Shown: positions 1 to 64,000, counted from the first letter of the stretch. The stretch is DNA of 64,000 bases from an uncultured virus (IMG/VR IMGVR_UViG_3300034101_003821) (IMGVR_UViG_3300034101_003821); one strand, 5' to 3'. Notes: generated from the sequence alone by a model not told the origin. Numbers and translations are program-made.

Positions 1-623
1 CCCCAATTACTATGTCCCAATAAAATGTATAAATTACAATGTGAAGGGTCTGTGGTGTTATATGTTTCCCTAAAAAATGCGTATGTTGTGAATCCACTTA
101 AAATTGTTCCGTTATAAATTAATCCTGATGCTAATGTACCACCACCATCAGCACCTGAATTTCCACCGATTTGCCACCCAATAGGTTTTCCTGAATTACT
201 TCTAGTACCTATAATAGTTAAAGGGAGATAGGTTGGGTCTTGAGTTGTGGTATATTGTGTGTAACCTAATGAAATATAGTAAAAATCAGTGTCAATTATT
301 GTTGTTGCTGAATTTGTATAAGTAATTGCAGATGGATAAGCAGCAAGTGAATAAGCAGCACTTCCTGTATAAGAAAGTCCGGTTGATAACCAAGGTGTTG
401 TAATATTTCCTTGGTCAAACATATCACCACCTCCATCTAATATGTAAAATCCAGTACCATCCAATCTATATGTATAAAAACTTGGATTTCTAAAATCCGA
501 CATATAATTACGAAGATAAGTGGCAATTGTATTTAATTGCAAATAGGGTTGGGTAATTACACTTTGAAAATTAAGAAACCTATTATTAAAACTTGTAACA
601 TTATTTCCATATTTTACAATCAT
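1..623 (-). CDS. Hypothetical virion-associated protein, partial (runs off the left edge; not in ORF track)
   Basis: ATG at 623-621 overlaps the stop of the upstream ORF (TAATG coupling). Hand translation of the first ~80 codons gives MIVKYGNNVTSFNNRFLNFQSVITQPYLQL...DGGGDMFDQGN with no stop; the remainder was not fully translated. Confidence 0.65.
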   Translation of the reverse strand, partial: MIVKYGNNVTSFNNRFLNFQSVITQPYLQLNTIATYLRNYMSDFRNPSFYTYRLDGTGFYILDGGGDMFDQGNITTPWLSTGLSYTGSAAYSLAAYPSAITYTNSATTIIDTDFYYISLGYTQYTTTQDPTYLPLTIIGTRSNSGKPIGWQIGGNSGADGGGTLASGLIYNGTILSGFTTYAFFRETYNTTDPSHCNLYILLGHSNW

Positions 624-1753
624 TATCCTCTAATAAATCTAATAAAGAGATTATCAGCAACTGCTTCAAAAAAATAATTGTTATTGTAATGTTTTTGTCC
701 TTGAAATGTTCCCGTTATAATTGACCCAATGTAATTTCCATTTATATCCCAATTATTTGTGTCATCTAATAAATTGGCAATAGTTCCACCTGAAGTTATA
801 TATGCTGGTATAATATCGGCACTTGCTGAAATAGTACCACCTGAATTAACTTGAACCATTCTATCTGTTGAACCAGCCAATCCTGATGAAGAAATAGTAC
901 CATTCAAAGCGGATGTTCCCGTTACAATTAAATTCCCAGTAATACTTGTATTACCATTTACTGTCCAACCTGTGACACTATTAATACTTGCGGTTAGAGT
1001 TGAACCACTATTCCTTGATATTGTGAATGTATTATTAGAATATGTAAATCCAGTAACAAATGTATCAAAAGAAGAAATACCTGAAACATTGAATGTTCCC
1101 CCAGTATTATTTGTAAAAACAATACTTCCACCACTAAATGTACCGCCAGTTACAAAAACATCTCGTGGTAAATTTTGATATGTTGTTGCAGATATTGTTG
1201 AAGCCGAAATTCCTGCTGTTGAAACAATATTGAATGTTATTGAAGATAATGCACCAGATAATGATATTGATGATAAAGTTGCTGTTATGTTGGGTTGATT
1301 CTCATTTTGGGAAATGATTAACGATGTTCCACTAAATGTTGCACCAGTCACATATGTATCAGTCAATCCACTTAAACCACTTCCATCCCCAAAAAAAGTT
1401 CCTCCACTTATTGTATTTGCTGTTAGTCCATCCAAAAAAATAGTCGCACCTGACACAGTACCACCAGTAAATGTTCCACTACCACCACCTGAATTAAAAA
1501 TAGACCAATCAGATAATGTATTTGTCCAAGGTGGTAAGTTTAATTTATAATAGGTCGTACCTCCACCTATACCCACAACCATACCAGCTCTTCTTCTCAA
1601 AGTTGGTATGTTATTTAAATCACTTAATAAATCAACATTTCTTAATCCATCAATACCATATAAGGGGTCTATCACCGGATATGTATCCGTTGTATCACTC
1701 GGAGAAATAAAACCAAAAACCTCAACACCCCCTGATAAACTAAATGAACCCAT
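623..1753 (-). CDS. Gly/Ser/Thr-rich virion structural protein (tail fibre/appendage-like)
   Basis: 376 aa with repeated DTYVTGATFSG / DVFVTGGTFSG / DTFVTGFTYSN beta-repeat units and low charge; lies in a co-oriented cluster of structural-type genes. Confidence 0.55.
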   Translation of the reverse strand: MGSFSLSGGVEVFGFISPSDTTDTYPVIDPLYGIDGLRNVDLLSDLNNIPTLRRRAGMVVGIGGGTTYYKLNLPPWTNTLSDWSIFNSGGGSGTFTGGTVSGATIFLDGLTANTISGGTFFGDGSGLSGLTDTYVTGATFSGTSLIISQNENQPNITATLSSISLSGALSSITFNIVSTAGISASTISATTYQNLPRDVFVTGGTFSGGSIVFTNNTGGTFNVSGISSFDTFVTGFTYSNNTFTISRNSGSTLTASINSVTGWTVNGNTSITGNLIVTGTSALNGTISSSGLAGSTDRMVQVNSGGTISASADIIPAYITSGGTIANLLDDTNNWDINGNYIGSIITGTFQGQKHYNNNYFFEAVADNLFIRFIRG

Positions 1754-1766
1754 TATTATTTAATTT

Positions 1767-2732
1767 TTAAGGACATAACCACACACTCACACTTGCAACA
1801 AATGGGAAGAATGTCCTATATACATTGTATGTTATGCTAAACCCATTAGCGTCTACTATAATTATCGTACCTATGTTATTAAATGGTATTAAACTACCTA
1901 AACATCCCGCACTACTATCTCTAAACTCACTTGGTTGTGTTAAACCAGTTGGTATTAAAATATATCCATAATCACCACTTGAACCACTTGGCAGTACAAC
2001 AGCACTATTAACAGGATTACTTGTATAACCACTAGTTAATCCACTCGTTTCACCTGAAGTAATTGACGAACCACTGAACTTACCATAATATATTTTTGGT
2101 GATTCAGGTCCTAAAGGACTCACTGAAGGTGTTGGTGTCACAGTTGATGTTGGTGTAATCGTAGGTGTCACCGTTGGTGTTGTAGTAGGTGTAGTCGTTG
2201 GTGTCACCGTATTCGTTGGTGTATTAGTCGGTGTTATAGTAGGTGTAACTGTTGGTGTTGCCGTTGTTGGTGGTGTTTTAGTAGGTGTAGGTGTCGCAGT
2301 TGGTGTCTTACTTGGAGTTACACAAGGATTTCTACTTGGTGTAACTGTTGGTGTAACAGATATCGTTGGTGTCGGTGTAAGTGTTTGTGTCGTTGTTGGT
2401 GTCGGAGTTGGTACTTTACAAGGGTCATAACTCGGTGTTGGTGTGACAGTAGATGTCGGAGTTGGAGTTTGAGTCCTTGTAGGTGTAATAGTAGGTGTTG
2501 GGGTTGGTGTTGGCCTTGGTACATTCAAAATACTCAAACAATCACCACTCAATGATAAAATACTATAAGTCCCATAAATCTCTTGTGGAGGTGTCAATGT
2601 ATTTGATGAAAATGTGTAAGGTAGAGTTTGAACCCCCAAGTTAAACACATTAGTAGTCCCTTGTGGTGTAAACACAATACTTGTTTGTTCCCCACTATAA
2701 TTTATACTACTAATTGTTATTGATTGACTCAT
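1767..2732 (-). CDS. Pro/Thr-repeat (mucin-like) virion protein
   Basis: 321 aa with a central ~135 aa [12 protein letters not shown] low-complexity stalk between two small globular regions. Confidence 0.6.
2120..2520 (-). repeat. Degenerate coding tandem repeat encoding (TPTx)n
   Basis: Recurrent GTTGGTGT/GTAGGTGT units on the + strand. Confidence 0.8.
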
Positions 2733-2749
2733 ACTATAATTACATATTT

Positions 2750-4900
2750 TTAATTTATTGTGAATGTGAAATCATCAGGTTCACAAACTATTGTTGAACA
2801 ATCAGGACAATCAGGATTAAACATTTGAAACTGAGTTTTTAACAAATTGAAGTTATGTTTCACTTCTGGTGCTGATAATGGAGTAACATACATTCTCAAT
2901 TGAGATATTGCCCCCTCAAATGTACCAGCAAAGTTTTGTTCAATTAATATATTTGTATTTAACCCACTCAATGTTGTTCCACTTAAATCATTAATTGGAA
3001 AACATTCAGGGTCTTGTTGATAAGGACCATCAGGATTACTTAATGATGTAAATGTTAAGTTCTCCCTCAATCCTTGTGTACCACCACCCCAAGATATATT
3101 AAATGGAACACCAACTTGTTTTTCTTTATCAGTGTTCAAAGCTCTAGGTATAATCTCCTCAAAGTCCTCTATTGTATAAAATATCTTACCATTAACATAA
3201 ATCTTCAACCTACCTTTTCTATATTTACCCTCTTGTAACCACTTCTCATTCAAGTTAATCAACTCAACTTGTAAAGCAGTTTCATTTCTTGTGTATGGTG
3301 GAGCAATCAACGATACAGAATTATTTACCAATCCCTCCAAAAATAACTTTTTAGTTATGTCACCCAATCCACCTCTCCAATATAAATCACACTCATCCAA
3401 GAAATTATATCTTTCCCAAACAACATCAACCTGAAACCAATGTTCCAAATCCAACCAAGCAGGATTTACTTGTAAACAAGTTGGATATATCGGTGGTGTA
3501 CATATTTCTGTTATTGTATAACCAGTTGTATATGTAATACCAGTTGTACAAGTACCCGTAGTTTCACATCCACCTGTAAATCTTAAAAATCTAATCCCAA
3601 TACCAGGATTCTTAGGGTCACCACATAATTTTATGGCCAAAGCATTCGACATTGTATCCAACAATGGATTCTTCTCGCAAGTGTCCTCAATAGATGTAAA
3701 CCCTGATGTCGTACAATCATTACAAGACGAACAATCATTACAATTTGTACAAGTAGGTGTACAAGTTGTTTGTGGTGGGAAAGGATTACAAGATGGTGTT
3801 GGACTTGGTGTTGGTGTAGGTGTCGGAGTTACTGGTATAGTAACATCACAAGTATGTGTTTGACATTCCCATCCACAAGTTTGACAAGCCAACTCATTAC
3901 ATCCACAACCACAACTAATCTTTGTTTCAGGGTGACCACCACACTTATCACATCCGTAATTGACATGAGGGTCGTGTACACCATTTACTGAACGAGGGGG
4001 ATAAACATATATACATCTACTATTTGTAATGTTGTAATTACAACAAGCACAAGTTTGAAGTTTAGTTAAACCTGATGTTACTCTTGTATAACCTGAATCA
4101 CAAATAGGACTTCCATCTGCGTGGTGATAGAATTTGTTTTCGGCTCTTGTTCCTATGTAAAAGAATATATTTTTATTGTTTGGATATATTTCATTTAGGG
4201 TTGTTTCACCAGTTGTACCTGAAAACTCATTTGTTAATCTTGGTTTCAAAAGTAATTCAACAGCCCATCCCTTGTTCATTCGTTCAGGGAAAATATTGTA
4301 GTCGTAACCAAATAACTTATAAAAACCTTGATAAAACCCACCATATAATTCGTGGTATCTTCCGACATATGGACTTTCCTTACTTACAACTTCATACAAA
4401 ATATTTTTATCGAAACCTGAAAATCTCAAGTTGGTAGATGTAAATCCTGTAACTTGGTGTAACTTCAATCTTCTATCAAAATACAATCTGTTGAATTCTA
4501 AATTACTTGGCAATAGACCATCTGTGAAAACAATAGTTTGTGCTGACATACCAGTAACCAAACCATTGTCAATTCCTGTCAAACCAATGTCACAAGATGA
4601 ACCTGACAATTGACAACTTAAAACTTCATTTTTTGGGTTATAGTAGTTTTCAGAAATAAAAACATTATTGAAATTATAATTTTTGTACGTCAAAATTAAA
4701 TTTTGAGTGGATGCCGTACTATTAATATCAAAATAAAAAGGTAATCTGTTACCATATGTTTGAGCAATCAAATATGGTGAAAAAACAACCTCTTGGTTAA
4801 AATTTACTTCATCAGAAGTAAGAGACATATCTTGTGTCTCCAATGATAGCTTCAAAAACCAATTTGATGGGTTAAACTGATTTATGTTTTGATATGACAT
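2750..4900 (-). CDS. Large Cys-rich virion protein with probable LamG/concanavalin A-like fold
   Basis: 716 aa. The C-terminal part (KIYVNGK...[24 protein letters not shown]) resembles the end of a LamG-like domain. Internal Cys clusters and a PT linker. Confidence 0.5.
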
Positions 4901-4910
4901 TCTTTTTTAG

Positions 4911-4939
4911 AATAAATACTTTGATACGAAGTATTTATT
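4911..4939. promoter_or_regulatory. Back-to-back TATTTAT motifs forming a perfect 11-bp inverted repeat between divergent genes (putative divergent late promoters)
   Basis: AATAAATACTT (4911-4921) and AAGTATTTATT (4929-4939); each presents TATTTAT on the sense strand of one divergent gene. Confidence 0.6.
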
Positions 4940-4953
4940 AAGAAAAATTACTA

Positions 4954-5754
4954 ATGAACAAATTCAGAAAAGAATATTTCAATGACCATTATCACTTCAT
5001 TATCGAAGGTGATGGGGAAAACTTTTCGTTGACCTATACAACCTACAATTTATTAACTGAAGACAAAAAACCAACTAAGAAAAAATTTAAAAAAGAAAAC
5101 TTAAAAAATGTTGTCAGTAAAGTTGAAAAAATAACCAAATCAAGAAAAAAATATTCCAAAAAAGAAATAGATGAGTTGATTGACACTGATGGTACTTTTT
5201 TAAGTTCTAAGATTCCTTTTTTGAATCAGTATCTTACACCTAAAAAAACTATGGACCAAACAGTGGTTGCTGCAAGAATATCAAACGACCCAGTTACAAG
5301 AGGATATCGTGTTTATTATGGTGAAAGTGAAAATAAAGATGGTGAAGTTATTGACGAAGAAAATATGTCCGATGCTTTTGGATATGAAGAAACTAAAAAT
5401 AAGGATTTCAAAGAAACACTTAAAACTTTTAAGAAGATGGGTGTGGAAGACCCTGAAGAAAGAATTCAAAGAACAAAACAACTAGGTAAAATTCCAAATG
5501 TAAAAAAAAGAAAAGGAAAATTAAAACAAAGATTGACCGAAAAAGAAATTGAAGAAGAAAAGAAAAACAAAATGGTTAAAATGGTCGAAGATATTATAAC
5601 TAATAAGTTGGGGGGTAGTGATGGTGAAGTTATTGAGAAAGTTGATAGTTTATCTAAAATTTTAATTAAGAACTTAGAAAGTATCAAAAAATTAGCAAAA
5701 AAAGAAGGTATAAGTTTGAATAAACTAATTAATGTTTTGAAAAAAAGTGAATAA
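4954..5754 (+). CDS. Hypothetical Lys/Glu-rich protein
   Basis: 266 aa ORF preceded by a TATTTAT motif. Confidence 0.7.
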   Translation: MNKFRKEYFNDHYHFIIEGDGENFSLTYTTYNLLTEDKKPTKKKFKKENLKNVVSKVEKITKSRKKYSKKEIDELIDTDGTFLSSKIPFLNQYLTPKKTMDQTVVAARISNDPVTRGYRVYYGESENKDGEVIDEENMSDAFGYEETKNKDFKETLKTFKKMGVEDPEERIQRTKQLGKIPNVKKRKGKLKQRLTEKEIEEEKKNKMVKMVEDIITNKLGGSDGEVIEKVDSLSKILIKNLESIKKLAKKEGISLNKLINVLKKSE

Positions 5755-6217
5755 AGATTTATACGGCAAAAAAATAGAATTACCTGAAGACGTTATTGTT
5801 TATCTTAAACAATGTAATGATAATGCTATTGGTGCCGATGAAAGTACAGAAGGATTTAGAAGAAATAGAGAACTCAGAGATACCGGATTTGTAACATATC
5901 AACAACTCAAAAGAATGAAGAACTTCTTTGATAATTTTAACGGACATCAGAATGATTTACCTTTTATTTTAAATGGTGGTCACTATGTTAAAGGTTGGGT
6001 AAATAATATGTTGAAATCGATGAGAGATGATATTTCATTAGGAAAAGAAATAAAATCAGTTGTTTTACCAAATCAATACATACAACCACATCAAAAAAAT
6101 AATCTCACAACAACTAATAGACCAAGTAAAAGTCATTCAAATACCTTGGAAAAATATAATTTACAAGTAACTGAAGACCTTAAAAGGATAAATGATTTAA
6201 TAAAAAAATTAATTTAA
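5747..6217 (+). CDS. Hypothetical protein
   Basis: 156 aa ORF with a GTG start overlapping the previous gene's end. Confidence 0.7.
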   Translation: MNKDLYGKKIELPEDVIVYLKQCNDNAIGADESTEGFRRNRELRDTGFVTYQQLKRMKNFFDNFNGHQNDLPFILNGGHYVKGWVNNMLKSMRDDISLGKEIKSVVLPNQYIQPHQKNNLTTTNRPSKSHSNTLEKYNLQVTEDLKRINDLIKKLI

Positions 6218-6218
6218 T

Positions 6219-6512
6219 ATGGCTCAAGTAGAACCTTTAAGTTTTGCACAACCTGATAATGAGTTGTCAAGAATCGCTGAAGCTGAAAGAAAAAAACTTT
6301 TTCCCAAAAATGATTATGCAACGAATAATCAATATTCTTCAGTTAATCCAAATGCTTTATCTGATGGTGACGAAAAAGGTAGAGGTACTGGTAATTTCTT
6401 AGATGTTTATAATCAAAACATTGGAACTCGTACTGACATTGTTGAAAGAAAAAATGAAATCAAAGTGAACGAGTATCAAGTAAACAAACCTTATACAACT
6501 CCACCAGCGTAA
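6219..6512 (+). CDS. Hypothetical protein
   Basis: 97 aa ORF in a tightly packed operon. Confidence 0.7.
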   Translation: MAQVEPLSFAQPDNELSRIAEAERKKLFPKNDYATNNQYSSVNPNALSDGDEKGRGTGNFLDVYNQNIGTRTDIVERKNEIKVNEYQVNKPYTTPPA

Positions 6513-6895
6513 TGAAACTTTACAACATAACCAAAAATCTTATTTTAGAAGTAGCTTCTATCGAATCCGTAATTAACTCAATTAGAAATAAAAATAGAGT
6601 TATTATTTATTATGATGGAGAAGAACCAGGTGGACGTGGTTTAAGAGAAATCGAACCCGTATGTTTTGGTTATTCAAAAAAAGGTAATCCAGTTCTTAGA
6701 GCTTGGGATTTGGAGGGAGCTTCCCATAGAGGATTCAAAGGAGAAAAACCACTACCAAGTTGGCGACTTTTTAGATTGGATAGGATTATGTCATTAACAC
6801 CAACAGGAAATAATTTTGAAACTCCTAGACCCAACTATAATCCAAGTGGAGACAAATCTATGAATAGAGTTATAATAAATGCCAAATTTGATTAA
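6512..6895 (+). CDS. Stand-alone WYL-domain protein
   Basis: IYYDG...REIEPVCFG...LRAWD...WRLFRLDRI matches the WYL pattern (R-x-I-E-P ... R-x-F-R-x-D-R-I); no wHTH domain. Confidence 0.75.
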   Translation: MKLYNITKNLILEVASIESVINSIRNKNRVIIYYDGEEPGGRGLREIEPVCFGYSKKGNPVLRAWDLEGASHRGFKGEKPLPSWRLFRLDRIMSLTPTGNNFETPRPNYNPSGDKSMNRVIINAKFD

Positions 6896-6904
6896 AAATA
6901 TTAT

Positions 6905-7510
6905 ATGAACGAAAATGATTTAATGAACAAATTAGCTATATCTAAAAAGATTATGGAACGTCATAATCAGACCCCTAGAAATACAAATGGTGGGGGTAAT
7001 ATGAATTTTGATACTAATGTAAGAGAATTTGACGTACCACAAGCTAAATTCAACATACCTCAGGAATTTATGGGTGTTAATGAATCTAAACAACAAATAC
7101 CACAACACACAAATACAAAGGATAGAATTCTATCATCTAAATTACCTGATGAAATTAAAAGATTAATGATTGAACATCCAATCAATCAACCAAACAATAT
7201 GGGTGGTGGGGGTTCAGTTTTAAGTAATGAATTGGTTGAAAAAGCAGCAAGATTAATGAACAATGACATTGCTAATAATGTTAATCCATACCAACCAAAA
7301 AAAGTTGTACAAGAAACGAAATCACAGAATGTAACATCCAACTTGGATAAAAATGTTCTAAAAGATTTAATTAGAGAAACTATCGAAGAAGTGTTAGGTG
7401 AAAATGGTCTGTTAGTTGAAAGTACAAATAAAACAAATGATATGTTCCAATTTAAAGTTGGAAGTCACATTTTCGAAGGAAAAGTAACACGTATTAAAAA
7501 AGTTAAATAA
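6905..7510 (+). CDS. Hypothetical protein
   Basis: 201 aa ORF followed by a terminator-like hairpin. Confidence 0.7.
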   Translation: MNENDLMNKLAISKKIMERHNQTPRNTNGGGNMNFDTNVREFDVPQAKFNIPQEFMGVNESKQQIPQHTNTKDRILSSKLPDEIKRLMIEHPINQPNNMGGGGSVLSNELVEKAARLMNNDIANNVNPYQPKKVVQETKSQNVTSNLDKNVLKDLIRETIEEVLGENGLLVESTNKTNDMFQFKVGSHIFEGKVTRIKKVK

Positions 7511-7534
7511 TTTATTTTTTTCATAATTCTTATT

Positions 7535-7580
7535 CCCCACATCCCCTGAAGAAATTCAAGTTGTGGGGTTTCGTTTTTTT
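7535..7580 (+). terminator. Probable intrinsic terminator
   Basis: CCCCACA...TGAA-GAAA-TTCA...TGTGGGG stem followed by TTTCGTTTTTTT. Confidence 0.55.
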
Positions 7581-7642
7581 AGAGGGTAATACTTTCCTTT
7601 TGACATAACGTTTATATTTATATAATATAAAATATATTGATT

Positions 7643-8401
7643 ATGGACATTGAAACTGAAAAATTTATAATAGAGGAATATAAAAAAGGGTTGGGTTCTG
7701 TAATGATTTCACGTAAAGTGGGGTTATCTAAACCTACGATATTAGCTGTAATAAAAAAACACAAACTAACGAGGTATAAAGATAGATGTAAATGTTTAAA
7801 AATAAAAGAAGTTGGTGACAAATTTACATTATCATGGACGTGTAAGATGTGTAAAAACGAATTCCAAAAAACCTCGAAAAATAAATCCGTATTGTGTCGT
7901 AATTATTACAACTCAATAAAAAAAAGTAGTAATTGTAAATCTTGTAGTTTATTATTACAGAGAGGTAAAGGAAATCCTTTTTATGGGAAAAAACATAGTA
8001 AACAAACACTCGATTTAATTTCCAAAAAAATATCTGAAAATCCACCAAAACAAAGTTGTGTGTCTAAATTGGAAAAAAAATTGTTGAGTGAAATTAAAAA
8101 TAGGGGAATAGATGCTAAAGGAACTGTGTCTATTGATAGATTTATATGTGATATTTTTATTGAAAAATACAATTTAATTATTGAATTTTATGGTGATTAT
8201 TGGCATTGTAATCCCAAAAAATATAAATCTGATTATTTTCACCCGCACAAAAAAAAGACAGCAAAAGAAATATGGGACGAGGATAAACTAAGAATTGATT
8301 ATTTGAAAAAAATGGGTTATAATTTAGAAGTTATCTGGGAACGTGAATTCTCAGATGATAAAAAATTAAACAAAATTATTAAAAAATATGTCAAAAATTA
8401 G
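7643..8401 (+). CDS. Free-standing homing-type endonuclease: HTH + Cys pairs + NUMOD3 + Vsr/DUF559-like PD-(D/E)XK nuclease
   Basis: NUMOD3-like GKGNPFYGKKHS; CDIFIEKYNLIIEFYGDYWH...GYNLEVIWE nuclease motif; CKMC and CKSC pairs. ATG at 7643 preferred over TTG 7637. Confidence 0.75.
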   Translation: MDIETEKFIIEEYKKGLGSVMISRKVGLSKPTILAVIKKHKLTRYKDRCKCLKIKEVGDKFTLSWTCKMCKNEFQKTSKNKSVLCRNYYNSIKKSSNCKSCSLLLQRGKGNPFYGKKHSKQTLDLISKKISENPPKQSCVSKLEKKLLSEIKNRGIDAKGTVSIDRFICDIFIEKYNLIIEFYGDYWHCNPKKYKSDYFHPHKKKTAKEIWDEDKLRIDYLKKMGYNLEVIWEREFSDDKKLNKIIKKYVKN

Positions 8402-9602
8402 AGTTCTAGTAACCCCCTCAGACACGACCGGAGTTGGAAAATTCAGAAGTGTAGACCCCCATGTAATGTTACAAAATATGTATCCAGATGACTTCCACGT
8501 GGATATTGATTATCAACCTAGAATTAATGATGTAAATTATTGGAAACAATATCAAATTGTTCATATACATAGGAATATTGGTAATAGTTACGAACATACA
8601 CCAAGTATTATTAATTTTTTGAAATCAATAGGTATTGTTGTTATTGTAGATTTGGATGATTATTGGTTACCAGGAAAGGAGCACCCAATTCATACATTGA
8701 TTGTACAAGACAAAATCCATGAGAAAATTATGGCAAATTTAAAAGTTGCAAGTTATGTTACTACAACTACAAATATCTTTGCTGATGAAATCAAAAAATT
8801 AAATAGAAATGTTGTCATTTTCCCAAATGCAATCGACCCAACTGAAAGTCAATTTAAACAACCTACTGAGAAATCAGATAGAATAAGAATTGGTTGGTTA
8901 GGTGGTTCATCTCACTTACATGACTTGAAATTGTTAGAGGGATTTGTCTCAAAGAATATATCTTTGAAGGATAAGGTACAATATGTGTTGTGTGGTTTTG
9001 ATACAAGAGGTACAATTACTGAAATAAACCAACAAACAGGTGAAAAGAAACAAAGACCAATCAACCCTGACGAAACAGTTTGGGCGAGATATGAAGAAAT
9101 TTTCACGAATAAATATGGTACAATTGATGATAACTACAAACAATTTTTACTTCAGTTTAAAGAAGAAGAATACCCAAATATAAGTGATTTACCATATAGA
9201 CGAGTTTGGACTAAACCAATCAATACTTATGCAACTAACTATTCAAAGTTTGATATATCAATGGCACCAATCAAAAACCATATATTCAATAGAGTAAAAT
9301 CTCAACTGAAAGTTATTGAGGCTGGTTTTTATAAAAAAGCATTAATTGCATCTGAAGTAGGACCTTATACAATTGACCTCAAACACGCTTTAAGTTTTGG
9401 TAATTTTACTGATGGAAATGCTTTGTTAGTTAAGGAAGAAAGAAATCATAGTGATTGGGCAAAAAATATTAAATTTCTTGTAAATAATCCGAATTTAATC
9501 GTAGATTTGGGTGAGAGATTATATGAGTCAGTCAAAGACAAATATGATTTAAGAAATGTTACAAGAGATAGAGCTCAATGGTACAAATCACTAATTAAAT
9601 AA
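8388..9602 (+). CDS. GT-B fold (GT4-like) glycosyltransferase
   Basis: DLDDYW, RIGWLGGSSH, FDISMAPI...FNRVKSQLKVIEAG motifs. Confidence 0.75.
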   Translation: MSKIRVLVTPSDTTGVGKFRSVDPHVMLQNMYPDDFHVDIDYQPRINDVNYWKQYQIVHIHRNIGNSYEHTPSIINFLKSIGIVVIVDLDDYWLPGKEHPIHTLIVQDKIHEKIMANLKVASYVTTTTNIFADEIKKLNRNVVIFPNAIDPTESQFKQPTEKSDRIRIGWLGGSSHLHDLKLLEGFVSKNISLKDKVQYVLCGFDTRGTITEINQQTGEKKQRPINPDETVWARYEEIFTNKYGTIDDNYKQFLLQFKEEEYPNISDLPYRRVWTKPINTYATNYSKFDISMAPIKNHIFNRVKSQLKVIEAGFYKKALIASEVGPYTIDLKHALSFGNFTDGNALLVKEERNHSDWAKNIKFLVNNPNLIVDLGERLYESVKDKYDLRNVTRDRAQWYKSLIK

Positions 9603-9608
9603 AAATAT

Positions 9609-10322
9609 ATGTTAATCAAACAACCAATTACTAAGATTTTATTTATGGACATTGAAACAGTTGGGGGTTGTCCCAACTATGATGTGTGTTCTAATTTAAA
9701 CCCATCTGTGGCTGACCAATTTGACAAATATTTTGATTGGTTCTTGAAAAGGTTTCCTGAAGATAACGAAATTAAAGAAGACCAAAAAAATATTGTATTT
9801 TCAAGTAGAGCTGGTTTAGTTCCTGAATTTGCAAAAATTATTTGTGTTAGTTTTGCATTTGTTTTAGATGATGGGTCTGTTAGAAAACAAACATTTTCAA
9901 ATGATAATGAACATCAATTGTTGAAAGATGTTCAAGGTTTATTAAACAAATGTGCAAAGTTAGATTTTTGGTTGTGTGGACATAATTTGAAAAACTTTGA
10001 TATCCCAATGTTGGCAAAACGTATGATTATTAATGGATTGATGCCTCCGGCACTTCTTCCATCATATGATACAAAACCTTGGGAAATCAAAGCAATTGAT
10101 ACCAAAGAAATTTGGCAATATGGGGCATATTCTTCAATTGGGTCACTCGATTTATTATGTTCTACTATGGATATACCAACTCCAAAGGATGGTGAGGTAA
10201 AAGGTGATAAAGTTCACTCAGAATATTGGGAAAAACAAAACATCAAGGGTATTAGTGAATATTGTGAAAAAGATGTTGATGTCTTAATTCAAATAATTAA
10301 AAAGTTAAAAGAACTCAGATAA
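9609..10322 (+). CDS. DnaQ-like / PolB-type 3'-5' exonuclease
   Basis: ExoI DIET, ExoII GHNLKNFDIP, ExoIII YCEKDV (DEDDy). Confidence 0.85.
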   Translation: MLIKQPITKILFMDIETVGGCPNYDVCSNLNPSVADQFDKYFDWFLKRFPEDNEIKEDQKNIVFSSRAGLVPEFAKIICVSFAFVLDDGSVRKQTFSNDNEHQLLKDVQGLLNKCAKLDFWLCGHNLKNFDIPMLAKRMIINGLMPPALLPSYDTKPWEIKAIDTKEIWQYGAYSSIGSLDLLCSTMDIPTPKDGEVKGDKVHSEYWEKQNIKGISEYCEKDVDVLIQIIKKLKELR

Positions 10323-10999
10323 TGCAAGGAAATATGAAAGATTTGTTTAAACAAGTCGATGATTTACAAAATTATTTAAAAGGAAAGGAAGATGAAATAG
10401 ATTACAATATTATCTATGAAACTTATGGAGTTGACATTAAACAACTAGAACAAGAAATGTTGAATTATGTCCCCAAACAAATACTTGGTTACACTAAACT
10501 TAATCCCGATGCTATTGACCCTAGTTACAATTATATAAGTGACTCAGGCTTTGACTTGTACTCAACAGAAGAAATTGTTGTAAACCCATTAGGTAGAGCT
10601 TTAATACCAACAGGATTGGCCTTTGACATCAAAGATGGTTATGAAATACAAGTAAGGTCAAAAAGTGGTTTAGCAATAAATCAGGGTTTATTTGTATTAA
10701 ATTCACCAGGAACTGTGGATTGTTTTTCTGAAGATATGAAAATTTTAACTATAAATGGTGAAAAACATATTAAGGATTTAAAAATAAATGATATAGTATT
10801 TTCATTCAATGAAAAAAGTTTAGAAATTGAAAAAGATATTGTTCTTAAAATTTTTGACACTAATGTACAAGATATATTGAAAATTGAGACTGAAGAAGGT
10901 GTACTTGAGGTAACCCCCAATTCAGAAATTTATACAAATAAAGGGATTGTTTTGGCCAAAGATTTACAAGAAAATGATGAGATAATTGTATTTTTTTAA
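10322..10999 (+). CDS. dut: dUTPase N-terminal part (aa 1-133) fused to the N-fragment of a split intein (aa 134-225)
   Basis: dUTPase motif 1 (DSGFDL), motif 2 (RSKSGLA) and the first half of motif 3 (NSPGTVD), followed directly by intein block A CFSEDMKILTING. Confidence 0.9.
   Translation: MQGNMKDLFKQVDDLQNYLKGKEDEIDYNIIYETYGVDIKQLEQEMLNYVPKQILGYTKLNPDAIDPSYNYISDSGFDLYSTEEIVVNPLGRALIPTGLAFDIKDGYEIQVRSKSGLAINQGLFVLNSPGTVDCFSEDMKILTINGEKHIKDLKINDIVFSFNEKSLEIEKDIVLKIFDTNVQDILKIETEEGVLEVTPNSEIYTNKGIVLAKDLQENDEIIVFF
10721..10996 (+). mobile_element. Split intein N-fragment (IntN, 92 aa)
   Basis: Begins at Cys1 (TGT 10721). Hint-fold pattern C-F...I-K-D-L...D-x-V-x-S...LEVTPNSEIYT...AKDL...D; ends at TAA 10997-10999. 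Confidence 0.88.
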
Positions 11000-11008
11000 C
11001 CAAGATAC

Positions 11009-11015
11009 TATTTAT
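11009..11015 (+). promoter_or_regulatory. TATTTAT motif upstream of the intervening endonuclease
   Basis: Same motif and similar spacing as before many structural genes; context TATTTATCAATAAAGATAA resembles TATTTATTAATAAAAGATAA at 38768. Confidence 0.5.
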
Positions 11016-11032
11016 CAATAAAGATAATAAGT

Positions 11033-11926
11033 ATGTCAGTAAAATGTAAAATTTGTGGGATTGAAAAACAATATTCAATTGTTGAACATTTAAAATTTGA
11101 ACATAAATTAACCTCAAAAGAATACAAAGAGTTATATCCAGGTAATTTAGTTAAATCAAAAGAATATGCAACAATATTTTCAGAGAAACAAAAAACTAAA
11201 TGGAGTGATACTGAATATAAACAAAAAATGACAAAATCTAGACAAGTATCCCATAATAAATCTGAATTCAAAAATAAAATGTCTAATATTATAAAAAAGA
11301 GACATAAAGAAACACCCGAAATCTATTCAGGTTTTACCAATTGGCATAAAAGTGAAAAATTTAAAGAGTGGGTCAAATCTGAAGATAGAATAAAAAAAAT
11401 ATCAAAAACATCAAAAGAAAGATGGGAAAATGAGGAGTATAGACAAAAAACAATCAAATCAATCGTAAAAGTGTTGGGTGATGGTAGATGTGAAAAAGGA
11501 AAAGAGTTTAGGGAAAATATGTCAAAAATTATTTCTGAATTATATAGTACAGGTAAATTAAGTAATACAAGTAACAAATATAAAACAGGAAAATATGAAT
11601 CAAAGGAAAATGAAACCTTTTTATATTCATCCTCATATGAATTGGAAACTATGATTTTTTTTGACTCAGTTAATTTTATAAAAAGATGGACGAACAAACA
11701 TGGTATTCGAATAAGATATTTTTATAATGGACTACACAGAAACTATGTTCCTGATTTTTACATTGAATTAGCCAATGGTAAAATCTTTTTAATTGAACTA
11801 AAGGGGTGGGAAACTGAGGAAGTATTAGTAAAACAACAATTTGCATTAAAAGAATACCCAAACTATAAATTGTTTTACTCAGTTGAAGAACTAAAAAATT
11901 TTATATATGAAAACAACGAAGATTAA
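11033..11926 (+). CDS. Free-standing endonuclease between the split-intein halves (Zn-finger + helical repeats + TnsA-like PD-(D/E)XK domain)
   Basis: N-terminal CKICG...HLKFEH; W-spaced Lys-rich helical repeats; C-terminal YSSSYE...RNYVPDFYI...LIELKG. Confidence 0.75.
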   Translation: MSVKCKICGIEKQYSIVEHLKFEHKLTSKEYKELYPGNLVKSKEYATIFSEKQKTKWSDTEYKQKMTKSRQVSHNKSEFKNKMSNIIKKRHKETPEIYSGFTNWHKSEKFKEWVKSEDRIKKISKTSKERWENEEYRQKTIKSIVKVLGDGRCEKGKEFRENMSKIISELYSTGKLSNTSNKYKTGKYESKENETFLYSSSYELETMIFFDSVNFIKRWTNKHGIRIRYFYNGLHRNYVPDFYIELANGKIFLIELKGWETEEVLVKQQFALKEYPNYKLFYSVEELKNFIYENNED

Positions 11927-12014
11927 AAAAATAACATCAGAAAAAAAACAAACTTATGATATAACAGTAAGTAATAATCATAACTTCTTTTGTAATAGTC
12001 ATTTGATACATAAT
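11907..12014 (+). mobile_element. Split intein C-fragment (IntC, 36 aa)
   Basis: MKTTKIKKITSEKKQTYDITVSNNHNFFCNSHLIHN; terminal His-Asn at 12009-12014 followed by TGC (Cys). Confidence 0.9.
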
Positions 12015-12209
12015 TGCGGTTATTTGGGTGAAGTAAAAGTTATAATTTTTAATACGAATTCAGACCAAGTAACAATAAAAAAAGGAATGAAAATTGCACA
12101 AGCAGTTTTATGTCCAGTAATAAACGGAAAATATGTTGATTTGGAACTAAAGAAAGATTTAGGTCAAAAAGACAGAGGTGATAACGGATTTGGCTCAACA
12201 GGAATATGA
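11907..12209 (+). CDS. dut: Split intein C-fragment (aa 1-36) fused to the dUTPase C-terminal part (64 aa)
   Basis: Block F TYDITVSNNHNFF and block G LIHN, then +1 Cys. Followed by CGYLGEVKV (rest of motif 3), KIAQAV (motif 4) and RGDNGFGSTG (motif 5). Confidence 0.9.
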   Translation: MKTTKIKKITSEKKQTYDITVSNNHNFFCNSHLIHNCGYLGEVKVIIFNTNSDQVTIKKGMKIAQAVLCPVINGKYVDLELKKDLGQKDRGDNGFGSTGI

Positions 12210-14107
12210 TTACTATAATATATTGTACAAGAACTTCAAATGAAGAACATAAAAAACATTTAATTAAAACTTCTGGTTTACATAACAAGTTGGAAGTTAT
12301 TGAAATCGTTAATAATGGTGAATCTCTAACCTCGGCATATAATAGAGGTTTATCACAAGCCTCAAATAGTATAGTTGTTTTCTGTCATGATGATTTGACT
12401 ATTGAAACTAATCAATGGGGTAACAAACTACTCAAAATTTTTGATAGAAATTTAGATTATGGAGTAGTTGGTGTTGCGGGTACAAAGTTTTTGTCCACAT
12501 CGGGTAGATGGTGGGAAGATATGAAAAAAATGTATGGAAAAGTAGCACATACACATAATGGTAAAACTTGGTTATCATCATATTCACAAGATTTGGGGAG
12601 TAATTTAGAGGAAGTTGTTGTTGTTGATGGATTGTTTTTTGCTATTGACAAAAATAGAATAAAAAAAACATTCAATGAAGAGTTTCAAGGATTTCATTTT
12701 TATGATGTATCTTTTTGTTTTGATAACTACTTGTCGGGTGTTAAAATAGGTGTAACAACAGAGATTAGAATTAATCATAAGTCGATTGGGATGACTAATT
12801 CTAAATGGGAGGAAAACAGAATTAAATTCACATCAAAATATGAAGATAATTTACCTGTATTCTTAAATAGAAAAATACACCCCAACGAGAAATTAAAAAT
12901 ATTAATTTCAACCACTAATTTTAATGGGGAATCAAATAAAGAAAAATTCATTTTCGAATTTGTGAAGTCACTTAAAAACAAAGGTCATCATTTGTACATA
13001 TGTTCAAATTTGGGAAATAGAATAACAAGTTTAGCTAAAAGAGAAGGAATAAATTTAAGTTCCATAAATGAACCTTTCGGTTATAAATTAGGTGATGGTA
13101 AATGGCAAATTAACACACCAAATGGTCTTCAACCAACACAAATAAATCAGTTGTATAAAATAAAAGAAATTGATTTTGATGTAATTCAACTTTTCGATGA
13201 TGAATTAACTGATTTTATTCAAAAGTGTTACCCAACAACACCAATTGAAAATTTTGAGTCGATTGGTAATGATAGTTTTTTATTTGACTTGAACTGGTTT
13301 CGTAATTTGAATAACATAGATAACATAATTGAAAAATATAAAAACAATATAACCCAACAAGTTTCTGAACAATTTAAACAAGAGAACTATCAAAAGAGTT
13401 TGAAATTTTTAACAGAAAAATACGTTAAAAATTTAGGTCCTCTAGTTAGTATCATTATCCCTTGTTTTAACGATGGTCAATATTTACCTGAGGCAATAAA
13501 ATCGGCTAAAGATTTAACATACTCAAATAAAGAAATTATCGTTATTAATGATGGGTCGAGTGATACAAAAACTTTGGAAATATTAAATAATTTAGATAGT
13601 GATATTAAAGTTTTACATCACGAAAGAAATAAAGGACTTTCTGCAGCAAGAAATACAGCTATTAAATCCTCACAAGGATATTATATATTACCACACGATG
13701 TTGATGATACATTTGATAAAAACTATTTGTTATTTGCAATTTATGAAGCTGAGAAGAATGAGAATTTGAGTCCAATATATTGTGATACAAATCATATTGG
13801 TTTTATACAAGGTATGGAAAAAAGACCTGAATGGTCATTGAGTAGATTAAAAAGAGGGCCTTTTATTGTAAGTTGTTCTTTGTTCAGAAAAAAAGCTTGG
13901 GACGATGTGTTAGGTTATGATGAATCTATGAAAGGGTGGGAGGATTATGATTTTTGGTGGAGAATAGGAAATAATGGGTATAAGGGAGTTAGAATACCTC
14001 TACCATTATTTAACTATAGACACATTAGACCAAGTATGATTCAAAACATCAAAAATGACGAAAGAAAATTATACGATTATATTATGAATAAACCTCTATC
14101 AAAATGA
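12206..14107 (+). CDS. Multidomain glycosyltransferase (GT-A N-terminal domain + partial GT-B-like segment + GT2 domain)
   Basis: AYNRGL..VVFCHDD; C-terminal LVSIIIPCFNDG...VINDGSSD...GLSAARN..DVDD..GWEDYDFW. Confidence 0.8.
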   Translation: MITIIYCTRTSNEEHKKHLIKTSGLHNKLEVIEIVNNGESLTSAYNRGLSQASNSIVVFCHDDLTIETNQWGNKLLKIFDRNLDYGVVGVAGTKFLSTSGRWWEDMKKMYGKVAHTHNGKTWLSSYSQDLGSNLEEVVVVDGLFFAIDKNRIKKTFNEEFQGFHFYDVSFCFDNYLSGVKIGVTTEIRINHKSIGMTNSKWEENRIKFTSKYEDNLPVFLNRKIHPNEKLKILISTTNFNGESNKEKFIFEFVKSLKNKGHHLYICSNLGNRITSLAKREGINLSSINEPFGYKLGDGKWQINTPNGLQPTQINQLYKIKEIDFDVIQLFDDELTDFIQKCYPTTPIENFESIGNDSFLFDLNWFRNLNNIDNIIEKYKNNITQQVSEQFKQENYQKSLKFLTEKYVKNLGPLVSIIIPCFNDGQYLPEAIKSAKDLTYSNKEIIVINDGSSDTKTLEILNNLDSDIKVLHHERNKGLSAARNTAIKSSQGYYILPHDVDDTFDKNYLLFAIYEAEKNENLSPIYCDTNHIGFIQGMEKRPEWSLSRLKRGPFIVSCSLFRKKAWDDVLGYDESMKGWEDYDFWWRIGNNGYKGVRIPLPLFNYRHIRPSMIQNIKNDERKLYDYIMNKPLSK

Positions 14108-14763
14108 TGAAAACTTGTTGTATTTTATATCACTCAAATATATTTTCAATCTACAAAAAAGAGTGGATTCAAAAGTGTTTAGATACAATTTTAAACCAAA
14201 CTTATACTAATTTTGATATTTTTGAATTGAATTATGGTGACGATAGTTCAAATTTGAAAGAAATATTTACTATCAATAAAAAACATTTTTTTTTCAAAGT
14301 TAAGATGAACAATCATGCCGAAGCAATGAATTTTCTTCTTGACTTAGTGTTCAAAGAAGAAAACTATGATATTTGTTTTAATATAAATTTAGATGATTTT
14401 TATACTCTAAATAGATTTCAACAACAAATTGACATTTTAAATGGAGATATTGATATAGTTTCCTCAGAATATGTTTTTACAAAAGAAACAAATGGGATTT
14501 ATAGTTTTAGTGCCCCAGTTGGTTTAGGAAATCACGATTTAGAAACTTTATTTAATATGGATATCACACCATTAGCTCACCCTTGTGTTGCATATACCAA
14601 AAAGTTTTGGTTAGAATTCGGTCCTTATATACCTCAAGAAATACCAAGAGAAGATAAAAATCTTTGGATTAGAAGTTACAGAAATGGTGCTAAATTACAT
14701 ATTATAAAAGAACCTTTGCTATTTTATAGAATTCATGATAAACAAGTAAGTAAAACTAATTAA
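14104..14763 (+). CDS. GT2-like glycosyltransferase
   Basis: CLDTILNQTY, NLDD, RF..QI, EDKNLW, LLFYRIH. Confidence 0.75.
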   Translation: MMKTCCILYHSNIFSIYKKEWIQKCLDTILNQTYTNFDIFELNYGDDSSNLKEIFTINKKHFFFKVKMNNHAEAMNFLLDLVFKEENYDICFNINLDDFYTLNRFQQQIDILNGDIDIVSSEYVFTKETNGIYSFSAPVGLGNHDLETLFNMDITPLAHPCVAYTKKFWLEFGPYIPQEIPREDKNLWIRSYRNGAKLHIIKEPLLFYRIHDKQVSKTN

Positions 14764-14764
14764 T

Positions 14765-15541
14765 ATGGTTTCAAGTTTTTTACAAGGTGGGTTAGGAAAT
14801 CAAATGTTTCAAATAGCTGCAGCATATGCGTTAGCTTTAAGAAATAATGATAAAGCAGTTTTTGATTTTGATAAATGTTTCACACCTTTACAAGGGTTCA
14901 AATCTACGAAGTATCAAAACACTTTATTCAAAAAAGTTACCAATATAAATAATTTTACCCCCTCCAAAATTTATTATGAACCAAAATTCAGTTATACTGA
15001 AATCGAATATCATAATAATATTCTTCTAAATGGATATTTTCAGAGTGAGAAATATTTTGAGGATTTTAAAAATGAAATTATAAATTTATTTGATTTTAAT
15101 GAAGATATTATAAATGAACTTACAAACTTCATAAATGAAATAAACTCCAATAATTTACCTACAAGTGTTATACATGTCAGACGTGGGGATTATCTTTTGA
15201 ATTCTGAATTTCACCCACCTTGTTCAAACGAATATTATTATGAGGGGATTGATATTTTAGGTAAATGTTGTTATATTTTTATATCCGATGACATCAATTG
15301 GGTAAAAAATGAGTTCATAGGTGAAAACTTTTTTTATTATAGTGGTAGTAATGAAATTGTGGACTTGACCCTAATGACTCTTGTAGATAACATAATAATT
15401 TCGAATAGTAGTTTTAGTTGGTGGGGGGCATACCTAAATAAAAATCCAAATAAAAAAATAATAACACCAAAAAAATGGTTCGGGATAAAAGGACCAAAAG
15501 AAACCGAAAATTTAATCCCAACAACATGGTTCAAAATTTAA
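14765..15541 (+). CDS. GT11 alpha-1,2-fucosyltransferase-like
   Basis: GGLGNQMFQ, GYFQSEKYF, HVRRGDY, SNSSFSWWGAYL. Confidence 0.88.
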   Translation: MVSSFLQGGLGNQMFQIAAAYALALRNNDKAVFDFDKCFTPLQGFKSTKYQNTLFKKVTNINNFTPSKIYYEPKFSYTEIEYHNNILLNGYFQSEKYFEDFKNEIINLFDFNEDIINELTNFINEINSNNLPTSVIHVRRGDYLLNSEFHPPCSNEYYYEGIDILGKCCYIFISDDINWVKNEFIGENFFYYSGSNEIVDLTLMTLVDNIIISNSSFSWWGAYLNKNPNKKIITPKKWFGIKGPKETENLIPTTWFKI

Positions 15542-15560
15542 AAATTAAAAATAAAAAAAA

Positions 15561-16859
15561 ATGGAAATTCAAAATTTAGTAGACAATTTATCAGAGTACT
15601 TGAAGGATAATAAACCAAAATACTTATATAATCAGAAATTTGAAGCAGGTAGAGACCAAGTATTATATTCTGGACCATATTGGGACGAAAAAGAAATTAT
15701 GGCAGCAATAAAATCTTTAATTTTTGGTAAGTGGGTTGTGACAGGCGAAAACGTTAGTAAATTCGAATACTATTTTAGTAGAAAATTTGGAGTTAAGTTT
15801 GCTCATATGGTCAACTCTGGTAGTTCTGCTAATTTAGTTTTAATTGCCGCACTTAAAAAATATTTTGGCTGGAATGATGGAGATGAAATAATCGTTTCTC
15901 CTGTTGGGTTTCCAACAACCATTTCAACAATTGTTCAAAATAATTTAGTTCCAGTATTTGTTGATATTGAATATGATACCCTAAATTTTGACTTGACTCA
16001 AATTGAAAGTAAAATTACTGAGAAAACTAAAGGTATTTTTGTTTCACCAGTTCTAGGTAATCCTCCGAATATGGATTTTTTATCTGAACTATGTAAAAAA
16101 CATAATATACAATTAATTGGTGATAGTTGTGATAGTTTGGGGTCTAAATGGGATGGAAAAGATTTAAGTGATTATTATGTTGCTTGGTCAACTTCATTTT
16201 ATCCTGCACATCATATTTCTACTGGTGAGGGTGGAATGGTTTGTACAAATAACCCTGATATAAAAAAACTATTTGTTTCTTTTTCGTGGTGGGGACGAGA
16301 TTGTTATTGTGTTGGTTCGGCTAATTTACTCTCTTGTGGTACTTGTGGTAAAAGATTTGATAATTGGTTAGAATCCTATGATGGTATTATTGACCATAAA
16401 TATGTTTTTACAACAATGGGATATAACTTGAAACCTATGGACTTACAAGGTGCAATAGGAATAGTACAATTAGAAAAATTTGACGAGATAGATAGTAGAA
16501 GAAAATCAAATAAGAAAAAAATGGAAGACATCATTACAAAATATGTTGATGGTGTAAAAGGGGTTATCCAATTAGATAAAGCTGATACATGTTGGTTTGG
16601 AACACCACTAGTTTGCAACTCAAAAATTATTAAAGATAAATTAGTTTCATTCTTGGAGGAAAATAAAATACAAACTAGAAATTACTTTGCGGGAAACATT
16701 CTATTACATCCAGGATATTCACACTTAGATTCTTTAGACAAATATCCTTTAGCTAATACAGTATTAGATAAAGTTTTTTTCTTGGGTGCTGCACCACACT
16801 ATGATGATAAAGTGTTTGATTATGTTAAAAAAGTATTTGCGGAAAAGTGGACGAACTAA
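15561..16859 (+). CDS. rfbH: CDP-4-keto-6-deoxy-D-glucose 3-dehydrase (E1)-like, DegT superfamily
   Basis: VNSGSSANL; SFYPAHHISTGEGG with His in place of the Schiff-base Lys; GRDCYC...CGTC Fe-S ligands; YFAGNIL. Confidence 0.82.
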   Translation: MEIQNLVDNLSEYLKDNKPKYLYNQKFEAGRDQVLYSGPYWDEKEIMAAIKSLIFGKWVVTGENVSKFEYYFSRKFGVKFAHMVNSGSSANLVLIAALKKYFGWNDGDEIIVSPVGFPTTISTIVQNNLVPVFVDIEYDTLNFDLTQIESKITEKTKGIFVSPVLGNPPNMDFLSELCKKHNIQLIGDSCDSLGSKWDGKDLSDYYVAWSTSFYPAHHISTGEGGMVCTNNPDIKKLFVSFSWWGRDCYCVGSANLLSCGTCGKRFDNWLESYDGIIDHKYVFTTMGYNLKPMDLQGAIGIVQLEKFDEIDSRRKSNKKKMEDIITKYVDGVKGVIQLDKADTCWFGTPLVCNSKIIKDKLVSFLEENKIQTRNYFAGNILLHPGYSHLDSLDKYPLANTVLDKVFFLGAAPHYDDKVFDYVKKVFAEKWTN

Positions 16860-18217
16860 AAGTTTTAATATTAGGAGATGGATTGTTGGGGTCTGAATTA
16901 GAAAAACAAACTAATTGGGATTGTATATCAAGAAAAAGAAAAAATTTTTCTATTAATACCTTTACCCATACAATCCCACCAAAAAAATATAACACAATTA
17001 TTAATTGTGTTGCCAACACGAACACTTATTTAGACAACCGAGAACCACATTGGGAAACTAATTGTGTTTTTTTGAAAAATTTAATAGAGTTTTGTAATAC
17101 TAATCAAATAAAACTAATTCATATTTCTTCTGATTATGTTTATACATTTTCAATTGAAAACGCAAGTGAAGAAGATGTTCCTGTTCATTGTAGGAACTGG
17201 TATGGTTATACAAAATTATTAGGTGATGGTTTGGTCCAATTAATATCAAACGATTATTTGTTAATAAGATGCACACATAAACCAAAACCATTTCCATATG
17301 AAAAAGCTTGGATTGACCAAGTTGGTAATTTCGATTATGTTGATAAAATTGGTCAAATTATTATACAATTAATATACGAAAGAAAAAATGGAGTTTATAA
17401 TGTTGGAACTGAAACTAAATCTATGTTTGATTTAGCACAACAAACTAAAAATGTAATTCCTATCAGTTCTCCTGATTATGTACCTAAAAATACAACGATG
17501 AACATAATGAAACTTGAAAACAAACCCTTTTTTTCAATTGCAATTCCCACCTATGGATATAATGGTAGAGGTTCTGAATTTTTAGAATTTAGTTTAAAAA
17601 TTATCCATAATCAAACATTCAAGGACTTCGAGGTTATTATATCCGACCATAGTACTGACGATACTATACTAAACGTTGTAAACAAGTGGAAAAATAAATT
17701 AACTTTGAAATATCAAAAAAATGAAAATGGTAGAGGTATAATATCACCAAATATCAATAATGCAATGACTTTGTGTGAAGGTAAATGGATTAAAATCTTA
17801 TTCCAAGATGATTTTTTGTATGATGAAAAATCACTAAAAATTCAACATAATTTTATTACGACCTCAGGTGATGATTTAAAATGGTTAATGACAAAATTCT
17901 ACCACAGTAATGATGGCGTAGCATTTTATAGATTATACCATCCAATTTGGAACGATAGGATATGGACAGGTAATAATACTATGGGTTGTCCTAGTGGATT
18001 AACGTTAAAAAATGAAAACTTGATTTTTTTTGATGAGGGATTAAATTGGTTAATGGATTGTGATTATTATCAAAAAATGTTTTTAAAATATGGTGTTCCT
18101 AAAATTTTGAACGAAATCACAGTTGTCAATAGAACATGGGGTAATAGATTAACAGATACTACACCTCAAAGTTTAAAAGATAATGAATTTAAAATGTTAA
18201 AAGAAAGATATGATTGA
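16847..18217 (+). CDS. RmlD-like NDP-sugar reductase fused to a GT2 glycosyltransferase
   Basis: ILGDGLLG, HISSDYV, YGYTK (SDR) in the N-half; FSIAIPTY...ISDHSTDD...LFQDD in the C-half. Confidence 0.75.
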   Translation: MDELKVLILGDGLLGSELEKQTNWDCISRKRKNFSINTFTHTIPPKKYNTIINCVANTNTYLDNREPHWETNCVFLKNLIEFCNTNQIKLIHISSDYVYTFSIENASEEDVPVHCRNWYGYTKLLGDGLVQLISNDYLLIRCTHKPKPFPYEKAWIDQVGNFDYVDKIGQIIIQLIYERKNGVYNVGTETKSMFDLAQQTKNVIPISSPDYVPKNTTMNIMKLENKPFFSIAIPTYGYNGRGSEFLEFSLKIIHNQTFKDFEVIISDHSTDDTILNVVNKWKNKLTLKYQKNENGRGIISPNINNAMTLCEGKWIKILFQDDFLYDEKSLKIQHNFITTSGDDLKWLMTKFYHSNDGVAFYRLYHPIWNDRIWTGNNTMGCPSGLTLKNENLIFFDEGLNWLMDCDYYQKMFLKYGVPKILNEITVVNRTWGNRLTDTTPQSLKDNEFKMLKERYD

Positions 18218-18869
18218 TTTACCTAACATTACTTTAATTGCACTAACTAGTGTCCGTTTACCACAAACAATAAAAGCTTTAGAGTATAGTTGTAAAGGTA
18301 TTAATTTTGGTAAAGTTAAAATAGCTTCAGATATAAAACCTGATAACTTACCTGACTTTATAATTCACGAATACACAGAAAAAAGTTCCAATATTGATGA
18401 ATGGAACTACAATATTATTTATAATTTGACTAAACACATTGATACTGAATTTGCACTACTCATACACGACAATGGTTTTGTTGTACATCCAGAATCTTGG
18501 AGGAATGAATTTTTGGATTATGATTATATTGGTGCCCCTTGGCCATTACCTAAAGATAATTTTTCATACAGAGATATAAATGGAAACATCATTAGACAAG
18601 GAAATAGTGTCTCTTTAAGAAGTAAAAAACTATTAGATATACCCATAAAACTTAATTTAGAATGGAAACCTTTTTATGGTTTTACAAATGAGGATGGTTT
18701 TATTTGTGTAAACTATCGACACAAATATTTGGAAGAAGGTTGTAGGTTTGCTGATATTGATGTTGCTAAATATTTTTCTAGAGAAACAGATTTACCCGAA
18801 AATGTGAGTATTAATCCTTTTGTTTTTCATAACTATTCAGGTACTAATAGCAAATATATCAAGTTTTAA
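18210..18869 (+). CDS. DUF5672-like putative glycosyltransferase
   Basis: FLDYDYIGAPW, GNSVSLRSKK, NEDGF. Confidence 0.65.
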   Translation: MIDLPNITLIALTSVRLPQTIKALEYSCKGINFGKVKIASDIKPDNLPDFIIHEYTEKSSNIDEWNYNIIYNLTKHIDTEFALLIHDNGFVVHPESWRNEFLDYDYIGAPWPLPKDNFSYRDINGNIIRQGNSVSLRSKKLLDIPIKLNLEWKPFYGFTNEDGFICVNYRHKYLEEGCRFADIDVAKYFSRETDLPENVSINPFVFHNYSGTNSKYIKF

Positions 18870-18871
18870 AA

Positions 18872-19543
18872 ATGGTAAAAGAGATAGTTATTTCAGCATA
18901 TGATAAACCATTGGATTGGATTAAAGAAATTAGTCCTGAAATAAAAATTACGATTTATAGAAAAGGAAATGTTGTTCCGATTCAAAAAAACGAAATCAGT
19001 TTGAATCCAAACAGAGGAAGATGTGTACATACTTTTTTTAACCACATTTACTTGAACTATGAAAACTTGTCGGATTATACTTTTTTTGTCCAAGATTTTC
19101 CATTTGACCATTGGGGTAACTTATTAGAGGTTTTGAATTCCGATATTAGTGAAATAGATAACAATGCTTCATTAATTATTGATGGGTATTTTGGATTTCA
19201 TAATAACAATATCGGCACGGCATGGAAAATGAATCCATCAAATCAATTTGGTGGTGGATTTGTTTTATCTTGTCAATCTAATGGTTTTCCCCAAGATTTA
19301 AGTTCAAATATTAATGTAAACCAATACTGGTCAATTTTATTTTCAGATGTACACACACCCCCAAACCAATACGAATTTATACCAGGAGGACATTTTGTAA
19401 TAACAAAAGAACAAGCTTGGGTTAGGAGTAAAGAATTCTATAAAAAAATTGTTGAGTTTCTTTTAGAAAATGAAAATAGTCCTTGGATAATTGAAAGGTT
19501 AGAGTGTTATATCTTCAACAAAAATTTCGAAACCATACTTTAA
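18872..19543 (+). CDS. DUF3431-like protein (glycan-cluster associated)
   Basis: VISAY...LDW, NRGRCVHTFFNHI...YENL.DYTFFVQD.PFDH, ER. Confidence 0.6.
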   Translation: MVKEIVISAYDKPLDWIKEISPEIKITIYRKGNVVPIQKNEISLNPNRGRCVHTFFNHIYLNYENLSDYTFFVQDFPFDHWGNLLEVLNSDISEIDNNASLIIDGYFGFHNNNIGTAWKMNPSNQFGGGFVLSCQSNGFPQDLSSNINVNQYWSILFSDVHTPPNQYEFIPGGHFVITKEQAWVRSKEFYKKIVEFLLENENSPWIIERLECYIFNKNFETIL

Positions 19544-19581
19544 TAAAATAACAAAAATAAAAAAATATATAAAATAGGTTA

Positions 19582-20511
19582 ATGATAACAACAAACTTGA
19601 CTGGAAATTTTGGAAATCATATGTGGTATTATACCATATGTCGTTTAGTTGCCGAAAAAAATAACTACGAATGGGGAGTCAATCCGAAACCAACACACGA
19701 CTATTACAATGGTATGAATCAATTTTACTTTTTAGATGTTAATTTTGGTAAAGAAGTTTTTGTTGATGGAAAAAACGAAAGAGGTCTAAACAAGTATCAA
19801 GGAATTCCGAATGAGTATTATGACTTTCACAAAGAACATATCTATAATGGTGATAGTTGTTTAATTAATATGTACGATGAAAATGTATGGAATGTTAGTG
19901 ATAATACTATGGTTCATCTTATTAGTCAATCCGAAGATTATCTTTTAGAAAGAAGAAATGATGTAATTAGTTGGTTCAAATTTAAAAATGAATACGAAAA
20001 TTCATACACCGAAAAACTTAAAGAATTAGGTATTGTACTTGATGATAATTTATGTGTGATTAATTTTAGAGGTGGGGAATATAAAAATGTGATGAATTTA
20101 ATACCAAATAAAAAATACTGGACTGATTCAATTAATCAAATGTTGACAATAAACCCAAATATGAAATTCATAATTGTAAGTGATGACCCCAATTATGCAA
20201 AAGGGTTCGTAGGTAATTTTCCTTGTTACCATTTTGATATTGGTTTTGACTTTTATTTGGTAAACAATAGTAAATATTTGATAATCGCTAATTCTAGTTT
20301 TAGTTGGTGGGCGGCTTGGTTAAATACTAAGTCCAAGTTAACTATAGCACCAATTTATTGGGCAAAACATAATGTAAGTAATGGTTACTGGTCTTTAGGT
20401 GATTCGTATTCTAAGTTTTTTTCTTATATGAATAGGGAAGGTGATTTGGTCAATTATGAGGAATGTAAAAATAACGCAATAAACTTTTATAAAGAAAACA
20501 ACTTATTATAA
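19582..20511 (+). CDS. GT11-like glycosyltransferase (divergent)
   Basis: GNFGNHM, NFRGGEY, VSDD, ANSSFSWWAAWL. Confidence 0.75.
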   Translation: MITTNLTGNFGNHMWYYTICRLVAEKNNYEWGVNPKPTHDYYNGMNQFYFLDVNFGKEVFVDGKNERGLNKYQGIPNEYYDFHKEHIYNGDSCLINMYDENVWNVSDNTMVHLISQSEDYLLERRNDVISWFKFKNEYENSYTEKLKELGIVLDDNLCVINFRGGEYKNVMNLIPNKKYWTDSINQMLTINPNMKFIIVSDDPNYAKGFVGNFPCYHFDIGFDFYLVNNSKYLIIANSSFSWWAAWLNTKSKLTIAPIYWAKHNVSNGYWSLGDSYSKFFSYMNREGDLVNYEECKNNAINFYKENNLL

Positions 20512-21407
20512 TGAAATTATACGATTGCTTTCAGTTTTACAATGAATTAGATTTATTAGAAATTAGATTGACACTTTTGTACGATGTTGTTGATTATTTT
20601 GTGATTAGTGAAACAACTAAATCTCATGCTAACAATCCCAAAAAACTATTTTTTGAAGAAAACAAAAGTATGTTTGACAAATTTTCTGACAAAATCATAC
20701 ATATTAAACATAATTTTCCTGAAGACATTTTAAATATGGGAACAAAGATAGGAAATGATAAATATACACTTACGTATAATAAAATTTCCGAAAGATACGA
20801 TATCGAAGAAAATGAAGGAGAATTGAAGAAACACCCAACATTCTGTCGAGATTATCTCCAAAAAGAATTTATTAAGTTTGGTCTTATGGATTGTGAGGAT
20901 GACGACTTAATTATGATTTCAGACTTAGATGAGATACCAAAACCTGAAATTGTTAAAAAAATACGAGAAAATAACTTATACAATCATTGTTTAATGCAAG
21001 ATTGTTTTTATTATTATATAAATCTTTTAGCTCATACTAATTGGTATGGAAACTATATAGTAAAATTTTCTGACACTAAAGAAGTATCATTAACCCATCT
21101 TAAGAACAAAAGAGTCAATTTTGAAAAGATATTCGATGGTGGTTGGCACTTGAGTTTTATGGGTGGAGTGGAAAGGGTAAAAACAAAAATTCAGAACTAC
21201 GCACATCAAGAATTTAATAATGATTTTTACCTCAACAATGTTGCTACAAAAATCAAAAATGGTGTTGATGTTTACAATAGGTTTGGGTATTCTGAACCAT
21301 TTCAGGAGTTCTTTTTTTCTAAAATGAAAGAAACTAGTTTGACACAATATCCTACAGAAATGTTAGATTTAATCAAAGAAAAATATAATTATTTAATAAA
21401 ACAATAA
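20511..21407 (+). CDS. GT17-like (beta-1,4-GlcNAc transferase-like) glycosyltransferase
   Basis: YDCFQFYNELDLLEIRL...VDYFVISE, SDLDEIP, GGWHLSF. Confidence 0.8.
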   Translation: MKLYDCFQFYNELDLLEIRLTLLYDVVDYFVISETTKSHANNPKKLFFEENKSMFDKFSDKIIHIKHNFPEDILNMGTKIGNDKYTLTYNKISERYDIEENEGELKKHPTFCRDYLQKEFIKFGLMDCEDDDLIMISDLDEIPKPEIVKKIRENNLYNHCLMQDCFYYYINLLAHTNWYGNYIVKFSDTKEVSLTHLKNKRVNFEKIFDGGWHLSFMGGVERVKTKIQNYAHQEFNNDFYLNNVATKIKNGVDVYNRFGYSEPFQEFFFSKMKETSLTQYPTEMLDLIKEKYNYLIKQ

Positions 21408-21418
21408 AAAAAAAACTA

Positions 21419-23983
21419 ATGAAAATTATTATAACAGGTGGATTGGGTTACATAGGAACTGAACTTTGTAAATTATACTCAGGTGAAGCAAGATACAAAG
21501 AAATTATTGTTATTGACAACAGATTTATTTCCGAAAGAGTTAAACAACTACGAGATTGGGGTATAAATTACATTAATTGTGATGTTACGGATACTGATAC
21601 AATGAAAAGGTTGTTAGAAAATTGTGATATTGTTTTTCATTTGGCAGGTACAACCGATGTTGCCTACACTAAAACTGAATCTAATGACGAAAAAGATTTA
21701 ACAATTAAAAGAAATGGTGTTGATGCAACAAAAGTTCTACTCAAAAACTTGTCCAATAGTACAAAGTTGGTGTTCCCTTCTACACATGTTGTATATGAGG
21801 GCTTAACTGAAACAAAATTTGAGATTTCTGAAGAATTCCCACCTTGTCCTATGTTATCATATGCCAAAGGTAAATATGAGTCTGAACAAGATATTATTAA
21901 TTCTGATTTAAACTATCTTATTTTAAGATTAGGTACTGTTTATGGTTATTCTACCGATACGATGAGGATAAACATTATGCCAAATCTTTTTTCTAAAATT
22001 ACCTCATCTAATGGGACAATTAAATTGTTTTCTGGTGGAGTTCAATACAAAAGTTTAGTTAACATATTAGATGTTGTGAGAAGTATGAAATTTTTAGCAG
22101 AATCGGAAATGAACAAAGAAATTTTTCATATAACTAACGAAAACTTAACTATAAAGGAGGTCGCCGAAATTTGTAAAAAAATAAACCCTAAAGTTAATAT
22201 TTTAGAAACAAACGATGAAATCCCTAATTTGGGATATACACTTTCCAATAAAAAACTTTTATCAAAGGGATTTAATTTTCTTTACAATATTGAAAACTCA
22301 ATAGATGAAATGGTAACCAACTGGAGTGAAAAGAAACCAGTTCAAGAGTTAGAATATTTCATCGAAGGAAACAAAGAATTTGTTGATAGTAGAGGAAGAA
22401 TTTTAAACTATGAATTGACTGAACCAATTAATTTAATTGGTTATATAGAATCCAAAGCTAATACAATTCGTGCAAATCATTACCATCCAATTCAAGAACA
22501 AAAATGTTTATTAATCTCAGGTAAATATGTAAGTGTAACCAAAGACTTAGCTGATTCAAATTCAGTAATCGAAACTAGAATCGTTAATGCTGGTGACTTA
22601 TCAGTAATTCGACCAAATGTTGCACATACAATGGTTTTTTTAGAGGATTCTGTTTTTTTAAATTTAGTTCGAGGTGAAAGAGAGCATGAAAATTATGGTA
22701 TCACTCATACTATACCTTATATTTTAGTGGATGAAAAGTTAAAAGAAATAATCGTATCTAACTACAAGTATCAATGTAGAGTCTGTAATAATCAAAAACT
22801 AAATGATGTTTTGTCTTTAGGACTTTCTCCTTTGGCAAATAACTTATTAAGTTCAGAATCAGACATTGAAAAACTATATCCTCTTGAAATAAAACATTGT
22901 AACAAGTGTGAAAATGTACAATTATCTATTGTTGCCCCTCCAACAGAAATGTTTAGTAACTACTTGTATACTTCGTCAACAACACAAACCTTCAAAAAAC
23001 ATTTTCAAAATGCAGCAAAACAATATGTCCAAGACTTTAAATTAAATTCAGATTCTATTGTTGTTGATATTGGTTCAAATGATGGTGTCTTCTTAAGTCC
23101 TTTGAAAGAAATGGGTATAAAAGTTATTGGTATTGAACCTGCAACAAACTTGGCTAAACTATGTAACGATAATGGTATATATACAATAAATGATTTTTTT
23201 AATTCAAATGTTGTAAATACAATTTTAGAAAATTTTGGAAAAGTGTCTCTCGTTACAGCATCAAATGTTTTTGCACATAGTGATGAATTGGATGACATTG
23301 TAAATGGTGTCAAAAAAATATTAAAGAGTGATGGTACCTTTATAGTTGAAGTACAATACTTCATTAAAACAATGGAAGACCTAACATTTGACAATATATA
23401 TCATGAACATGTAAACTATTGGACTATTACTTCTCTAATTAAATTCTTTGATAGGTTTGGTTTATTTCTTAACAGGGTAGAGGAAATTAATACACATGGT
23501 GGTTCTATTAGGGTGTATGTAGGTAAAAACAACAACAAAGATTTTTCTGTAGAAAAATTTATAAAGTTGGAACAAGACTTTGGAATCCAAAATAAAACAA
23601 TTTATAAAAATTTTGAGGTCAAGGTTTCTGAAATAAGAACAAATGTCAGAGAAAATTTTAATAAGTTGAGAAACAAATATAATAAAATTGTTGGTTATGG
23701 TTCACCAGCTAAAGCTACCACAAGTTTAAACTATTTTGGAATTGATTCAACTTACTTAGATTATATTGTCGAAGATAACAAACTTAAAGTTAACAAAATT
23801 ATACCTGGAATTCGAGTTCCAATAAAAAGTATCAATGAACTTAAGACAGATAAACCTGATTTAGTGGTTGTTATGGCTTGGAATTTTTTTGATGAAATAT
23901 TAAAAAATAACCAAGATTTAGTGGAAATGGGGGTTAAATTTATTTCCATAATGGATTTACATAAAAAAGAATTGTTTAAATGA
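21419..23983 (+). CDS. Three-module fusion: NAD-dependent epimerase/dehydratase + cupin + SAM-dependent sugar C-methyltransferase
   Basis: TGGLGYIG and YAKGK (SDR); DSRG..RANHYH..VAH (cupin); CRVC..PLAN..CNKC Zn motif, DIGSNDG, YHEH, HGGS, YGSPAKA, MAWN (C-methyltransferase). Confidence 0.82.
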   Translation: MKIIITGGLGYIGTELCKLYSGEARYKEIIVIDNRFISERVKQLRDWGINYINCDVTDTDTMKRLLENCDIVFHLAGTTDVAYTKTESNDEKDLTIKRNGVDATKVLLKNLSNSTKLVFPSTHVVYEGLTETKFEISEEFPPCPMLSYAKGKYESEQDIINSDLNYLILRLGTVYGYSTDTMRINIMPNLFSKITSSNGTIKLFSGGVQYKSLVNILDVVRSMKFLAESEMNKEIFHITNENLTIKEVAEICKKINPKVNILETNDEIPNLGYTLSNKKLLSKGFNFLYNIENSIDEMVTNWSEKKPVQELEYFIEGNKEFVDSRGRILNYELTEPINLIGYIESKANTIRANHYHPIQEQKCLLISGKYVSVTKDLADSNSVIETRIVNAGDLSVIRPNVAHTMVFLEDSVFLNLVRGEREHENYGITHTIPYILVDEKLKEIIVSNYKYQCRVCNNQKLNDVLSLGLSPLANNLLSSESDIEKLYPLEIKHCNKCENVQLSIVAPPTEMFSNYLYTSSTTQTFKKHFQNAAKQYVQDFKLNSDSIVVDIGSNDGVFLSPLKEMGIKVIGIEPATNLAKLCNDNGIYTINDFFNSNVVNTILENFGKVSLVTASNVFAHSDELDDIVNGVKKILKSDGTFIVEVQYFIKTMEDLTFDNIYHEHVNYWTITSLIKFFDRFGLFLNRVEEINTHGGSIRVYVGKNNNKDFSVEKFIKLEQDFGIQNKTIYKNFEVKVSEIRTNVRENFNKLRNKYNKIVGYGSPAKATTSLNYFGIDSTYLDYIVEDNKLKVNKIIPGIRVPIKSINELKTDKPDLVVVMAWNFFDEILKNNQDLVEMGVKFISIMDLHKKELFK

Positions 23984-24918
23984 AGTTACTAGAACCCACT
24001 TTTTTTCATATTAATTGTGATTATTCATTCGGTGACCAATCAGGATATCAAAATGGTTTAGTGTCAATAAAAGATGCAAATTTGTCAAATTTTGAGTTTT
24101 TAAATAAAGTCGATGAGTGTATCAAACAAGGAAAAAAACATATGACTTTATTTATAGACAACATACGATTGTACAAGAGAGATGGTATAAAATACACAGC
24201 TGGTGAATTGAACAATGAACAATTACGCATCTATAAAGATAAAGTTGTTGCAGATTTTTTTTTAAAAAATGATTTGTTGTTCCTTTGTGGACAAATAAAA
24301 AATATGAATTTTATAATTTACACAGGGTTTGAGGACACACCAATAGATGATGAAATTTTTGATAAAATTCCAGAAAATGTGTTAAAAATTTATGCTTCTA
24401 ATGCAATATCCTTTGGTGGAAAAGTAGTACCCATACCTTATGGTATAAAAAGGAAATTAAATCAATTTGACAATAATCATGAAATTCTTAAACAAACAAT
24501 CAATGTTGAAATCACCCCAACGAAATTAGCTTATTTAAATTTTTCAATAACTAACCCAAATAGAAAAAAAATAATTGATTCTTTTCGAAATGAAAGTTGG
24601 GTAACGATAGAAATTAACAAATTAAATTATTCTAATTATTTAATTAATTTAAAAAAACACAAATTTGTATTTTGTCCTGATGGTAACGCAATAGGTTGTG
24701 ATTGTCACAGAGATTGGGAAACAATATATATGAAAAGGGTACCAATAGTTCTTGATACAAGTTATTTAAGAGAAATTTACAAAGATATTCCAGTACTTTT
24801 TGTGAAAGATTTTTCTGAAGTGACTGAAAAACTACTTTTAGATAATTCACATCTATTTGATGAGATGTCCAATTTTGATTTAAACAATTTAAAATATGAA
24901 TTTATTTTCTCCAACTAA
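23980..24918 (+). CDS. Exostosin/GT47-like putative glycosyltransferase
   Basis: KFVFCPDGN..DCHRDWE.IY..RVPIV; clear paralogue of the N-terminal part of the next ORF. Confidence 0.55.
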   Translation: MKLLEPTFFHINCDYSFGDQSGYQNGLVSIKDANLSNFEFLNKVDECIKQGKKHMTLFIDNIRLYKRDGIKYTAGELNNEQLRIYKDKVVADFFLKNDLLFLCGQIKNMNFIIYTGFEDTPIDDEIFDKIPENVLKIYASNAISFGGKVVPIPYGIKRKLNQFDNNHEILKQTINVEITPTKLAYLNFSITNPNRKKIIDSFRNESWVTIEINKLNYSNYLINLKKHKFVFCPDGNAIGCDCHRDWETIYMKRVPIVLDTSYLREIYKDIPVLFVKDFSEVTEKLLLDNSHLFDEMSNFDLNNLKYEFIFSN

Positions 24919-26632
24919 ATTGATGGAAATTTGTGACTATTGTTTTGGTTCACATACAAGTATAGATATATGGGAACTTAAAATAGCTAACGAACATAAT
25001 TTGGAATTTTTACAAAAATGTGAAGATTGGAAAAAAGAGGGTAGAAAGAATATAACTTTATTTATCGATAATTTAAGGTTATATAAAAGACAAAAAAATA
25101 TATCTTCTATTTTTACAAATATGGAAGAATTTCCAAACAACAATTTTGAAGAACACAAATCGAAAAAATTAGAATTATACAATAACTTTTTTAATCAAGA
25201 CTTGTTAAAATTATGTCAAGAACTTGATTATTTAAACTTTATAATTTTTACTGGTTTAGATGATACAAATATAGATGAAGAAATATTTGAAAGAATACCT
25301 AAGAATGTTTTAAAAATTTATGTTTCATCAGCGAATATTCATATAAATGAAATTGTAAGACCATTCCCATTTGGGCTACCAAGAAAAGTATCACAAAATG
25401 ACAACAGATTAAATATAATAGAGGAATATATTAATAAAGTTGAGTCTCCACAAAACTTGTTATACATCAACCATAGTATTGGGTCTAATATTTTTAGAAA
25501 CCAAGTTAATAATTATTTCAAACAATTTGATTGGTGTGACATCCAAACACCAAAATCAATTGGTGATGACGATTATAAAAATTATTTAGAAGAAATTAAA
25601 AAATCCTTTTATGTACTTTCTGTTGATGGTAATGCTAAAAATTGTGATTGTTATAGAGTTTGGGAAACAATTTATATGAAACGCGTACCAGTACTTATTA
25701 AAAATAAAAATTTCGAGGAGCTATTTCAAAATATACCAGTATTATTAGTTGATAGTTATAATACAATTACAAAAGAATTTTTAGAATCAAATATTCACAT
25801 TTTTGAGAAAATTAATAATTTTGATTTAAATAAATTAGATATAAAAAAAATTTACAACAAAATTTTGAGTGAGTTTGAATATTTAGAAATCATTGAGTGG
25901 ATTAAAAACTACGCTACAAATATTAATATGTCTTTAGTTATTGGCATTTCTGGTGGTGTGGATTCTGCTGTTACATCTACATTGTGTGCTCTTACGGGAC
26001 TTAAAACCTACGTAGTTTCGTTACCAATTAATAGAAATGAAGAACAACTTTCATTAGCTCGAAAACATATTTCTTGGTTAAAAGAAAATTATAAAAATGT
26101 TGAAAGTTTGGAAATCGACTTAACATCTGTTTATAAAACTTTTTTAGATGACGTAAATATAAATAATAACTTTACTAAAAGTTTATCTTTAGCTAACACA
26201 AAATCACGATTAAGGATGGTTACTTTATATCACATAGCTAGTAATTTGAATAGTATAGTTGTTGGAACTGGTAATAAAATCGAAGATTTTGGTATTGGTT
26301 TTTTCACAAAATATGGTGATGGTGGTGTTGATATTTCACCAATAGCTGACTTAACCAAAACTGAAGTGATTGAAATTGCAAAAAAACTTGAAATTAATAA
26401 AAATATTATCTATACAAGTCCCACCGATGGTTTGTGGGAAGATAACAGAACTGATGAGGAACAAATTGGTACAACATATTCTAAATTAGAATGGGCAATG
26501 AATTTTCATGGCGATGAAACAAACTTGTCATTTGATGAAAAAAATACTTTAGAAATATTTAGAGATTTGAACAAAAAAAATAAACATAAAATGATACCAA
26601 TACCAATGTATCAAAAAAAAATAATTGATTAA
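24896..26632 (+). CDS. nadE: Exostosin/GT47-like domain fused to an NH3-dependent NAD+ synthetase
   Basis: N-part parallels the previous ORF (LFIDNLRLYKR, DGN..CDCYRVWE.IYMKRVP). C-part has GISGGVDS, N.KSRLRM, GTGNKIED, FFTKYGDGGVDISPIADLTKTEV, PTDGLW. Confidence 0.8.
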   Translation: MNLFSPTKLMEICDYCFGSHTSIDIWELKIANEHNLEFLQKCEDWKKEGRKNITLFIDNLRLYKRQKNISSIFTNMEEFPNNNFEEHKSKKLELYNNFFNQDLLKLCQELDYLNFIIFTGLDDTNIDEEIFERIPKNVLKIYVSSANIHINEIVRPFPFGLPRKVSQNDNRLNIIEEYINKVESPQNLLYINHSIGSNIFRNQVNNYFKQFDWCDIQTPKSIGDDDYKNYLEEIKKSFYVLSVDGNAKNCDCYRVWETIYMKRVPVLIKNKNFEELFQNIPVLLVDSYNTITKEFLESNIHIFEKINNFDLNKLDIKKIYNKILSEFEYLEIIEWIKNYATNINMSLVIGISGGVDSAVTSTLCALTGLKTYVVSLPINRNEEQLSLARKHISWLKENYKNVESLEIDLTSVYKTFLDDVNINNNFTKSLSLANTKSRLRMVTLYHIASNLNSIVVGTGNKIEDFGIGFFTKYGDGGVDISPIADLTKTEVIEIAKKLEINKNIIYTSPTDGLWEDNRTDEEQIGTTYSKLEWAMNFHGDETNLSFDEKNTLEIFRDLNKKNKHKMIPIPMYQKKIID

Positions 26633-27873
26633 TGAATATAGGTTTTTTAGGTTTGGGTAAGTTAGGATTACCTTGTGCTTTAGCTATCGAAAAAAAAGGA
26701 CATAAAATTTATGGTTTTGATATAGATAAAAAAGTTAAAAAAATTCTTGATGAAAAAAAATTACCTTATAGAGAGGAGGGCGCCCAAGAACTTTTGGATA
26801 CTCATAGTATTATATGGTCTGATATCTCTCAAGTAGTAAATAATTCAGATATTATATTTGTACCAATTCAAACCCCACATAATGAAAAATATGAGGGAGT
26901 TACCAGAATTCCTGAAGAAAGAGTGGATTTTGACTATTCTTTTTTGATTGAGGGTATGAAAAACCTTTCCAAGGAAATAGACAATCAACCAAACGAAAAA
27001 ATAGTTGTAATTATTTCAACAGTTTTACCAGGAACGATTAGAAATCAAATAAAACCATTATTATGTGATAAACTTAAATTATGTTACAACCCATTTTTTA
27101 TTGCTATGGGAACAACTATAAATGATTTTATGAACCCTGAATTTGTTTTGTTTGGTGTTGATGATGAAAATGCTTACAATGTAGTAACAAACTTTTATTC
27201 AACATTACATAATAAACCAATTTATAAATGTACTATAGAGGAAGCTGAAATGATAAAAGTAAGTTATAATACGTACATCACTATGAAAATTTGTTTGGCT
27301 AACACAATTATGGAGTTATCACACAAATTAAACAACATAAATTGTGACAATGTAATGAAAGGTCTATTTATGGCCAACCAAAGATTAATAAGTACAAAAT
27401 ACCTTTTAGGTGGTATGGGGGATGGTGGTGGTTGCCATCCAAGAGACAACATAGCTCTTTCTTGGTTAGCACAAAAAGAAAATCTGAGTTTTGACTGGTA
27501 TAGTAATTTGATGGAATGTAGAGAAAAACAAACAGAATGGTTAGCTGATTTACTTATTGAAAAAAGAAATCAACATAATTTACCAATAGTAATATTGGGA
27601 AAAACTTTCAAAAAGGAAACAAACTTGATTGTTGGTAGTACAGCAATTCTTTTGAAGAATATTTTAGATGAAAAAAATATAATCGTTGAAATGTTTGACC
27701 CTTGGATTGATTCAGAAGAACCACCAATCAATAAAAAATCAATATTTTTCATAGGAACGAATCACGATGCTTTTTTGGATTATCAGTTTCCATCAGGTTC
27801 AATAGTTATTGACCCATGGAGATTTATGAAAGAACAAAATGAAGTCGAAATAATAAAAATCGGAATTTCTTAA
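26632..27873 (+). CDS. UDP-glucose/GDP-mannose 6-dehydrogenase family
   Basis: GFLGLGKLG, IQTP, ISTV.PGT, AEMIK...N, GDGGGCHPRD, LGKTFK. Confidence 0.85.
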   Translation: MNIGFLGLGKLGLPCALAIEKKGHKIYGFDIDKKVKKILDEKKLPYREEGAQELLDTHSIIWSDISQVVNNSDIIFVPIQTPHNEKYEGVTRIPEERVDFDYSFLIEGMKNLSKEIDNQPNEKIVVIISTVLPGTIRNQIKPLLCDKLKLCYNPFFIAMGTTINDFMNPEFVLFGVDDENAYNVVTNFYSTLHNKPIYKCTIEEAEMIKVSYNTYITMKICLANTIMELSHKLNNINCDNVMKGLFMANQRLISTKYLLGGMGDGGGCHPRDNIALSWLAQKENLSFDWYSNLMECREKQTEWLADLLIEKRNQHNLPIVILGKTFKKETNLIVGSTAILLKNILDEKNIIVEMFDPWIDSEEPPINKKSIFFIGTNHDAFLDYQFPSGSIVIDPWRFMKEQNEVEIIKIGIS

Positions 27874-27887
27874 AAAATTATAAAAAT

Positions 27888-28400
27888 ATGTGGAGTCAAG
27901 GTAAAATAGAAAAATTTTGGGATGACGAATTTAAAAATTTAAATTATAAACGAGAAATTTTTAACAACCAAAGTGATATCGAAAATTGGCGTAATTTAGG
28001 ATATAAACAAGATGTTGAGTTATTTTCAGGCATGATGTGTCCATTTGGCGAGAACCATCCAATTTGGACAGATAAGTTTGTAAAATATGTAGAAGAAAAT
28101 CTTGGTCTAAAAGACATTGGTGTTTGTTATTATCGTATGGAAACAGGGGTTATATTACCCACACATAGTGACCACTATAATGTGTATAGAAAAAAATTCA
28201 ATTTGGAATTAAATCAAATCCATAGAGTTTTAATCTTTTTGGAGGATTGGAAAAGTGGACACTATTTTGAAGTTGATGGTCAACCTTTTTTTAACTATAA
28301 AGCAGGTACTTTTGTGGCATGGTATGGAAATACAAAACATATGGCGGCAAATATTGGACAAGATATGCGATATACATTACAATTAACAGGTTGGAAATGA
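27888..28400 (+). CDS. 2OG-Fe(II) oxygenase/cupin-like protein
   Basis: LPTHSDH ... KHMAAN.G...RYTLQ (HxD...H...R). Confidence 0.65.
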   Translation: MWSQGKIEKFWDDEFKNLNYKREIFNNQSDIENWRNLGYKQDVELFSGMMCPFGENHPIWTDKFVKYVEENLGLKDIGVCYYRMETGVILPTHSDHYNVYRKKFNLELNQIHRVLIFLEDWKSGHYFEVDGQPFFNYKAGTFVAWYGNTKHMAANIGQDMRYTLQLTGWK

Positions 28401-28924
28401 TAATAGGGCAAGATGTTATAATAGAAGATGGGGTTGTAATAAAACGTCCTCACCTTGTGAAAATGGGTAATCATATTGCAATTGATAAAGGATTCTATTG
28501 TACAACTTCATTGACCTTAGGTAATTATATTCATATATCACCCTATGTCACTTGTATAGGTGGTATAAATAGTGAGTTCATTGTAAAAGGATTTAATAAT
28601 ATTATGGCTGGTGTAAGGATAATTTGTTCATCAGACAGATTTGATGAAAGTGGACTATTTGGTGTACTAATCCCGAAAGAATTGAAAGGTAACCAAATAA
28701 CAAAACCTGTAATTATGGAGGAATTTTCAAACATAGGTACTAACGCAATTGTTTTACCTGGAACAATATTAAGAAAAGGTGTTTTGTTAACTGCCGGTAG
28801 TTTATTGATGGGAGATACTGAAGAATGGGGTGTTTATAAGGGTAATCCAGCTAAATTAGTAAAAAAAATAAATCCTACAAAAATAATAGAAAACGCAAAA
28901 AAAATGGGATATAATAATGAGTGA
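28397..28924 (+). CDS. Hexapeptide-repeat sugar acyltransferase
   Basis: LbH repeats; IGTNAIVLPG...GVYKGNPAK. ATG 28397 coupled to the upstream stop (ATGA) is preferred over 28319. Confidence 0.8.
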   Translation: MIIGQDVIIEDGVVIKRPHLVKMGNHIAIDKGFYCTTSLTLGNYIHISPYVTCIGGINSEFIVKGFNNIMAGVRIICSSDRFDESGLFGVLIPKELKGNQITKPVIMEEFSNIGTNAIVLPGTILRKGVLLTAGSLLMGDTEEWGVYKGNPAKLVKKINPTKIIENAKKMGYNNE

Positions 28925-29642
28925 AAACAAATATAAGTATAATGTTTGGCCTTTGGGGAAGATACCTAAAGAACTACAAAGACCTGAATTGGATTTAATT
29001 AAAAAATTAGGTTATGAATGGAGTGACCCAAGAGAAGTAATCGATATTTTTGAGAAAAAAGTAGCTGACTTTTCTGCTTGTAAATATGCTGTGAGTGTAG
29101 ATTGTTGCTCCAATGGTATTTTCTTAAGTCTCAAGTATCTACAACACATTGGGGAACTCGATGGTAAAAACAAAATAATAATACCTGATAGGACATATAT
29201 TTCAGTCCCTATGCAAATAAAACATTCTGGTTTAGATTTTGAAATTGAAGATGTAGAATGGAAAGGGATTTATCAACTAAAAAATACTAGAATTTGGGAT
29301 GGGGCAGGTAGATTCACTAAAAATATGTTTGTTGGTGGAGATGCACTACAAGTTTTATCTTTTCAAATTAAAAAGATAATTCCGATTGGTAAAGGTGGAA
29401 TGATACTAACAAATGACGAGCAAGCCTACAAATGGTTAAAACTTTCCTCTTATGATGGTAGAGATTTGACCACACCTTACACAAATAGTGAACATATAAA
29501 AATGTTTGGTTATCATATGTATATGACTCCTGAAGATGCAGCAAGGGGAATAATTTTGATGGATGCTAAGGAAGAAATAAATGAGGATTCCCAAAATTTC
29601 ACTATGTACCCAAGTATAAAAGAAATGTTAAAAGAATTTTAA
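28917..29642 (+). CDS. Short DegT/DnrJ/EryC1/StrS-family PLP aminotransferase
   Basis: FEKKVA...AVSVDCCSNG, SFQIKKIIPIGKGGMILTND, GYHMYM; only 241 aa. Confidence 0.7.
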   Translation: MSENKYKYNVWPLGKIPKELQRPELDLIKKLGYEWSDPREVIDIFEKKVADFSACKYAVSVDCCSNGIFLSLKYLQHIGELDGKNKIIIPDRTYISVPMQIKHSGLDFEIEDVEWKGIYQLKNTRIWDGAGRFTKNMFVGGDALQVLSFQIKKIIPIGKGGMILTNDEQAYKWLKLSSYDGRDLTTPYTNSEHIKMFGYHMYMTPEDAARGIILMDAKEEINEDSQNFTMYPSIKEMLKEF

Positions 29643-29644
29643 AA

Positions 29645-30409
29645 ATGATTACAGTTGGTTTAAATAAAGTTTTTGTTGAGGAAAACATTGCTCTTGGTAA
29701 CCATATGTTCCAATATTCAATTTGTCGTATAGTTGCAATGGAAAATAATTACAAATTTTATATACCATATAGTGGACATTTAAAAAAATGTTTTCCCAAT
29801 ATTGATTTAGGAGAATCTGATGGTTTTGTCAAATACAACTATTATGAAAGTTTTGAACAAAATTATGATGAAAATATTTTCAGGGTAAAAGATTTTACAA
29901 ATTTAAATGGTTATTTCCAAACAGAAAAATATTACTCTAAGTATAAAAATTTAATAACTGAATGGTTCAAAATTGAAAGTTGTGAAAAAACTAATGAAAT
30001 ATTATCTAAATATCCTATTGACAAATTTTGTTATATTCACATCAGAGGAGGTGATAATAAAATAGGAACGAACAATTGGTTAATTCCTAAAAAATATTAT
30101 GAAAAAGCAATTAACGAAATAAAACAACACAATAAAAATTTATCTTTTGTTATTGTGACTGATGATGTCGAATTATCCAAATCGTATTTTGATAATATTG
30201 AGATAATATCTAATGATGTCATAACTGATTTTAAAGTTCTATTTTTTTCAAAATATTGTATAATATCAGCATCAACATTTTCATGGTGGGCGGCATGGTT
30301 GAATAAAAAAGAATTAACAATAGCACCTAAATTTTGGTTAAACTATAATCAACCCGAAAAAGGTTGGTATCCAAATGAAATAAAATGTAAAAATTTTACT
30401 TACCTATAG
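29645..30409 (+). CDS. GT11-like glycosyltransferase
   Basis: LGNHMFQ, GYFQTEKY, HIRGGD, STFSWWAAWL. Confidence 0.8.
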   Translation: MITVGLNKVFVEENIALGNHMFQYSICRIVAMENNYKFYIPYSGHLKKCFPNIDLGESDGFVKYNYYESFEQNYDENIFRVKDFTNLNGYFQTEKYYSKYKNLITEWFKIESCEKTNEILSKYPIDKFCYIHIRGGDNKIGTNNWLIPKKYYEKAINEIKQHNKNLSFVIVTDDVELSKSYFDNIEIISNDVITDFKVLFFSKYCIISASTFSWWAAWLNKKELTIAPKFWLNYNQPEKGWYPNEIKCKNFTYL

Positions 30410-30424
30410 TAAAAAAAAAGTTAA

Positions 30425-31150
30425 ATGACACAAAGAAAAAAACCAACACAACCTCAGGAAACTGAAACAAAAAAAACTAAGAAAGAAATAATTTCTGAGA
30501 TTATTAAAAAAAAGTCGAAAGAAAAATTCCTGACTGAGAATCAAAAGTTTTATTATGATTTACTTAAAAAAAATCAAATAACAATTTGTTCAGGACCAGC
30601 AGGTGTTGGTAAATCATATATAGCAATGAAGGCAGCAATTGACTTATTAGCTGACCCTCAGTCACCATATGAGAAAATAATTATCGTAAGACCAGCTGTA
30701 GAAGCGGAAGAAAAATTAGGTGCATTACCTGGAAACGTAGAAGAAAAATTAGACCCATATATTTTTCCTTCATATTATTTGATGAACAAAATTATTGGGA
30801 AGGAAGCAAGAGAAAAACTTAAAGAAAACGATATCATCGAAGTTTTTGCCTTGGCGTATATGAGAGGTATGAATATTGACAACTCAATCTTGATATTTGA
30901 AGAAGCTCAAAATTCGACTCCAAATCAAATGAAATTACTCTTGACAAGGATAGGTTTCAATAGTAAATTTTTCATAAGTGGTGACCTTGAACAAACGGAT
31001 AGGTACAAAGATAAAACACATACAGGACTTTATGATGCCATTAAAAAGTTTAAAGAACTTGATGATGTGGGTATTTTTGAATTCTCTAATCAAGACGTTG
31101 TAAGAAATCCATTAATTGGTAAAATCTTAAGAAGATACGAAGATAAATGA
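30425..31150 (+). CDS. phoH: PhoH-family ATPase
   Basis: GPAGVGKS, RPAVEAEEKLGALPG, AYMRG, EEAQN, LTRIG..SK..ISGD..Q.D. Confidence 0.92.
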   Translation: MTQRKKPTQPQETETKKTKKEIISEIIKKKSKEKFLTENQKFYYDLLKKNQITICSGPAGVGKSYIAMKAAIDLLADPQSPYEKIIIVRPAVEAEEKLGALPGNVEEKLDPYIFPSYYLMNKIIGKEAREKLKENDIIEVFALAYMRGMNIDNSILIFEEAQNSTPNQMKLLLTRIGFNSKFFISGDLEQTDRYKDKTHTGLYDAIKKFKELDDVGIFEFSNQDVVRNPLIGKILRRYEDK

Positions 31151-31794
31151 GGATAGCTATAGATATTAATGGGGTTTTAAGAGATACTATTGGTAAATTT
31201 AAACAACTATACGAAAAACATTTAATTGATTCCCCACAAAGTGAGTACCTAAATCCAACGTATACAATTGATTTATCAGGTAATACAGAAATCCAAAATG
31301 TTTCAGAACCATTTGAGTACAAAATTTTATCGGATGTCAGTAGTTTGGATTTGAAGAACCATTTTGCGTTTCAAAATGAAGAGGAATATTATACATTTAT
31401 GTATGAAGAATATTGTATGGAACTATTTGGTCATGCTCCCTCAATAGAAATGTCAACTTTCTATGATTTAAATGATGTTTATCATAATCTGAGACAAAAT
31501 GTTGATTTTCTTTTGGTTTCAGATGAAATTGGAAAATCTAAACCAGCGACTCTTTTCTTTTTATCTAAGTTTGGGTGTGAATTGGAAAAGATTGTCTTCT
31601 ATTCTAATATCACAATAAATTCTTTGTGGGATGAATTTGATGTTTTACTTACAGCAAATCCTAACCTATTATTGAATCATCCAAAAGACAAAAAGGTAAT
31701 CAAATTTAGTACTGATTATAATAAGGATATAAATAAATATGACTCAATCACAAGTTTGAAAGAGTTAGAACCAATACTCAAACAAATAATATAA
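31147..31794 (+). CDS. HAD-like (5'(3')-nucleotidase-like) protein, possibly degenerate
   Basis: N-terminal RIAIDINGVLRD (DxD motif reads DIN). Confidence 0.5.
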   Translation: MRIAIDINGVLRDTIGKFKQLYEKHLIDSPQSEYLNPTYTIDLSGNTEIQNVSEPFEYKILSDVSSLDLKNHFAFQNEEEYYTFMYEEYCMELFGHAPSIEMSTFYDLNDVYHNLRQNVDFLLVSDEIGKSKPATLFFLSKFGCELEKIVFYSNITINSLWDEFDVLLTANPNLLLNHPKDKKVIKFSTDYNKDINKYDSITSLKELEPILKQII

Positions 31795-32063
31795 TGTTAA
31801 AAATATTAGGCGAAAATTATTATTTCGATATAGATGCGATAGAAAATTACATAAACGTTGACCCCCCTAAAGATTATAGTGGTGTACCACAAAATCATAT
31901 AAGTGTAGTAAAATACGAAATGGTCAAAATGATGACTGAAACACTTATTGTAGAAAACGAAGAAGCAGATGAAACATTAGGAATGAAAAGTACAGAACTT
32001 TCAATTCCTTTTAGATTAGCATTTAATTCATTACTATATAAAAAATTAATAAATAAAATTTAA
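31794..32063 (+). CDS. Hypothetical protein
   Basis: 89 aa, translationally coupled. Confidence 0.7.
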   Translation: MLKILGENYYFDIDAIENYINVDPPKDYSGVPQNHISVVKYEMVKMMTETLIVENEEADETLGMKSTELSIPFRLAFNSLLYKKLINKI

Positions 32064-32064
32064 T

Positions 32065-33123
32065 ATGAATTCTGAACAAATACAAAAAGTAGAACAATCA
32101 ATTAAAAATTTAAAAGACAAGAAGTCGAAAATTTATCTTTTAGTACAAGATACTAAAGGTAATGCAAAAGCATCAGTAGCTTACATTTATAATATGGGGT
32201 TAACATTGATGGAAGATGGATTTAATGTTATTATGTTACATGAAAAAAATGATTACTATGGTGTTGGTTCTTGGTTAGGTGAGGAATATATGAAAATTCC
32301 ACACACATTCATTGAAGGACAAAACCTATCTGTAGCTCCTGAGGACTTCATAGTTGTACCTGAAATTTATGGTTTTGTTATGGAACAGATAACTAAGTTA
32401 CCTTGTGGAAAAATTGTTTTAACCCAAGCTTATGACCACATTTTAGAAACCTTACAACCAGGTCAATCTTGGACTCAATTAGGATTTTACAAATGTATTA
32501 CAACATCAAATATGATTAAGGAATATTTGGAAAACACAATGAGAGGGGTTTCTTTTGATGTGTTAGAACCATTTATCTCAGAAAGTTTTACAAAACAAAA
32601 ATTACCAAACAAACCGATTGTTGCAGTACACACTAGAGACCAAAGAGACACTTTAAACCTAATCAAAAGTTTTTATCTAAAATTCCCTCAATATAGATGG
32701 GTGACCTTCAAAGACATGAGAGGTTTGACTACTGAACAATTTGCCGAAGAACTAAAAAATTGTTTCATTTCTGTGTGGGTTGATGAAACCAGTTCTTATG
32801 GAACTTTTCCTTTGGAAAGTATGAAAACTAATATTCCTGTCATTGGTTTAGTACCTAATATAGTACCTGAATGGATGAGTGAAGACAACGGTTTGTGGAT
32901 AAATAACAAAACCCAAGTTGTTGATTTCTTGGCTGATTACATCCAAAATTGGTTGGAAGACAATACCAACCCAAAAATTATTTCTGAAATGGAAAAAACA
33001 GTTGAAAGTTTACCAACCAAAGAAAACTTTACTAAAAAAGTTAAAGAATTATTTAACGAATACGTGGAAAAAAGAGCCATAACCTTTGAAGAACAACTAA
33101 ACAAATTACAAGAAGTAGAATAA
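32065..33123 (+). CDS. GT-B-like putative glycosyltransferase
   Basis: DFIVVPEI, SSYGTFPLESM...IPVIG resembling the GT4 C-terminal motif. Confidence 0.55.
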   Translation: MNSEQIQKVEQSIKNLKDKKSKIYLLVQDTKGNAKASVAYIYNMGLTLMEDGFNVIMLHEKNDYYGVGSWLGEEYMKIPHTFIEGQNLSVAPEDFIVVPEIYGFVMEQITKLPCGKIVLTQAYDHILETLQPGQSWTQLGFYKCITTSNMIKEYLENTMRGVSFDVLEPFISESFTKQKLPNKPIVAVHTRDQRDTLNLIKSFYLKFPQYRWVTFKDMRGLTTEQFAEELKNCFISVWVDETSSYGTFPLESMKTNIPVIGLVPNIVPEWMSEDNGLWINNKTQVVDFLADYIQNWLEDNTNPKIISEMEKTVESLPTKENFTKKVKELFNEYVEKRAITFEEQLNKLQEVE

Positions 33124-33124
33124 T

Positions 33125-33928
33125 ATGGAAAAATTTAATGTATCAGTAATATTACCAATAAAATCGGGTTCGGCTTTTGACTTTGACGAATACTTTGTAA
33201 AAGCAATCACATCACTTAAAGAACAAAAAACTCAAATCAATGAATTAGTTATTGTTCACACTGATGAAACAAAATTATTAGAAGTACTTGATACTTATGA
33301 TTTTGGTGATTTAAATATTAAAAAAGTAAAGTGGGACTATGAACCTAACTTTTGTGAACAAGTTAACCTTGGTATCCAAGAATCAAGTTCTGAATGGATT
33401 TCTATTTTTGAATTTGATGATGAATATTCTAAAATTTGGTTTGACAACGTAGAAAAATATTCATCAGTTTATAATGATGTTGACGTATTCCTACCAATCG
33501 TTGTTGATACTGATGAAAAAGGAAAATTTGTTGGATTTACTAATGAGGCAACCTTTGCTTTGAATATTTCAAGTGAAATTGGTTTATTGACAAATGAAGT
33601 TCTACAACAATATCAGAACTTTCAAATTTCGGGTATGGTTATTAAAAAATCAGCTTTAGAAAGTACTGGTTTATTCAAAGGAACTATCAAACTTACATTT
33701 GGTTATGAATTTTTACTAAGGGCTTCACATTATGGTTTAAAAATTATGTCACTACCCAAAATTGGTTACAAACATACTAATTTCAGACCAGGTTCTATAT
33801 TTTGGAACTACAAAAATGGAGATAGTCAACTTCAACCTGATGAAGTTAAATTTTGGATTGAGAGTGCAAAAAAAGAATATTTCTTCACTAGTGATAGAAA
33901 AATAAAGTATGAAGGACAAACAATTTAA
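33125..33928 (+). CDS. GT2-like glycosyltransferase
   Basis: VSVILPI, N.GIQ.SSSEWISIFEFDD. Confidence 0.6.
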   Translation: MEKFNVSVILPIKSGSAFDFDEYFVKAITSLKEQKTQINELVIVHTDETKLLEVLDTYDFGDLNIKKVKWDYEPNFCEQVNLGIQESSSEWISIFEFDDEYSKIWFDNVEKYSSVYNDVDVFLPIVVDTDEKGKFVGFTNEATFALNISSEIGLLTNEVLQQYQNFQISGMVIKKSALESTGLFKGTIKLTFGYEFLLRASHYGLKIMSLPKIGYKHTNFRPGSIFWNYKNGDSQLQPDEVKFWIESAKKEYFFTSDRKIKYEGQTI

Positions 33929-34680
33929 TGACCGAAACAAATATCATTTCAGGTGATACTATTTTAGATTCTAAAAAAAAGGGAAGAAAACCAAAACAAA
34001 AAAACTATTTCGATATACAAGAAGAAGTTGCTGTAGTCGATTATCTTAATGCGGAGACATCGGAGGAAAAAAACAAGATTTATAATGAATTCCTCCGAAT
34101 TCCACTTGATAAAATGATTTCATCAATTATTCGTAGGTACAAATTATATCGAAAGGATATGGATTTCGAAGAACTACATATAGATACACATTCATTTCTA
34201 ATGACTAAAATAGACAAGTTTAAGCCCTCGAAGGAAAAGAAGGCTTATTCTTATTTTGGTACAATCTGTAAAAATTATTTGATGGGTCAAATAATTAAAG
34301 ATGCTAAGGAAACCAATAGAAAAATATCATACGAGGATATCTCCTCAGATTTAGAAAATGATGAAAATTTATCATACTCAATTGATAATGACACATTAGA
34401 TTCTCAAAATATTATTCAGAGTTTTTTAATTGAACTAGAAAAAGTTTTGAAAGAAAAAAACTTATCAGAAAATGAATTTAAGTTAGGTCAAGCACTTATG
34501 GAATTGTTTGAAAACTATGACTCAATTTTTATTGGTAACTCAAACAATAAATTTAATAAAAATGTGATTCTTCTTTCCCTTCGAGAAATGACTAATTTAT
34601 CAACTAAAGAAATTAGGGTTTGTATAAAACGATATAAAAATATTTATATTAGTATGCTTGACAAAATGATGCAAGAATAA
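33928..34680 (+). CDS. T4 gp55-like late-transcription sigma factor
   Basis: NYF near the N-terminus; IDKFKPSK..KAYSYFGTICKNY resembles sigma region 2 of gp55-type factors; T4-like context. Confidence 0.65.
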   Translation: MTETNIISGDTILDSKKKGRKPKQKNYFDIQEEVAVVDYLNAETSEEKNKIYNEFLRIPLDKMISSIIRRYKLYRKDMDFEELHIDTHSFLMTKIDKFKPSKEKKAYSYFGTICKNYLMGQIIKDAKETNRKISYEDISSDLENDENLSYSIDNDTLDSQNIIQSFLIELEKVLKEKNLSENEFKLGQALMELFENYDSIFIGNSNNKFNKNVILLSLREMTNLSTKEIRVCIKRYKNIYISMLDKMMQE

Positions 34681-34691
34681 AACAAAAACCT

Positions 34692-35066
34692 ATGGCCAGA
34701 CCTCACAAAAAAGAAATTAATTTAACGAAAGAATCAATGCTTTCTTTGATGCAAGAGATATATAACGAACTTGTAGAACAGAGAAACACAGCTATTCGTA
34801 TACAAAATAAAATGTTGACTATGATGAAAGAACCTGAAGATATGACTCTCATAGGTCCTGTTATAGAAAAACAACAAAAGATAATAAATGATTGTGTTGA
34901 GAAAAAGTTGACACTTTCAAAGTTACAATCCTCAATGTGGGAAAAAAGTAACAACACAAAAGAATCATTCTCAATTTCTGATATAGATGTTGATGATGAT
35001 ATTATAAAAGATTTATTAGAAAGAGATGTTTCAAAAACTGATAATGTTTACAAAATGAAAAAATAA
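34692..35066 (+). CDS. Hypothetical coiled-coil protein
   Basis: 124 aa ORF. Confidence 0.7.
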   Translation: MARPHKKEINLTKESMLSLMQEIYNELVEQRNTAIRIQNKMLTMMKEPEDMTLIGPVIEKQQKIINDCVEKKLTLSKLQSSMWEKSNNTKESFSISDIDVDDDIIKDLLERDVSKTDNVYKMKK

Positions 35067-36982
35067 TGTCATTAGACCTCAGTTTTGATTATGAATCAGC
35101 CAAGAAAAAAATTGCGGCTACGAGTGCTTATAAAGATTTAAAAGAAAAATTTGATAAAGCACAAGAAAAATCTGGTGATTCACAAGAGAAAGCTTTGGAC
35201 GCAATCCAAAGTAAATTAGACCAAGTAAAAGAACAAACTAAAAGATATCAAAAAGATATAAAAAATCAATTTGAGCAACTTTTAGATTTGAATAACGTGA
35301 CTGGTGGTAAAGGTTCTAATACAATTTCTTATATCAAACGTCTCTTAATCCAAACGCTTAAAAATATTGAACCAAGAATTGCTGAAATAATAAATGAAGA
35401 AGCGATTACGGCAATAGGTTGTGACCAACAACAAACTTTTTCATCAAACCAAGGTGGTGCACCACTTTATATTAAAGTAAGTTCAATTGACTTAGGTGGA
35501 TTATTAAAAAAGAATCCTACTGAAGGTGCTGGTAAAGTACTATATGAAAAATTACAAATAGACATTCAAAAGGCACCATTCTCTATGAATAGAGAACTAT
35601 ATCAAAGGATTCAAAGTGGTTCACCATATAATTCAGACAATGGTTCATATTATTTAGGTAAATCAGGACAACCCCTTTTTGATATCCAATTTGTTGACCA
35701 AACAATTTATGGACAAACTGGTGGTTTTTATGCTATCACGTTAGCCAATCGAGTTAATGGTGTTAATAAAGTTGGGGACTTTTTATTAGATTATTTTGGT
35801 ACTATAAAAATGTTTGATTTTGAAACAGTTTTACCCGCAATATTAGAATCATTGTGTGGGGCTATATCAATTTCAGCAAACATTGGTTTCGCTCAAGCAG
35901 AAAACGCATCAAGATTTGAATTATTCATACAAAGAATTTTAGGTCTTTGTTTTGATAATGTTTCAGAAATTGATGTACAAGGTACTGCAAAATTAGCAGA
36001 ACTAGATGGTATAGATGATTCATTTTTTGAACTTACAGAATTGGATTTAAGGAAAATAGAGCAAAAAATAGCAAACATACAAAAAGGTGTTGTTACATTT
36101 GTTGAGTGTAATAATGTTGATTTACCAGTAGATGCTGATTCTATATTAAATGCTTTAGAAAATTTAAGATTTATACCTGATAGTGATTTGGTCGATGCCG
36201 CAGATAAAATAACACAAACCTTAACTGACAATCCCCAATGGCAAGGTTTAGTATTAACAGGTGATATCAAAGCTACAGTGGACTTCAACTTTGTAAAACT
36301 TATTGTTCAAGGTTTAATATTTTCAATATTAACTCCGAAAGTATTATTACCAATATTCATTATCTTAAAAGCTTTAGGAAGAACTATCATTGACCAAATT
36401 AATAGTTGGAGGGATTTTATAACTCAATTCAGAAAATTTATAATAAATTTCATATCCAAAGTTGGGGCTATATTTGTTGAGGAACTTTTCAATTTAATCA
36501 AAAAAGATATTCTCAATTTATTACAAACTGTTATAAAAGATTTAGCTAAAGAAAAAGTAGATAAAAGATTAATAATGATTATTAAACTTGTACAATTACT
36601 TTTAGTAATAGCACAATTTATAAGGGATTTCAGGAAGTGTAAAAGTGTTATTGATGAAATTCTTTGGCTATTGAAAATAGCGTTATCAGGATGGGGTGGT
36701 GAAATTCCATTACCTTTATTAGCGGTTTCTCAATTGTTGGATGGGTACTCTGAAACAAGAGCATTCATTGGTGCAATTGAAGAATTACAAAGATTAGGAA
36801 TTCCAACAGGTGATTTACCAGATGGGAGTCCAAATTTGGGTATATTGAGTATATTAGCTCAAATGAAAGCTATGGCTAATGAAAATTCAGAAAATGGAAA
36901 AACACAAATATTTATTCCACCATTAGCAATTACACCAGCTGGAGTTACAACACCAGCAACAGGATTTGGAAAATCATATTAA
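35066..36982 (+). CDS. Hypothetical large protein (probably virion/baseplate region)
   Basis: 638 aa, upstream of the gp5-like gene. Confidence 0.6.
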   Translation: MSLDLSFDYESAKKKIAATSAYKDLKEKFDKAQEKSGDSQEKALDAIQSKLDQVKEQTKRYQKDIKNQFEQLLDLNNVTGGKGSNTISYIKRLLIQTLKNIEPRIAEIINEEAITAIGCDQQQTFSSNQGGAPLYIKVSSIDLGGLLKKNPTEGAGKVLYEKLQIDIQKAPFSMNRELYQRIQSGSPYNSDNGSYYLGKSGQPLFDIQFVDQTIYGQTGGFYAITLANRVNGVNKVGDFLLDYFGTIKMFDFETVLPAILESLCGAISISANIGFAQAENASRFELFIQRILGLCFDNVSEIDVQGTAKLAELDGIDDSFFELTELDLRKIEQKIANIQKGVVTFVECNNVDLPVDADSILNALENLRFIPDSDLVDAADKITQTLTDNPQWQGLVLTGDIKATVDFNFVKLIVQGLIFSILTPKVLLPIFIILKALGRTIIDQINSWRDFITQFRKFIINFISKVGAIFVEELFNLIKKDILNLLQTVIKDLAKEKVDKRLIMIIKLVQLLLVIAQFIRDFRKCKSVIDEILWLLKIALSGWGGEIPLPLLAVSQLLDGYSETRAFIGAIEELQRLGIPTGDLPDGSPNLGILSILAQMKAMANENSENGKTQIFIPPLAITPAGVTTPATGFGKSY

Positions 36983-36983
36983 T

Positions 36984-37196
36984 ATGGGAAAAAAACAAGA
37001 TGCTGAAAAAGTTTTAAATATAGTTAAAGATTACAAATCACAATCAAACAAAGATTTGGTTTTTGCTATGGATTTTATGAAAGAAGATTTTGAACAAACG
37101 AAAGAAACTTTAATAAAATTAACTCATCATTTAGATAAGGTTGAACTAACCTATAACACAATTTTGAAAGAGTACGAAAGTAGAGTCAAAAAATGA
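36984..37196 (+). CDS. Hypothetical protein
   Basis: In-frame ATG at 36984 just after the previous stop; 70 aa. Confidence 0.65.
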   Translation: MGKKQDAEKVLNIVKDYKSQSNKDLVFAMDFMKEDFEQTKETLIKLTHHLDKVELTYNTILKEYESRVKK

Positions 37197-38767
37197 ACAT
37201 AAGTAATGAAAATATTCACCAGATAATTTTTCCTGGTATTGTTTTGGACAATAAAGACCCAATGATGTTGGGTAGGTTAAGGGTTATCCCCGAAACTGAA
37301 AATTATCAATCATTAATCAATTCAGTTCCCGATTGGAATGAGGAAAAAGACAAATGGACAAGAAAAGACCCTTTAGTTTTTTTACCATTATTACCCTTCT
37401 TTGTAAGTCAAACTCCCAAAATACAAGAGTATGTTCATATTTTTTATCAAAACAAAAAATTTGATAAAGAAAATAGATTTTATATACAAGGGCCATTCTC
37501 AACCCCACTTACAACTAAGTACGAATATTTCCAAGGGGCGAAAACTTATTTGGCTGCAGGTGTTCAAAACAAGGAAAGTTTTCCATTAAGAAATCCACAA
37601 GATGGAAGTTATAAAGAAAATGTTAAAGGTATATTTCCTGAACCTGGTGATAACGGATTTTTAGGTAGGGGTTCAGCTGATTTAATTCTTAAGGAAAATG
37701 AAGTTTTGATTAGAGCTGGAAAATCATTAAACATTACAGCTCAGTCCTTACCTCAAGAAAATCAAAATAGAGCATTCATTCAATTAACAAACTTTACACA
37801 AGAAAAGGTTTTAGGTGAACCTGATACATCAACAACACTTAAAGAGGATGTACAACTTGTCAAAAAAATAATTATTTGGGATATTGAAAATCTTGAAAAC
37901 CTATTTGATACATTCAATGGGTCAGTTTCAATTCATAATGTGATTCCATCTATCAAAACAAATACAAGAAACTTTAAAATAGATTCAATTAAAACTTTGA
38001 GTATGGGTACTGACTATGGTGCCGCTTTAGATACATTAACATTTTCAAACAAGAGTTATGATGATGCTGTATATTTAATTAATAAATTTATTGAGGGTAC
38101 ATTCAAAAGTGATATTGTTATAACAGGATATAGTTTTAATCAACAAAACTTTAAAGACCAATTTCCTTTTATAGTTACTCCATCAAAAATTACATATGAA
38201 ACAGGTATTAAAATATCACCTGATACTTTAGCTAGTGACTTCAAAGAAGGAATTAATTATTTGAGATTCAAACAAGGAATAAAACTTGTTCAAGGTAATT
38301 TAAAGAGTGGATTCTTTTTGGTTTCAGGTAATAAAGCAGGTAGTCCTGTGATAGGTCCTCAAGCAACACCAGTTCAAGAAACAACACAACCATCAATCTA
38401 TACAGATAGACCAATAAGTTATGGCGTTATGGGAGCTCAAAGGATTTATTTATTATCACAAGATTCACCAAGTCCAAAAAGTAGAAAATTATCACTAAAA
38501 GATACAATCTATGGTATTCCTCAGGATAGATTTATTGGAAGTAATGAAAACTCAATTGAGAATTTAACCTTCTCTGTTGTGAGAGGTGAAGAATTAATAA
38601 AATTATTAACCAAAATATACGCATTTCTTGAAGGTCATGTTCACCCATTCCCTGGTATGAAACCTGTACCAATCTCAACAAGAAGTGGGCAATCAATTAC
38701 AGAAATAGGTCAATTATTAGCTGACGCATCAAATACAATTCTAAATGGAAATATCCGAATTAATTGA
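37193..38767 (+). CDS. gp5/VgrG-like baseplate central spike protein
   Basis: N-terminal OB-fold signature GIVLDNKDPMMLGRLRV...P...EYVHIFY; C-terminal HVH (HxH metal-binding tip motif). Confidence 0.65.
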   Translation: MNISNENIHQIIFPGIVLDNKDPMMLGRLRVIPETENYQSLINSVPDWNEEKDKWTRKDPLVFLPLLPFFVSQTPKIQEYVHIFYQNKKFDKENRFYIQGPFSTPLTTKYEYFQGAKTYLAAGVQNKESFPLRNPQDGSYKENVKGIFPEPGDNGFLGRGSADLILKENEVLIRAGKSLNITAQSLPQENQNRAFIQLTNFTQEKVLGEPDTSTTLKEDVQLVKKIIIWDIENLENLFDTFNGSVSIHNVIPSIKTNTRNFKIDSIKTLSMGTDYGAALDTLTFSNKSYDDAVYLINKFIEGTFKSDIVITGYSFNQQNFKDQFPFIVTPSKITYETGIKISPDTLASDFKEGINYLRFKQGIKLVQGNLKSGFFLVSGNKAGSPVIGPQATPVQETTQPSIYTDRPISYGVMGAQRIYLLSQDSPSPKSRKLSLKDTIYGIPQDRFIGSNENSIENLTFSVVRGEELIKLLTKIYAFLEGHVHPFPGMKPVPISTRSGQSITEIGQLLADASNTILNGNIRIN

Positions 38768-38787
38768 TATTTATTAATAAAAGATAA

Positions 38788-40254
38788 ATGTCAATTCATA
38801 ATTCTTATTTCAGTAGAAATAATACAATAATTTCCAATAGTTACACAAACACTGGAAGAAATCCTGTTACAGAACTATTTTTCGGAGCTACAGCTATATC
38901 ACAATTTCCAAGTGGTTATAGTAGATTCATTTTTGATTTAGATTTGACTTTATTGAGACAAAAAATATCGAATGGTACAATTACTACTGGATGTACTAAT
39001 AGTATGGTACATACCCTTAGAATGACCAATACATCAAATTTCAATAAAGAATTACTCAACACCACAACGTCACAGACTAGAATGAGAGCAACATCTTTTG
39101 ATTTGTTCTTATTTAGAATACCTTATATAGATAATGACCCAGCTCAACCACAATATTGGGATGAGGGTGTTGGTTATGATTTTGCTGACTTGTTATATGA
39201 ATTCAGTGATTTAGATAGAAACTTTTCAGAAAGACCATCAAATTGGATTCAAAGAACCACTATAAATGATTGGGAAACACCAGGTTTATATAATAATAGA
39301 AATTCAGGAGCAACACCTTATAGTGGTCTCACAATTGTAGCAACCCAACATTTTGAATTTGGAGATGAAAACATATCTTTTGATATGACAAACGAAATCA
39401 ACAATATTCTTAATGGAGCAATTACTGGTGTGACAGGTTGGGGGATTGCCTATTTACCTCAAGTTGAATTACTATCAGGATTAACAGATACTTATGAAGT
39501 TCAATTTTTCACAAGACATACTCAAACTTTCTACGAACCATTTTTAGAAACGAATTACAATGATATTATTCAAGATGATAGAAATAGTTTCACTTTGGGT
39601 AAAGTTAACAAGTTATATTTGTATCTATATGAAGATGGTAATCCAATTAATTTAGATTCAAATCCTATAGTTTCAATCTTAGACAATTCAGGTAATGTTA
39701 TTCCAAGTTTATCAGCTATCACTGGTTGTCAAAGAACACAAGGTGTTTACGAAGTTGTTATACCGCCACTTATTGGTTACAAAACTCCTTGTACATTCTC
39801 TGATAGATGGACAAATCTATTTTATAATGGATTCCCACTACCTAACGTACTTAATGACTTTACACTCCAACCATTCAAAAACACATTTACAATTGGAACA
39901 AACTCAGTTGACCCCAAAATATATGGTTTTGATTATTATGGTATCAAACAAGATGAAAAAATATTTAATACAGACATTAGAAAGGTTGGGGTTATTATCA
40001 AACAAGCATATACCACAAACAGATTATTACCAAAAGTAAGTGCTTACTATCGTGTATATGTCAGAGAGGGACAAACAGAAGTCCAAGTTCAAGATTGGAC
40101 AGCAATTAACAGAACTCCAAATGAATACTACTTTATATTTGATACCAGAGATAAAATACCAAATGAATACTTTATTGATATTAAAGTTGAAAGTAGTAGG
40201 GAGGTTAATACTTATAAAAGACAAATCAAGTTCCAAATTGTGAACTATAAATAA
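38788..40254 (+). CDS. Hypothetical virion structural protein
   Basis: 488 aa, beta-rich, preceded by TATTTAT (38768-38774). Confidence 0.55.
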   Translation: MSIHNSYFSRNNTIISNSYTNTGRNPVTELFFGATAISQFPSGYSRFIFDLDLTLLRQKISNGTITTGCTNSMVHTLRMTNTSNFNKELLNTTTSQTRMRATSFDLFLFRIPYIDNDPAQPQYWDEGVGYDFADLLYEFSDLDRNFSERPSNWIQRTTINDWETPGLYNNRNSGATPYSGLTIVATQHFEFGDENISFDMTNEINNILNGAITGVTGWGIAYLPQVELLSGLTDTYEVQFFTRHTQTFYEPFLETNYNDIIQDDRNSFTLGKVNKLYLYLYEDGNPINLDSNPIVSILDNSGNVIPSLSAITGCQRTQGVYEVVIPPLIGYKTPCTFSDRWTNLFYNGFPLPNVLNDFTLQPFKNTFTIGTNSVDPKIYGFDYYGIKQDEKIFNTDIRKVGVIIKQAYTTNRLLPKVSAYYRVYVREGQTEVQVQDWTAINRTPNEYYFIFDTRDKIPNEYFIDIKVESSREVNTYKRQIKFQIVNYK

Positions 40255-40272
40255 TTATTATAACTAAAAAAT

Positions 40273-40914
40273 ATGGCAAATAGTATTCAGTGTCAGGATA
40301 TATTAAGTACAGATTCAGTTTTTTTCAATGGATTAGCATTGGTAAATGGTGATATAGTATCAGCGTGGAATGACCCAGACCCAAATTTAGCAACGAGGGT
40401 TTGTTTAACAATAACAGATGTTGATGACCCTATGGCATCAATTACTGCAAATACAATATATAATTCTTGTTATGAATGTTTAGTTAATAATTATACGATT
40501 GTTCAATTAGAATCTTGTGATAGTGCAACCATTTTGTCTGTTGACATATCAGAATTTGGGGAAATTCCAACTATTGAGAGTGCTTATTTTATTAGAGCAA
40601 CAGGTAGATATGATAGTTTTGTTGGTTGTTTCAAAGTCAGAACCTTTGGTCAAATTTCACTTGAGGATTATCTTCTTACTACTTTCTATACATTAGAGTT
40701 TCTTAGTACAGCGTCTTTTCCTGATTGTGACACTTGTTTATATGGTTTTTCAGCAGGTACGGAATCGGCTATTTGTAATGTGTGTTACGATGGAAGTGGA
40801 TATACAACTACGACCGTTACAGCACCACACCCAACTTGGACAAATGGTCAAGGACAAGCAGTAATACAACTAAATGCAGTAACATTAGGAGGACATAATG
40901 GTCTTAATAATTAA
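40273..40914 (+). CDS. Cys-rich hypothetical protein
   Basis: CYEC, CDTC, CNVC; C-terminus paralogous to the next ORF. Confidence 0.65.
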   Translation: MANSIQCQDILSTDSVFFNGLALVNGDIVSAWNDPDPNLATRVCLTITDVDDPMASITANTIYNSCYECLVNNYTIVQLESCDSATILSVDISEFGEIPTIESAYFIRATGRYDSFVGCFKVRTFGQISLEDYLLTTFYTLEFLSTASFPDCDTCLYGFSAGTESAICNVCYDGSGYTTTTVTAPHPTWTNGQGQAVIQLNAVTLGGHNGLNN

Positions 40915-40939
40915 ACAACGATATTTATAAATAAAAAAT

Positions 40940-41125
40940 ATGCCTACATATACTTACCCATTAAGTGCCACAAGTGCAAACACAGAATATTTACTTTGTG
41001 TTGAGTGTTCTGGTACTACTCGTACAGTCCAAACACCTCATCCAGTTTGGTCTGATGCCCAAAATAAACCTGTCATCCAAATGAACGCAGTTGTTTTGGG
41101 AGGACCTAATGGATTAAATAATTAA
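40940..41125 (+). CDS. Small protein paralogous to the C-terminus of the previous gene
   Basis: CVEC...PHPVWSDAQNKPVIQMNAVVLGGPNGLNN; own TATTTATA at 40922-40929. Confidence 0.7.
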   Translation: MPTYTYPLSATSANTEYLLCVECSGTTRTVQTPHPVWSDAQNKPVIQMNAVVLGGPNGLNN

Positions 41126-41131
41126 AAAAAT

Positions 41132-41596
41132 ATGAGAATTACAGAATCACAACTTAACAACTTAGTTAAAAAAATAGTTAATGAAAAGGATTATGGACAA
41201 ATCCAAAACTATATGTTCTTTTCAAACTTAGAACAAATGATAAGACAAGCTCAATTATTATTAGAGTTAGACCCTATGGAAGTTGAAGCTATCCTAAAAG
41301 GTGGTCACGATTGGGCTGATGACCATATAACAGTAGCAAAAGAAAATCTAAGTCAGGTATTTGATTTTATGATGAATGAAACTCAATATGATGACTATGA
41401 AGAAGACGAAGAAATGGTTATGATGGAAGGGAAAAAGAAAACTGGTACAAAACTATGTAGTCGAGGAAAAGCTGCAGCTAAATCCAAATTCAAAGTGTAC
41501 CCCTCCGCTTATGCGAACGGTTTTGCCGTTCAAGTTTGTAAAGGTAAAATGAAAGGATTAGATGGAAAGAAACGTTGTTCCCCACCTTATTGTTAA
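41132..41596 (+). CDS. Hypothetical protein with a basic C-terminal KFKVYPSAYANG module
   Basis: 154 aa; N-terminal MRITESQL...IVNE leader. Confidence 0.65.
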   Translation: MRITESQLNNLVKKIVNEKDYGQIQNYMFFSNLEQMIRQAQLLLELDPMEVEAILKGGHDWADDHITVAKENLSQVFDFMMNETQYDDYEEDEEMVMMEGKKKTGTKLCSRGKAAAKSKFKVYPSAYANGFAVQVCKGKMKGLDGKKRCSPPYC

Positions 41597-41609
41597 ATTA
41601 TAAATTATT

Positions 41610-41642
41610 AAAAAGGTAGAATTATTTTCTACCTTTTTTTTT
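41610..41642 (+). terminator. Intrinsic terminator
   Basis: AAAAAGGTAGAA-TTAT-TTTCTACCTTTTT stem-loop with T tail. Confidence 0.75.
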
Positions 41643-41696
41643 GTTTTATCAAAACCTATCCATATATTTGTACTCAATCAAAAAATAAACAATCAT

Positions 41697-42131
41697 ATGG
41701 AAAAGTTCATCAAACGAATCACAAAAAGAATCTATGTCAAATGGTTAACTTGGAATAGTAAAAGTGTAGCCAAAAAAGAAAAAATCTCAGAAACCCAAAA
41801 AATGTGTATGTCAATTGCTCGTTCACTTATTACACATCCCGAATCAAAATTCTTGTTAGCACCTTTAAGTGGAAAACGTTATATCAAAAATGCAGAATTA
41901 GATTTGTTTTGCATCTTAGACCACGGAACAATCAGTATCACAAATCACGTGTACCACTATGATGTTGTTGTTGGTGATAGAAATTGGGAAAGATTATCAA
42001 AAATGTATGATGGAAAAGTGGAAACAATTAGACAAGAGTACGAAGACCAAATAATGTCACAAATAGAACACTCATTAGAAAACATAATAAAAAAGGTTAA
42101 ATCACTATCTGATTTAACCCCTTCTAAATAA
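41697..42131 (+). CDS. Hypothetical protein
   Basis: 144 aa ORF. Confidence 0.7.
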   Translation: MEKFIKRITKRIYVKWLTWNSKSVAKKEKISETQKMCMSIARSLITHPESKFLLAPLSGKRYIKNAELDLFCILDHGTISITNHVYHYDVVVGDRNWERLSKMYDGKVETIRQEYEDQIMSQIEHSLENIIKKVKSLSDLTPSK

Positions 42132-43070
42132 TTATTTTTTCTTTGGTTTGTATGATGTCATCGTAGGTTTGTTACCAGTACCTAACTTTGGGTCTTTCTT
42201 TTCAGCCCTACGTTTCTGAGCACAAGCTGCTTGTTTCTGAGATGCGCTCATTTTACCAGCAACACCAGCTGCTCTACATTTGGGATATCCTTTTGTATCA
42301 GCTTCACTTCTTCCACAAGGAGGATGTTTACCATCTACTTTTCTACATATGTTAACCCAAGGTCCTTTAGGTTGTTTTGACCCCTTGGGTTTTTTCTTTG
42401 TTCCAAACCATACGGCCAAATCTTCAGTCAAAATTGGGGCTTCTTCATAACTCCATTCATTCATTGTGTGAACATTGTGGGTATCAATCTTGTAAGTATT
42501 GTCATTACCCTTTTCCCACATTCCAACTACACGTTTGATATTATCCTTGGTAGTTGATTTAATACTTTTGTTATTAACTTCAGTATCAACAAATTCTGTA
42601 AATGGGGCTAAAGATTCTTTTTTCCATTTTTTCATACCCAATTCTATGGGTGCATTGTACTCACCACCATAACCTGAGGTTACCTCTTTAATTGTTTTGT
42701 TGAATGGTTGGTTAATTTCATTTTTTGATGGTCTTTTGATTTTGTGACCTGGAAATGGATTAATTACATCACCATCATCATCATTTCTTACAGGATTATT
42801 TTTTGCATATATTGATACCTTTTTTGCGATTGATTCTAATTTTTTTATTTCTTTTTTTGGTGTCTCCATTGACCCATCATAACTATCTGTTGCCAATTTC
42901 TGACTAAAATATTTGGATGCGGGTTCATTAAAAGGTGCAAGTTGTGATTTATCAAATATTCTTTTTCCTGGTCTCAATGGTACAACAAATGAACCACGAG
43001 CTCCACTTGAATCTGAAGTGGCTTCTTTTAAAATCTCTTGTTTTAATTTCTTGACAATCTTATCTATCAT
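42132..43070 (-). CDS. Hypothetical protein with internal repeat and basic Cys-containing C-terminal domain (DUF5872-like)
   Basis: EDLAVWFG...GPWVNI...CGRS...YPKCR; ILKEATSDSSG near the N-terminus. Confidence 0.6.
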   Translation of the reverse strand: MIDKIVKKLKQEILKEATSDSSGARGSFVVPLRPGKRIFDKSQLAPFNEPASKYFSQKLATDSYDGSMETPKKEIKKLESIAKKVSIYAKNNPVRNDDDGDVINPFPGHKIKRPSKNEINQPFNKTIKEVTSGYGGEYNAPIELGMKKWKKESLAPFTEFVDTEVNNKSIKSTTKDNIKRVVGMWEKGNDNTYKIDTHNVHTMNEWSYEEAPILTEDLAVWFGTKKKPKGSKQPKGPWVNICRKVDGKHPPCGRSEADTKGYPKCRAAGVAGKMSASQKQAACAQKRRAEKKDPKLGTGNKPTMTSYKPKKK

Positions 43071-43085
43071 TTGTATATTATTTTT

Positions 43086-43310
43086 ATGGAAGAAAAAGAA
43101 TTATTCGGTAAATTATTTAATAGTGTTCCTTTATTAACTGATGACCACTTACAAACATTACTCGATGTAATGGATAGAGAACAAGCAATCTTTATGTTAG
43201 TACAAGCTGTAAAATACGCATATATGTCAGGTGTATATTCAATTGGTGAAGTTGAAGTAATTTCAAAATCTATTAGAATACTCTCCAGTAAAGAAACTAA
43301 GGATTCTTAG
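43086..43310 (+). CDS. Hypothetical protein
   Basis: In-frame ATG at 43086; 74 aa. Confidence 0.6.
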   Translation: MEEKELFGKLFNSVPLLTDDHLQTLLDVMDREQAIFMLVQAVKYAYMSGVYSIGEVEVISKSIRILSSKETKDS

Positions 43311-43707
43311 AATCTATAGCATCTGAAGCATTTTCCTCAGGTTTACCTTGAACTGTTGAAGTTGCGACCCCAGTCACTTTACCACCATCAGTAGTTAATG
43401 CCCCAACTTTCATTTGTGACATTTCTATTGGTTTAATTTGTCCAAAGTCACTTGGTAAATCTGTTTTAGTTGTCTCAGTAGAACTTGTCGTTATAGTAGG
43501 TGTTGTTGTCACTTTATCAGGTTGTCCTAACTTAGTTTTAATTGCGGCTAAGGTTTGTGGCCCGAACTGATTATCATCTTTTAACCCCAAAAGTTTTTGA
43601 ATATCTGCGATAGATTTATTTTCTGTTGTTTGTTCAGCCAAAATATTTTTGTTATGTAAACTTAATATTCTTAATTTATCATTTTTATCAATTCTTATTT
43701 GTTTCAT
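43297..43707 (-). CDS. Protein with a peptidoglycan-binding (PG_binding_1-like) motif
   Basis: IADIQKLLGLKDDNQFGPQTLAAIK resembles the LQ..L....DG.FG..T..A signature. Confidence 0.6.
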   Translation of the reverse strand: MKQIRIDKNDKLRILSLHNKNILAEQTTENKSIADIQKLLGLKDDNQFGPQTLAAIKTKLGQPDKVTTTPTITTSSTETTKTDLPSDFGQIKPIEMSQMKVGALTTDGGKVTGVATSTVQGKPEENASDAIDSKNP

Positions 43708-43710
43708 ATT

Positions 43711-44193
43711 CTATTTCTTTGATAATATATCATAAAGTTTGTTTATGTTTTCCTGACTTAAATCGGTACCACTCAAACCTGCAAGTTTTAAAACTTCAGG
43801 TATTTGTGGTTTTACACTATTTATGACTTTCCCCATTCCAATAATATTAGTTCCACTTGTTACTGGTGTAATCTGTATCTTTCCATCAGTACCACAATAA
43901 TAAGTTGACATTTCTTTAGTTGTTTTATTCATCCTTCTACCATTCCCAAACCATAAAAAACCACTTCCATCATACATAACTGTATTATCCTTTCTTAAAA
44001 TTGGTTTAACATTTTTAGATTGTACAACACACGGAAATTTTTCCCAACCTGTTGTAATAATACCTGTTCCTAAAGTTTTAAATAAGTCGGAAAAGATATT
44101 TTCAGTCAGATATTGTTTTTTGGTTCTGTTTTCGTGTAAATTCAAAATCCTTTCTCTTTCGGATTCATTCAAAAAATATAACTTCTTATTCAT
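43711..44193 (-). CDS. Hypothetical protein
   Basis: 160 aa; N-terminal leader similar to that of 43297..43707. Confidence 0.7.
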   Translation of the reverse strand: MNKKLYFLNESERERILNLHENRTKKQYLTENIFSDLFKTLGTGIITTGWEKFPCVVQSKNVKPILRKDNTVMYDGSGFLWFGNGRRMNKTTKEMSTYYCGTDGKIQITPVTSGTNIIGMGKVINSVKPQIPEVLKLAGLSGTDLSQENINKLYDILSKK

Positions 44194-44222
44194 AAAAATC
44201 TTTCTTTATAAATATCATTAAT

Positions 44223-44903
44223 CTATGAAAACTTGTTACCCTTTTTAATATTTTCTATTCCCCACATTGGTTGAAGATTTTCTAACGACCAACACTTCTT
44301 AAACTCATCATCTCCACTACTCTCAAATATAAACGATGATATTGGTTTAATATGGTCAATATGCCACTCACCATAGTTATCCCAATTCATCCCATCGTTA
44401 AATTGTTTTTGTAAATGTACAATAAGTTCCTCAGGTGAGTAACCCAAGATATCAAAGTAGTGTCCGTACTTCTGTAAATTGTTTTCTTTAAGTACTATGT
44501 ATATTGCAGTTCTAAAGTTAGAGATGAGTTTATAAATTGGGTCAGTATGTCTTTTGTGTTTTTGATATTCTCGTTTTTTTTCTCGATGTTTATTAATATT
44601 ATTTTCTCTCCATTCTTTATGATATGAATTTAATTTATCCCTATTATTTTTTTGCCATTCTTTGTGATAAATCGTTTTCTTCTCTTTGTATTTTTCATAA
44701 GTTCTTTTATATGTGGCTTTTTTACCTCCTTTGAACTTTTTACCAGGGACACCAACTTTCACATTGTTTTCTTTTAATATACGTAATACAATATGTTTAT
44801 TAATACCCAATCTTTCGGATATACTGGGACTACCCAACATTTCGTCATTGTATAACCTTATTATTTCGTTAACTATTTGTTTATCTAATTGTATCTTTTT
44901 CAT
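44223..44903 (-). CDS. Free-standing HNH homing endonuclease with N-terminal HTH
   Basis: WHIDHIKPISSF...CWSLENLQPMWGIENIKKGNK; immediately downstream of the capsid gene. Confidence 0.8.
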   Translation of the reverse strand: MKKIQLDKQIVNEIIRLYNDEMLGSPSISERLGINKHIVLRILKENNVKVGVPGKKFKGGKKATYKRTYEKYKEKKTIYHKEWQKNNRDKLNSYHKEWRENNINKHREKKREYQKHKRHTDPIYKLISNFRTAIYIVLKENNLQKYGHYFDILGYSPEELIVHLQKQFNDGMNWDNYGEWHIDHIKPISSFIFESSGDDEFKKCWSLENLQPMWGIENIKKGNKFS

Positions 44904-44947
44904 ATAAGATAAATATAAACATAAAGTTGATTATTTCAATAATCAAT

Positions 44948-44976
44948 AAAAAAAAAAGGGACAAAAACTTGTCCCT
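44948..44976 (-). terminator. Intrinsic terminator after the major capsid gene
   Basis: GGGACAA-AAAC-TTGTCCC stem; the A-run at 44948-44957 is the U tail on the minus strand. Confidence 0.8.
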
Positions 44977-45000
44977 CTCGTCAATATTAACTAAGATTGA

Positions 45001-46869
45001 TTATCTCAATTCTTGTAAGTCGAATGTTCTAACACCATCAACTGTAATTCTTCCATAGAACCTGTTGTTCACCATTTTTTTAGCGTATCTAGTCATGATA
45101 CCTTTGATTGGTGTAAAGTTGAATGGATTATACATTGTTGGAGTCAATTGAAGTGGAACATACGGAGCATAGATGTAACCAGTATCAAGAAGTGACGTAC
45201 CTTTGTGTCCAATTAACACTTGGTTAGGTGGGAAGTAAGGGTCACGATATACTTGGTATCTACCTGCTAATGTACCTACTCTTTCAATACCCATATTGTA
45301 TTGGTCTTGGTCAGGAGAAGCATTTGATACGTGGAAGTATTCCAAGTCATCAAAGATTGCAGAAACCTCAGAAGACACAACAATCCAGTTAGCACCACCT
45401 CTAAGAGTTGATTTGTGGATTTGAGCAGAAAGTTGGTTGATAGCAGTAATCAACGTTTGATTCCAATCTTTTTGAGTGTAAGAAGTAGTAGCACTAATTC
45501 TTCTCCATCCGTTGTAATCCCATCTTAGATTCCAAGCAGCACCTTTTCTAAGGTCACGTAGGATTTCTCTATCGATTTCAGCTGCAACTTGCTCAGAAAG
45601 AAGAGCAGTTAATTCAGCTTCAGCATCGATGTTGTGGAATGCAGCAACGTCTTGTGCTAATTCAGGAGACCATTGAGCTCTTAATTTTCTTTCAGTTACA
45701 GAAACAGTTACTGATTCAAGGTCGAAAGAAACTTCACCAATTTTGTCTTCAAATTCTAATTCTTCGTATCTTCTAAATACTGTTGTGAATGCAGTACCTG
45801 AAAGTGTACCAGTCAAAGTTGTACCTGTGTAACCATCTAAAGAGTCAGAACCACAATCAGCACATATTGGACAAGAAAGGTCTACCTCTAAGTAGATACA
45901 ACCATCTTGACTACAAATGTCATTGTAAGTACCACCACCATTTGAAGGCCAAGTAGTTTTAGTATTAGTTGAAGTTGGAGAAACGATACCTTTACCATAT
46001 TGTTGAGTTACAACACGGAATAATAATGAGTTTCTTGTACCAGCAGCATTGTAAATAACATTACAAGGAGTTGTTGCACTGAAAGGTGAAGATGCTTGAG
46101 CGGCTGTTGCATATACTCTTAAATCAGATAAGAATGCCTCAGTATCAATTTCATTACCATCAGGTGCAATAAGTTTACCAACACCAGTGTCAGCAAATCC
46201 ACACATTTTGATAATTACTTTTCTTACGTTAGTTGTTGCTGGATATTGAGATGTTGCATCAGTAAGTAATCCACTACTCCAAACTTGAACAGTAGCTGTT
46301 TGAGTAATAGCAGACCAACGACCTTTTGAATAATCAAATAAACCAGGAGGGTCTAAAGCAGCTTCATTACCTTCATAGAATAAATCATAAAGATTTTTTG
46401 CATAAGCACCAGTACTTGTACCATAACCAGCACTTGTATCACCAGGATAGTTACCAGGACTTCCTACAGGTGCGTAGTGTTGACCACTATCACCAGCATT
46501 GAAGTTACCTGAAGGGTAAGTAGCACCAGTGTAACCTTGGATTTTAGGTACGAAGTAGAACAATTTACCAATAGGTAAGTTCATAGCTTGTACAGATACG
46601 ATATCGTTAGCTAACAATTTAGAGAAAACTCTTCTTACGATAGGAAATACAACAGTTTCGAAAGAACCTGAACTTCCATCAGAAGTTGCTTCATTGATTA
46701 AGAAAGAAGCTTGGTTTTCATATAACTGAGCTACGTTTTCTTTTAGGTGGCCTCTAAGACCTTCAAGGAATCCTAATTTATCCCATTTGTTGATAGTATC
46801 TTCTTTGATAACTTTAAGGTGTTTCAAACCAATATTACCAACAAGACCCGATTCTAATAATGCTCCCAT
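45001..46869 (-). CDS. Major capsid protein (T4 gp23-like)
   Basis: FPIVRRVF..L.ANDIVSVQAM..P.G, RKLRAQWSPELAQD..AFH.IDAE.EL, EIDREI, YAPYVPL, F.P..G.MTRY. Confidence 0.95.
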   Translation of the reverse strand: MGALLESGLVGNIGLKHLKVIKEDTINKWDKLGFLEGLRGHLKENVAQLYENQASFLINEATSDGSSGSFETVVFPIVRRVFSKLLANDIVSVQAMNLPIGKLFYFVPKIQGYTGATYPSGNFNAGDSGQHYAPVGSPGNYPGDTSAGYGTSTGAYAKNLYDLFYEGNEAALDPPGLFDYSKGRWSAITQTATVQVWSSGLLTDATSQYPATTNVRKVIIKMCGFADTGVGKLIAPDGNEIDTEAFLSDLRVYATAAQASSPFSATTPCNVIYNAAGTRNSLLFRVVTQQYGKGIVSPTSTNTKTTWPSNGGGTYNDICSQDGCIYLEVDLSCPICADCGSDSLDGYTGTTLTGTLSGTAFTTVFRRYEELEFEDKIGEVSFDLESVTVSVTERKLRAQWSPELAQDVAAFHNIDAEAELTALLSEQVAAEIDREILRDLRKGAAWNLRWDYNGWRRISATTSYTQKDWNQTLITAINQLSAQIHKSTLRGGANWIVVSSEVSAIFDDLEYFHVSNASPDQDQYNMGIERVGTLAGRYQVYRDPYFPPNQVLIGHKGTSLLDTGYIYAPYVPLQLTPTMYNPFNFTPIKGIMTRYAKKMVNNRFYGRITVDGVRTFDLQELR

Positions 46870-46905
46870 TTTCTATTTTTTTTAGTTTAGTTTGCAGTTT
46901 ATTGT

Positions 46906-48456
46906 TTATTTTAATTTTGACATTAAATCTTTCATTCTAAGGAATTGAGGATTTTCGTAAGTTTTTGACTCAATCAAGTTAATTGATGAACCATTTGAAG
47001 GACTTTTTTGAATTGTTCTTTCGATTGATTCATTAACTTGTTTTCCTGTAGAAGGAGTTAATTCGTCTTTAATAATTTTGTAAAGATTTTTTGATTCTTT
47101 AAGAGTTTCTACACCATCAAATCTTTTCAGAATGTTAATTTTTTCTTGTTTTGAAGTTGAATGTTCTGTAAACAATCTTGTCGCATAAGCTAAGTTTGAA
47201 TTAAATATTGCAACTTCATTTAATTTATTTCTGAAAACGTTTAATGCTTTTCTGTATTCCTCATTTTTTTCTCTAAGTAAATTTACTTCTTGAGATTCGA
47301 TAGATTCTTTTCTGATATGACGTGGTGCTGCTTTTGGTTTTGGAAGACCTTCTCTACCCCAATATTTACCATTACCTAGTGTTCTTGAAGCTTCTTTAGT
47401 TTCCCTTTTTTCAAAATCTGAACCTTTGTGAGTTTTTGATTTCATACCTTTTTTTCCGGTATAATCTTCTTCACCTTTGTGAGTTTTTGATTTATCGCCT
47501 TTGTTCATACCATATTTACCCTCCTTAAATTCACCTTGTAAACTTGGTGATTTTTTGTCGAATTCATACTTCGGTCCTTTACCAGTATATGGTGCTTCAT
47601 CACCCTTTTTCATTTTCTTTGTTGGGAAGTCCATAACCTTTCCATAGTTAAATTTAGGTCCGTGTCCAATACCAACTCCTTTCGGTTTTCTGGCTTTCTT
47701 TGCTTCCATTAAATCATCCATTTCCTCGTCCATAGAATCATCCATTTCCTCGTCCATTTCGATTTCATAGATTGGTTCATCCATTTCCATCATATCCATG
47801 TCATCCATTTCCATCATATCCATGTCATCCATTTCCATCATATCTATGTCATCCATTTCCATCATATCCATGTCATCCATTTCTTCGTCAGTTTCCATTT
47901 CGAGTTCATAGATTGGTTCATCCATTTCATACATTTCTTCATCCATATCTAACCCTTCACGTACAATGTAATACTCTTTATTAGTCTCATCATCAGATAG
48001 TTCAATGTTACCTTCACCATCTTCAACCACCGATATTTTGTCAGTATCTTTCATTCTTGAAAATACTTTCATTACGTTTTCGATTGGTTCATTTGTTAAA
48101 TCAATTGTAACATCTTCATCATCTTCCATTTCTTCATCGTCTTCAAATTCCATGTCTTCATCATCCATTTCGTCTTCCATGTCTTCATCATCCATTTCGT
48201 CTTCATCGTCCATTTCGTCTTCCATGTCTTCATCATCCATTTCGTCATCGAATTCAACATCAGCAATGTCAGATTCTTCTTCTTCTGAATCAACCTCTTC
48301 TTCGTCTTCTTGTTCGTTAAGAGATTCTTTTACTAATTCCTTGATTTCTTGTCTCATTACTGAACCAAGTATTCCTTTTGCATTCTCAGCAACCGCTTCT
48401 TCCAAATTTTTCATTTGAATGATTGCCTCTTCTAAAATGTTTTTTTCTTCAGCCAT
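46906..48456 (-). CDS. Prohead scaffold/core protein (gp22-like), acidic low-complexity
   Basis: Position between protease and capsid genes; D/E/M-rich repeats; coiled-coil C-terminus. Confidence 0.7.
   Translation of the reverse strand: MAEEKNILEEAIIQMKNLEEAVAENAKGILGSVMRQEIKELVKESLNEQEDEEEVDSEEEESDIADVEFDDEMDDEDMEDEMDDEDEMDDEDMEDEMDDEDMEFEDDEEMEDDEDVTIDLTNEPIENVMKVFSRMKDTDKISVVEDGEGNIELSDDETNKEYYIVREGLDMDEEMYEMDEPIYELEMETDEEMDDMDMMEMDDIDMMEMDDMDMMEMDDMDMMEMDEPIYEIEMDEEMDDSMDEEMDDLMEAKKARKPKGVGIGHGPKFNYGKVMDFPTKKMKKGDEAPYTGKGPKYEFDKKSPSLQGEFKEGKYGMNKGDKSKTHKGEEDYTGKKGMKSKTHKGSDFEKRETKEASRTLGNGKYWGREGLPKPKAAPRHIRKESIESQEVNLLREKNEEYRKALNVFRNKLNEVAIFNSNLAYATRLFTEHSTSKQEKINILKRFDGVETLKESKNLYKIIKDELTPSTGKQVNESIERTIQKSPSNGSSINLIESKTYENPQFLRMKDLMSKLK
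47780..47880 (-). repeat. 24-nt coding tandem repeat, ~4 copies (DDMDMMEM)
   Basis: Repeated TCCATTTCCATCATATCCATGTCA units. Confidence 0.85.
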
Positions 48457-48573
48457 TTTTGGTTTTTTGTATTTTTATTCTATAAATATGTTAATACTTT
48501 AAAAAAACTTTTGTAGAGTTATAAACAAACCCAAAAAAGTTTATTTATAAATATCCCCAAAATCTATAAAATG

Positions 48574-48606
48574 AAAAAAGGAGGAACAAAGTCCTCCTTT
48601 ATTTTT
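48574..48606. terminator. Probable (bidirectional-type) terminator
   Basis: AAAAAAGGAGGA-ACAAAG-TCCTCCTTT. Confidence 0.7.
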
Positions 48607-48622
48607 TAATTAGATAAAAAAA

Positions 48623-48838
48623 TTATTCAATTACTTCATCTATTTTACTCTCGACTATTGCGGTAATACGCCAATCTTGTGTATAGTGCTCATAGATTTT
48701 AGTTACTTTTGCTTCAACATCTGTGGGATTGTAACCAAGAACTAATTTTTCTAATTTTATTTTTTTTACTTTACCTGATTCTTCATCAACTAAATCCTCG
48801 GCAATTTTTGCTACAAAATACTTTTGTCCATCTTCCAT
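48623..48838 (-). CDS. DUF4494-like small protein
   Basis: YFVAKI...ESGKVKKI..EKLV...PTDVEAKV...ITAIVESKIDEV resembles the Bacteroidota DUF4494 pattern as recalled. Confidence 0.5.
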   Translation of the reverse strand: MEDGQKYFVAKIAEDLVDEESGKVKKIKLEKLVLGYNPTDVEAKVTKIYEHYTQDWRITAIVESKIDEVIE

Positions 48839-48862
48839 ATCTTAATGATTTTTTTAATTTAA

Positions 48863-49585
48863 CTAATACCCAAGTTTAGCCAATTTTTTCATTAAATCAA
48901 GAGTAGCGTTACCTTTTTCACCAACATTTCTTTCTATAGCCATTTTTTTATCTTCGTCTAAGTTTTCAGCGTACATATCTCTATCCTCTTTATTTATAAA
49001 AAGGTAAGCCCCTGGTGTTGATGGTGAAGATACTAAGTCAAAACAAATTAACTCGAAGTCATCTTGTACTTCATTCTGTTCCCCAACCTTTTTAAGTGAA
49101 CCAACACCACGAGATGAAATACCTAACGTAACTCCTTGTCTGAGATAATTCGCAGCCATATCTCCTTTTGTTGAAACTATTCCCCTCTCGTGAAAACCTG
49201 GTGAGGTTAGTAATTTTAGTTTACCCATCAATATAGGTCCTTCCCACCATACTTCAGTAATAATATGAGAAACTCTATCTAAATCTATCAAGGAGGACTC
49301 AGGGTGATTTAACTCAGACAATGAAGTACCTTTAGCAATCATTTTTTTGTAGTTTTCTGCTTCTCTTTTTAAGATTCTTTCAGGATAAACTCTTCCATTA
49401 CGATTTGGGGTGTTATATTTTTGTAATACAGCATAAAATTCGAATGGTTTGGAGTGGTCTAAAAAGTTTTTAGATTCTTTTATTATTTTGGCATTTTCAT
49501 CCATTGAAGGAGAAACATAACCTGCATCATATTCGATTAATATACCTTTACCCACGTGTCCTGGTTTGATTACTTCTAAGTTCAT
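48863..49585 (-). CDS. Prohead core protease (T4 gp21-like)
   Basis: NRNGRVYP, ELNHP, VSHII, GISSRGVGS, DLVSSPSTPGA. Confidence 0.92.
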   Translation of the reverse strand: MNLEVIKPGHVGKGILIEYDAGYVSPSMDENAKIIKESKNFLDHSKPFEFYAVLQKYNTPNRNGRVYPERILKREAENYKKMIAKGTSLSELNHPESSLIDLDRVSHIITEVWWEGPILMGKLKLLTSPGFHERGIVSTKGDMAANYLRQGVTLGISSRGVGSLKKVGEQNEVQDDFELICFDLVSSPSTPGAYLFINKEDRDMYAENLDEDKKMAIERNVGEKGNATLDLMKKLAKLGY

Positions 49586-49624
49586 ATTTGAATTTTACTA
49601 TATAAATATAAATCAAATATAGTT

Positions 49625-50080
49625 TTATATTTCTGAAGAGTTATTTTTATCCTTTTTGGTTAAGGTAAATGAAAAATATTTGTTATTGTGAAAGTTTTCT
49701 CTGAAAACGTCTTTTGTGATGTTTTTCAAACAATCCTTTATTTCAGAAGATTTGAAATCTAAGTAAGGTTGTTTTGTAAAAAAGTTTATTTCTAAGTTGA
49801 GAAAAGATTTTTTATTTAAGTTTATACCACTCGACCTTAAATCTAAGTCCACAATAAAATTTTCGTTGAATAATTCTTTGTTTATATTGTGATAAATTGT
49901 ATGTTTGATACTTCTACTTAGATTCAAAACAACTCTATTCCAATTCTCTACGTCTTCTTTTGGTTCTACCCATGTTTGTATGTTTAGGTAAATGGAGTTC
50001 AATTCAAACGAATCTACAGTACCATAAACAACTTTTGCAATTTTAAAACCTTGTATTTTTGAGGTTTTCCCTTTTTTCAT
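49625..50080 (-). CDS. Hypothetical protein
   Basis: 151 aa ORF within the head module. Confidence 0.7.
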   Translation of the reverse strand: MKKGKTSKIQGFKIAKVVYGTVDSFELNSIYLNIQTWVEPKEDVENWNRVVLNLSRSIKHTIYHNINKELFNENFIVDLDLRSSGINLNKKSFLNLEINFFTKQPYLDFKSSEIKDCLKNITKDVFRENFHNNKYFSFTLTKKDKNNSSEI

Positions 50081-50174
50081 TAATTTGTAACATTTTCAGT
50101 TTATTTTTTCATAAAAATAGGGGATATTTACTTAATAGTCAAAAATAAATTGTTTTAACAAATATTTGTATCAT

Positions 50175-50366
50175 ATGCTAATAATCAAAGTCGATAATAA
50201 AACACCAATAGAAAAGGCCTTGAAACTTTTTAAAAGTAAAGTTATCAAGACCAAATTGATGACTGAGTTAAAAAACAGAAAGGAATTTGTTAAAAATTCA
50301 GTCAAAAGAAGAACTGAATTGAACAAAGCAAAATATGTTCAAAAAATCAAAAATAAAATAGATTAG
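50175..50366 (+). CDS. rpsU: Phage-encoded ribosomal protein bS21
   Basis: MLIIKV....IEKALKLFKSKV.KT....EL..RKEFVK.SVKRR matches bS21; in-frame ATG at 50175. Confidence 0.85.
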   Translation: MLIIKVDNKTPIEKALKLFKSKVIKTKLMTELKNRKEFVKNSVKRRTELNKAKYVQKIKNKID

Positions 50367-51079
50367 ATACTATTATCCAATTCCTCCAATCTAAATAAAT
50401 TCAATTTATCAAACTTTTCATTTGTAATCTTCGAAATTGTTTCATCAATTTTGGTGACTACTTCTTCTTCTGAATTTTGTTTGATGTTACTTAGTTTATT
50501 TAAAACACTTTCTTTAACTACTTTGTACTTAGATTCCATTTCAGTAACATCTGAAGAAAGAAATCTCAACAACTTACCCTTAGTGTTTTCGTCTAATTGT
50601 TGTACGTAGTTTTTGATTGTTTTATTTGCTATATTAACCATTGTTGATATTGGTAAATTAATTGATTCTTTTTCTTTTTTAACCTTTCTTTTAAGGGATT
50701 CTGTTATTTTCTTTCTACTATTAATTTTTTGTTCAATAGTTAGAACACTATCAGAAAACAAATTGTCAATGTCAGTATATTCGTTTTCAACATCAACACC
50801 CTCAACCCATAGTTCAAGTTTCCTCAATTTCTTTGGGTTAATTTTGCTCACAATATTTTTGTATTGGTTAATAGTTTCATTAACATAGTCGTTAACAATC
50901 GTACTATCTATGTTTGATTTATTTTTTAATTCATCATAAATCCAAAATAATTTAGTAAGATTTTTATTTTCTAAAATTGTATTTTGAAAATTTTTAAGTT
51001 CAGATTTAAATTCATTTTTATTGGAAAATGATTCCAACAAAATCTTATCAATTTTCGATTTAATTATACCAAATTTCAT
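50363..51079 (-). CDS. Hypothetical protein
   Basis: 238 aa, downstream of portal, preceded by the TATTTAT motif. Confidence 0.7.
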   Translation of the reverse strand: MKFGIIKSKIDKILLESFSNKNEFKSELKNFQNTILENKNLTKLFWIYDELKNKSNIDSTIVNDYVNETINQYKNIVSKINPKKLRKLELWVEGVDVENEYTDIDNLFSDSVLTIEQKINSRKKITESLKRKVKKEKESINLPISTMVNIANKTIKNYVQQLDENTKGKLLRFLSSDVTEMESKYKVVKESVLNKLSNIKQNSEEEVVTKIDETISKITNEKFDKLNLFRLEELDNSI

Positions 51080-51100
51080 AATTTTTTTTATTAATAAATA

Positions 51101-52888
51101 TTAATCTTTTAGGAGTTTACTTAGTTGACTCTCCATTTCCCCCAAATAATTTTTGGCTTTGGACAAATCAATAAAACTCATTTCCTCAAATATCCCTTCG
51201 TTTTCCAACAATATGTTTAAATTATCTCTATTGTTAAATGTTTCACCCATACCTTCAGGACCACCTGCTGGTGGTGGAGTTCCCCCTTCAGCTCCTCCTG
51301 GAGGTGGTGGTGCCCCACCTGATGTTGTACCTGTTGTTTGAGTATATAATTTATCAACATTATCAAACACACCAGTATTTGTTATAATTGTTGCGGTATT
51401 TGTAAGCTCAGCACCTACAGCTTTTTCAATTCTCTGTTGTTGTAAATCAAGTTTGATTTCCTCATCAGAGAATCCCATAACGTGTTTCTTAGCCCATGAA
51501 ACAGAAGTTGGTGCAATACCCTCAATTGATGTAACACATTCCTTATATAATGCGACCTTCTCTTTCCATATGTCAATTTTTAATAAATCTGCTTGACTCG
51601 ATGGGTTTGTTAAACTTAAAGTAAAATTGGATAATTCATCTTCAAAACCTAAAAGGAATAAATGTACAATCGCAATCTTATTTAACTCAGCAACCATAGA
51701 TTTTTGGATTCTGTTAATTGTTCTTGCAAAACGAATATCAATTAATGATAAATTTTTACCATCACCAACTGGTTCTTCAAAACCTAAAAACGCTTTAGGT
51801 ACACGTAAAGCAGTAAGTAGTTTCTTTTGGATGTATTCAATATCAGCAATCTCACCTAAGTTTTGACCACCAGGTAATGTATCAATCGGACTTGCCGCAG
51901 CGGCATCACGTACAGGAATGAAATAATCTTGGTCAACAGCCATTTGATTAAATCTCATATCCACATTACCTGTTTGAGAATCAACAACCTGACTTCTTTT
52001 GAACTTGTTTGCAACACGTTGTACATATGGTTCAACATCTTTATCATCCATATTACCAACGAATACTTTGAACACCCTTCTTTCAGGTGCACGTGATGTT
52101 CTATAAATTAACATCGCATCTTCAGATAACAATAGTTGTTTCCAAATACGCCTTGCCTTTTCTAACATTGATGTACCATATGGTAACTTTCTATCATCAC
52201 CTAATAATCTAAAGTGTGCTATTTCCCAAGAATTAAATTCCATATCTTTAGCTTTCCACTTGAATCTTAGTCCTTTGTTTTCAGCTGGCTCTTCTACGTT
52301 TTGTCTACTTGCTTGCGCTGGCATACCTCTTTCCAAACGTTCAATTTCGATATTTGGTAATTGCATACAACCAACAACTCCTTTTTCAGGGTCAAGTTTA
52401 AGATAGACAAAGTTATCACCATACTTACAAGTATTTCTAGTCCACATTGGTAGATTTGTATTTAAATCTAAAACATTCAAAAATAAATCTATTAAAATAC
52501 CCTTGATACGTTTTGATTCTGAGTATATTTGTAACATATACCCATTCTGGTCAACCGTAGTAGATTCCTCACCATAAATGTCTAACGCAGCAGATATTTC
52601 GGGTGTATATTCCATAGATTCATAATCATAAAACGAAGCCAATCTAGTTGGTTCGTAATATACAGCCTGAGTGTATAAGTTACTTTCAATCTTAGTCCAT
52701 TGATTTGCTAAGTAGTAAGTTTGTTGTGCTTGGAGTAATTCCTTATCAAATTCTTGTTTTGATTTAGTTTTTAATAACTCCTTTCTATCGAAACTATAAG
52801 TTGGGTAATCTTGATTAAGTAAAGCATTAGGACCGAATGCTTGTGTTAATCTTTGCCAAACTGTTAAATTATTTTGATTATTTTCCAT
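51101..52888 (-). CDS. Portal protein (T4 gp20-like)
   Basis: EDAMLIYRTSRAPERRVF...GN, DYFIP.R, IDTLPGGQNLGEIADIEY..KKL..ALRVP, RFARTI.RIQ. Confidence 0.93.
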   Translation of the reverse strand: MENNQNNLTVWQRLTQAFGPNALLNQDYPTYSFDRKELLKTKSKQEFDKELLQAQQTYYLANQWTKIESNLYTQAVYYEPTRLASFYDYESMEYTPEISAALDIYGEESTTVDQNGYMLQIYSESKRIKGILIDLFLNVLDLNTNLPMWTRNTCKYGDNFVYLKLDPEKGVVGCMQLPNIEIERLERGMPAQASRQNVEEPAENKGLRFKWKAKDMEFNSWEIAHFRLLGDDRKLPYGTSMLEKARRIWKQLLLSEDAMLIYRTSRAPERRVFKVFVGNMDDKDVEPYVQRVANKFKRSQVVDSQTGNVDMRFNQMAVDQDYFIPVRDAAAASPIDTLPGGQNLGEIADIEYIQKKLLTALRVPKAFLGFEEPVGDGKNLSLIDIRFARTINRIQKSMVAELNKIAIVHLFLLGFEDELSNFTLSLTNPSSQADLLKIDIWKEKVALYKECVTSIEGIAPTSVSWAKKHVMGFSDEEIKLDLQQQRIEKAVGAELTNTATIITNTGVFDNVDKLYTQTTGTTSGGAPPPPGGAEGGTPPPAGGPEGMGETFNNRDNLNILLENEGIFEEMSFIDLSKAKNYLGEMESQLSKLLKD

Positions 52889-52931
52889 AAAGAAATTTTA
52901 AATATATTTCTATTGTTTTAAATAGTTCTAC

Positions 52932-53096
52932 CTAATTTGATGTATTATTATTAGTTGTACTATTCGTATTATTGTTTTTGAATGGGACTTTATCAGGAGG
53001 ACTAATTTTTGTAGTTGATATACCCTGACCTGGAACATTCAATTTTGACCCATTGAATTTCTTATCTCCACTTTTTTTTCTGTTTACAAATCCCAT
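52932..53096 (-). CDS. Small hypothetical protein (54 aa, below ORF-track cutoff)
   Basis: Hand translation MGFVNRKKSGDKKFNGSKLNVPGQGISTTKISPPDKVPFKNNNTNSTTNNNTSN; TATTTATA motif at 53108-53115 on its sense strand. Confidence 0.55.
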   Translation of the reverse strand: MGFVNRKKSGDKKFNGSKLNVPGQGISTTKISPPDKVPFKNNNTNSTTNNNTSN

Positions 53097-53115
53097 AATC
53101 TTTTTTTTATAAATA

Positions 53116-54879
53116 TTATCTACCTCCGAATAACCAAGAGTATTTCATATAGTCCTCCTTACTTGCGTTTTGATTTCTTTGATTAATTCTCTCAGTTCCA
53201 AAAGGTATCACGGGATTGAAATCAATCTGTTTAGCTGCAGTTTCATTGTTAGTAACAGACCAAGATTCTAACATAGCTTTAGTTTGTTCGGTCACCTTTT
53301 CTAAACTACTGAATGATGATTCCGCAACATAAGTTGCCATTGCAATTGACATAATTAAATCATCGTGTTGACCCTTTTGATGGTCTGGTCTTCCATTTAC
53401 ATATACGAATGTATTCATTTCATTGAATAATCGTAAACTATAAATTTTAAACTGATGTCTCATAGCTTCCTCAAATGATGCTATAATTTGTACACGTTTG
53501 TTGTTGAAATTTAAACCCGGTATCTTTTCTAAAGCCTTTGGGTCATATTTCCACTTATTGGCTAAATCAATACCATCAACATATAAATTTTTGTAACCCA
53601 TTTCTTGAAGTTTTCTAGATGTTGAAACACCCATTCCTCCTGTTATATCTATTACAATGAAACAATTATACATATTACCCCACTTATAACAAATTTCTGC
53701 CATCGTATCAGGTGGAAGTTTACCCACATATTCCGCAACTTGTTCTCTTTCATCAAAGTCAATAATTTGAAATGAACTAAAGTCCTCACTATCCCCTCTA
53801 CTCACATCCACACCCATCACATATTTGTGACCCATCACAGGTTCTTTCCAAATCCATAAAGAGTTACCAATCATTTTATTTTGGGGTTCTCTAATCATAT
53901 TCTCTTTTACCCTTTGCATCAATAGTGAATCAAAAACGTTATCACCTGAACCAAGGAAGTTACACTCTAACTCTTGTGATACTTTTCTTTTATCATATTT
54001 CAATTTTTTAACCATACCTTCAAACCAAGAAGAACAAGGTTTATAACCTGAATCCATTATCAACTTGAGTTCCTCAAAATTTCTTTCTTCAAATGGTATA
54101 GTTTCCCAACTAATAATTTCATCTTTAGGATATTCTTCTTTGTTTAGAAGGTAGTGAATAGTATCTTGAGTTTTAACTAAAAATAAATCTTTTGTATATC
54201 TTGGGTCTCTGTACCAAAACATTTCAGATATTTTGAAATCATTCATATTTCTATGTGCCTGATTATATATTTCATAATAAATTGGGTCATAACCATTTGG
54301 TGTTGACACCACAATAACTTTACCACCAGTAGAAAGTGAGGCCATACAAGCTGCCCAGAAGTCAGAATCTGCATCAATGAACGCAGCTTCATCAAATACA
54401 AGAATTGTTGGTGTGAAACCACGTAGGGCATCCTTAGAGGTAGCAACAGCTTTTACCTCACAACCATTATTTGTTTTATAGTGTTTTTGTGAATTTTTAT
54501 CACTTGAAAAATCAATACCAACCCAAGATGGCCATTGTCCAATAAACATCCTGATTTTATTGGCCATTTCCATAGAAGTATCTAGTTTATTTGCGATAAT
54601 CAAAATCTTTTCAGGTTTTGTTTTTTTAGCAAACGCTATTCTTTTAGATATCCATGCTGCCGTAACTGTTGATACTCCTGCTTGTCTGTACTTCAAGGCA
54701 ATATTTTCATTGTATTCCTCGTAGTCATTTAATAATGATATTTGGTCAGGAAACAACTCTAGTGGGACATATTTTGAAACTGTGTTGTCATATGTTTCAA
54801 GGTATGTTCTTAATGCGTAAGGTGTATCTTTCATACATCTTACATATTCTATCATTACTTGTTCTTTTGTTAAACTCAT
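53116..54879 (-). CDS. Terminase large subunit (T4 gp17-like)
   Basis: KYRQAGVST, LVFDEAAF (Walker B), VSTPNG, QELECNF, GVDVSRG, HDDLIMS. Confidence 0.92.
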   Translation of the reverse strand: MSLTKEQVMIEYVRCMKDTPYALRTYLETYDNTVSKYVPLELFPDQISLLNDYEEYNENIALKYRQAGVSTVTAAWISKRIAFAKKTKPEKILIIANKLDTSMEMANKIRMFIGQWPSWVGIDFSSDKNSQKHYKTNNGCEVKAVATSKDALRGFTPTILVFDEAAFIDADSDFWAACMASLSTGGKVIVVSTPNGYDPIYYEIYNQAHRNMNDFKISEMFWYRDPRYTKDLFLVKTQDTIHYLLNKEEYPKDEIISWETIPFEERNFEELKLIMDSGYKPCSSWFEGMVKKLKYDKRKVSQELECNFLGSGDNVFDSLLMQRVKENMIREPQNKMIGNSLWIWKEPVMGHKYVMGVDVSRGDSEDFSSFQIIDFDEREQVAEYVGKLPPDTMAEICYKWGNMYNCFIVIDITGGMGVSTSRKLQEMGYKNLYVDGIDLANKWKYDPKALEKIPGLNFNNKRVQIIASFEEAMRHQFKIYSLRLFNEMNTFVYVNGRPDHQKGQHDDLIMSIAMATYVAESSFSSLEKVTEQTKAMLESWSVTNNETAAKQIDFNPVIPFGTERINQRNQNASKEDYMKYSWLFGGR

Positions 54880-54901
54880 AAATTGTATTTTATATAAATA
54901 T

Positions 54902-54933
54902 AAAAACCCCCACTTAATTATAAATGGGGGTTT
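54902..54933 (-). terminator. Intrinsic terminator
   Basis: AAAAACCCCCA...TGGGGGTTT hairpin downstream of 54939..56084. Confidence 0.7.
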
Positions 54934-54938
54934 GTAAG

Positions 54939-56084
54939 TTAATCTTCATCTTCATCATCAAAATCGAATGTATCCCAATCATCGGGATTGAAATCGTCAT
55001 CATCATCTTCTTTTTCCTCTGGTTCAATTGGTTTCTTCTTTTCAAACTTCATTTTTTCTAATGGTTTTTCTTTTTTCTTTTCGTAATTAATATCATCTAT
55101 AATTTCTTGTGACAAATCTAAAAATCTATCGATTTGTTCTTTGTCATTTTTAAAAACCCCTAACATCATTTTATTGTAATCATCAGGTTTCCCCTCAAAT
55201 TCTTGAGCCAACATCAATAATAAATCGGGTTCAATTTCATATGAATAACCATCAAGTTCCATATCCCATAAAAATCTTAATTGTTCTATTAGGGCTCTAC
55301 CATAATTCATATTTTTGATTTCGTGTTTGTGGGCATCAGCTACACCCATAATTGTATCACCCACTTCTTTGTTTTTAGGTAATGTGAAAATAGAATCATA
55401 ATATCTCGCCCCTTTAACCAATTCGTGCATAAGTAAAGGAAAATTTGGTGCGGCAGCATCAATAATCCAAACCCCATTTTTATCTAAATAGACATCACAA
55501 TATGCGACTCTCCCTGTAACACTTTGAGCCATTCTTTCTAATTGTGCCGTGTTTTCCCAATAAAAACGAGAAGCCCCCGAACCGAACTTTTTGTATAAGT
55601 CAACTAATCTTGGGTCAATCGAATTTAATTCATCCTCAATATTGTTAACAGCATTAAATCCATCCCTCCAAGCAGCTCCTTGTGTTAAAGCATTTTGTAT
55701 ATGTCTTTGTTTTATTCTTTCGTCAAATGATGAATCTACTTGTTTTGCCTTTTCTATTTTTGTTGTAGGTATTTCTTGAGATAATCTTCTACCACCACTA
55801 CCTTGACCTAAAATTGCATTTACCTTTATTTTACCATTATCAACCCCATTTTTTATATGAGGGTACATATTAAAAAATGTAACTAAAGCTAAATCTTGTA
55901 AATCACTTTTGTGACTTGATTCTATATTTGGTAACCCAAACATTAAAGATGTGAATTCTTGTGAACTTGGTGCTTTGTTTTCAGGATTGTCGTACAGATT
56001 TTTAGCTGTTCGTTCTATTCTGTTTTTTACATCATCAGGTAAGTAGTCACTAATCGGTGCTTCAAATAACCAATTTTTTTTCAT
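54939..56084 (-). CDS. Hypothetical protein with an HExxK (HEXXH-like) motif and acidic tail
   Basis: 381 aa; PLLMHELVKG. Confidence 0.6.
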   Translation of the reverse strand: MKKNWLFEAPISDYLPDDVKNRIERTAKNLYDNPENKAPSSQEFTSLMFGLPNIESSHKSDLQDLALVTFFNMYPHIKNGVDNGKIKVNAILGQGSGGRRLSQEIPTTKIEKAKQVDSSFDERIKQRHIQNALTQGAAWRDGFNAVNNIEDELNSIDPRLVDLYKKFGSGASRFYWENTAQLERMAQSVTGRVAYCDVYLDKNGVWIIDAAAPNFPLLMHELVKGARYYDSIFTLPKNKEVGDTIMGVADAHKHEIKNMNYGRALIEQLRFLWDMELDGYSYEIEPDLLLMLAQEFEGKPDDYNKMMLGVFKNDKEQIDRFLDLSQEIIDDINYEKKKEKPLEKMKFEKKKPIEPEEKEDDDDDFNPDDWDTFDFDDEDED

Positions 56085-57157
56085 TACTTCTTTTTTAATT
56101 TATTATAAAGTTTTTCCATCACAAAATCAAATTCTTCTTTCCCTTGAGGTCTTGTTTCAGGATTTTCGTATGGCGTAATTCTTTCAGGTTTTCTTCTTGG
56201 TTTTTCTTTTGGTTTTTCTGTTGGGGTTTTTGGTTTGGTAGCAGGTTCTTTTACACCTGGTTCAGACATAAATTCAAAGTCCATCATATCCAAATCAAAA
56301 TCTTCATCTTCCCCTTGAGGTCTTGTCTCAGGGTTTTCGTATGGTGTTTCACGTGATGGTTTTCTTCTTGGTTTTTCCTTAGGTTTTTCAGTTGGAGTTT
56401 TAGGTTTTGTTACTGGTTCTTTTACACCAGGTTCTGCCATAAATTCAAAATCTTCTAACATTTCGGATTCACCGAAATAGAAATCCTCGTTAATTCTATT
56501 TTTTAATAAACCTAATAAATCCTTTTTAGTTATAGTTGGTTGTAATGATTCTTTAACCAATTTATCCAAATTCTTTTCTGTCATAAAATTTTCAAACGTT
56601 GGTCTCATCGACTTATTAACATTTTTTCCCATTTGAGATGCCGCAACAGAACCTATTTTTTCCAAATAGTTTGCCATCGTGAAATTCTCCTTAGTTTCCT
56701 TCTTTTTGTATTTTACTGTTTTTTCAGGATGTTTTTTTTCTGGCATATTTTTATATTGTTTCTTTGATGTACTCTTAGAAAATTCTTTAGCCATTTTACA
56801 CCATTTACAATCATCACTTTTACATTTGTTACAACGAGCCCAAAATAATCCTTGTTGTGCTTTTGACTCGAATTTTTCATCTAACTTATCATCCTCCATC
56901 ATTTCAACAGTAGTTTTCCCATCCTTGTTTGATACTACAGCGTTTTTTACGTCCATTGACCCACCAGGATTCAATGTGTAGATGTCAGTTGTCTTTGTTG
57001 ATTTGGTCGCATTAATAGGTTGTGTTGTTTGTTCCTCAACCTTTTTTTTGTTCATTCTTTCATACAATGCGTTTATTGTACTTTCATTTAATGATACAAT
57101 AAAATCAGGAGTGAGACCAATATCCAATAAAAATCCAACTTTATTATTAAGATTCAT
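56084..57157 (-). CDS. Hypothetical protein with a duplicated Pro/Lys-rich module
   Basis: In-frame ATG 57157 preferred; CNKC...CKWC; two EPGVKEP...YENPETRPQG copies. Confidence 0.65.
   Translation of the reverse strand: MNLNNKVGFLLDIGLTPDFIVSLNESTINALYERMNKKKVEEQTTQPINATKSTKTTDIYTLNPGGSMDVKNAVVSNKDGKTTVEMMEDDKLDEKFESKAQQGLFWARCNKCKSDDCKWCKMAKEFSKSTSKKQYKNMPEKKHPEKTVKYKKKETKENFTMANYLEKIGSVAASQMGKNVNKSMRPTFENFMTEKNLDKLVKESLQPTITKKDLLGLLKNRINEDFYFGESEMLEDFEFMAEPGVKEPVTKPKTPTEKPKEKPRRKPSRETPYENPETRPQGEDEDFDLDMMDFEFMSEPGVKEPATKPKTPTEKPKEKPRRKPERITPYENPETRPQGKEEFDFVMEKLYNKLKKK
56141..56449 (-). repeat. Direct duplication with 171-nt period (copies ~56141-56278 and ~56312-56449)
   Basis: CCCTTGAGGTCTTG at 56141 and 56312; AAATTCAAA at 56270 and 56441. 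Confidence 0.85.
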
Positions 57158-57557
57158 AAGAAAATTTTTTTTCAAATTCAAGGACTATATCCCTTTCATA
57201 TAATTTATTTTTTACATTCTCCTCAGTTTCACCAAATCTGAAAACTAATCTTTTAACTAAATCAAAATTAATTAACTCAGATTCATTTTCCCAACCTAAA
57301 GCTACAACATCATCTATTGCATCAATCATTGAAAAATAATCTGATTTTTGTATGACTGATAGAGAAATTTTATCATTTTTTAAAACACCTACTTTTTTTA
57401 TATGTTCTAAATCAGGTGGTAGTGGATAACCATTAGATGGTTTTGATTCCCACATTTCACCCCAAACATCAGTAATATTATCACTAAATATAAACTCGTA
57501 AATGTTATCACCTTTATAATTCGGACCTAATTCATTAACATATATCAAATAGTTCAT
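57147..57557 (-). CDS. Hypothetical protein
   Basis: 136 aa, coupled to neighbours. Confidence 0.7.
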   Translation of the reverse strand: MNYLIYVNELGPNYKGDNIYEFIFSDNITDVWGEMWESKPSNGYPLPPDLEHIKKVGVLKNDKISLSVIQKSDYFSMIDAIDDVVALGWENESELINFDLVKRLVFRFGETEENVKNKLYERDIVLEFEKKFSYES

Positions 57558-58801
57558 ATCAATCTACCACTTGTTGTTACGCCAAATTTTTCTCCTTCCA
57601 TTTCAAAAACTAAAGTTCCCTTTTTGTTTTTACCAATAAGTTTAGCGGAGGGGTATTTGTTCAAAAATCTTTTTGAAGTTGATTCTTGTTTAAAGTTTTC
57701 GGATAACCTTTCCAACTTACTTTCATTAATATTTTTTGGAGTTTCATTGAAATACTTTTGTAATATTCTGTCAACTTTTGATTCAGATACACCATATCCC
57801 ATTTCTTTCATCCTCATTTTGTGTTGACGTTCCTCAAAACTTTCTCTTCTTCCGTGTCTTGGGTACATTTCAGCCATTTCACCTTCTGGTGCAACTGGTA
57901 TTTCAGGTTCAGGTAATTCTTCACCACCCATCTCAGGTTCAGGTAATTCTTCACCACCCATTTCAGGTTCAGGTAATTCCTCATCACTCATTTCAGGTTC
58001 TTCAATTTCTTCCCCCTCTTCAAATTTTGAAGTAATTTCTTCAATGTCGTCAGGTTCAAGTTTACTTAAGTCCAAAGCAGACAAAATTGAATTAATAACA
58101 TATTTTACATCTTGGGATGACATATCATTATCTTCATCAGTACCAAATGTTCTAAGTTTTTGAGCTAATTTACCAGTAAGTTTTTGAATACTTTTGAAAG
58201 TAACAACATCTTCCTCTTGTGGAGTTTCACCCTCACCATCCATAGGAACTTCATCATCCATTGGCATCTCATCTGTCATAGGTTCTTCAGCGGGTAATGG
58301 TTCTTCGATAGGCATTTCAGTTTCAGGTGTTGCTGGTACAGCTGGTGGTGTCGCAGGTGCTGCTGGTGCTGGTGGAATTTGAGTTTCTTCTTGTTCATTG
58401 GTTTCACCACCTTTTACTAAAAAATATTTTTTGTCATCAATATTTTCTTGTTCGTTAAATAATGACAAGTTTCCTCTATAACCCTCATTTACATTTACCT
58501 CTTTCACAATAAGGTTTAAACGTTTCAATGCTTGTGAATAAGACGAATAATACTTTCTATTTTTCATCGGCTCAATATATTCACTAACTGATTCGGTCAA
58601 CCCTTTTTTAATAACATATCCATTTTTTTCTTTTGTGATATGATATGTATTTCCATCAGCTAATGTTTTTGAATATTCTAAAGATTCACTCTCGTTAATT
58701 GACTGAGGAGTATTTAAATTATATTTAGAAATTTCCAAAATCCTTTGAATTTTTTCCATTCCTCCTAATTTTTCACTACCAATAGGTTTTAATTTTCCCA
58801 T
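57554..58801 (-). CDS. Hypothetical acidic Pro/Glu-rich protein (possible head-core component)
   Basis: 415 aa; EPEMGGEELP repeats. Confidence 0.65.
   Translation of the reverse strand: MGKLKPIGSEKLGGMEKIQRILEISKYNLNTPQSINESESLEYSKTLADGNTYHITKEKNGYVIKKGLTESVSEYIEPMKNRKYYSSYSQALKRLNLIVKEVNVNEGYRGNLSLFNEQENIDDKKYFLVKGGETNEQEETQIPPAPAAPATPPAVPATPETEMPIEEPLPAEEPMTDEMPMDDEVPMDGEGETPQEEDVVTFKSIQKLTGKLAQKLRTFGTDEDNDMSSQDVKYVINSILSALDLSKLEPDDIEEITSKFEEGEEIEEPEMSDEELPEPEMGGEELPEPEMGGEELPEPEIPVAPEGEMAEMYPRHGRRESFEERQHKMRMKEMGYGVSESKVDRILQKYFNETPKNINESKLERLSENFKQESTSKRFLNKYPSAKLIGKNKKGTLVFEMEGEKFGVTTSGRLI
57901..58001 (-). repeat. 30-nt coding tandem repeat (~3 copies)
   Basis: TTTCAGGTTCAGGTAATTCTTCACCACCCA units. 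Confidence 0.8.
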
Positions 58802-58862
58802 ATTTCGATTTTTTTGTTATTATTTTTTATATATAAATATGTACAATTAATCAATTCTACAT

Positions 58863-59624
58863 TTACTCAATAGAAAGTTTATTATCTATAAGTTTTAAAG
58901 GCGTTTTATATAATTTGTCAATATACCCATTTCTTCGTAATACTTTAAAAACCAAATTTTCCAAGCTCATTTCACCACCCCCTTTTAAACCACTTAATCT
59001 AAACTTTTTAAGTTTATTTTTAAATTGATTTAGTGTTTTTTCGATTGTGTCAATATCTTGGTCTTCCATATTTTTTATCGAAGAATCAATAGTTCTCATC
59101 CATTGTTTAGATTTATTTTTTACATCTTTCAAATCCACTTTAAAATCAAACCTTTTGGGTGTTTTTAACCATTCATCATTCAGTAACGAATAAACACCTC
59201 CACTGATACCTTGCATATCAGTATCCTCAATGAAAAACTCAACATCAAAACCAAACATTTTTACATCTCTTTTTTGATTGAAAATTACTTTTTTCAAATC
59301 AAAATATTCAACGTACATATCTTTAAGTTCATTGGAAAATTGTTTGTAATCAACTAATATGTGCACGTCAATGTCTGAGAACTTAGACCAATTATAGTTA
59401 GCTATTGAACCAACTACAATAATGTCTTCAATAACAACGTCAATGTCCAAACTTTCAATAAATTGGTAAGTTATCTCAAGTAAATTTTTTCTAACCTTTG
59501 GGTTTATTTTATATTTCTGACCTTCAGGGTCACCCATATGTTTTTCATTTGGTAGATACCATATTTTTGGATACAACTGGTCTTGTACCTCGAAACTACT
59601 TAAAATATTTTCAATATTATCCAT
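58863..59624 (-). CDS. Pol-beta superfamily nucleotidyltransferase
   Basis: VGSIANYNWSKFSDIDVHILVD (GS..DxD) plus a later DVEFF. Start at 59624 or 59663. Confidence 0.75.
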   Translation of the reverse strand: MDNIENILSSFEVQDQLYPKIWYLPNEKHMGDPEGQKYKINPKVRKNLLEITYQFIESLDIDVVIEDIIVVGSIANYNWSKFSDIDVHILVDYKQFSNELKDMYVEYFDLKKVIFNQKRDVKMFGFDVEFFIEDTDMQGISGGVYSLLNDEWLKTPKRFDFKVDLKDVKNKSKQWMRTIDSSIKNMEDQDIDTIEKTLNQFKNKLKKFRLSGLKGGGEMSLENLVFKVLRRNGYIDKLYKTPLKLIDNKLSIE

Positions 59625-59659
59625 GTCTGATAAATATTCACATACATTGGAAATATACA

Positions 59660-59902
59660 TCAAACCTTTTTGTACTTGTAATTTTTAGCGATGGTGGAAC
59701 TAAAAAACTTACCTTGGGATTCCGATAACCTGAATCTAGTGTAAATTGTGTGCGGTACTTCATCATATTCATATTTAGTTCCATTTTTGAATTCAACAAT
59801 CATTTTTTTAGTTGCTGTATCATACTCACTTCTTACTAAATTACTTGATTGTACTTCATTTATAATTTTTGTACCTACTATTTCTTCTTTTAATATTGCC
59901 AT
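59660..59902 (-). CDS. KTSC-domain protein
   Basis: VQSSNLVRSEYD....MIVEFKNGTKYEYDEVP..IY..F..SESQGKFF...I. Confidence 0.88.
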   Translation of the reverse strand: MAILKEEIVGTKIINEVQSSNLVRSEYDTATKKMIVEFKNGTKYEYDEVPHTIYTRFRLSESQGKFFSSTIAKNYKYKKV

Positions 59903-59914
59903 TTTTTTAAATTT

Positions 59915-59942
59915 AAAAAACCCCCATTTATATCGGGGGTTA
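59915..59942 (-). terminator. Intrinsic terminator
   Basis: AAAAAACCCCC-ATTTATATC-GGGGGTT. Confidence 0.7.
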
Positions 59943-59945
59943 AAG

Positions 59946-60383
59946 TTAATTAATTTTTTTTAATTCATCTCTGATTTCTATAGCCCTTTCGAAATCTTGT
60001 TTTTCAATAGCTATTTCCATTTCTTTTTTGAGAGTTTCAATTTTCCCTTTGTTTTTCTGAAGTTCTTTTATTTCGTCTCTGATTTTAGCCGCCTGTTCAA
60101 AATCTTGGTTTTGGATACATTCGTTTAATTTAGTTTCCAAATCCCTCTTTGTATTTGAATTAGATGCTGACCATTTTGTGTTAGGGTTAATCACAAAATG
60201 AATCGAAGTAATAATTCCATCCTTTGTCTTTCTAACTGAATTTCTTAGTTTACTAAAATCAGTATCAATGTCATCATACTTTAAATTCTCCAAGAAACTT
60301 TCAAATGGAATTGTTGGTTTATGTTTTCCACCGAAAATCTCATCCAAAATTTTCTCAAATTTTTTATAAAAATCGTTATCCAT
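59946..60383 (-). CDS. Protein with two tandem UvrB/UvrC (UVR) motifs (McsA C-terminus-like)
   Basis: LNECIQNQDFEQAAKIRDEIKEL and MEIAIEKQDFERAIEIRDELKKI. Confidence 0.8.
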   Translation of the reverse strand: MDNDFYKKFEKILDEIFGGKHKPTIPFESFLENLKYDDIDTDFSKLRNSVRKTKDGIITSIHFVINPNTKWSASNSNTKRDLETKLNECIQNQDFEQAAKIRDEIKELQKNKGKIETLKKEMEIAIEKQDFERAIEIRDELKKIN

Positions 60384-60549
60384 AATAAATTGTTTGTTAT
60401 TAAGTTTATTTTACTTAGTATTGTACGAATTATATACCAATTAATTAAGATAATCAATAATGTCACTTTGTAATTAAAAATACTGACATTTTGTCATTAC
60501 AAGATTGTTGAAAATACCAAATAAAACATTATTATTAAATAAAAAAGTT

Positions 60550-62580
60550 ATGATAGAATCTAAAGATGGAGATTACTCAAGTAAAGGTAAGGGCGACACA
60601 CCAGTATTAAATAATTTTGCAAAAGATTTGGTTAAACTTGCGGAGGAGGGAAAATTAGACCCTGTTGTAGGTAGAGATAGAGAAATAACAAGAATAGCCC
60701 AAATATTATCAAGAAGAAAGAAAAATAATCCAATTATAATCGGTGAACCAGGTTGTGGAAAAACCGCTATAGTAGAAGGTTTGGCCTTGAAAATATTGAA
60801 TGGAGATTGTCCAAGAAATCTAATGGATAAAAGAATTATGTCCTTAGATATGACCTCAATTGTTGCAGGTACAAAATATAGAGGACAATTTGAGGAAAGA
60901 ATGAAGGTGATTATAGAAGAACTACAAGCCGCCCCAAATATCATTTTGTTTATCGATGAAATCCATCAAATTGTTGGTGCAGGTAATTCATCAGGTTCAT
61001 TGGATGCCTCTAACATATTTAAACCAGCCTTAGCAAGAGGGGAAATCCAATGTATTGGTGCAACCACTTTGGATGAATATAGAAAGAATTTTGAAAAAGA
61101 TGGGGCATTAGAAAGACGATTCCAAAAAGTAATTGTTGACCCATCAACTAAAGATGAAACATTACAAATTTTATTAAATGTCAAAGACAAATATGAAAAT
61201 TACCATAAAGTAAATTATAGTGATGATGTACTTAAACTTTGTGTTGATTTAGCAGAAAGATATATTACAGATAGAGAATTTCCGGATAAGGCATTTGACA
61301 TTATTGATGAAGTCGGAGCAAGAAGTCAGGTTGAAATTAAAATGCCCCAAATTGTGGAGGATTTGAAAACACAAGCCCAAGAAATAAAAAAACAAAAAAT
61401 AGATGTTGTAAAAAGTCAAAACTATGAACTGGCTGCAGATTTAAGAGATAAGGAAACAAAAATATTAGATAAGTTAGAAGAGGAAAAAAAGAAATTCGAA
61501 TTTGATTTATTAAACAAAAAGAAAGAAGTTAGTGTGGAACTAGTTTATGAAGTTGTATCTAATATGACTAAGATTCCTGTCTCAAAAATGGATTCTGATG
61601 AAACTAATAAACTTTCATCTCTTGATAACAATTTGGCTTCGAAAGTTATTGGACAATCAGAAGCTGTTCTTAAAATCGCAAAAGCAATAAGGAGAAATAG
61701 ATTGGGGATTAAAGACCCTAATAAACCAATTGGTTCATTTATTTTCTTAGGCTCAACAGGTGTGGGTAAAACTTATTTAGCCAAACAATTAGCTAAGGAA
61801 ATATTTGGTAGTGAAGAAAATCTAATCCGTGTTGATATGTCAGAATTCCAAGAAAAACATTCAATATCAAGATTAATTGGTTCACCTCCAGGTTACGTTG
61901 GTTACGATGAAGGGGGACAACTTACCGAACAAGTGAAAAATAAACCATATTCAGTTATTTTATTCGATGAAATTGAGAAAGCAAATAAAGACGTGTTTGC
62001 AACGTTACTCCAAGTTTTAGACGATGGACATCTTACTGATGGTCTTGGAAGAAAAATTAATTTCAAGAATTGTATCATTATTATGACCTCAAACCTTGGT
62101 GTCAAAAAACTACAAGATTTTGGTACTGGTGTTGGATTCAAAACAAACGCGAATGTTTACATTGAAGAGGAACATAAAAGGGATATGTTAAAAAAGGAAT
62201 TGCAGAAATTCTTTGCCCCTGAATTCCTTAATCGTATTGATGAAATTATTGTTTTTAATACATTGAAGGAAGACGAAGTAAAACAAATTGTTAAATTAGA
62301 GGTCGATAAACTAATTAAAAGATTAGAAGGTTTGAATTATAATATTTCTTGTGATGATTCAGTTTTAGAATTAATTTCTAAAGTTGGTTTTGATGAAACA
62401 TATGGTGCCAGACCAATCAAAAGAGCAATTCAAGATAAAATTGAAGATTTTGTATCAGAAGAGGTGTTAAATGGTAAAATTATAGAAAATGAACAATACA
62501 TTCTAACCGTAGATAATGAAAGTATAATTTTCAAAGAAAAGGAAACCAAAAAAACCAAAAAGAAAAAAGGGACTGAATAG
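60550..62580 (+). CDS. clpC: ClpC-like Hsp100 AAA+ ATPase lacking the N-terminal Clp repeat domain
   Basis: LDPVVGR, GEPGCGKT, KYRGQFEER, FIDEIH, UVR-type M domain (QNYELAADLRD), GSTGVGKT, PPGYVGY, VGF ClpP-binding loop; NBD1 begins ~20 aa from the start. Confidence 0.85.
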   Translation: MIESKDGDYSSKGKGDTPVLNNFAKDLVKLAEEGKLDPVVGRDREITRIAQILSRRKKNNPIIIGEPGCGKTAIVEGLALKILNGDCPRNLMDKRIMSLDMTSIVAGTKYRGQFEERMKVIIEELQAAPNIILFIDEIHQIVGAGNSSGSLDASNIFKPALARGEIQCIGATTLDEYRKNFEKDGALERRFQKVIVDPSTKDETLQILLNVKDKYENYHKVNYSDDVLKLCVDLAERYITDREFPDKAFDIIDEVGARSQVEIKMPQIVEDLKTQAQEIKKQKIDVVKSQNYELAADLRDKETKILDKLEEEKKKFEFDLLNKKKEVSVELVYEVVSNMTKIPVSKMDSDETNKLSSLDNNLASKVIGQSEAVLKIAKAIRRNRLGIKDPNKPIGSFIFLGSTGVGKTYLAKQLAKEIFGSEENLIRVDMSEFQEKHSISRLIGSPPGYVGYDEGGQLTEQVKNKPYSVILFDEIEKANKDVFATLLQVLDDGHLTDGLGRKINFKNCIIIMTSNLGVKKLQDFGTGVGFKTNANVYIEEEHKRDMLKKELQKFFAPEFLNRIDEIIVFNTLKEDEVKQIVKLEVDKLIKRLEGLNYNISCDDSVLELISKVGFDETYGARPIKRAIQDKIEDFVSEEVLNGKIIENEQYILTVDNESIIFKEKETKKTKKKKGTE

Positions 62581-62591
62581 TCCCTTTTTTT
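62563..62591. terminator. Bidirectional terminator between convergent genes
   Basis: AAAAAAGGGAC-TGAATA-GTCCCTTTTTT. Confidence 0.8.
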
Positions 62592-62592
62592 A

Positions 62593-63264
62593 TTATTTTA
62601 TTAATTGTTTGAATCTATCAATTTCCTCTTTTAAATTTTCTTCTTTTTTCTTTTCCTCTGTACCCTTTGTTTCACCTGTACTTGTTAAAGGACTTGTTGA
62701 CTTCTTAGTTGTTGTAGTTGTTGTAGTATCAAAATCAACCACTTCAGGTTTACTCAAATCTTCTTCAGGACTCATTTCATCCTTTGACATCATCAAATCT
62801 TTACCTATTTGCGCTCTCTTTGAACCAGGAACAACATCTAATCGTTGTCCACTCAATTTTTCAGTAGATAAAAGATTTATTTCACCTAAAGCTTTTTTGT
62901 AACCAGGAAAAAATGGTTCCCACTTTGTAATAACAAAATCCAAAAGTTTTAACAATCTCATTTTTTTCTCAGGTGCGATTGATAACTTATCAACTCTTGG
63001 TTTTAACTCCTTGAGTTCTTCCATAAATTTTTCAATGTCATCAAGTTCTTTAATTACTTTTTGACTTCTATTTTTAATTTTACTCAAAAATTTAAAATAA
63101 CCAAAACTTTCACCTTTCATAAAACCTCTTACACCTTGGAAAAAGTCACTAGCTTTAGTACCACTTAGAATTTCGTCTAATTCTTCTGTTTGAGATTCAG
63201 TTTCTAAAATTATATTAGATAATCTTTCGATGTCACTTTCATTAATATTTCTATACTTACTCAT
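62593..63264 (-). CDS. Hypothetical protein
   Basis: 223 aa; TATTTATA motif at 63277-63284; INES...IILE leader and C-terminal LKEEIDRFKQLI. Confidence 0.7.
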   Translation of the reverse strand: MSKYRNINESDIERLSNIILETESQTEELDEILSGTKASDFFQGVRGFMKGESFGYFKFLSKIKNRSQKVIKELDDIEKFMEELKELKPRVDKLSIAPEKKMRLLKLLDFVITKWEPFFPGYKKALGEINLLSTEKLSGQRLDVVPGSKRAQIGKDLMMSKDEMSPEEDLSKPEVVDFDTTTTTTTKKSTSPLTSTGETKGTEEKKKEENLKEEIDRFKQLIK

Positions 63265-63305
63265 AATTTTTTTATTTATAAATATAGTAATATATGAAAA
63301 AAAAA

Positions 63306-64000
63306 TTATTTTTTAGTGTATTTTTTTGTACCCAACTCAGATATCATTTTCTTAGCAATATCCAAAGTATTATATACATCATCAACAATTACATATTCGT
63401 GTTCTGTGTGATAGTTGTAATAACCAACAGCAAAGTTTATACAGGAAAAATCAAATAGTTGTTTAAGTGCGTAAACATCAGTATAAGGGTGGGATTGGTA
63501 TTTGTTTCGACTATTAAAACCCTCCGTTAATACTTTGTCACATTTATCGAAGAAATCACTACCCTTATCAAATAGTTTGACACCCATACAATACTCACTG
63601 ACCATCCAATTACCAGGAGCATCAAATTGCATAACATAACCAACATTTGAGAAGAAATCTTTATCGGCTTTTTTTGACCCATGACATCCTGTTTCTTCCG
63701 ATACAAAGAAAGCTGCTTTGACATTTGGTAATTGTTTTAATAACTCCAAACAAACATAAACACCACATTTGTCATCACCCCCAATTCCAGTGGGTAATCC
63801 TTGGTCATTAAAAGCCTTTAAGGCCATCTTTAATTCGTTTTGGTCATTGGGTAACATCATCTCACGAATATTGATTGTATCGAGCTCGTGAACGGTATCT
63901 GTGTGGGCAACGACACAAGGAAAATATTCAACCTCATCAGTTTGTTTGGTTGCATAAACATTTCCCATCTTATCAACAAAATAAGGAATATTATTTTCAA
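63306..64000 (-). CDS. M20/M28/M42-clan zinc peptidase, 5' end beyond the window
   Basis: AHTDTVH, GGDDKCG, SEETG, YHT..E; the frame stays open upstream of 63968 (ENNIPYFVDKMGNV) to the edge. Confidence 0.8.
   Translation of the reverse strand, partial: ENNIPYFVDKMGNVYATKQTDEVEYFPCVVAHTDTVHELDTINIREMMLPNDQNELKMALKAFNDQGLPTGIGGDDKCGVYVCLELLKQLPNVKAAFFVSEETGCHGSKKADKDFFSNVGYVMQFDAPGNWMVSEYCMGVKLFDKGSDFFDKCDKVLTEGFNSRNKYQSHPYTDVYALKQLFDFSCINFAVGYYNYHTEHEYVIVDDVYNTLDIAKKMISELGTKKYTKK

Follow-up and report, generated by a model that had tools for sequence, protein, structure and literature searches.

A dUTPase gene fractured by a split intein without the block B histidine and a putative homing endonuclease in an uncultured lake phage

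The dUTPase gene of an uncultured phage is, in all probability, a fractured gene, in which a mobile cassette of a split intein and a homing endonuclease interrupts the coding sequence and the enzyme is restored by protein trans-splicing. The gene lies in a stretch of 64,000 nucleotides (here the window) of the virus IMGVR_UViG_3300034101_003821 (IMG/VR), and the arrangement at the locus is far beyond chance. The layout is of the known fractured-gene type, from which it differs in its dUTPase host, in a nuclease that joins a zinc finger to a TnsA-like domain, and in a block B that has lost its histidine.

Results

The locus consists of three ORFs on the + strand (10322-10999, 11033-11926 and 11907-12209, in window coordinates), with the following features.

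10322-10720, + strand: dUTPase N-extein, 133 aa, with an N-terminal extension of about 55 aa, motifs 1 and 2 and the first half of motif 3
10721-10999, + strand: IntN, 92 aa (10721-10996) and the TAA stop, with blocks A and B; Cys1 at 10721-10723, block B Thr65 at 10913-10915 and Ser68 at 10922-10924
11006-11027, + strand: conserved intergenic motif TACTATTTATCAATAAAGATAA, directly 5' of the nuclease start codon
11033-11926, + strand: putative homing endonuclease, free-standing, 297 aa
11907-12014, + strand: IntC, 36 aa, with block F Asp18 and His25 and block G His35-Asn36 (12009-12014)
12015-12209, + strand: dUTPase C-extein, 64 aa and the stop, with the second half of motif 3 and motifs 4 and 5
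10721-12014, + strand: the complete mobile cassette, 1294 bp that the intein-free allele lacks

The N-fragment ORF (10322-10999, 225 aa) opens with the N-extein, whose C-terminal residues are ...NSPGTVD with Asp133 at the -1 position, and Hint families (Pfam and NCBIfam profiles) match it from Cys134 on. The C-fragment ORF (11907-12209, 100 aa) begins with IntC, reaches its His-Asn end and continues into the PF00692 region with the +1 Cys (12015-12017), followed by GYLGE of the second half of motif 3. The start codon of IntC falls within the final 20 nt of the nuclease gene, an ATG overlap that is common to 9/9 variants. Both exteins jointly span the trimeric dUTPase profile PF00692 end to end, the N-extein matching positions 4-63 of 129 and the C-extein positions 71-129 (E 3e-12); for TIGR00576, the corresponding positions are 4-98 and 82-142 of 143. 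The N-extein also matches the phrog_135 dUTPase (E 9e-27) and the PDB dUTPase 8hrv (E 2.4e-19). The preliminary description of this DNA had given the ORF coordinates, the residues and the split of the motifs, a 92-aa IntN from the Cys at 10721 and a 36-aa IntC ending in His-Asn, halves of the dUTPase in different frames with a 297-aa nuclease gene between them, and a joined dUTPase of 197 aa (133 + 64) with motif 3 reading GTVD/CGYLGE (slash, junction). All of these held. The predicted splice-junction peptide of the joined enzyme is ...GTVDCGYLGEVK.

The split layout is not an assembly error, since identical contigs were recovered from three lake-water runs (2020, 2023 and 2024), spanning 10000-12119, 10056-12600 and 10089-12119 free of differences and gaps, and among the 80 related viral loci retained, 28 keep the three-ORF order, as 11 sequence variants. 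The other 52 are intein-free. At least 0.99 of the sampled words is held by 19 runs, any of which may be the source of this DNA. Junctions of the form ...D/CF... occur in at least 96 of the best 120 N-fragment relatives, and of the form H-[LIVM]-[LIVM]-H-N/C in at least 106 of the best 120 C-fragment relatives; the dUTPase-hosted split intein forms a large family in freshwater metagenomes, mostly annotated just as dUTPase. Neither a contiguous-intein allele nor a nuclease-less one was seen in the 80 viral loci, in the best 120 N-fragment relatives (123-394 aa) or in the best 150 of 646 IntN relatives (any length). The source DNA belongs to a large phage with a GC content of 29%. Named phage genomes gave three weak matches alone, to Bacteroides phages at 2-3% query cover; no cultured relative was found. 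Searches of the 194.5-kb record turned up neither another intein nor a further copy of the nuclease. The completeness of the record is estimated at just 66%, so a second dUTPase may lie elsewhere in the phage genome.

The intein halves were compared with curated profiles, a check that the preliminary description had proposed for both. IntC lies above the cut-off of TIGR01443 (intein C-terminal region; 19.1 bits against 15.6), while TIGR01445 (17.7 against 24.5), PF07591 (23.3 against 27.7) and PF14890 (23.4 against 35.8) gave scores below theirs, the halves having been scored singly, which lowers the scores. As most Hint-family matches fell under the curated cut-offs, this was counted against the favoured reading. 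The IntC regions of gp41-1 (6qaz) and NrdJ-1 (8ubs) match weakly and are among the nearest solved IntC sequences. The N-terminal nucleophile of a class 1 intein is present as Cys1 (Cys134 of the N-fragment), an invariant column of alignment A2 (n=64). The block F Asp and His, the block G His-Asn and the +1 nucleophile are all present as well; D18, H25, H35 and N36 are invariant in alignment A3 (n=48), and C37 (the +1 Cys) is conserved at 90% or more.

The exception is block B. From the class 1 motif TxxH, Thr65 is present, and the His is replaced by Ser68, which aligns with the block B His of the solved inteins 7cfv, 8ubs and 4o1r. Among 29 diverged dUTPase-hosted cluster representatives, this column reads Thr in 24, Ser in 4, Lys in 1 and His in 0, compared to His in 9/9 relatives from other hosts. 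Moreover, 65 of 96 IntN sequences from the best 120 N-fragment relatives are without any His. The -1 Asp is invariant in the dUTPase-hosted clade and Phe2 is near-invariant. In the accessible sections of PMC7765530, the block B His is described as highly conserved, its mutation can leave an inactive precursor, and the inteins named as lacking it are the degraded pseudogene Arth_1007 and Tko CDC21-1, with a compensating Lys. The missing His had escaped the preliminary description; it lowers the certainty that the intein can splice, but raises the interest of the element. Its absence, too, was weighed against trans-splicing. Tko CDC21-1 and its orthologs, as covered in the available parts of PMC7765530 and PMC6333167, are likewise a natural intein clade with the block B His replaced, and because of this replacement the N-terminal junction must be activated another way in both clades. 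Those inteins are contiguous, archaeal and hosted by the CDC21 helicase, with the compensating Lys and a Leu at -1, whereas the dUTPase intein is split and phage-borne, its block B His is replaced by Ser/Thr, and it has the invariant -1 Asp and the near-invariant Phe2.

The charges of the halves are complementary, exactly as counted in the preliminary description: IntN has 20 D/E versus 10 K/R (net -10), and IntC has 2 D/E versus 6 K/R (net +4). A model of the IntN and IntC complex gave an ipSAE of 0.78, compared to 0.00 for the best of three controls, and so passed a mark that was reached by 116/157 solved complexes and 2/215 mismatched pairs. The model runs share at least 95% of contacts, with partner pLDDT values of at least 77. 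Charge complementarity and the complex model point to association of the two halves, although similarity to the split inteins already solved, and not binding of this pair, may account for the score.

The nuclease gene encodes an N-terminal Cys2His2-type zinc finger (C5, C8, H19 and H24), a helical middle (approximately 43-173) and a C-terminal PD-(D/E)xK domain (approximately 160-297). Invariant in the 45 sequences of alignment A1 are E203 (11639-11641), P240-D241 (D241 at 11753-11755) and E255-x-K257 (11795-11797 and 11801-11803), which constitute an acidic/PD/(D/E)xK triad. Sequence comparison with PDB chains gave no meaningful match (best E 0.1). The AlphaFold2 model (mean pLDDT of 88.9) has TnsA as its top structural match (Foldseek E 5.4e-4; VIA-align Z 8.0, rmsd 3.9, 127 aligned), further matches being Bax1, VRR_NUC and Hjc, and residues 1-69 match the Ros zinc finger 2jsp (Z 4.0). 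The model thus places the protein in the PD-(D/E)xK superfamily, as a putative homing endonuclease. A GIY-YIG homing endonuclease was considered and rejected; no such family was found in the nuclease in the Pfam, PHROGs and NCBIfam scans, and the modeled fold is of the PD-(D/E)xK type. Vsr-like homing endonucleases carry the motif EDxHD. The nuclease model scores lower against these folds (Z 4.8 for 3r3p and Z 4.3 for Vsr 1cw0) than against TnsA (8.0), and its conserved motif reads PD...ExK. The likeness to I-Bth0305I and the Vsr-like EDxHD enzymes (PDB 3r3p; PMC3239194, in its available portion), which are homing endonucleases of phage mobile elements with a restriction-endonuclease-like fold and a separate N-terminal DNA-binding part, appears structurally generic only; the motif here is the canonical PD...ExK. 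With TnsA, the endonuclease subunit of the Tn7 transposase (PDB 1t0f and 1f1z), the predicted C-terminal fold and the E / D / x-K active site are shared, but sequence identity is 12%, the NCBIfam TnsA-like model gives 13.1 against a cut-off of 110 bits, and there is no TnsB/TnsC context. The likeness of fold is no sign of a role as a transposase.

The intergenic motif TACTATTTATCAATAAAGATAA is near-invariant in 9 variants despite diverged flanking coding DNA, and a search of the window that allowed up to 3 mismatches found it a single time. It may control expression of the nuclease. A hairpin of -8.1 kcal/mol is predicted for it; as an RNA hairpin it was rejected, the changes to the outer stem in the alignment of the 9 variants (judged by eye) being disruptive and none compensatory. 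Nor does it appear to be a general promoter: besides its single occurrence in the window, the record has 7 reverse-strand matches at 3 mismatches versus 1-2 in the reversed control, a difference that is uninformative at this GC content. Scans for sigma-70-type promoters and terminators returned sites no more numerous than in shuffled sequence.

The empty site is exact. A syntenic relative (L162) has an uninterrupted dUTPase, its positions 1-1884 aligning with window positions 8840-10723 and its positions 1885-5073 with 12018-15206, at 89-90% DNA identity; the uninterrupted alignment makes the insert exactly 1294 bp (10721-12014), which was the outcome of the alignment with intein-less dUTPases proposed earlier. 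The +1 codon of this intein-free allele is AGT (Ser). Intein-free relatives encode dUTPases of 197-200 aa; two of these proteins (P0056 and P0059) have an N-extein identical in 133/133 residues, three others (P0105, P0106 and P0116) are identical in 63/63 residues beyond the +1 position, and there are intein-free proteins with Ser at +1 whose exteins agree in 133/133 and 61-62/63 residues. The residue at +1 in 83 distinct intein-free sites is Asn in 61, Ser in 21 and Gly in 1. Intein-bearing alleles have Cys, with one Ser exception among 120 listed.

The distribution of the cassette is patchy and at odds with the host-gene tree. Eight of 100 unique extein types are intein-bearing, which entails at least six changes of state, and monophyly of the intein-bearing exteins is rejected (AU test, p-AU 1.4e-53). 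The variants L014 and L029 share 49% of residues in the exteins, compared to 83% in the intein and 86% in the nuclease; for L023 and L029 the values are 68% in the exteins and 63% in the nuclease. Because the cassette tree conflicts with the host-gene tree and monophyly is rejected, these comparisons indicate that the cassette is mobile and not an ancestral split. In the four closest pairs, dS is lower in the cassette (0.55-0.89) than in the flanking exteins (1.0-2.4). The dN/dS ratios are 0.07-0.21 for the cassette and, by part, 0.08-0.15 for IntN, 0-0.17 for IntC and 0.10-0.21 for the nuclease, indicating purifying selection on all three parts of the cassette, and are 0.11-0.45 for the exteins beside it. 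A comparison of the window with L162 in 100-nt bins gave no clear co-conversion tract, identity per bin being 0.83-0.89 across the dUTPase flanks and 0.85-0.97 outside them.

Discussion

The locus has the features by which fractured genes are known, namely co-oriented host ORFs with intein halves, an intervening predicted endonuclease gene and intein-free alleles. It resembles gp41-1, NrdJ-1 and IMPDH-1, as presented in the accessible text of Dassa et al. 2009 (PMC2677866), in that a phage enzyme of nucleotide metabolism or replication is broken by a split intein, the break falls where endonucleases are usually inserted, between blocks B and F, a free-standing endonuclease gene stands on the same strand between the halves with a conserved element upstream, and IntN is acidic and IntC basic. 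The differences are of note. The endonucleases in that text are GIY-YIG or Vsr-like, whereas the one here combines a Cys2His2 zinc finger with a canonical E...PD...ExK motif and has TnsA as its nearest fold; also unlike those systems, the dUTPase intein has no block B His. The hosts named there are gp41 helicase, IMPDH, DnaE, NrdA, NrdJ, DNA ligase and terminase, and the terms 'dUTP' and 'deoxyuridine' have 0 occurrences in the available part of PMC2677866. Our literature searches found no dUTPase described as an intein host, in agreement with the preliminary description, which had proposed a new host; the element itself, however, is not rare in freshwater metagenomes.

Under the favoured explanation, the cassette was inserted directly 3' of the motif 3 Asp codon of a phage dUTPase gene and would give rise to three proteins, from the intein N-half with its extein, the free-standing homing-endonuclease gene, and the intein C-half with its extein. 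The N-terminal fragment with its acidic IntN and the C-terminal fragment with its basic IntC would meet through the intein halves, which would build one Hint fold, and the exteins would be ligated by protein trans-splicing via Cys1, the +1 Cys and cyclization of Asn36, yielding a 197-aa dUTPase whose motif 3 reads GTVD-C-GYLGE. The presumed role of the nuclease is to cut alleles without the intein in their highly conserved motif-3 DNA, around ...GGTACTGTAGAT/AGTGGCTATTTGGGT, and repair would copy the cassette in. The earlier proposal that active dUTPase is made here only by trans-splicing fits the anatomy, but the 'only' cannot be strict, as the record is incomplete and a Dut of the host may also be available.

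Loss of the block B His from the whole dUTPase-hosted clade would also be expected if the halves no longer spliced and served just as tight non-covalent association domains of a two-chain dUTPase, for which there is a precedent in the fragmented phage NrdA assembled through interaction domains (PMC3045599, in the part available), and the complex model backs association while being silent on chemistry. We consider this improbable, since mere association needs none of Cys1, His35, Asn36 and the +1 Cys, yet the first three are invariant, and the last nearly so, across approximately 100 clusters at 90% identity. The break also lies inside motif 3 beside the conserved Asp, where some 130 extra residues are expected to disturb the active site, and the change at +1 from Asn, Ser or Gly without the intein to Cys with it fits the requirement for a nucleophile. 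That the dUTPase is effectively dead, the cassette a purely selfish breaker of the gene and the phage dependent on the host Dut, is very unlikely. An intein without a normally essential residue would fit it, as would the damaged C-exteins in 2/11 variants, where motif 4 is gone through an in-frame deletion (L013) or an in-frame TAA precedes motif 5 (L021). All five dUTPase motifs are, however, kept in 9/11 variants, the exteins beside the cassette are under purifying selection, the layout persists in lineages with just about 50% shared extein residues, and a dead gene does not demand the constraint seen on IntN and IntC (dN/dS of at most 0.17).

There is next to no chance that the stop and the frame change are errors of assembly in a contiguous intein, the outcome by which the preliminary description said its reading would fail, or that RNA processing excises the insert. 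No point in support of either was found, and both are refuted so far as the assemblies and comparative data reach. Three runs gave identical contigs independently of one another, 11 diverged variants all have the stop, a nuclease ORF of its own and an IntC start overlapping it, and the nuclease is in the frame of IntN in some variants and not in others, so read-through is not conserved. Rfam matched no intron family in 10200-12400 at E of 1 or less. The sole contig that joins 10719 to 12018 reads CAGT (Asp-Ser-Gly) and shows 9 differences across the 112 nt left of the join, and is therefore the intein-free allele of a relative and not a spliced transcript. No RNA evidence was found among the runs holding this DNA; X20, the single run that may be RNA, covers 10 of 30 bins, with contigs that are those of relatives.

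Returning to trans-splicing, a broader proposal is that the dUTPase-hosted split inteins are a large and spreading trans-splicing clade without the block B His (Ser/Thr instead), whose scissile bond would be activated by an undescribed route and whose active site would have co-evolved with its sole insertion site. We put this forward tentatively, at somewhat less than even chances. Clade-specific candidates for this activation are the invariant -1 Asp of motif 3 (which would mean extein-assisted catalysis), the near-invariant Phe2, and Cys29/His32 of IntC.

The dUTPase gene, directly 3' of the conserved Asp of motif 3, provides a new intein host and insertion site. The putative homing endonuclease pairs a zinc finger with a TnsA-like domain, an architecture whose target may be a defined, highly conserved site of 30-40 bp. 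Cassette-bearing and cassette-free alleles with near-identical flanking protein occur in public metagenomes, which suggests ongoing invasion or loss. According to the available sections of PMC7090010, no protein-ligation tool in use is faster than the split inteins of fractured phage genes (gp41-1, NrdJ-1 and IMPDH-1), and there is a demand for orthogonal pairs; if the proposal for the His-less clade is true, this pair would be a mechanistically distinct and probably orthogonal tool. With approximately 100 sequence clusters to compare, the family is a natural experiment that bears on two questions, whether an intein can work without the His that reviews call essential and by what means.

Architecture of the fractured dUTPase gene

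The dUTPase gene is divided between two open reading frames, with a putative nuclease gene between them.

Features of the fractured locus (window coordinates)
10322-10999, co-oriented: N-extein and IntN, 225 aa; PF00692 positions 4-63 of 129, then Hint families from Cys134
11033-11926, co-oriented: nuclease, 297 aa; no Pfam family above cut-off
11907-12209, co-oriented: IntC and C-extein, 100 aa; intein C-terminal region ending His-Asn, then Cys and PF00692 positions 71-129

The preliminary description had the dUTPase halves (exteins) carrying the two parts of a split intein, IntN and IntC, and all of its coordinates and residues hold; profile matches show Hint families beginning at Cys134 and an intein C-terminal region in the C-fragment. 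The extein lengths add up exactly to the proposed 197-aa joined enzyme, and a recount reproduced the claimed charge asymmetry (20 acidic and 10 basic residues in IntN; 2 and 6 in IntC). A conserved 22-nt motif, TACTATTTATCAATAAAGATAA, lies at 11006-11027, in the gap that separates the IntN stop codon from the start codon of the nuclease. It contains the inverted repeat TTATC...GATAA, is almost invariant in nine variants despite diverged adjacent coding DNA, and may control nuclease expression. Control elements and hairpins 5' of the endonuclease genes of fractured genes are described in passages of Dassa et al. 2009 (PMC2677866). The start codon of IntC precedes the end of the nuclease gene by 20 nt and is in a different frame (11907-11926; ATGAAAAC...). 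This overlap is retained in 9/9 variants, which suggests that the C-terminal fragment is translationally coupled to the nuclease.

The empty site

The metagenome contig L162 is syntenic with the window at 89-90% DNA identity. Its positions 1-1884 align to 8840-10723 and 1885-5073 to 12018-15206, and the alignment edges therefore define an insert of 1294 bp (10721-12014), the cassette. The uninterrupted allele reads ...GGTACTGTAGAT AGT GGCTATTTGGGT..., with Ser in place of the Cys at the +1 position, the first C-extein residue. Two intein-free relatives, P0056 and P0059, are identical to the window at 133/133 N-extein and 61-62 of 63 C-extein residues; the insertion point follows the motif-3 Asp codon directly. 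Across 83 distinct intein-free sites (202 loci), first and second codon positions of L-N-S-P-G-T-V-D are all invariant or nearly so, and the +1 codon specifies Asn (61), Ser (21) or Gly (1).

Occurrence of the arrangement

Nineteen lake-water runs (2020-2024), any of which may be the source of the window DNA, match 0.99 or more of the words sampled from 10250-12300. Contigs were compared with the window for 4 of the 24 listed runs; those of three span 10000-12119, 10056-12600 and 10089-12119 with no differences and no gaps. Among 80 related viral loci, kept out of 110 confirmed, 28 have N-extein-IntN, nuclease and IntC-C-extein in the same order and 52 have an uninterrupted dUTPase; the window and the 28 fractured loci comprise 11 sequence variants. 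The fractured layout, for which the preliminary description had considered assembly error, is thus reproduced by both the run contigs and the related loci, the comparative evidence being the stronger.

The N-fragment has 4396 relatives in a large protein collection. By pattern, the best 120 divide into 96 with extein plus IntN, 16 contiguous dUTPases (197-200 aa) and 8 others, which by eye are 4 full-length split, 2 truncated split and 2 truncated intein-free fragments. The motif H-[LIVM]-[LIVM]-H-N followed directly by the +1 C occurs in 106 of the best 120 of 335 C-fragment relatives. An IntN-only search of 1.84 billion cluster representatives gave 646 matches; of 47 sequences drawn from the best 150 and scanned with Pfam, 23 are further, diverged dUTPase N-fragments ending in IntN.

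Two variants have damaged C-exteins. L013 (2064-2246) has lost motif 4 by an in-frame deletion, its nuclease also carrying a deletion, and L021 (3349-3615) has an in-frame TAA immediately before motif 5. This damage reflects either host gene decay in some lineages or errors in short contigs.

Intein active site and pairing of the halves

Our alignments show no variation at Cys1, block B Thr65, block F Asp18 and His25, or block G His35-Asn36, and the +1 Cys is nearly invariant among C-fragment relatives. The block B histidine is missing: Ser68 aligns with the His of the solved Spl DnaX, NrdJ-1 and DnaB inteins. In 29 diverged dUTPase-hosted cluster representatives this column holds Thr (24), Ser (4) or Lys (1) and never His, whereas His is present in 9/9 related split-intein N-fragments used for comparison. 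Seven of the comparison fragments were scanned for hosts (two UvsW-like helicases, one ribonucleotide reductase, one DnaE, three with no family match). Asp at -1, the last N-extein residue (Asp133), in 29/29 and Phe2 in 27/29 dUTPase-hosted representatives are clade-specific traits. Passages of a review name a degraded pseudogene and Tko CDC21-1, with a compensating Lys, as inteins without this His (PMC7765530); parts of another paper speak of "a very small subset" and report that bulky -1 residues can compensate for its absence in an engineered intein (PMC6333167). That the invariant -1 Asp compensates here is our leading guess, and only a guess.

The modeled IntN-IntC complex scored an ipSAE of 0.78, compared to 0.00 for the best of three controls, the mark used being attained by 116/157 solved complexes and 2/215 mismatched pairs. 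Contact agreement between runs was at least 95% and partner pLDDT at least 77. Because split inteins have already been solved, we read this pass as showing predicted likeness to those structures rather than as proof that the pair binds.

The nuclease

The 68 nuclease relatives form one tight family of ~294-297 aa, whose full-length members share 54% identity or more. No precomputed Pfam domain is assigned to any of them, and source-named members are labelled hypothetical. Six residues (H19, H24, E203, D241, E255, K257) never vary among 45 aligned nucleases, and C5 and C8 hardly do. Modeled with AlphaFold2 at a mean pLDDT of 88.9, the protein begins with a small unit resembling a zinc finger, continues through a helical stretch and ends in an alpha/beta domain. 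For this C-terminal domain TnsA ranks first (Foldseek E 5.4e-4; VIA-align Z 8.0, rmsd 3.9, 127 aligned), ahead of Bax1, VRR_NUC and Hjc. Resemblance to I-Bth0305I (Z 4.8) and to Vsr (Z 4.3) is lower, and residues 1-69 weakly match Ros, a prokaryotic Cys2His2 finger (Z 4.0), where a VIA-align Z below 8 can mean a common fold only. Assignment to the PD-(D/E)xK nucleases is convincing because the PD...ExK triad is invariant. The endonucleases of fractured genes were, as of 2009, GIY-YIG or Vsr-like in the passages of PMC2677866 covered; by predicted fold and motif, the window nuclease appears to be neither.

Mobility and selection

An extein tree was built from 237 usable loci (35 intein-bearing, 202 intein-free), leaving out loci with incomplete extein matches; merging identical sequences reduced the set to 100 unique extein types, of which 8 carry the intein. 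The tree requires at least six changes of state, four of them forced by well-supported branches. The AU test rejects monophyly of the intein-bearing types (p-AU 1.4e-53), though several of the intein-bearing rows have long branches and the test is subject to the same weakness. The exteins of L014 and L029 are 49% identical, yet their inteins are 83% and their nucleases 86% identical, while the sister exteins of L023 and L029 are 68% identical and their nucleases 63%. The relationships of cassette and host gene conflict. In the four closest pairs, synonymous divergence is lower in the cassette (0.55-0.89) than in the flanking exteins (1.0-2.4, near saturation), and all three cassette parts (IntN, nuclease and IntC) evolve under purifying selection, with dN/dS of at most 0.21. 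Between L014 and L021, synonymous divergence is 0.055 for IntC, 0.73 for IntN and 0.59 for the nuclease, which suggests recombination within the cassette.

Genome setting

The IMG/VR record to which the window belongs spans 194.5 kb (estimated 66% complete, ~29% GC) and holds no second intein or second copy of the nuclease. Head-module genes at 45-55 kb (major head protein, portal, large terminase, prohead protease) indicate a tailed phage. The 622-aa major head protein matches head-protein families at residues 353-599 only, and its gene is directly adjoined by an endonuclease VII-like ORF (44226-44903; phrog_1035, E 1.3e-14). Three genes upstream of the dUTPase, the ORF at 7637-8401 matches homing-endonuclease PHROG phrog_3339 (E 5.8e-7) and possibly encodes a second mobile nuclease close to the replication genes. 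At 8388-30409 the dUTPase is flanked by an extended series of genes for sugar metabolism (several glycosyltransferases, aminotransferases, nucleotide-sugar epimerases, UDP-glucose dehydrogenase, an NAD-synthetase-like protein), with PhoH then at 30425-31150.

Discussion

Two observations count against the proposed protein trans-splicing, the missing block B histidine and the damaged C-exteins of L013 and L021, and three other readings were weighed. The halves might assemble non-covalently into a dUTPase, which we consider unlikely, or the dUTPase might be dead and retained only by a selfish cassette, which is more improbable still. Both are disfavored by the invariance of the splicing nucleophiles, by the switch of the +1 residue to Cys in intein-bearing alleles, and by the selection that acts on exteins and intein halves alike. 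That the arrangement is an artefact, or that the insert is removed at the RNA level, we regard as next to negligible because independent assemblies agree and Rfam gives no intron match. A 357-nt contig from X20, a presumed RNA run of lake water, joins the exteins at 10719/12018 with the junction Asp-Ser-Gly. It differs from the window at 9 of 112 nt to the left of the junction and at 2 of 241 nt to its right, and is a close relative's intein-free allele.

We found no literature report of a dUTPase with a split intein. Searches on inteins with dUTPase or deoxyuridine, mostly judged by title, returned no dUTPase-hosted intein, and "dUTP" is absent from the portions covered of the 2009 fractured-genes paper (PMC2677866), an intein survey of 2015 and a split-intein library published in 2020 (PMC7090010). 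The proposed novelty of the host agrees with these searches, though an unpublished database entry may exist. On comparative evidence, the locus is a genuine, mobile and selected fractured dUTPase gene. Fractured genes are an already-known kind of system; the host, insertion site, nuclease architecture and His-less block B appear to be new, and they make the locus worth bench work.
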